From Armatimonadota bacterium (lineage in GTDB: Bacteria > Armatimonadota > Hebobacteria > CAIYQO01): DNA of 26,743 nucleotides. The stretch spans positions 1-26,743 of the forward strand of contig JAKIYB010000004.1 of NCBI GenBank assembly GCA_022708765.1, in the 5' to 3' direction. Numbering within the stretch: the stretch's first letter is position 1; each line of letters starts with the position of its first letter. This document shows positions 1 to 26,743 of the stretch, one piece after another. The notes beneath the pieces were generated by a model that searched no databases, was not told where the DNA came from, and was given only the letters and a program-made list of their open reading frames with translations. The position numbers and the translations under genes were made by a program.

Positions 1-850
1 CGCCGAGCACCGGCACCCCGCCGATGACCGGCCCGATCACCGGAATCGCGCGTGCCAGTCCGGCAATGACGCCGAGGAGCAGCGCCCCCGGCACGCCCAG
101 CGCGATCATGCCGATCGTCACCACCGCCCAGGCGATGACGACGAGCACGATCTGCCCCTGGATGTATCGGCGGAAGATGCGGTCCATGCCCCCGCCATAG
201 CGCAGCACGCGCTCGCGAAACTGTCCCGGCACGAAGAATAGCACTTGCTCGCGCACCGCCCGTGAATCGGTGAGGAAATAAAAGGCGATGAGCGGCACGA
301 AGATGAGTTCGACGATAAGCCCGGCCCACTTGCCGATATGCTCCACCATTCCCAGCGTCCACGCCGCGAGTTGACCGGTGAATTCGGACTTCTGCAGTTC
401 GCGCTGCAGGTCGGCGGCGATCTGCGCGCGAACCTCGGCGGGCACGTGCGCCAGATACCAGGCCTGCAATTGCTCGACCTGCGCGGGCAGCTTGCCCTGG
501 GTGAAGGTGGTATAGAGCTCGGTGGCTTGCGCCTTGATCGTGCCGACGATAGCGGTGCCCATCCCCACCAGCACGCCGGCGATAAGCAGGTAAATGATCA
601 GCACGGCGGCCACGCGCACGGCGTGCGCACGGCGCAAGCGGGTGGCGCGCACTGCCCACTCGACTACCGGCTGCAGCAGATAAGTGAGCACAGCCGCCAG
701 CAGCAATACGGTGGCGGCGGAGCGGAAGTAGCGCTCGAAAAGGAGGAAGACAATGACGATGACGGCGGCGATGAGGAGGCCGTAGAGCAGCATCCGCCAC
801 CACGGCGTGGGGGCGGGCGCAAGCGCCGTATCGCCAGATTGGGCTACCAT
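1..850 (-). CDS. AI-2E (PerM-like) family transporter, 3' end truncated by window edge
   Basis: Manual translation from ATG at 850 with AGGAG RBS: MVAQSGDTALAP...LIFVPLIAFYFLTD...RYIQGQIVLVVIAWAVVTIGMIALGVPGALLLGVIAGLARAIPVIGPVIGGVPVLG. Multiple hydrophobic helices and FYFL.D / Y..GQ / IP.IGP motifs. Not in the ORF track because there is no stop in the window. Confidence 0.85.
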   Translation of the reverse strand, partial: MVAQSGDTALAPAPTPWWRMLLYGLLIAAVIVIVFLLFERYFRSAATVLLLAAVLTYLLQPVVEWAVRATRLRRAHAVRVAAVLIIYLLIAGVLVGMGTAIVGTIKAQATELYTTFTQGKLPAQVEQLQAWYLAHVPAEVRAQIAADLQRELQKSEFTGQLAAWTLGMVEHIGKWAGLIVELIFVPLIAFYFLTDSRAVREQVLFFVPGQFRERVLRYGGGMDRIFRRYIQGQIVLVVIAWAVVTIGMIALGVPGALLLGVIAGLARAIPVIGPVIGGVPVLG

Positions 851-995
851 CACGACTCCTCATTCGAGAAAAGGGCCGTCCAAAGCCGGATTGCTGACCG
901 GAATGGGGGGAGTATACCCGTTATCGCCGTATCTTACCCGCGCGCCTTGCCGCGCAAAGTAGGCGGCATGTGCCGATTTCCGCCCATCGCTCCCC

Positions 996-2138
996 TCACA
1001 CCGCGAATGCCGCCGGCAACGCCGCTTCCACGCCGAAATGCACTTTCAGCACCTGCGCGATGCGCGTGGCGGCGCCGCCGTCACCGTAGGGGTTGGCGGC
1101 GCGGGCCATGGCCGCGTGGGCGGCGGGATCGGTGAGCAGCCGCGCGCCTTCTTCCAGGATGGCGGCACGCACCGGACCGATGAGTTTCGCTACGCCGGCC
1201 TCCACCGCTTCCGGGCGCTCGGTGGTATCGCGCAGCACCAGCACCGGCACGCCCAGGCTGGGCGCTTCCTCCTGGATGCCGCCGGAATCGGTGAGGATGA
1301 GCCGGGCGCGTTTGAGGAGCTGCACGAAATCAAAATAGTCCGGCGGCTCGATGAGGCGCACGCGCGGGTGGTCGCCGAGTACCGACTGCGCCGTTTCGCG
1401 CACCACCGGATTGCGGTGGACGGCATACACCAGGCGGGCGTCCGGCACGCGCTCCAACAGGTCGCGCATGCCCAGGCATGCCTGGCGCATCGGCTCGCCC
1501 CAGTTTTCGCGCCGGTGGGCAGTCACCAGGATCAGCGGGCCGCTTTCCTCATCCGCCCAGGCAAGCTCCGCCGGCAGCGGGCGCGGGCGGGCGGCGTAGA
1601 GCAGCGCGTCAATGACGGTGTTGCCGGTGACGAAGATCGTCTCCGCCGGCACGTTTTCCTTCAACAGATTATCGCGCGAAGACGCGGTGGGGGCGAAGTG
1701 CAGCGCGGTGAGCACGCCCGCCAGCCGGCGGTTTGCCTCTTCAGGATACGGCGAGTACATGTTGCCGGTGCGCAGGCCGGCTTCCACGTGGCCGAACGGC
1801 ACCTTGGCGTAGAACGCCGCCAGCGCCGCCGCGAACACCGTCGTCGTGTCGCCCTGCGCGAGCACGATATCCGGCTTGACGTCAGCAATCACGCGCTCTA
1901 ACCCTTCCAGCGCGCGAATGGTAATCTGCCCCAGCGTCTGCCCCGGACGCATGATGTCGAGATCCACATCGCCTTGGATCTCGAATTGCCGCAGTACCTG
2001 GTCGAGCATCTCGCGATGCTGCGCGGTGAGCGCCACGGTGACGCCGAAAGCGCTGTCGGCGCGAAGCGTGCGCACCACCGGCGCCATTTTCACGGCCTCC
2101 GGACGAGTGCCCATGACGGCGAGTACATTAATAGTCAT
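996..2138 (-). CDS. wecB: UDP-N-acetylglucosamine 2-epimerase (non-hydrolysing)
   Basis: GTRPEAVKMAP, TAQHREML, QGDTTT, HVEAGLRT, PEEANR, TAHRREN, TDSGGIQEEAP, NPYGDG motifs. ATG 2138 chosen (AAGGA 9 nt upstream); the track starts at TTG 2147. Confidence 0.95.
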   Translation of the reverse strand: MTINVLAVMGTRPEAVKMAPVVRTLRADSAFGVTVALTAQHREMLDQVLRQFEIQGDVDLDIMRPGQTLGQITIRALEGLERVIADVKPDIVLAQGDTTTVFAAALAAFYAKVPFGHVEAGLRTGNMYSPYPEEANRRLAGVLTALHFAPTASSRDNLLKENVPAETIFVTGNTVIDALLYAARPRPLPAELAWADEESGPLILVTAHRRENWGEPMRQACLGMRDLLERVPDARLVYAVHRNPVVRETAQSVLGDHPRVRLIEPPDYFDFVQLLKRARLILTDSGGIQEEAPSLGVPVLVLRDTTERPEAVEAGVAKLIGPVRAAILEEGARLLTDPAAHAAMARAANPYGDGGAATRIAQVLKVHFGVEAALPAAFAV

Positions 2139-2275
2139 GCGTGTCAATCCTTCATTCTGTCAGCAGTGTTTCGGACTGCGCGGAAGCCGCCGCCCGCTCG
2201 GGAAGGCAGCCGATACGGTTGTTCCACATCTTGCCGGCGATGGAAACATGGCCAGCCGAGAATTTCCGCCGCCGC

Positions 2276-3274
2276 TCATCGCCAGAGAGCCAGCCACACG
2301 GCCGCCATGCACCCGATGCCGGTGAGCACATAAATAGTGAGGACCACCAGCCGCTGGTTCATGCCCAGCGCCAGCAGGCGGTGATGCAGGTGGCCGCGAT
2401 CCGGCATGAAGATGGGTTGGCGGCGCCAGAGCCGGCGGATGATGGCGAAGAGAGTATCGAAAATGGGGACGGCGAGGATGAGCAGGGGCACCGCCAGCGC
2501 CGCCGCCGCCGCCACCTTCCAATTCTGCAGGATGGAGAGGGCGGCGATGGTAAAGCCGAGGAAGTGGCTGCCGGCATCGCCCATGAAGACCTTAGCCGGA
2601 TGGAAATTGTAGCGCAGGAAGCCGGCGCAGGTGCCCACCAGCGCGGCGGAGAGCAGCACGAAGCCGAAACTGCTCTCCATCGCCACCATCGCGATAACGA
2701 GGAAGGTGAAGGTGGCGATGGCGGAAACCCCCGCCGCCAGCCCGTCCAGCCCGTCAATAAGGTTGATGGTATTGGTGACGCCGACGATCCACACCACCGA
2801 CAGGGTGACGCCCAGCCACTTGGGCAGGTCCCAATCCAGCAGCACCACCATGCGCAGGCCGAAGATATCCAGCGTGACCAGCGCCGCCGCGAGAATCTGA
2901 CCGAGCAGCTTCGCCCAGGCGGGAATCTGGAACTTATCGTCCAGCGCGCCAAGGGCGGTCATCAGCGTGGCGCCGGCGAGCAGGCCCCACACGCGGTTGT
3001 TGCTGAGGCTGTCGTGAAAGAACAGCATCAACCCCACCGCCAGCGCGAAGGCGGCATACATGCCCAGGCCGCCCCAGCGCGGGGTCGGTTTGGTATGTAC
3101 GCGGCGGGCGTGCGGCTGGTCCACCACGCCCGCGCGCTCGGCCAGTCGCATGGATACCGGCACCAGCAGCAGCGCGAAGGCCAGCGCGGCGAAGAAGGCA
3201 AGGACGATGAGGGCCAGCTTGTCCCCGGAGATAGCCAGACCCAGTGCTTCAGCGAGTTGATCGGAGCGATTCAT
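2276..3274 (-). CDS. MraY-like glycosyltransferase family 4 (TagO/WecA-type undecaprenyl-phosphate GlcNAc-1-phosphate transferase)
   Basis: D.P..RRVH..PTPRWGG, GALDD, NTINLIDGLDGLA, FMGDAGS, PDRGHLHH motifs. ATG 3274 overlaps the rpiB stop (ATGA). Confidence 0.9.
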   Translation of the reverse strand: MNRSDQLAEALGLAISGDKLALIVLAFFAALAFALLLVPVSMRLAERAGVVDQPHARRVHTKPTPRWGGLGMYAAFALAVGLMLFFHDSLSNNRVWGLLAGATLMTALGALDDKFQIPAWAKLLGQILAAALVTLDIFGLRMVVLLDWDLPKWLGVTLSVVWIVGVTNTINLIDGLDGLAAGVSAIATFTFLVIAMVAMESSFGFVLLSAALVGTCAGFLRYNFHPAKVFMGDAGSHFLGFTIAALSILQNWKVAAAAALAVPLLILAVPIFDTLFAIIRRLWRRQPIFMPDRGHLHHRLLALGMNQRLVVLTIYVLTGIGCMAAVWLALWR

Positions 3275-3729
3275 GACGATGTGACCGTTTCCGCTTCGGC
3301 GTCGGCAATGAGCGCGAGGCGGCGGGCATGGCGCGCCTCGTTCGGCCACGCGGTGGCGAGAAAGACGCGGACGATCTCCAGTGCCAGGTCCAGCCCCACC
3401 ACGCGCGCGCCGATGCACAGCACGTTGGCGTTATTATGCAGCCGGGCCATGCGCGCGGTGAAGGCCTCGTGGCACAGCGCGGCGCGCACCCCGCGGACTT
3501 TATTCGCCGCGATGGAGCCGCCGATGCCCGTGCCGCAGAGGAAGACGCCGAACTCCGCTTCGCCGCCGCGCACCGCCCGCGCCACCGCCAGCGCGATGGC
3601 CGGGTAATCCACCGACGCCGGCCCGTCGGTGCCGCAATCCAGCACCGCGTGCCCCAGCCGCTCCAACTCAGCGCGAATGGCCTCTTTGTACCCGAATGCG
3701 GCGTGATCAACGCCGAGTGCAATCTTCAT
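3271..3729 (-). CDS. rpiB: Ribose-5-phosphate isomerase B
   Basis: MKIALGVDHAA, DYP, CGTGIG, ANKVRGVRAA, HNNANVLCIGAR, RHARR motifs. Confidence 0.95.
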   Translation of the reverse strand: MKIALGVDHAAFGYKEAIRAELERLGHAVLDCGTDGPASVDYPAIALAVARAVRGGEAEFGVFLCGTGIGGSIAANKVRGVRAALCHEAFTARMARLHNNANVLCIGARVVGLDLALEIVRVFLATAWPNEARHARRLALIADAEAETVTSS

Positions 3730-3801
3730 AATGGCAACATACCTGAGTCCGATGACAACGCCATGACGCGCCGATGACGGGACGATAACATTTCCGCCGT
3801 C

Positions 3802-3831
3802 ATTGTACCGTATGCGGGGAGGGGATGCCAA
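3802..3831 (-). promoter_or_regulatory. Putative sigma70 promoter for the rpiB-tagO-wecB run
   Basis: TTGGCA-18 nt-TACAAT on the minus strand, about 70 nt upstream of the rpiB ATG. Confidence 0.5.
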
Positions 3832-3895
3832 GGTGCGGGGCATCGCCGTGTATTATCCCGCGCCAGATGCTATTATGCGAAATGCGAGGTGATGC

Positions 3896-4258
3896 ATGCC
3901 TATTCATAGAAGGAAGCTGAAGCGGGCGGCGTATGGGTCGGACCGCGTGCTCACCCTGGTGTGGGATAACTGGCCGATCCATTTCGACCCGCGGGTGGTA
4001 GCGGAGGCGGCGGCGCAACGGATGCCCCTGCTCCGGCTGCCCACCTACGCCCCCTGGCTCAACCCCACCGAAAAACTCTGGGACTGGCTCAAAGCCACGG
4101 TGCTGCGGCTGCACCCCTGGAGTGATGCCTGGGAGGTGCTGCACCGCACCGTGGAGGCGTTCCTCGCCGACTTCGCGGACGGGTCTGACGCGCTGCTGCA
4201 ATACGTCGGGTTGGCACCAGAGGAGCAGACCGAACCCCACCATCAGGACACATGGTGA
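3896..4258 (+). mobile_element. IS630-family transposase remnant (C-terminal part of DDE domain only)
   Basis: LVWDNWPIH and LPTYAPWLNPTEKLW match the IS630 D and E motifs (DN...H, LP.YSP.LNPIE.LW). The N-terminal HTH and first catalytic Asp are absent. Confidence 0.85.
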
Positions 4259-4278
4259 TATTCAATTGTCAAAGAGCA
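4259..4278 (-). repeat. 20-bp terminal-repeat-like / boxA-like motif TGCTCTTTGACAATTGAATA
   Basis: Directly follows the IS630 remnant stop. 17/20 identical to 16112-16131 and 18/20 to the reverse complement of 16247-16266. Confidence 0.65.
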
Positions 4279-4296
4279 TCGGCGTGCTTATGCTGG

Positions 4297-4324
4297 TTCG
4301 CCACCTCCTTCAGGGGGTGGCGAA
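4297..4324. other. 12-bp stem-loop with TTCA loop
   Basis: TTCGCCACC-TCC-TTCA-GGG-GGTGGCGAA: 9 perfect pairs plus 3 more, one of them G-T. Confidence 0.6.
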
Positions 4325-4439
4325 AGTGATGTGCGATAGTGGTACTAATTTCATGGCACAAACGACAGGATGGAATATCATTGTTTAACACCATGGGCGT
4401 TGACAGTGTTGTGTTAATGATCACGAGGTAGAAATGTCC

Positions 4440-4494
4440 AGCCGGCGCGTGAGGAACGAGGACGGGTGCATCACGGCCGGCTTTCTTCCCTTTC
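4440..4494 (+). terminator. Terminator-like hairpin in the leader of the 1196-aa gene
   Basis: AGCCGGC-G-CGTGA...TCACG-GCCGGCT followed by TTCTTCCCTTT. Large loop and interrupted T-tract. Confidence 0.35.
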
Positions 4495-4640
4495 CAGATG
4501 GTGAACCGGCATGCGGCCTGTTGCATGGTCGCGGTTCGACGAACTCTCGCACTTCGCTGATTATCCCCGGAGGCAGCGGTTGTCGGGTATAATAGCGGCA
4601 TCTGGTTCCGATTGCTGCTGGCCGGGCGAGGGGTACCGCG

Positions 4641-7600
4641 ATGGTATGTTGTTCCAGAATGCGCATTGGTGTATTGCTGTTGCTGACGATTGTCGTGTGC
4701 GGCGGAGGGGTGGCGGTGCCGTGGAGTAAGACATTTGCTCCCGAGGATTTGCGCGTCGCGCTGACGGGGGGCGGGAAGGCGCGAATAGAGCCGTATCGCG
4801 GAGAGGAGGTGCTGCGGGCCAATCTTTCCACGCAGCAGGGCGCCACGCTCTTCGGCGAGGCTGCGCTGTTTGAGAAGACGCCGGGAAAGTACCGGGCGAC
4901 CTACCGCCTGAGCATCCAGTGTCCCCCGGTGGGACGGTTCAATGATCTGCGATTGGCGGTGCTGCGGGGCGACACGGTACTAGCCTCGCGCCCGCTGGAT
5001 CTGGCGCTGCTGCCGGTAGACGGCAGCCCGACTGATATCCCCCTCGACTTCGTCCTGGAACGCACCAATGACCTGACTCCGGTGCGCTGCGTGGTGCGCT
5101 GGTCGAACCACGCCGACCTGACGGTGCTGCGCCACCATGGCTTGACGGTGACGCGCATGACGGAAGGCGCCGTCCTTACTGGCGTGCAGGTGGACAAACT
5201 CATCTACAAACCTGGCGCCAAAGGCACGGCGCGAGTGAGCATGCTTAATCTGGACGCGGCGCCGGCGACGGGCACGCTGACGCTGACGCTGGTAAACGAA
5301 CTGAACGACCGCACGGTGCTGCCGCCCGTGCCGGTGGAGTTGGCTGCGGGCGCCGCCATCGAACTTGCCATCCCCTTTACCGCGCCCGGCGAGTGGGGCA
5401 TCCGCGCGGAAGCTGTGTTGAAAACGGCGACGGGCACGGATACCGCTACCGACTACTGCAGCGTCACCGACAACTACTTCGCCGTCGGCATCGGCTACTC
5501 CGCCGGCCCTATCCAGACCGGCGCGCAGAACTATACCGGTGTACCGCGGGAGTTGCGCGCGGCGTATGCCAATATGCTGGAAGTCTTCTTCTGGGCGCCG
5601 TGCGACTGGGCGAAACTCACCTCGGAGCGCGAGGAGTGGTGGAGCGGCCAGACCAGTTACCACGAAACCGAATCGGGACTGCAGAAGCTGATCAAAGGGT
5701 GTCACGAGCAGGGGATCGCCGTAGCCGGCTACTGCTCACAAAACGCCGCCGGACCGGAAGGCTGGGAGGTGGCGCGCCGGCATCCGGAGTGGTTCCACAC
5801 GAATCTGGACAGCTCGCTGAAAGGCGGCTACAACGTCCAGCACTTTGACAATTGGAACAACTCCGCCTGGCGCGCCGAACGGCTGGAGACGAAAGCCGGC
5901 AGCCTGCCGTGGTACACACTGAGTGTTGACCTGCGCAAGCTCCCACCGCTCGATTACGGCATCAACCAGATTCTTGCCAGTTACAAGCAGTATCGCTGGG
6001 ATGCCATGCGCTTCGACGGGCACTACCACATCCCCGGCAATGACGAGATGACGACGCGCAACATGCGCCGGCTGAAAGAGCGGGTGGCCGCCGCGCATCC
6101 CGAACTGCGGCTCGGATACAATTTCGGCTACGGGCTCGACTTTCAGCACGGGCGCGAGCACGAAATCCGCGAGACGATGGCCGGCGGCGGACTCTACATG
6201 CAGGAGGCAATCCGCGCGCTGCGCTACGCGAAGGAGCGCTATACCAGTTGGCGGCATTACGCGCAAAACGAGTTGAAATACGCCAAACAGATTCAGCGTA
6301 TGGGCGGCTATTACCACTGCATCTGGGACTTGAGCGGCCGGCTGGCCGGCGATGAGCCGGTGCCTGAGCGTGGCCTGTACCTCTTCATTTATGGCCTCAT
6401 CGCCGGTGGGCATCCGTATTACGGCACACATGAGACGCTGCCCGGCTGCGACAATTGGGGCGCGTTTCTCACCCGATGGTCGAGCATGCTCTGGGACCGT
6501 CGGCTGACGCTGGTGGAGAAGCCGGAAACGTGTTTCGTGGTGACGGGCGAGAAGATCGAGTGGCAGCCGTTCGTACAGGAACGGGTGGTGTCGCCCACGC
6601 GCAAGTTCATCGTGCTGCATCTGGTGACGCCCCCCGCCTCCGACAGCATTGATCGCACGCCCCCGCCCCCGCCCAAGCCGACCGGCGCCGCGGCCCCAGC
6701 CATGAAAGATCCGCTGGATGAACTCGATGGGCTGGACGACCTCGACCTTGCGCTTCCGGCCGACGAGCAAGCCACGCCGCCGCCGTGGGGCAATACGGTG
6801 CAGGTACGCTACACGCCGGAGCGGGGGGGGGCGCGCGTGGTGCGCGCCGTGCTGGTGCGGCCTGAAATAACGCCCTACGAGACCCCGCTGGCGCCGAAGC
6901 GCGACGGCGACGCGCTGACTGTCACCGTGCCGCACCCGCGCTACTGGTCCATGCTCATCTGGGAGTTGGAAGGCCAGTTCCAAGAGCCGCCGCCGCCGCC
7001 TGCCTACACCGAGCCGCCCGACCCCGCCAAACTGGTGGTGGACGACGCACCGATAGCCACTTACCACGACCCGATGAAGCGCGACGTGCCGGCGCAGACG
7101 GAAGACGCGGAATACGTGCTGCTCAACCGAAGTTCCGCCAACATCGGCAACCATCCGATAGCCGATCCCGATTCCGACCTGAGCGTGGTGCAGTGGCGGC
7201 AAACGAACCACGGCAGCGACAAGATCGGCATCTGGTGGGCGCTGCGGCTGGATGCGGGCAAATACCGCTGCAGCATCCGCCTGAAATGGACCGACGAGAA
7301 AGAGGCGCCTACCCCGCAGAAGTTCATGATGCACATTATCGGGCATGAAGGCATTCGCGTCACCAGCCCCACCTATGTCACCCCCGGTTATCCTGACGCG
7401 CCGAAAGATGCCCGTGTCTTCAGCGAGCGGGGCAAGTACCAGTATTACGACCTGGGCGATATTGAGCTGCCACAGTCCAGGCTGGTGACCTTTGACGGCT
7501 ATGCTTCCACCGCGAAGCCGGGGGACAACGCGCTTTACGCCGACCGCATCCGCATCGAGCCGATCGAGCGCTACACGGACGCGAAACTGGCGGAGCTGAA

Positions 7601-8231
7601 CCCGGTCGAGAAACCGGCCGACCTGCGCGCGCCCAACGGCACCGCGCCGAAGAAGGTGCTGCAGGTGAAGGGGTTGTTCTGGCAGCAATACGGCGTGGAG
7701 CGCGCTGTGCCGTGCGAGAATGCCTACCACATCAACCTCGATTACCCCACGCTCTATGCCTACGACGTCGTGGTGCTGACGGATTTCAACTTCTATGGCA
7801 GCGACTACCCCACTCGGAAGCGCCTGCGCGACTTTGTGGAGGACGGCGGGCGGCTGGTGGTGCTGGGCGGGCCGAAAACGCTGGGCTACGGCCGCATGCG
7901 GATGACTTATCTGGAAGACCTGCTGCCGGTGACGCTGACCGGGGCGCACGAGGTGGTGCGCTGCGACCCGCCGCGCCGCCTGGGGCCCTCCGCGGCCACC
8001 GCCTACCCGGGCGCCCCGACGCTCTTCTGGACGCACCAGGTAACGCCGCGGCCTGACGCCGTGCCCCTCGCCTACGCCGACGCCGCCCCGGTGGCGCTGA
8101 AGCGCCCTTTCGGCAAGGGGGTGGTCTACGTCTTCACCGGCACCGTGCTGGGCGAACCGGGCGCCGGCGAGACGCCGTTCTGGGAGTGCGCGTCGTGGAA
8201 GGAACTACTGAAGCGGATGGTGCTGGAGTAG
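4641..8231 (+). CDS. Large secreted modular protein: beta-sandwich + Ig-like + probable GH66-like TIM barrel + second beta-sandwich + C-terminal class I glutamine-amidotransferase-like domain
   Basis: GAGGGG RBS, TATAAT at 4588-4593 and a hydrophobic signal peptide. VDKLIYKPG resembles the GH66 N-domain DK.RY.PG. The barrel carries NMLEVFFWA, LIKGCHEQGI, WDAMRFDG and YMQE. The C-terminal YDVVVL...LRDFVEDGGRLVVLGG...LEDLLPV is GATase1-like. The ORF is certain; the function is inferred. Confidence 0.8.
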   Translation: MVCCSRMRIGVLLLLTIVVCGGGVAVPWSKTFAPEDLRVALTGGGKARIEPYRGEEVLRANLSTQQGATLFGEAALFEKTPGKYRATYRLSIQCPPVGRFNDLRLAVLRGDTVLASRPLDLALLPVDGSPTDIPLDFVLERTNDLTPVRCVVRWSNHADLTVLRHHGLTVTRMTEGAVLTGVQVDKLIYKPGAKGTARVSMLNLDAAPATGTLTLTLVNELNDRTVLPPVPVELAAGAAIELAIPFTAPGEWGIRAEAVLKTATGTDTATDYCSVTDNYFAVGIGYSAGPIQTGAQNYTGVPRELRAAYANMLEVFFWAPCDWAKLTSEREEWWSGQTSYHETESGLQKLIKGCHEQGIAVAGYCSQNAAGPEGWEVARRHPEWFHTNLDSSLKGGYNVQHFDNWNNSAWRAERLETKAGSLPWYTLSVDLRKLPPLDYGINQILASYKQYRWDAMRFDGHYHIPGNDEMTTRNMRRLKERVAAAHPELRLGYNFGYGLDFQHGREHEIRETMAGGGLYMQEAIRALRYAKERYTSWRHYAQNELKYAKQIQRMGGYYHCIWDLSGRLAGDEPVPERGLYLFIYGLIAGGHPYYGTHETLPGCDNWGAFLTRWSSMLWDRRLTLVEKPETCFVVTGEKIEWQPFVQERVVSPTRKFIVLHLVTPPASDSIDRTPPPPPKPTGAAAPAMKDPLDELDGLDDLDLALPADEQATPPPWGNTVQVRYTPERGGARVVRAVLVRPEITPYETPLAPKRDGDALTVTVPHPRYWSMLIWELEGQFQEPPPPPAYTEPPDPAKLVVDDAPIATYHDPMKRDVPAQTEDAEYVLLNRSSANIGNHPIADPDSDLSVVQWRQTNHGSDKIGIWWALRLDAGKYRCSIRLKWTDEKEAPTPQKFMMHIIGHEGIRVTSPTYVTPGYPDAPKDARVFSERGKYQYYDLGDIELPQSRLVTFDGYASTAKPGDNALYADRIRIEPIERYTDAKLAELNPVEKPADLRAPNGTAPKKVLQVKGLFWQQYGVERAVPCENAYHINLDYPTLYAYDVVVLTDFNFYGSDYPTRKRLRDFVEDGGRLVVLGGPKTLGYGRMRMTYLEDLLPVTLTGAHEVVRCDPPRRLGPSAATAYPGAPTLFWTHQVTPRPDAVPLAYADAAPVALKRPFGKGVVYVFTGTVLGEPGAGETPFWECASWKELLKRMVLE

Positions 8232-8245
8232 GCAACCCCCCGCCG

Positions 8246-8274
8246 TTGCGCCCGGCCACCTCTCGCGGTAAGAT
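8246..8274 (+). promoter_or_regulatory. Putative sigma70 promoter for the dehydrogenase gene
   Basis: TTGCGC-17 nt-TAAGAT, 29 nt upstream of ATG 8304, with GAGGGGG RBS. Confidence 0.65.
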
Positions 8275-8303
8275 GGAGCATCATTCCTGGATGAGGGGGC
8301 TGC

Positions 8304-9326
8304 ATGAGGGCGTTGGTGTATAGCGGGCCGGGGGAATTCGCGGTGCGAGAGGTGGGGACGCCGGTGGCGCGGGGCACGGAGGTGCTGCTGCGGGTGCGGG
8401 CGTGCGGGGTGTGCAAGACAGACGTGCACATTCATCACGGGCACTTTTTCGCCGCCTTTCCGCTGATTCCCGGGCACGAGTTCGCCGGCGAGGTGGCGGC
8501 GGTGGGCAAGGCGGTGACACGCGTGAAGGTGGGCGACCGGGTGGCGGCGGACAACCAGGCCGCTTGCGGCCGCTGTGACGCCTGCCGCAGCGGGACGCCG
8601 CTTTTCTGCACGCGCATGTATGCCCAGGGGGTGAACGCGCCCGGCGGCTTCGCGGAGTATACGCTGGTGGACGAAACGCGGCTGTACCCGCTGGCCGACG
8701 GCGTGAGCTTCGAAGAGGGCGCGCTCATCGAACCGGCGGCCTGCGCGGTGCATGGCATTGACGTCATCACTCCGCGCGCCGGTGACGACGCGCTGCAGTT
8801 CGGCGCGGGCGGCACCGGGCTGATTCTGGCCCAGTTGCTGCGCCACGCGGGCGTGGCCACGCTGGCGGTGGCCGACCTTTCCGCGCGCAAGCTGGCGCTG
8901 GCCGAACGGCTGGCGGGCGCGGAAACAGTGGCGGTGCGGCGCGACGTGCCGGAAGCGCACGACCTGGAGTTGAAGAATCGCTACTCGGGCGGCTTCGACA
9001 TCGTCATTGACGCCACCGGCGCCCCGGCGGTGATTCAAAGCCTGCCGCAATACGCCCACCCCGGCGCGAAGCTGGTGATTTACGGCGTCGCGCCGGAGGA
9101 GGCGCGGATTGCGATCAGTCCCTACGACATCTTCCGCCGCGAGTTGACGATCCTCGGCTCCTTCTCGCAGTTGGGCACCTTCCCCCGCGCGGTGAAACTG
9201 GTGAACAGCGGCGTGTTGAAGTTGAAGGAGCTGGTCACCCACACCTTCCCGCTGGAGGGCTGGGCCGACGCGCTGGCACGCATCAGCGGCGGCAGCGATG
9301 AGGTGAAGATGGTGATGACCCCGTAG
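8304..9326 (+). CDS. Zinc-dependent medium-chain dehydrogenase (sugar-alcohol dehydrogenase-like)
   Basis: GVCKTD, GHEFAG, structural Zn site CGRCDAC...C, EPAACAVHG, FGAGGTG Rossmann motif, Asp after beta-2 (VADL) suggesting NAD. Confidence 0.92.
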   Translation: MRALVYSGPGEFAVREVGTPVARGTEVLLRVRACGVCKTDVHIHHGHFFAAFPLIPGHEFAGEVAAVGKAVTRVKVGDRVAADNQAACGRCDACRSGTPLFCTRMYAQGVNAPGGFAEYTLVDETRLYPLADGVSFEEGALIEPAACAVHGIDVITPRAGDDALQFGAGGTGLILAQLLRHAGVATLAVADLSARKLALAERLAGAETVAVRRDVPEAHDLELKNRYSGGFDIVIDATGAPAVIQSLPQYAHPGAKLVIYGVAPEEARIAISPYDIFRRELTILGSFSQLGTFPRAVKLVNSGVLKLKELVTHTFPLEGWADALARISGGSDEVKMVMTP

Positions 9327-9346
9327 GGGGGGATTTTGGATTGTTT

Positions 9347-9388
9347 GGCGACACGCCCCGCATCCCGGTGGACGCGGGGCGTGTCGCC
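9347..9388. terminator. Long GC-rich palindrome between convergent genes
   Basis: 15-bp perfect inverted repeat GGCGACACGCCCCGC / GCGGGGCGTGTCGCC. No good T-tract on either strand. Confidence 0.5.
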
Positions 9389-9396
9389 GTGTTCGG

Positions 9397-10776
9397 TCAG
9401 TAGCCGCGCGTGGCGGTTCCGCCGGTACGGCGGCGGGGGCGATTGCCCGGTCGCGCGGGGGCGGTGTTGCCTCGCGTAGCGGAAGCGCCTTGCCGGGCCG
9501 GAGCGGGTTGGCGAGACGGCGCTTGCGGTTTAGCCGGGGCGGCGGCACGCGCCGGGGGTGAATGCCGGGGCGCGGCGACTGGTTTGTCCCGGCGTGGCGC
9601 CCGGGCGGGCAGCGGATCGCGGTGGAACTCGTCATGCGACGGCGCCGGTTTTGTGTAATCGAACGCCTCCACATAGTGGGTGGTGATTTTCTCGCCCAGG
9701 GTGCGTTCGATATCGCGCAGGGTATCGCGGTCGTCCGTGGTCACGAACGTGATCGCTTCGCCGCTGCGTTCGGCGCGGCCGGTGCGGCCGATGCGGTGGA
9801 TATAGGCGTCGGCGCAGTCCGGAATGTCGTAGTTGATAACGTGCGAAATGGTGGTCACGTCAATGCCGCGGGCGGCGATATCGGTGGCGACCAGCACGCG
9901 GGTAGAACCGGCGCGGAAGGCGGTCAGCGCCGCTTCCCGCTGATTCTGCGACTTATTGGCATGCAGCACGCCCGTCGGGAAGCCGGCGCGGCTCAGTTGC
10001 TCGCAGACGCGATTGGCGCGGTGCTTGGTGCGCGTGAACACGAGCACGGAATCGGTGGCCGTGCCGCGCAGCACTTCCAGCAGCAGCGCGGTTTTCAGGT
10101 GATGCGGCACGGGATAGAGCGTGTGCGCCACCGTTTCCGCCGGGGCGGCGATGCCGATATCAATCCGCGCGGGGTCGTGCAGCGTCTCGCGTACGAAGCT
10201 GTTGAGCTCCGGCGCGAAGGTGGCGGAGAAGAGCATCGTCTGGCGCTCGCGCGGCAGCAGGCTGATGATGCGGCGAACGGCGGGCAGAAAGCCCATGTCC
10301 AGCATGCGGTCCGCTTCGTCCAACACCAGGCACTCGACGTGGTCCAGATTCGCGTTGCCGCGCGCGACGTGATCGAGCAGGCGGCCCGGGCAGGCGACGA
10401 GAATTTCAACGCCGCCGCGCAGCGCGCGCTCCTGGGCGGCCATGCCCACCCCGCCAAAAATGGTGGCGGCGCGCAGATTGGTGTGCATGCCCAGTTGATT
10501 GATGGCGTCATGCACCTGGATGGCCAGCTCCCGGGTGGGAGTGAGCACCAGCGCGCGGGTGTGGCGCGTCTCGCGAGGGCCGGTGAGCAGGCGGTGGAGC
10601 AGCGGCAGCGCGAAGGCAGCGGTCTTGCCGGTGCCGGTCTGCGCGGTGCCGAGGATATCGCGCCCGGATAGTGCCGGGGGAATCGCGGCGGCCTGGATGG
10701 GCGTGGGGTCCTGATAGCCGGCGGCGGCGATGGCGCGCCGCAGGCGTTCATGCAGGGAAAACTGAGTAAAGGTCAT
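9397..10776 (-). CDS. rhlE: DEAD-box RNA helicase (RhlE-like) with Pro/Arg/Ala-rich C-terminal tail
   Basis: Q motif PTPIQ, AQTGTGKT, PTRELA, LDEADRML, SAT, ATDIAARGID, YIHRIGRTGRA. Alternative start at ATG 10788. The subfamily name is less certain than the family. Confidence 0.9.
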   Translation of the reverse strand: MTFTQFSLHERLRRAIAAAGYQDPTPIQAAAIPPALSGRDILGTAQTGTGKTAAFALPLLHRLLTGPRETRHTRALVLTPTRELAIQVHDAINQLGMHTNLRAATIFGGVGMAAQERALRGGVEILVACPGRLLDHVARGNANLDHVECLVLDEADRMLDMGFLPAVRRIISLLPRERQTMLFSATFAPELNSFVRETLHDPARIDIGIAAPAETVAHTLYPVPHHLKTALLLEVLRGTATDSVLVFTRTKHRANRVCEQLSRAGFPTGVLHANKSQNQREAALTAFRAGSTRVLVATDIAARGIDVTTISHVINYDIPDCADAYIHRIGRTGRAERSGEAITFVTTDDRDTLRDIERTLGEKITTHYVEAFDYTKPAPSHDEFHRDPLPARAPRRDKPVAAPRHSPPARAAAPAKPQAPSRQPAPARQGASATRGNTAPARPGNRPRRRTGGTATRGY

Positions 10777-10915
10777 GCGTACTTTCATTGGGGACCAGCC
10801 AGGGGCGCGCGAGCGCGCCCACTTCCGGACTGGCAGTCGAACGTGATCGCCAGACGGCAGGCATGCGCGTGCCGCGTGGGCGCCGGAACAGGGGAGTCAG
10901 TACATGGAGAGATCG

Positions 10916-10954
10916 CGCGTATCCCCCGCTCCGGGCAGGAACGGGGGATATGCG
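10916..10954. other. 13-bp stem-loop just downstream of the zinc-ribbon gene stop
   Basis: CGCGTATCCCCCG / CGGGGGATATGCG with one wobble. No T-tract. Confidence 0.5.
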
Positions 10955-10960
10955 AGGATG

Positions 10961-11341
10961 TTACCAGCGGCTGCTGCGCTGGCGGCCACCACCGCCGCCG
11001 TACCCGCCGCCGTAACCGCCGCCGCCGCCGCGGCTACCGCCGCCGCGCTGGCTCTGGAAACAATCCGAGCAGTAGACGGGCTTTTCGCCGGAGGGCACGA
11101 AGGGCACCTGGCACTCTTTGCCGCAGGCGGAGCAAGTGGCGGTGTGCATTTCGCGCGGGCCACCAGTACCGCGGCTGCCGCCGCCGAAGCCGCCGGACGC
11201 TTTGCGCGCAGAGCGGCACGCCGGGCAGCGGCCCGGGGTGTTGGTGAAGCCTTTTTCGGCATGGAATTCCTGTTCGCCCGCCGTAAAGACGAACGATTGG
11301 CCGCAATCGCGGCAGCTAAGGGTCTTGTCGGTGTAGCTCAT
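10961..11341 (-). CDS. Two-domain zinc-ribbon protein (N-terminal CxxC...CxxC ribbon + CxxC-x17-CxxC domain) with Gly-rich tails
   Basis: MSYTDKTLSCRDCGQSFVFTAGEQEFHAEKGFTNTPGRCPACR and MHTATCSACGKECQVPFVPSGEKPVYCSDCF. AAGGAG RBS before ATG 11341. Confidence 0.92.
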   Translation of the reverse strand: MSYTDKTLSCRDCGQSFVFTAGEQEFHAEKGFTNTPGRCPACRSARKASGGFGGGSRGTGGPREMHTATCSACGKECQVPFVPSGEKPVYCSDCFQSQRGGGSRGGGGGYGGGYGGGGGRQRSSRW

Positions 11342-11497
11342 GGCTTGCACTCCTTACTAAGTTCGGTACCGTCATCGGGTTCGGTGATTTGGATGGCGGA
11401 CATGGTGTGCAATGCATGGGCATGGACAACCGGTACGAGGCCAAATCAGGCGGAACACTGTCGGTCCAGTCGGAAAGATTGTCTCCCCGACTATCAC

Positions 11498-11526
11498 AGT
11501 TTACCGGAAATGGGGCCGCGACGCAA
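11498..11526 (-). promoter_or_regulatory. Putative sigma70 promoter for the zinc-ribbon gene at 11341
   Basis: TTGCGT-17 nt-TAAACT, implying a ~150-nt 5' UTR. Confidence 0.65.
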
Positions 11527-11540
11527 GAGGGAAACCAAAA

Positions 11541-11735
11541 TTAGCGCCGGCGTCGGTTTCCACCCCCGCGACGGCGCCCGCCTTTTGCTTCGTCTTTGGC
11601 ATCTTTGCGCGCGCGTTTACACTCCGGACAACAGGAAGGCGGGGGAAATGCATTGGCGTCATAAAGCGCCTGCTCTTCTTCGGAAAAGACAAATTCCGCC
11701 AGGCAGGCATCGCAGGTGAGTAGGATTTCCGGCAT
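11541..11735 (-). CDS. Single zinc-ribbon domain protein with basic tail (paralog of the N-domain of the neighbouring gene)
   Basis: MPEILLTCDACLAEFVFSEEEQALYDANAFPPPSCCPECKRARK...GGRRRGGGNRRRR aligns by eye with LSCRDCGQSFVFTAGEQEF...RCPACR. GAAGGGG RBS before ATG 11735. Confidence 0.8.
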   Translation of the reverse strand: MPEILLTCDACLAEFVFSEEEQALYDANAFPPPSCCPECKRARKDAKDEAKGGRRRGGGNRRRR

Positions 11736-11839
11736 GAGGCTCGGCCCCTTCATTTGATGGATTCCATCTCGGGCCGGGCAGTGAAAGGTGGCGAATCGCG
11801 GGACACTCCAGCAGCCACCCAATCCGAAACAGTAGCGCC

Positions 11840-11868
11840 AGTGTATCGCCACGGCAGATGCCTGTCAA
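11840..11868 (-). promoter_or_regulatory. Near-consensus sigma70 promoter for the zinc-ribbon gene at 11735
   Basis: TTGACA-17 nt-TACACT, implying a ~100-nt 5' UTR. Confidence 0.75.
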
Positions 11869-11950
11869 TTCACGCCGGAGGGTGCGCGGCTCTTGCAACG
11901 ACGCGCGTGCCGTTCGAATTCCGCGCGGATTCGCCCTTTCCCTCGGTTCA

Positions 11951-11959
11951 TGCTATACT
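11951..11959 (+). promoter_or_regulatory. Extended -10 promoter for the thioesterase-GT2 pair
   Basis: TG-C-TATACT 40 nt upstream of ATG 11999. No clear -35. Confidence 0.5.
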
Positions 11960-11998
11960 AAAGCATGCACGGCCCGGCGTGCCGGGCGAGGATCAGTC

Positions 11999-12415
11999 AT
12001 GGACTTCGTCGCGGATCAGATGTGTTTTGCCTGCGGACGCGAGAACCCCATTGGTCTCCGGCTCACCTTTGCTTTTGACGGCGCTGAGTATGTCACGCGT
12101 TTTACCGCGGACGCGCGCGTGCAGGGGTATCACGGCATTATCCACGGCGGCATCGTCGCCACGCTCCTGGACGAGGTGATGGCGCGGCTGGTGTGGGAAC
12201 GGGCCGGGCCGTCGGCGACGGCGCGGCTGGATGTGCGCTATCGCCATCCGGCGCCTGTCGGCGTGCCCATCGAGGTGCGTGGTCGCATCACCGCCGTACG
12301 CCGCGCCGGTCAGGTCTACGAGACCGCGGCGACCGCGGCGCTGGCCGACGGCACCGTGCTGGCGGAAGCCACCGGCATGGTGATGCGCATGCAGCCCGCG
12401 GAGGGAGAAGCCTGA
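11999..12415 (+). CDS. PaaI-family (hotdog fold) thioesterase
   Basis: CFACGRENPIGL, HGGIVATLLDE and VRYRHPAPVG motifs. GAGGA RBS before ATG 11999. Confidence 0.88.
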   Translation: MDFVADQMCFACGRENPIGLRLTFAFDGAEYVTRFTADARVQGYHGIIHGGIVATLLDEVMARLVWERAGPSATARLDVRYRHPAPVGVPIEVRGRITAVRRAGQVYETAATAALADGTVLAEATGMVMRMQPAEGEA

Positions 12416-13092
12416 TGTCCGTCGTCACCGTGATCATCCCGGCATATAACGAAGCGCCCCGCCTGGCGGAGGTGGTTGAAACGGTTCGGGCGGCATCGCT
12501 GGTCCATGAGATCATCGTGGTGGATGACGGCTCACTGGACGACACCGCGCGCGTCGCCCGCGGGCTGGGGGTGCGCGTGGTGCGCTTGCCGGAGAATCTC
12601 GGCAAGGGCTCCGCGATGCGCGCCGGCGCGCAGGCGGCGACTGGCGACATCCTCCTCTTCCTCGACGCCGACCTGCGCAACCTTGCCCCCGAACAGGTGG
12701 ATAGCCTCATCCGCCCGGTGTTGGAGCGTGAGGCGGGGATGACCATCGGCATTTTCCGCGGCGGCCGCGCCGCCACCGACCTCGCGCAGGTAATCAGCCC
12801 GCACCTCTCCGGCCAGCGCTGCCTGCCCCGCGACTTCTTCCTCGCCGCCCCGCTGGTGGGCGGCAGCCGTTCCGGCGTGGAGATCGCCCTCACCGTGCAT
12901 GCGCGCGCCTGCAAGCTCGCCATCCAGACAGTGGAGCTGCCGGGCGCCACCCATACGATGAAAGAGGAGAAAATCGGCATCGTGCGCGGCACGCTCGCGC
13001 GCTGGCGCATGTATACCGATATCCTCGCCACGCTGATCCGCTACCATGTGGCCACGCGCGCGCAAAAACGCTTCCCCGTACATAGCGAGTGA
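12415..13092 (+). CDS. GT-A fold glycosyltransferase family 2 (GpgS-like short form)
   Basis: VIIPAYNE, VVDDGS, GKGSAM, FLDADL, LSGQR, SGVE motifs. TGATG overlap with the thioesterase stop. Confidence 0.88.
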   Translation: MSVVTVIIPAYNEAPRLAEVVETVRAASLVHEIIVVDDGSLDDTARVARGLGVRVVRLPENLGKGSAMRAGAQAATGDILLFLDADLRNLAPEQVDSLIRPVLEREAGMTIGIFRGGRAATDLAQVISPHLSGQRCLPRDFFLAAPLVGGSRSGVEIALTVHARACKLAIQTVELPGATHTMKEEKIGIVRGTLARWRMYTDILATLIRYHVATRAQKRFPVHSE

Positions 13093-13209
13093 CCGGGCGG
13101 GCGTTTTGCGGCAAGACGCGCGGGGTACCAACAGGGCGGATTCGACGCCTGGCATGCGGATTCGTACCGCGAGACCGCCGAGGACTCGCGCTCTCCGATG
13201 CATGTTCCC

Positions 13210-13236
13210 GCAACCTTCGGGCGCGTCGCGCGTCTA
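13210..13236 (+). promoter_or_regulatory. Putative ECF sigma-factor promoter upstream of the DegP-like gene
   Basis: GCAAC-16 nt-CGTCTA matches the AAC-N16-CGTC pattern of many ECF sigmas. I found no good sigma70 -10 here. Confidence 0.5.
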
Positions 13237-13299
13237 TATGTGGTAGAGCGTTACGCATAACTGTTTGGTGATGCACTTATTTCGCTTGAGGAGGAACCA

Positions 13300-14664
13300 A
13301 TGACACTGCATCAGCAACTATCCGTGATGGGGGTGCTGCTGGTCGCGCTGCTGACCGGCGCGGGATTGGCCGCGCCGCCCGATACCGCGACGCAGGCGCT
13401 GGAACAGACGCAACTCGCGTTCCGCGCCGTCCACGCGAAGGTGGCGCCGGCCATCGTCTCCATCTCGGCGCGGGGCGTCGAGGCCGCCAATCCCCTGGGC
13501 GGGCAGCGGCCGTTCCGCTCCTCGGGTTCTGGCGTCATCATCCGCAAAGAGGGCATCGTGTTGACGAATTCGCACGTCGTCGCCAATGCCACCCGCCTGA
13601 CGGTGAAGATGCCCGACTCCGACAAAGAACTGCCCGCCGAGGTAGTGCAGACCGATCCGCGCACCGACCTGGCGGTGGTGCGCATCACCGAAAAGGGCGA
13701 CTACCCGGTAGCAACGCTGGGCGACGCCGCCGCGGTGAAGGAGGGCGACTGGGCGGTGGCCTTCGGCACGATGACGGTAGGCATCATCAGCGCGACGAAC
13801 CGCCGCATCCCCAGCCCGACCGATGAGTTCACCTATCGCGACCTGCTGCAGACGGACGCCGCCATCAATCCCGGCAACAGCGGCGGCGCGCTGGTGAATA
13901 TTCGCGGCGAGCTCATCGGCATCAACTTCATGATCTTCAGCCCGAACGATTCGCCGGGCAGCGTGGGCATCGGCTTCGCCATCCCCATCAACGAGTTTAC
14001 AAAGCAGGTGATTGAGGCGCTGGTGAGCGGCAAAGCGTTCGAGCGCGGGCAGCTCGGCGTGCGTATCGCCGACCTGGACCCCACCCTGCGCGAGGAATAC
14101 GGCGTGAAAGAGGGCGGGGTATTCGTGCATGAAGTCGCCCCCGGCGGCGCGGCGGAAAAGGCCGGCATTCAGGCCGAAGACATCATCGTCGCCGTCAACG
14201 GCACGAAGATCACTGACACCAACCAGTTCGTGCGCCTCATCGAGGCGACGAAGCCGGGTTCCAAGGTGACGGTGACGGTGATGCGCGGCAAGAAGACACA
14301 GGACGTGACGGTGACCATGGGCGCCGTTGACGCCCCGCGTGCAAACAGCTATGCGACGAAACTCGGTCTTACCGTCACCGGCATCACGCCGGAAATGGCC
14401 GCCCAGCTTCGCCTGCCCGTCACCCGCGGGGTGGTGATAACCAATGTCGCCGCCGGCAGCATCGCGGAAGAATCCGACCTGCGCCGCGGCGACATCATTC
14501 TCCGCGTCGGCACCGCCTTCGAGGGCGTGGAAGTGACCACCCCGGAGGAATTCTGGGCGGCGGTGGATAAAGGCATGAACGCCCGCGGCTCCCTCGGCGT
14601 CGTGCTGCAGATCCGCCGCGGCGCCCGGATCTTCATCCGGACGCTGGAGAAACCGACGGAATAA
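13300..14664 (+). CDS. HtrA/DegP-family trypsin-like serine protease with two PDZ domains
   Basis: Signal peptide, GAGGAGG RBS, triad motifs TNSHVV / TDLAVV / GNSGGAL, QTDAAINPG, and two PDZ repeats. Confidence 0.93.
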   Translation: MTLHQQLSVMGVLLVALLTGAGLAAPPDTATQALEQTQLAFRAVHAKVAPAIVSISARGVEAANPLGGQRPFRSSGSGVIIRKEGIVLTNSHVVANATRLTVKMPDSDKELPAEVVQTDPRTDLAVVRITEKGDYPVATLGDAAAVKEGDWAVAFGTMTVGIISATNRRIPSPTDEFTYRDLLQTDAAINPGNSGGALVNIRGELIGINFMIFSPNDSPGSVGIGFAIPINEFTKQVIEALVSGKAFERGQLGVRIADLDPTLREEYGVKEGGVFVHEVAPGGAAEKAGIQAEDIIVAVNGTKITDTNQFVRLIEATKPGSKVTVTVMRGKKTQDVTVTMGAVDAPRANSYATKLGLTVTGITPEMAAQLRLPVTRGVVITNVAAGSIAEESDLRRGDIILRVGTAFEGVEVTTPEEFWAAVDKGMNARGSLGVVLQIRRGARIFIRTLEKPTE

Positions 14665-14674
14665 AATACGGCTA

Positions 14675-14712
14675 ATCCCGACCCGTGACGCATGGGTGTC
14701 GCGGGTCGGGAT
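14675..14712. terminator. 17-bp stem-loop after the DegP-like gene
   Basis: ATCCCGACCCG / CGGGTCGGGAT perfect 11 bp plus 6 more pairs (two G-T), loop ATGG. No T-tract. Confidence 0.5.
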
Positions 14713-14746
14713 CTCCAACAGGTGCATTCGGGCACGGAGGCTTCCG

Positions 14747-15109
14747 ATGATCATTTCCCTCATGAACACCTGGGCGATAATGGATAAACGACGGCAAGCG
14801 CTGACCGTTGGCCGGGCAGTGCTGGCGCCGTTTGTGTATGTGCTCCTCACCATGCCGATCTTCCTCATCGTGAGTAGTGCCAATCCATACTGGCAGCGTT
14901 CTGCACCGTGGTGGTATTACACGCTGGGTATCCCCATTGCTATCTGGTATCTCCTGTTGCTGACCATGTTTTTTCGACACCTGCGCGGTAACTCGCGGAT
15001 CGAAGAAGAACAGCGTCCATTGTGGCGCTTCTTGCTCATCGTCGGCAACTTCTACAGCATGGCGTATTATTGGTACCGCTTCATGTGGCCGGAGCTGCGA
15101 GAGCCGTGA
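14747..15109 (+). CDS. Small hypothetical membrane protein (about 3 TM segments)
   Basis: GGAGG RBS 6 nt before ATG 14747, three hydrophobic Trp/Tyr-rich segments, visibly more AT-rich than the flanking genes. Confidence 0.65.
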   Translation: MIISLMNTWAIMDKRRQALTVGRAVLAPFVYVLLTMPIFLIVSSANPYWQRSAPWWYYTLGIPIAIWYLLLLTMFFRHLRGNSRIEEEQRPLWRFLLIVGNFYSMAYYWYRFMWPELREP

Positions 15110-15445
15110 CGAATCGGTGATACTCAGCGCTCCCTGTCGCCGATCGGCCTGCATCAACACATCGCCTGCTGGAGAAGCTGGGCTGGTTGCCGGCGTGAGG
15201 GGGGACCGACAGTTGCGTTGATAGACACCGATGAGGGAAGGCTTGGTTGAACGCCGTTCCGCTTCACCCCCAAATCACCACCAAACCTGTGTAAAAAAGT
15301 GCGATTTTGGGAGTGAGTCGGCATGTGGGATGCGATACTGGCGACTGCTGTGACGCGCATACCCTCGTTCCGTAGCGCGCGCCGGCCCTGGCGCGCAGGG
15401 GTGGAGATTTCTCCCCCACGTGCGACACAAGCGGAAAAGGAACCT

Positions 15446-15508
15446 CTACCCCTTGCGCTTGCGCCCCGAGTGCATCACCCCGCACAACACGCTACACTGC
15501 ACAATCAT
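15446..15508 (-). CDS. Candidate 20-aa small ORF MIVQCSVLCGVMHSGRKRKG
   Basis: AAAGGTG 8 nt before the ATG and a putative promoter about 70 nt upstream. Too short to validate. Confidence 0.25.
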   Translation of the reverse strand: MIVQCSVLCGVMHSGRKRKG

Positions 15509-15575
15509 GGGTGATACACCTTTCCCCGAAGCGGGAGCAGCCCAGACGTTCTTCTGTTGTTGCGGTACATACGCC

Positions 15576-15602
15576 AGCATAGCACACTTTTCATTGTATC
15601 AA
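15576..15602 (-). promoter_or_regulatory. Putative extended -10 promoter pointing into non-coding DNA
   Basis: TG-C-TATGCT with TTGATA 15 nt upstream (short spacer). Confidence 0.4.
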
Positions 15603-15621
15603 TACTGCTGCTTTACGCATT

Positions 15622-15661
15622 CCCCCCTCTACCTTTGGGAGAGGGGGCCAGGGGGTGAGGG
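15622..15661 (+). repeat. REP-like palindromic repeat, copy 1
   Basis: CCCCCCTCTACC-TTT-GGGAGAGGGGG-CCAGGGGGTGAGGG. Confidence 0.75.
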
Positions 15662-15800
15662 CCGCGCGTAAGCGCCGTTCTCACCCGCTGGTATACGTTT
15701 GTCCGTATATGCGGCTCGATAAAGTTCACAAATCATCAAAATCACGGTATAGCAGAATTGCCCGTAATAGTCCGTCTGTCTGTGTACCTCCACGCCCTTT

Positions 15801-15862
15801 CCCCTCTCCCAGCCAGGATGGCGGCTGGGGGAGGGGTGGCCTTCAGGCCGGGGAGGGGTGAG
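15801..15862 (+). repeat. REP-like palindromic repeat, copy 2 (extended variant)
   Basis: CCCCTCTCCCAGCC...GGCTGGGGGAGGGG, then a GGCC-TTCA-GGCC hairpin, then GGGGAGGGGTGAG. Confidence 0.65.
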
Positions 15863-15912
15863 CGCCGGCTGGGACGAGATGATGGAGTGCGACTGGAAAT
15901 ACAAACATTCGC

Positions 15913-15941
15913 TTGACAAGCAAACGTATTTGTGCTACATT
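15913..15941 (+). promoter_or_regulatory. Near-consensus sigma70 promoter with no protein gene directly downstream
   Basis: TTGACA-17 nt-TACATT with a TGn extension. Confidence 0.7.
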
Positions 15942-16071
15942 CCCACCCGTACCGTGACAACCGCATACCGTCCGTCCATCCAGCCCAGCGCGGAAGGGCA
16001 TCTTATACTAAGCATTTGCACGAAAACAATCTTTTATTTGCACTGCAAACCGGCCGAAGCTCTCTGCCCAA

Positions 16072-16094
16072 GCCCCCTTTCAGGGGGCGTTGTT
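16072..16094 (+). terminator. GC hairpin, possible intrinsic terminator
   Basis: GCCCCCT-TTC-AGGGGGC followed by GTTGTT (weak T-tract). Confidence 0.4.
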
Positions 16095-16111
16095 CAGTAG
16101 CCTGGCTCTTA

Positions 16112-16266
16112 TGCTCTTTGATATATGAATAGTGCTGTGCTCGGTACCCGGTTGGTCTGCGCGAACCGGTGCGTCCCTGCGGAGGGACGCCTGGCCGCAT
16201 GGCCTCGCAGGGGGCACTTCAGTGCCCGCATTCCCCACCATAGCGCTATGCATTTGTCAAAGAGCA
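16112..16266. mobile_element. 155-bp MITE-like element (alternatively a structured ncRNA)
   Basis: Imperfect terminal inverted repeats of about 21 bp (18/21) with TG...CA ends, flanked by TTA direct repeats (16109-16111, 16267-16269), enclosing four hairpins. Confidence 0.6.
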
Positions 16267-16297
16267 TTAGGGTCAGGCGAGTGGCCGCACGAAACCA

Positions 16298-16363
16298 ATT
16301 ACCCCCCATTTTGCGAAAATGCACAAAAACAGGGGGTAACGCCGGGGGGTAACGGGGGGTAAT
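16298..16363. repeat. GGGGGTAA triple direct repeat closed by a 10-bp inverted repeat
   Basis: GGGGGTAA at 16332, 16345 and 16355. ATTACCCCCC (16298-16307) is the reverse complement of GGGGGGTAAT (16354-16363). Confidence 0.7.
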
Positions 16364-16412
16364 GACTAAATCGTGCTCGTGTTCGTGCTCGACTTCACCC
16401 TCCACCCACGCG

Positions 16413-16442
16413 CAGACAGCGGGCATACAAACGTGCTATAAT
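16413..16442 (+). promoter_or_regulatory. Putative uvrA promoter
   Basis: TG-C-TATAAT (16434-16442) with CAGACA 18 nt upstream. Confidence 0.65.
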
Positions 16443-16481
16443 CCGGTGATTCATCCAGGCTCAACAGTGGCGGAACATACC

Positions 16482-19322
<2,841 letters not shown>

Positions 19323-19355
19323 TCAAACGAGCCACCCTCGCGGATGGCCCGAAAC

Positions 19356-21617
19356 TCATTCAGCCTTCTTCGTTGTCTTTTTCGCCGTCGGTTTCTTCGC
19401 CGTTTTCGCCTTCAGCGCTTCCACCTCTTCAGGGGAGAGGATGGTGTATTCGCCTTCAGGCGGCACCTGTTTGATGGTGCGGCAGCGGGGGAAGCCGCTG
19501 CAGCCGAGGAACTGGCCGCGCTTGCTGCTGCGCAGGGCCATCGGGCGGCCGCATTTTTCACAGGCGACGCTCGTCCACGGCGCGGGCTCTTTCACTTCGC
19601 GCGGCTTCTCGCCGGGCATCTGGCGGATGTTCTGGCACTCGGGGTAGCGCGAACAGCCAAGGAAGGGCCCGCGGCGGCTGCGGCGCTGCACCATCGGCGC
19701 CCCGCATTTCTCGCAGGGAGGATGTTCCGCCACCGCTTCCGGCGTGGCGGCATCGCCCTCCGCCTTCTCGCCGTCTTCCTCATCCTTCTGTACGAAGGTC
19801 TGCTCCTCGGCGGTGAAGGCGCACTCCGGAAAGCCGGTGCAGGCGACGAAGCGCCCGAACTTCCCCTCGCGCAGCACGAGCTGTTTGCCGCACTGCGGGC
19901 AGGGGTGCTCCAGCGGCACCGCCGGCACCTTGATGCGCTCCATCGTCTCCGTCGCGGTGTCCAGCGCGCGCTGGAAGGGACCGTAGAACTCCTCCAGCAG
20001 CTTCACCCAGTCGGCATCGCCGTCTTCCACTTCATCGAGCTGCCCTTCCATGCGCGCGGTGAAGTCGTAATCCACGATATTGGGAAAATGCTTTTCCAAC
20101 TGCTCCGTCACCACCATGCCCAGGCCCGTCGGGTGGAACTTTCGACTTTCCTGGAAGACGTAGCGTCGGTCAATGATGGTGCTGATGATGGCGGCGAAGG
20201 TGGAAGGGCGGCCGATGCCGCGGCTCTCCAACGCCTTCACCAGCGTCGCTTCAGTGTAACGCGGCGGCGGCTCGGTGAAGTGCTGTTCGGTGTCGAGTTT
20301 CTGAAGATCGAGCGGGTCGCCTTCCTTCACCGGGGGCAGGAATTCCGATTCCTGACGATCGGGTGACAGCGACATGTAGCCGGGGAAGATGACGCGCTGG
20401 CCGTTGGCGCGCAGCGTGTAGGCGCCGGCGGTCACGTCCACCACCATCACCTCCAGCACCGCCGCCGCCATCTGGCTGGCCAGGAATCGCCGCCAGATGA
20501 GCCGGTAGAGCTTGAGCTGATCGCCGTTCAGGTACTGCGTCATCGCGTCCGGCGCGCGGCTCACATCCGTCGGGCGAATCGCTTCGTGCGCTTCCTGCGC
20601 GCCCTTCACCGCTTTCACCTTGCGCTCGCCTTTTGGCAGGTAATCCGCGCCGAATTGCGCTTCGATATATGCACGAGCCTGCGACTGCGCCTCGTTGGAG
20701 ACACGGGTGGAGTCCGTGCGCATATAGGTAATGAGACCGGCGTGCCCGTCGGCGCCCAGCTCCACGCCCTCGTAGAGCTGCTGCGCCAGCGCCATCGTGC
20801 GCTTCGCGCTGAAGCCGAAGGCGCGGAAGGCCTCCTGCTGCAGTGTGCTGGTGATGAAGGGCGGCTGCGGATTGCGCTGCTGCTTCGAGACTTTCACGCC
20901 CGCCACCTGGTAGCGGGCCTGGCGCAGGTCGGCTTCGACGGCGCGCGCGGCGGCTTCGTCCCCCAGCTTGATCTTCTCGCCATCACGAGCGATGAGTTTC
21001 GCCTGAAACGCGGTCGCCTGTGTCTCTGGGGTGAGGTGCGCGATAATCGTCCAGTATTCTTCCGTCACAAAGGCGGTGATTTCACGTTCGCGGTCGCAAA
21101 TGAGCTTCACCGCCACCGATTGCACGCGTCCAGCAGAGAGACCTCGGCGAACCTTGCGCCAGAGCAACGGGCTGAGCTGATACCCCACCAGTCGGTCAAG
21201 CACGCGGCGCGCCTGTTGGGCATTTACCCGCTGCATGTCAATCTCGCGCGGGTGCGCCAGCGCGGCGGTCACCGCGCTCTTTGTGATCTCATTGAACTCA
21301 ATGCGCTTCGCCCCGTCCAGATGCAGCGCCTCGCGCAGATGCCAGGCGATAGCCTCGCCCTCGCGATCCGGGTCCGTCGCGAGGTACACGGTGCCTGCCG
21401 CCTTCACCGCCTTGCGCAAGCGGGACAATGTCTCGGACTTATCTTTGATCGTCACATACTCCGGCTCGAACGCGTGCTCCACATCCACGCCCAGCCCGTT
21501 TTCGGGCAGGTCGCGCACGTGTCCCATCGAGGCCATGATCTCATATTGATCGCCCAGATAGGTTTTGATGGTCCGCGTTTTGGCCGGGGACTCGACGATG
21601 ATGAGGGATTTTGCCAC
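19356..21617 (-). CDS. topA: DNA topoisomerase I with three C-terminal zinc ribbons and a Lys-rich tail
   Basis: IVESPAK, ATDPDREGE, SAGRVQS, LITYMRTDS, GIGRPST, three C..C...C.....C ribbons. GTG start with GGAGGT RBS. Confidence 0.98.
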   Translation of the reverse strand: MAKSLIIVESPAKTRTIKTYLGDQYEIMASMGHVRDLPENGLGVDVEHAFEPEYVTIKDKSETLSRLRKAVKAAGTVYLATDPDREGEAIAWHLREALHLDGAKRIEFNEITKSAVTAALAHPREIDMQRVNAQQARRVLDRLVGYQLSPLLWRKVRRGLSAGRVQSVAVKLICDREREITAFVTEEYWTIIAHLTPETQATAFQAKLIARDGEKIKLGDEAAARAVEADLRQARYQVAGVKVSKQQRNPQPPFITSTLQQEAFRAFGFSAKRTMALAQQLYEGVELGADGHAGLITYMRTDSTRVSNEAQSQARAYIEAQFGADYLPKGERKVKAVKGAQEAHEAIRPTDVSRAPDAMTQYLNGDQLKLYRLIWRRFLASQMAAAVLEVMVVDVTAGAYTLRANGQRVIFPGYMSLSPDRQESEFLPPVKEGDPLDLQKLDTEQHFTEPPPRYTEATLVKALESRGIGRPSTFAAIISTIIDRRYVFQESRKFHPTGLGMVVTEQLEKHFPNIVDYDFTARMEGQLDEVEDGDADWVKLLEEFYGPFQRALDTATETMERIKVPAVPLEHPCPQCGKQLVLREGKFGRFVACTGFPECAFTAEEQTFVQKDEEDGEKAEGDAATPEAVAEHPPCEKCGAPMVQRRSRRGPFLGCSRYPECQNIRQMPGEKPREVKEPAPWTSVACEKCGRPMALRSSKRGQFLGCSGFPRCRTIKQVPPEGEYTILSPEEVEALKAKTAKKPTAKKTTKKAE

Positions 21618-21652
21618 GGTCCGTCGTTACCTCCAAATTCGTAACGGGGTTC

Positions 21653-21681
21653 ATTCTACACACTCTCCCGCCGTCACGCAA
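21653..21681 (-). promoter_or_regulatory. Putative topA promoter
   Basis: TTGCGT-17 nt-TAGAAT, 35 nt upstream of the GTG start. Confidence 0.7.
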
Positions 21682-21794
21682 GGGATTCCCGCCCGCCATG
21701 CCTCGTTAAACCGTCCTGGCGGGCAAGGCGAGGGGGCGGCCGGCGATGCCGCCATTGTGATGCTGGTTCATGGCCTTCTCACTTCAACCATGTG

Positions 21795-21814
21795 AAAATC
21801 GCGCATGCGATTTT
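21795..21814. promoter_or_regulatory. Palindromic operator-like site
   Basis: AAAATCGC-GCAT-GCGATTTT, a perfect 8-bp inverted repeat ending 9 nt before the -35 of the TerY-P promoter. Confidence 0.5.
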
Positions 21815-21823
21815 TCGATAGAG

Positions 21824-21852
21824 TTGCGTATTGTTGCATTACACGATAAGAT
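21824..21852 (+). promoter_or_regulatory. Putative promoter for the TerY-P triad
   Basis: TTGCGT-17 nt-TAAGAT. Confidence 0.7.
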
Positions 21853-21942
21853 AAAAGGGGTATAGATGTATCTCATGCCGAAACGCGAGAGAAGATCGTG
21901 CGTATACATAGTATTAGGTGATCCTGCAGAGTAGGGGGAATC

Positions 21943-22605
21943 ATGCCGGATAGCTACCGTGTCGGAGATGCCATCGAGTTTGCAGAAAACCCGGAGCCCC
22001 GGTGCCCGTGTATCCTGTTGCTGGACGTCTCCAAGTCCATGCGCGGTGAACCGATCGAGGCGCTGAACCGCGGTCTGGCTGCTTTTCATGACGATCTGGT
22101 GCGCGATCCACTGGCCGCGCGCCGGGTGGAGATCGCCATCATCACCTTCGGCCAGGAAGTCAAGGTCATCCAGAATTTCACCGCGGTGGATGATTTCACC
22201 CCCCCTACGCTGAAAGCCGCCGGCCTCACGCCGATGGGCTCGGCGATTCTCAAGGCGCTGGATCTGCTGGAGATGCGCAAATCCGTCTACAAGGCCAACG
22301 GTATCGCATACTATCGCCCGTGGGTGTTCATGATTACTGACGGCAAGCCGAAGGGCGAACCGGAAAACTCCGTGCGCGAGGCGGTCCGACGGGTGCATGA
22401 GGACGAAGAGCAGAAGCGCGTGGCGTTCTTTGCCGTCGCCGTGAAAGGCGCCCACATGGAGACGCTGCGGCAAATCGCGGTGCGCCCGCCGGTAGAGCTC
22501 GAAGGGCTCAACTTCGTCGAACTCTTCGTCTGGCTTTCCCGCAGTACCCAGCAGATCGCCCATTCGCAAGTGCCCCTGCCGCCGCCCGGAGGAGGGGTAA
22601 TGTGA
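21943..22605 (+). CDS. TerY/YegL-like vWA domain protein
   Basis: PEPRCPCILLLDVSKSM (MIDAS DxSxS), G.TPMG.AI, YYRPWVFMITDG.P motifs typical of TerY/YegL. Confidence 0.92.
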   Translation: MPDSYRVGDAIEFAENPEPRCPCILLLDVSKSMRGEPIEALNRGLAAFHDDLVRDPLAARRVEIAIITFGQEVKVIQNFTAVDDFTPPTLKAAGLTPMGSAILKALDLLEMRKSVYKANGIAYYRPWVFMITDGKPKGEPENSVREAVRRVHEDEEQKRVAFFAVAVKGAHMETLRQIAVRPPVELEGLNFVELFVWLSRSTQQIAHSQVPLPPPGGGVM

Positions 22606-23402
22606 CCGGTCTGCCCCCGCGCGAACTCGCCACCTCGACGAAAGCACACTGGCATGTCGCCGGTGTGTCGGTGCGCGGTGTCTCGCACGTGAAGCGGAAT
22701 CAACCCTGCCAGGACGCCCACTTCTGGCGGGAATTCCCCGGCGCCGCCATGGTCGTCTCCGTAGCGGACGGCGCCGGCTCCGCCAGCCTGTCGCAGCTTG
22801 GCGCCGCGCGCGCCGCTGTTTCATCGGTGGATTGGGTCGCGGAGTTGATGAACGGGCAGTTGCCCATGCTCGACGAGGAGTGGCGACAACTGCTGCTGGC
22901 CGCGCTGGAAACCGCCCATGAATCGGTGACCACCGTCGCGGAAAAACGCAAGGTTACCACCCGCGAACTTGCCACCACGCTCATTCTCGCCATCGTAACC
23001 CTGGATACCGTCGCCTGCGTACAGGTGGGCGATGGTGCCTGCGTGGTGCTGACCGAGGAGGGCGAGGTCGAATCGGTCACCGCCCCGCAGCGCGGCGAGC
23101 ATCTCAACGAAACGTTCTTTTTTACCGCACCGAATTATCAGGAAGCCGCGCAGTTTTCCATCTGGCATGGCTCCGTGCGCGGCGTGGCGGTTTTTTCCGA
23201 CGGCTTACAAATGCTGGCGCTGAAGATGCCGGAAGGCCGGCCGCATCCCGCGTTCTTCATGCCGCTGTTCGACATGGTAGCCGCGCAGGAAAACACGCGA
23301 GAGGTGGAGGAGGAGTTGCGCGTGTTCCTCCAGTCCGACCGTATTACCGCACGCGCGGATGACGACCTGACGCTGGTCGTAGCCTCGATTCATCATCTCT
23401 AG
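22602..23402 (+). CDS. PP2C-like protein phosphatase (YegK/PphC type)
   Basis: SVRGVSH...PCQD, VADGAGSA, QVGDG, FSDGLQ, DDDLTL motifs. GTG start overlaps the vWA stop (GTGA). Confidence 0.92.
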   Translation: MTGLPPRELATSTKAHWHVAGVSVRGVSHVKRNQPCQDAHFWREFPGAAMVVSVADGAGSASLSQLGAARAAVSSVDWVAELMNGQLPMLDEEWRQLLLAALETAHESVTTVAEKRKVTTRELATTLILAIVTLDTVACVQVGDGACVVLTEEGEVESVTAPQRGEHLNETFFFTAPNYQEAAQFSIWHGSVRGVAVFSDGLQMLALKMPEGRPHPAFFMPLFDMVAAQENTREVEEELRVFLQSDRITARADDDLTLVVASIHHL

Positions 23403-23417
23403 CGTCAGGATAAGCCC

Positions 23418-24488
23418 ATGCGATTGCGACTTGAGCGAAGTGGAGAAATCCTCACTATCGCCGCCAACCCGATAGCTCGGGGCGGTGAAGCATGCTTGTA
23501 CCCCATCATCGGCACTGAGCTGCTGATCGCGAAGGTGTATCACCGCCCCACCGGCGACCGCGCGATGAAGCTGGAAGCGATGATCGCCCGCCCGCCGGTT
23601 GACCCGATGTCCACCCGTGGGCACCCATCCATCGCCTGGCCGACTGAGCGGCTCTTCACCGAGGAGGAACCGGCACGCTTCGTCGGATACGTCATGCCGC
23701 GCGTGGACAACATGCGACCGGTATTTTCCTTCTACAATCCGCGCACGCGGCGGAAAACCTGCCCGCTGTTCCACTACCGCTATCTGGTGCGCACCGCGCG
23801 CAACCTGGCGGCGGCGTTTCGCGCGCTGCATGAGCGCGGCTACGTGGTGGGCGACGTGAATGAATCCAACGTGCTGGTGAGCGAGACCGCCCTGGTCACG
23901 CTGGTGGATACCGACTCCTTCCAGGTGCCGGCGGAGGGGGGCGTCTACCGTTGCCCGGTGGGCAAGCCGGAATATACTCCGCCGGAGCTGCAGGGGGTGC
24001 GCTTCCGTGAAGTGGACCGCAAGCCGGAGCATGATAACTTCGGATTGGGCGTGCTGGTGTTCCTGCTGCTGATGGAAGGCACCCATCCCTTCGCCGGGCG
24101 CTATACCGGACCCGGCGACGTGCCGCCCCTGCCCGATCGCATCCTCGCCGGGCATTTCCCCTACAGCGCCATGCGCAAGGGACCGTACGAACCGATGTCC
24201 ACCGCGCCACCCATCGGCCTCCTGCATCCCGAGGTGCGTAACCTGGTGCGGCTCTGCTTTGATCACGGCCACGCCAACCCGTCGGAGCGTCCGACTGCCG
24301 CCGACTGGCAGCAGGCACTGGATCACGCGGAAAACAGTCTCACCACCTGCAAGACGAATCCGCAGCACGTCTTTCGCACCGGGTTCGGCGCGTGTCCCTG
24401 GTGCCAGCGCGCCGAGCGACTCGGGTTCGACACCTACCCGTCAAAGGAAGCCGTGCGCGAGGCGCTGCTGGCCAGCGCCGCATCCTGA
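23418..24488 (+). CDS. YegI-type Ser/Thr protein kinase with C-terminal Cys/His cluster
   Basis: GGEA, AKVYH, VGDVNESNVLV, LVDTDSF, GKPEYTPPELQ, DNFGL, C...PQH...CPWC. Confidence 0.92.
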   Translation: MRLRLERSGEILTIAANPIARGGEACLYPIIGTELLIAKVYHRPTGDRAMKLEAMIARPPVDPMSTRGHPSIAWPTERLFTEEEPARFVGYVMPRVDNMRPVFSFYNPRTRRKTCPLFHYRYLVRTARNLAAAFRALHERGYVVGDVNESNVLVSETALVTLVDTDSFQVPAEGGVYRCPVGKPEYTPPELQGVRFREVDRKPEHDNFGLGVLVFLLLMEGTHPFAGRYTGPGDVPPLPDRILAGHFPYSAMRKGPYEPMSTAPPIGLLHPEVRNLVRLCFDHGHANPSERPTAADWQQALDHAENSLTTCKTNPQHVFRTGFGACPWCQRAERLGFDTYPSKEAVREALLASAAS

Positions 24489-24490
24489 CG

Positions 24491-24967
24491 TTACGCGCCG
24501 CCCAGGCGCTGCTCCTGGTGATACGCGCGCAGGCGCTGTAAATGATTCGCTGACTCCGCGGACAACCGCTGCAGCGTCGTGCGCGCCCGCGTGTCGTCGC
24601 TCTCAAACACGTCGAAAAATCCGCGCTCGACGAAGGACTCTTCGATATCAATGCCGATGGCCAGCGCCGCCGACAGCGACAGGCCGTAGGCGTCAACTTC
24701 GCGTATTCGCTCGCGCAGGTAGCCGAGGAAGGTTCGGAAGGTGTCGGGGGCGAAACGGTTCTCACGGAAGGTGATCACCCCGGCCTGCAGCTTGTCCGCG
24801 AGATTGCGCACCCAGGTGGTGTGCGCGTCTTCTTCCCGCGCCAGGCCCTCCCAGAACGACTGATGCTCGGAAAAACAGCCGGCATAACGCCGATACAGCC
24901 GCGCTGTTGCGTCTTCGATTTCCGCAAGCAATTGCATGGCGTCCAGGTTCTGGTCAACTGTTGCCAT
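24491..24967 (-). CDS. Ferritin-like / rubrerythrin-family four-helix protein
   Basis: EIE...LY, LAREEDAH, DIEES and LSAESANH give a repeated E...E/ExxH pattern. GGAGG RBS before ATG 24967. Confidence 0.75.
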   Translation of the reverse strand: MATVDQNLDAMQLLAEIEDATARLYRRYAGCFSEHQSFWEGLAREEDAHTTWVRNLADKLQAGVITFRENRFAPDTFRTFLGYLRERIREVDAYGLSLSAALAIGIDIEESFVERGFFDVFESDDTRARTTLQRLSAESANHLQRLRAYHQEQRLGGA

Positions 24968-24993
24968 TCGCTCCACCTCCAAATCGCGCCGTT

Positions 24994-25022
24994 ATCATAC
25001 ACCGTATCCGATTTGTTGTATA
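24994..25022 (-). promoter_or_regulatory. Putative promoter for the ferritin-like gene
   Basis: TATACA-17 nt-TATGAT. Confidence 0.5.
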
Positions 25023-25100
25023 TTCTTCCTTTTATTTATCAGTGTAGATGATAAGGAACCGCGCGGGGAAGGGACGACCGCGGGCCGTGCCGTTCGTCTG

Positions 25101-25129
25101 TTTACGAATAGCCGCGTTTCTGGCACACT
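25101..25129 (+). promoter_or_regulatory. Putative promoter giving a leaderless transcript
   Basis: TTTACG-17 nt-CACACT with TGn extension, 6 nt before ATG 25136. No Shine-Dalgarno visible. Confidence 0.4.
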
Positions 25130-25135
25130 GTGGGT

Positions 25136-26743
25136 ATGCCGTACCGTATTGGAATTGACGTTGGCGGCACCTTCACCCATGCGGTGGCGGTGGATGCCGA
25201 GACGCTGCGGGTGACGTTTCAGGCGAAAGTGCCTACCACGCACCGCGCCGCTGAAGGTGTGGCGCTGGGCGTCACGCAAGCGCTGCGCGGCCTGCTGGAG
25301 GCGGGGGTGCGCCCTGGCGAGGTGATCTTCATCGCGCACTCTACCACCCAGGCCACCAACGCGCTGCTGGAGGGCGACGTAGCGCCGGTCGGCGTCATCG
25401 GCATGGCGCGCGGCGCCGACGCGCTGAAAGCGCGCAAAGACACCGAGATTGGCCGGTTGGAAGTGGCCCCCGGCCGCTTCCTGGAGACCGTCCACGCTTT
25501 CATCAACTCCGATGGCCTGACGGCGGAGGGTCTGCGCGCGGCGGTGGAGGAACTGCGCGGGCGCGGCGCCCAGGTCATCGTCGGCGCGGAAGCCTTCGGG
25601 GTGGACGACCCCACCAATGAGCGCGCGCTCCTCGATGTCTGCGCCGAGATGGGCATCCCCGCCACCGCCAGCCATGAAGTCTCCGGCCTCTACGGCCTGC
25701 GCATTCGCGCGCGTACCGCGGTCATCAACGCCAGCATTCTTCCGAAAATGGTGCAGACGGCGCAGATGACCGCGCGCGCGGTGACGGAGGCCGGCATCAG
25801 CGCGCCGCTGATGATCATGCGCAGCGACGGCGGGGTGATGAGTATTGACGAGATGCGTCGGCGGCCGATCCTCACCATTCTCTCAGGCCCCGCCGCCGGC
25901 GTCGCCGCCGCGCTGATGTATGCGAAAATCAGCGACGGCATCTTCGTCGAAGTGGGCGGCACCTCCAGCGATATCACCTGCATCCGCAACGGCCAGGCTG
26001 CCGTGCAAAGCGCCACCCTGGGCGGACACAAGCTCTTCCTGCGCACCCTCGACGTGCGCACCATCGGCCTCGCGGGCGGCAGCATGGTGCGCGTCAAAGA
26101 CGGCAAGGTCGTCGCCGTCGGCCCGCGCAGCGCCCACCTCGCCGGCCTCGCCTATAGCTGCTTCGCCAAAGAGCTTTCCCCCTCGCCCTCCGTGGGAGGG
26201 GGCCGGGAGGAGGATTCCGACGTTAGGCGCACTCCCCCTCTCCCTGTGGGGGAGGGGGCCGGGGAGTGGGGTTCGGCGTTAATCCAACCCCTCGCGAACG
26301 ATCCCGCCGATTACCTCGTCGCCGTCAACGGCGAGACGCGGCTCGCGCTCACCATGTCCTGCGCGGCCAACGCCGCCGGCTACGTGCCGGAGGGCGACTA
26401 CGCGCGCGGCGATGGAACGCTGGCGGCGCATGTGCTGGCCGAAGCGCTGCACGCTGAACCGGTCGCGGCGGCGGAGCAGGTGCTGACCAGCGGCTGCGCG
26501 CAGGCCGTCGGCACGGTCGAGACGCTGCTGCGCGACTACGGCGTCCCGCGCGAGCACGTCACCCTCATCGGGGGGGGCGGCGGCGCCGGCGCCGTGGTGC
26601 CCTACACGGGCACGATGATGGACCTGCCCTGGCGCATCGCCGAGAACGCGCCGGTCATCTCCGCCATCGGGGTGGCGCTGGCGCTGGTGCGCGACACCGT
26701 GGAGCGCACCATCCCCAACCCCTCCCGCGAGGATCTGCTGCGC
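25136..26743 (+). CDS. Hydantoinase/oxoprolinase-family protein, 3' end truncated by window edge
   Basis: Manual translation: MPYRIGIDVGGTFTHAVAVD, HSTTQATNALLEG, MRSDGG, LSGPAAG, EVGGTSSDI, DVRTIGLAGGS, GGGGGAG, SAIGVALA. Open to the window end, so absent from the ORF track. Confidence 0.92.
   Translation, partial: MPYRIGIDVGGTFTHAVAVDAETLRVTFQAKVPTTHRAAEGVALGVTQALRGLLEAGVRPGEVIFIAHSTTQATNALLEGDVAPVGVIGMARGADALKARKDTEIGRLEVAPGRFLETVHAFINSDGLTAEGLRAAVEELRGRGAQVIVGAEAFGVDDPTNERALLDVCAEMGIPATASHEVSGLYGLRIRARTAVINASILPKMVQTAQMTARAVTEAGISAPLMIMRSDGGVMSIDEMRRRPILTILSGPAAGVAAALMYAKISDGIFVEVGGTSSDITCIRNGQAAVQSATLGGHKLFLRTLDVRTIGLAGGSMVRVKDGKVVAVGPRSAHLAGLAYSCFAKELSPSPSVGGGREEDSDVRRTPPLPVGEGAGEWGSALIQPLANDPADYLVAVNGETRLALTMSCAANAAGYVPEGDYARGDGTLAAHVLAEALHAEPVAAAEQVLTSGCAQAVGTVETLLRDYGVPREHVTLIGGGGGAGAVVPYTGTMMDLPWRIAENAPVISAIGVALALVRDTVERTIPNPSREDLLR
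26178..26271 (+). repeat. Two tandem REP-like palindromes (copies 3 and 4) inside the hydantoinase-family CDS
   Basis: CCCCCTCGCCC-TCCGT-GGGAGGGGG-CCGGGAGGAGG and CCCCCTCTCCC-TGT-GGGGGAGGGGG-CCGGGGAGTGGGG. Same family and orientation as 15622-15661. Confidence 0.8.

Follow-up and report, generated by a model that had tools for sequence, protein, structure and literature searches.

A G/C-rich repeat of the BoxC class has probably entered a loop of a HyuA-like gene in an uncultured member of the Armatimonadota, where it has doubled and is now read through by the ribosome to give a peptide that the enzyme tolerates. In the order of events that we propose, a repeat of the intrastrand-triplex-motif type would have entered a length-variable and disordered segment of a surface loop in an ancestor shared by this species and its sister. 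A tandem doublet would then have formed in the lineage examined here, most likely because a 56-nt unit underwent local duplication or slippage, accompanied by small indels, or alternatively the sister species may have lost one of two copies. Only outcomes that preserve the reading frame would have survived. The triplex element lacks stop codons because it is nearly free of A and T, and reading through it would add a Pro/Ser/Gly/Glu-rich peptide of ~37 residues that is presumably tolerated rather than useful.

The host gene and its in-frame insert

The window analyzed here, a stretch of 26,743 nt, is the entire contig C444 of a MAG (4.68 Mb, 778 contigs, 78% complete, 62% GC), and where relatives of the encoded proteins carry a name, they belong to Armatimonadota. 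For comparisons, we refer to this MAG as G000, to a congener as G001, and to the sister species as G002 (the same as P0001). The gene of interest belongs to the hydantoinase/oxoprolinase family and extends to the contig end (Table 1). Pfam recognizes the domains Hydant_A_N (residues 6-174) and Hydantoinase_A (residues 193-522) in its product, and the second of these matches as one unbroken stretch with the insert included. The fold modeled by AlphaFold resembles those of the A-type subunits of acetophenone/acetone carboxylase, caprolactamase, and N-methylhydantoinase. HyuA-like orthologs are 706-714 aa long, and thus ~175 codons are missing 3′ of the contig end.

Table 1. Positions of the gene, the insert, and the repeat copies. 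Coordinates are those of the window, except in the last row, where they are those of contig C620 of the same MAG.
Feature	Position	Strand	Description
HyuA-like hydantoinase/oxoprolinase-family gene	25130..26743	+	First 538 codons; 3′ end cut by contig end
In-frame inserted segment	26171..26284	+	Approximately residues 348-385, ELSPSPSVGGGREEDSDVRRTPPLPVGEGAGEWGSALI; missing from family orthologs
Copy A, degenerate triplex motif	26177..26225	+	Frame giving SPSPSVGGGREED
Copy B, well-preserved triplex motif	26233..26281	+	Frame giving PPLPVGEGAGEWG
Intergenic copy, same motif	15622..15670	+	CCCCCCTCTACC TTT GGGAGAGGGGG CCA GGGGGTGAGGG (15622..15661)
Intergenic copy, long-loop subfamily of the same superfamily	15800..15860	+	At least 12 near-identical genomic copies with conserved flanks
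DUF559 ORF on G000:C620	281-565		Flanked by motifs at 144-181 (-) and 665-702 (+), third blocks outward

The original prediction placed two tandem repeat copies in frame inside this coding region, and our analysis agrees and finds them free of stops. The protein reads ...YSCFAK-ELSPSPSVGGGREEDSDVRRTPPLPVGEGAGEWGSAL-IQPLANDPADY... across the insert. Copies A and B are direct repeats that are 78% alike with a period of 56 nt, and because of this spacing they are read in different frames (SPSP..GGG vs PPLP.GEG). Copy B has the better preserved architecture: a pyrimidine block CCCCCTCTCCC (26234-26244), a TGT loop, a purine block GGGGGAGGGGG (26248-26258), a CC linker, a third block GGGGAGTGGGG (26261-26271), and a tail TTCGGCGTTA. 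The first two blocks pair through 10 Watson–Crick pairs and one G-T pair over 11 positions. Copy A is decayed, with one bulge. It comprises a pyrimidine block (26177-26191), a GT loop, a purine block GGGAGGGGG (26194-26202), a CC linker, the third block GGGAGGAGG (26205-26213), and a tail ATTCCGACGTTA. This tail of 10-12 nt is common to both copies and missing from the other genomic copies of the subfamily, which favors local duplication of a 56-nt unit. The nearest genomic kin of copy B are a “TGAA-loop” subfamily that includes the motif pair surrounding the DUF559 gene on C620.

The codon composition of the insert is atypical, as had been proposed. The mean codon log-odds is −0.05 within the insert versus +0.32 and +0.36 in the flanks, and the values for AGG, CCT, ACT, CTT, GTT, and TTA are all negative. 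Likewise, GC3 is 0.76 in the insert versus 0.85 upstream and 0.93 downstream.

The insert lies in the part of the ortholog alignment that varies most in length, and this length differs across phyla. In the AlphaFold model, residues 348-376 have pLDDT below 50, with values of 30-32 across the insert. Secondary structure is absent from residues 347-380, which are preceded by a helix (343-346) and followed by a strand (381-385). The model therefore places the insert at a loop position that is compatible with the fold and putatively on the surface, in keeping with the surface-loop placement originally suggested.

One explanation for an insert of this type is that the mature protein lacks it, either because RNA processing takes it out or because the ribosome bypasses it. 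In yeast mitochondria, the GC-rich “byp” elements are hairpin-forming translational bypass elements, and the repeats described here are, by analogy, likewise GC-rich and hairpin-forming. However, all copies located within ORFs keep the frame and lack stops, which bypass would not need, although the search itself required an open frame. Furthermore, no intron or intein features are present at the insert, and a search of Rfam at gathering thresholds returned no family match within the window. We therefore regard excision or bypass as highly unlikely.

Orthologs, selection, and the fate of the insert

The extent of the insertion was assessed by counting residues from GPRSAH to DPxDY in orthologous proteins. 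Five other genera of the family have 37-39 residues in this segment and the congener G001 has 37, whereas G002 has 44 and G000 has 65. The gain is thus ~28 residues over the family baseline, which is close to the ~30 first estimated, and 21 residues over the sister species.

The sister allele reads CTT-CCCCCTTCTCCC-GCC-GGGGGCGAGGGG-TGGG at this site, a decayed single motif from which most of the third block has been lost. Its 5′ junction (CTT|CCCCC) is that of copy A and its 3′ junction (...ATCCA) is that of copy B. The presence of one decayed copy at the same junctions indicates that the insertion is older than the divergence of the two species (dS 0.33). The 63-nt difference in length between G000 and G002 could reflect either duplication in G000 or loss in the sister species. 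A period of 56 nt is not a multiple of 3, and so the duplication route needs additional frame-restoring indels.

Loops from other orthologs were also inspected for traces of the motif. The P0002 loop PLQHGEEAGGW resembles a decayed copy B at the protein level and might have such an origin. Loops of P0007, P0013, and P0010 (TPSPTGRDDY, TPSPGGREDY) were considered as decayed copies and rejected, as the corresponding DNA contains no convincing hairpin.

These data bear directly on whether a repeat-induced misassembly placed intergenic repeats into the gene. The MAG is fragmented, repeats are known to break assemblies, and both available assemblies of the locus stop at the same base. However, the insert is identical in the second, independent NCBI assembly (MWAH01000408.1), making an artefact unlikely. 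In addition, the insert is in frame with colinear homology on both flanks, and the diverged sister copy, seen on a 133-kb contig as well as in three further metagenomes, lies at precisely the same junctions. An assembly artefact is accordingly an extremely remote prospect.

A second possibility is that the gene is a pseudogene, or is becoming one, such that the insertion or duplication inactivated the enzyme and the open frame is a leftover. The gene is truncated where the contig stops, and a search of the rest of G000 did not recover its C-terminal part. Moreover, alignment of MWAH01000408.1 reveals a GC deletion at 26361-26362, only 80 nt downstream of the insert, that frameshifts the gene, and triplex motifs have been reported to increase sequence instability within ~500 nt (PMC4666352). 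No full-length two-copy allele was found in the searched collections of proteins and contigs, metagenomes included, where the best match is the single-copy allele. That single-copy allele, in contrast, is present on at least four independent metagenome contigs and is full length (714 aa) in several metagenomes; JGI samples 3300010344 and 3300009715 are among those that contain it. The 2-nt discrepancy could be an error in one of the two short-read assemblies, and the ORF in the window runs for 538 codons without a stop, with the high downstream GC3 noted above.

Stronger evidence against inactivation comes from the pattern of substitutions. Between G000 and G002, dN/dS is 0.144 upstream of the insert (344 codons) and 0.136 downstream (154 codons), values that are averages since the two species split and that a very recent inactivation would escape. 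With G001 as the outgroup, there is no excess of amino acid changes on the G000 branch (6 versus 15 on the G002 branch). Therefore, the gene stayed under selection while carrying the insert, and a pseudogene is unlikely. Constraint downstream of the insert requires that ribosomes arrive there in frame, and this is our main argument that the insert is read through and presumably translated. One predicted tryptic peptide that crosses the insert begins TPPLPVGEGAGEWGSALIQPLANDPADY.

Alternatively, the insert might have been co-opted. For example, a nucleic acid prone to form a hairpin, triplex, or G-quadruplex could tune the speed of translation, the stability of the mRNA, or the local mutation rate, or the enzyme could make use of the acidic Gly/Pro loop itself. 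As read from the sequence, the G blocks of copy B (G5-A-G5-CC-G4-AGT-G4) fit the canonical G-quadruplex pattern, the 126-nt insert RNA has a folding energy of −63 kcal/mol, and inserts have persisted in two species at the divergence given above. However, folding energies for the RNA or DNA are no better than those of shuffled sequences (z = −0.08 for the RNA fold; −0.08 to −1.4 overall) when computed with ViennaRNA, which considers hairpins only, and so folding adds no support beyond the visible hairpins. The sister copy has lost its third block and part of the stem, leaving no conserved structure, and the peptide sequences differ between the species. In-frame inserts in other genes vary in both frame and orientation, and Holder 2015 observed neither promoter or terminator activity nor a stable triplex in vivo for the E. 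coli motif (PMC4666352). Co-option is thus improbable, and we favor the reading in which the peptide is tolerated and the insert is close to neutral.

Genomic distribution, other host genes, and DUF559 nucleases

A generic three-block search, in which a pyrimidine block is followed by its complement and by a third G-rich block, yields 134 sites in the 4.68-Mb genome and none in a reversed-sequence control, which demonstrates that the repeats exceed chance expectation. Most motifs in this MAG are intergenic: of 139 tight hairpins, 74 lack coding sequence on either flank and 10 are flanked by it on both sides. Several minus/plus inverted pairs are separated by 68-71 nt in G000, and many such pairs occur in relatives. 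Across the phylum, the pattern is present in 64 of 151 sampled genomes, some of which carry more than 200 copies, while a control pattern is found approximately zero times. Two intergenic sites in the window had originally been equated with the repeat in the gene. This identity holds for the site at 15622, whereas the site at 15801 represents a long-loop subfamily of the same superfamily.

It had also been proposed that the repeat family colonizes coding sequences. To evaluate this, motifs with a spanning open frame and coding-like flanks were collected and were checked by Pfam and against orthologs from up to five relatives. In-frame copies were identified in four more genes, and their presence differs among congeners, which bears out the proposal. 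In a PabB-PabC fusion, the insert amounts to 43 residues (..HPLLPELGEGQGMRACAGARNHN..) and is missing from all five relatives; the inserted DNA is ~130 nt long and contains the motif as its core. A MidA-type methyltransferase carries YPSPSGGGAGEGS. At this position the insert of G001 is larger and internally duplicated, and G002 lacks one. In Mfd, the linker that joins the UvrB-interaction domain to the RID domain contains two copies in both G000 and G002, a single copy in G001, and no copy in G006 or G008. Finally, an antisense copy lies in an inter-helix loop of a Wzy_C-like membrane protein and is also found in G002, though not in G001 or G008. In total, 5 of the 134 motifs are intragenic and all reside in loops or linkers, as recovered by a search that demanded an open frame and checked frame-breaking copies only loosely.

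The original prediction described the elements as REP-like. We considered mobilization of REP elements by RAYT proteins and rejected it: G000 has five Y1_Tnp (PF01797) genes and none is near a motif. Instead, the motifs are associated with genes for DUF559 proteins. G000 carries three DUF559 genes, one of which is bracketed by the motif pair on C620 (Table 1), whose members belong to the same subfamily as copy B. The second is near only a decayed motif-like sequence and the third lacks any. Four motif-rich genomes of the phylum together contain 14 DUF559 genes. Each of these is accompanied by at least one motif, and for 11 of them motifs lie within 450 nt on each side. Five motif-free genomes together contain one weak DUF559 match. 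G127, with ~195 motifs, yielded no DUF559 match. Among the papers searched, none mentions DUF559 together with BoxC or triplex motifs.

This co-location makes the DUF559 nuclease a candidate mobilizer of the motif. In a comparison with MITEs, which have terminal inverted repeats and target-site duplications, we observed empty sites in relatives and inverted doublets whose third blocks point outward, and no target-site duplication was recognized at the PabB-PabC or HyuA sites. One possibility, which we offer tentatively, is that a DUF559 (Vsr-like, PD-(D/E)xK) nuclease drives a mobile cassette whose ends are the motifs, with solo motifs and inverted doublets as non-autonomous forms derived from it. 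Such elements could land in genes and survive in loops or linkers, in frame for lack of stops, where slippage would then generate species-specific loop lengths. If this is true, it would constitute a general mechanism, not described so far, by which proteins gain new segments in different bacterial phyla, and it would account for a family of repeats that has stood as an orphan for 30 years. The flanking of DUF559 genes in Armatimonadota thus provides a testable candidate for the agent that spreads BoxC-type repeats, whose origin has been left open in published work.

Comparison with known repeat families

Judged by its sequence, the element is the BoxC / PIT / TMECO G/C-rich intrastrand triplex motif. 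These three names were equated by Holder 2015, who reported the motif in more than 260 genomes and cites earlier work on it by Bergler, Bachellier, and Hoyne & Maher (PMC4666352). The shared architecture consists of a C-rich block, a complementary G-rich block, and, after a linker of 2-3 nt, a second G-rich block that mirrors the first. Published ITxF criteria call for ~34-37 nt with loops of 1-6 nt, stems of 6-15 nt, and at most one mismatch (PMC4666352). Copy B (26234-26271) is 38 nt long, its three blocks measure 11 nt each, and its two loops comprise 3 and 2 nt, in keeping with these values. Moreover, TMECO type B from E. coli (CCCTCTCCC TGT GGGAGAGGG CCG GGGTGAGGG) is in places near-identical to the corresponding blocks of copy B, which are joined by TGT and CC. 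E. coli TMECO motifs such as CCCTCTCCCTGTGGGAGAGGGCCGGGGTGAGGGC share the architecture seen here and are close to it in sequence, and Table 1 of Holder 2015 agrees with our motif in both respects.

The elements also resemble BoxC/TMECO in their size of 34-38 nt, short loops, multiple copies, mostly intergenic locations, inverted pairs, association with local indels, and decay. For the E. coli motif, a single strand forms a triplex in vitro, though not in vivo (PMC4666352), and the supporting CD and NMR evidence concerns this E. coli motif only. Two differences are apparent. In E. coli K-12 the motif is reported to be always intergenic, with inverted pairs frequent (PMC4666352), whereas here it occurs in frame within at least five genes. 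In addition, the E. coli motif is reported as not tied to known mobile elements (PMC4666352), while in Armatimonadota, a phylum not discussed by Holder 2015 (PMC4666352), motifs bracket DUF559 nuclease genes.

The occurrence of small repeats in frame within genes is well established, as is the repeat class itself. Examples include the palindromic elements of Rickettsia (RPEs; Ogata et al. 2000), the BREs of Bordetella, the pneumococcal BOX, RUP, and SPRITE elements, and the QMITEs of Coxiella (Delihas 2011, PMC3184786; Wachter 2018, PMC5896051). In-frame insertion is therefore less rare than the original prediction assumed. Relative to the literature examined, the new aspects are the in-frame location of the BoxC class in conserved genes, its occurrence in Armatimonadota, and copy numbers at given sites that vary among congeners. 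Thus, conserved enzymes can carry in frame a repeat class that has been described, in E. coli, as confined to intergenic DNA. Because zero, one, or two copies are found at the same sites within one genus, loop insertions can be watched as they arise, duplicate, and decay. These observations also carry a warning for annotation, in that low-complexity loops rich in Pro, Ser, Gly, and Glu may be derived from repeats when they occur in proteins of high-GC MAGs.

Among these known systems, RPEs provide the closest parallel with regard to their effects on proteins. Both are dispersed palindromic repeats that lie in frame within conserved genes, occupy tolerant positions, and add peptides that are missing from orthologs. 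However, RPEs are 105-146 nt long, whereas the unrelated repeat examined here has a core of ~38 nt, is extremely GC-rich, and includes a triplex-type third block. It also differs in its occurrence in a free-living, high-GC lineage and in its tandem duplication inside a gene. REP and REPIN elements, which are mobilized by RAYT (Y1, IS200-like) transposases, and the REPs tagged with GTAG or CGTC (Di Nocera 2013, PMC3733652) are likewise short GC-rich hairpins of high copy number that are mostly extragenic and often form inverted doublets. Unlike these elements, the repeats described here include a third G block, copies A and B have no GTAG or CGTC tag at their ends, and the motifs are associated with DUF559 genes rather than with Y1 transposase genes. 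Therefore, we assign the elements to the BoxC / PIT / TMECO class rather than to the REP family.

The hydantoinase locus and the MidA site in related assemblies

The genes upstream of the insert-bearing hydantoinase gene keep their order between the window and the sister species, and they encode a PP2C phosphatase, a Ser/Thr kinase and, on the opposite strand, a 158-163 aa protein without a Pfam family. Contig MWAH01000408.1 of another NCBI assembly is identical to the window over 23203-26743 save for a single GC deletion, and the two contigs end at the identical base. This deletion lies 80 nt 3' of the insert and frameshifts the hydantoinase gene (protein P0005); it may reflect genuine variation, instability linked to the motif, or a mistake in assembly.

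In the congener (G001), the MidA ortholog (L124, G001:C115) carries an insert at the same site as in the window's genome (G000). This insert is larger than its G000 counterpart and contains a tandem duplication of 14 residues (GVGEGSDHSKALNR/GVGEGSDHR). Genome search reported a single TAA within the match.

Motif subfamilies with conserved flanks

The long-loop variant of the triplex motif has the structure CCCCTCTCCCAGCCAGGATGGCGGC.GGGGGAGGGG, after which come another GGCC..GGCC hairpin and GGGGAGGGGTGAG. This variant belongs to a longer repeat unit, since at least 12 copies in G000 are nearly identical and their flanks are conserved as well. In the subfamily whose loop is ACGT or ATGT, at least 12 G000 copies share ~45 nt of conserved sequence on either side of the motif (..CATGCCGTCATTTTTCCTTATCAATC[motif]CGCGCGTGACGG..), and this subfamily resembles the terminus of a larger repeat element or gene.

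Coordinates of the features discussed (contigs are of G000 unless stated)
Feature	Window	Elsewhere
Long-loop variant	15800-15860	C86, C188, C189, C190, C240, C283, C323, C345, C720
ACGT/ATGT-loop subfamily		C11, C39, C166, C488, C610, C149, C31, C35, C302, C775
Conserved upstream genes	23418-24982	L001:422-2783 (sister species)
GC deletion	26361-26362	L004:3159 (MWAH01000408.1)
DUF559 (PF04480) ORF		C620:281-565, inside locus L137 144-702
Inverted doublets		C175, C346, C538, C603, C774, C739

Inverted motif pairs with and without a DUF559 gene

On C620, two triplex motifs in inverted orientation flank the DUF559 ORF, one on each side, and their subfamily is identical to that of copy B (window 26233-26281) of the hydantoinase insert. 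Such flanking was found for 11 of the 14 DUF559 genes in four motif-rich relatives. Inverted doublets of the motif, spaced 68-71 nt apart with their third blocks facing outward, are also present in G000. Their layout is identical to that of the DUF559 surroundings, but they lack the DUF559 gene, an arrangement that is MITE-like.
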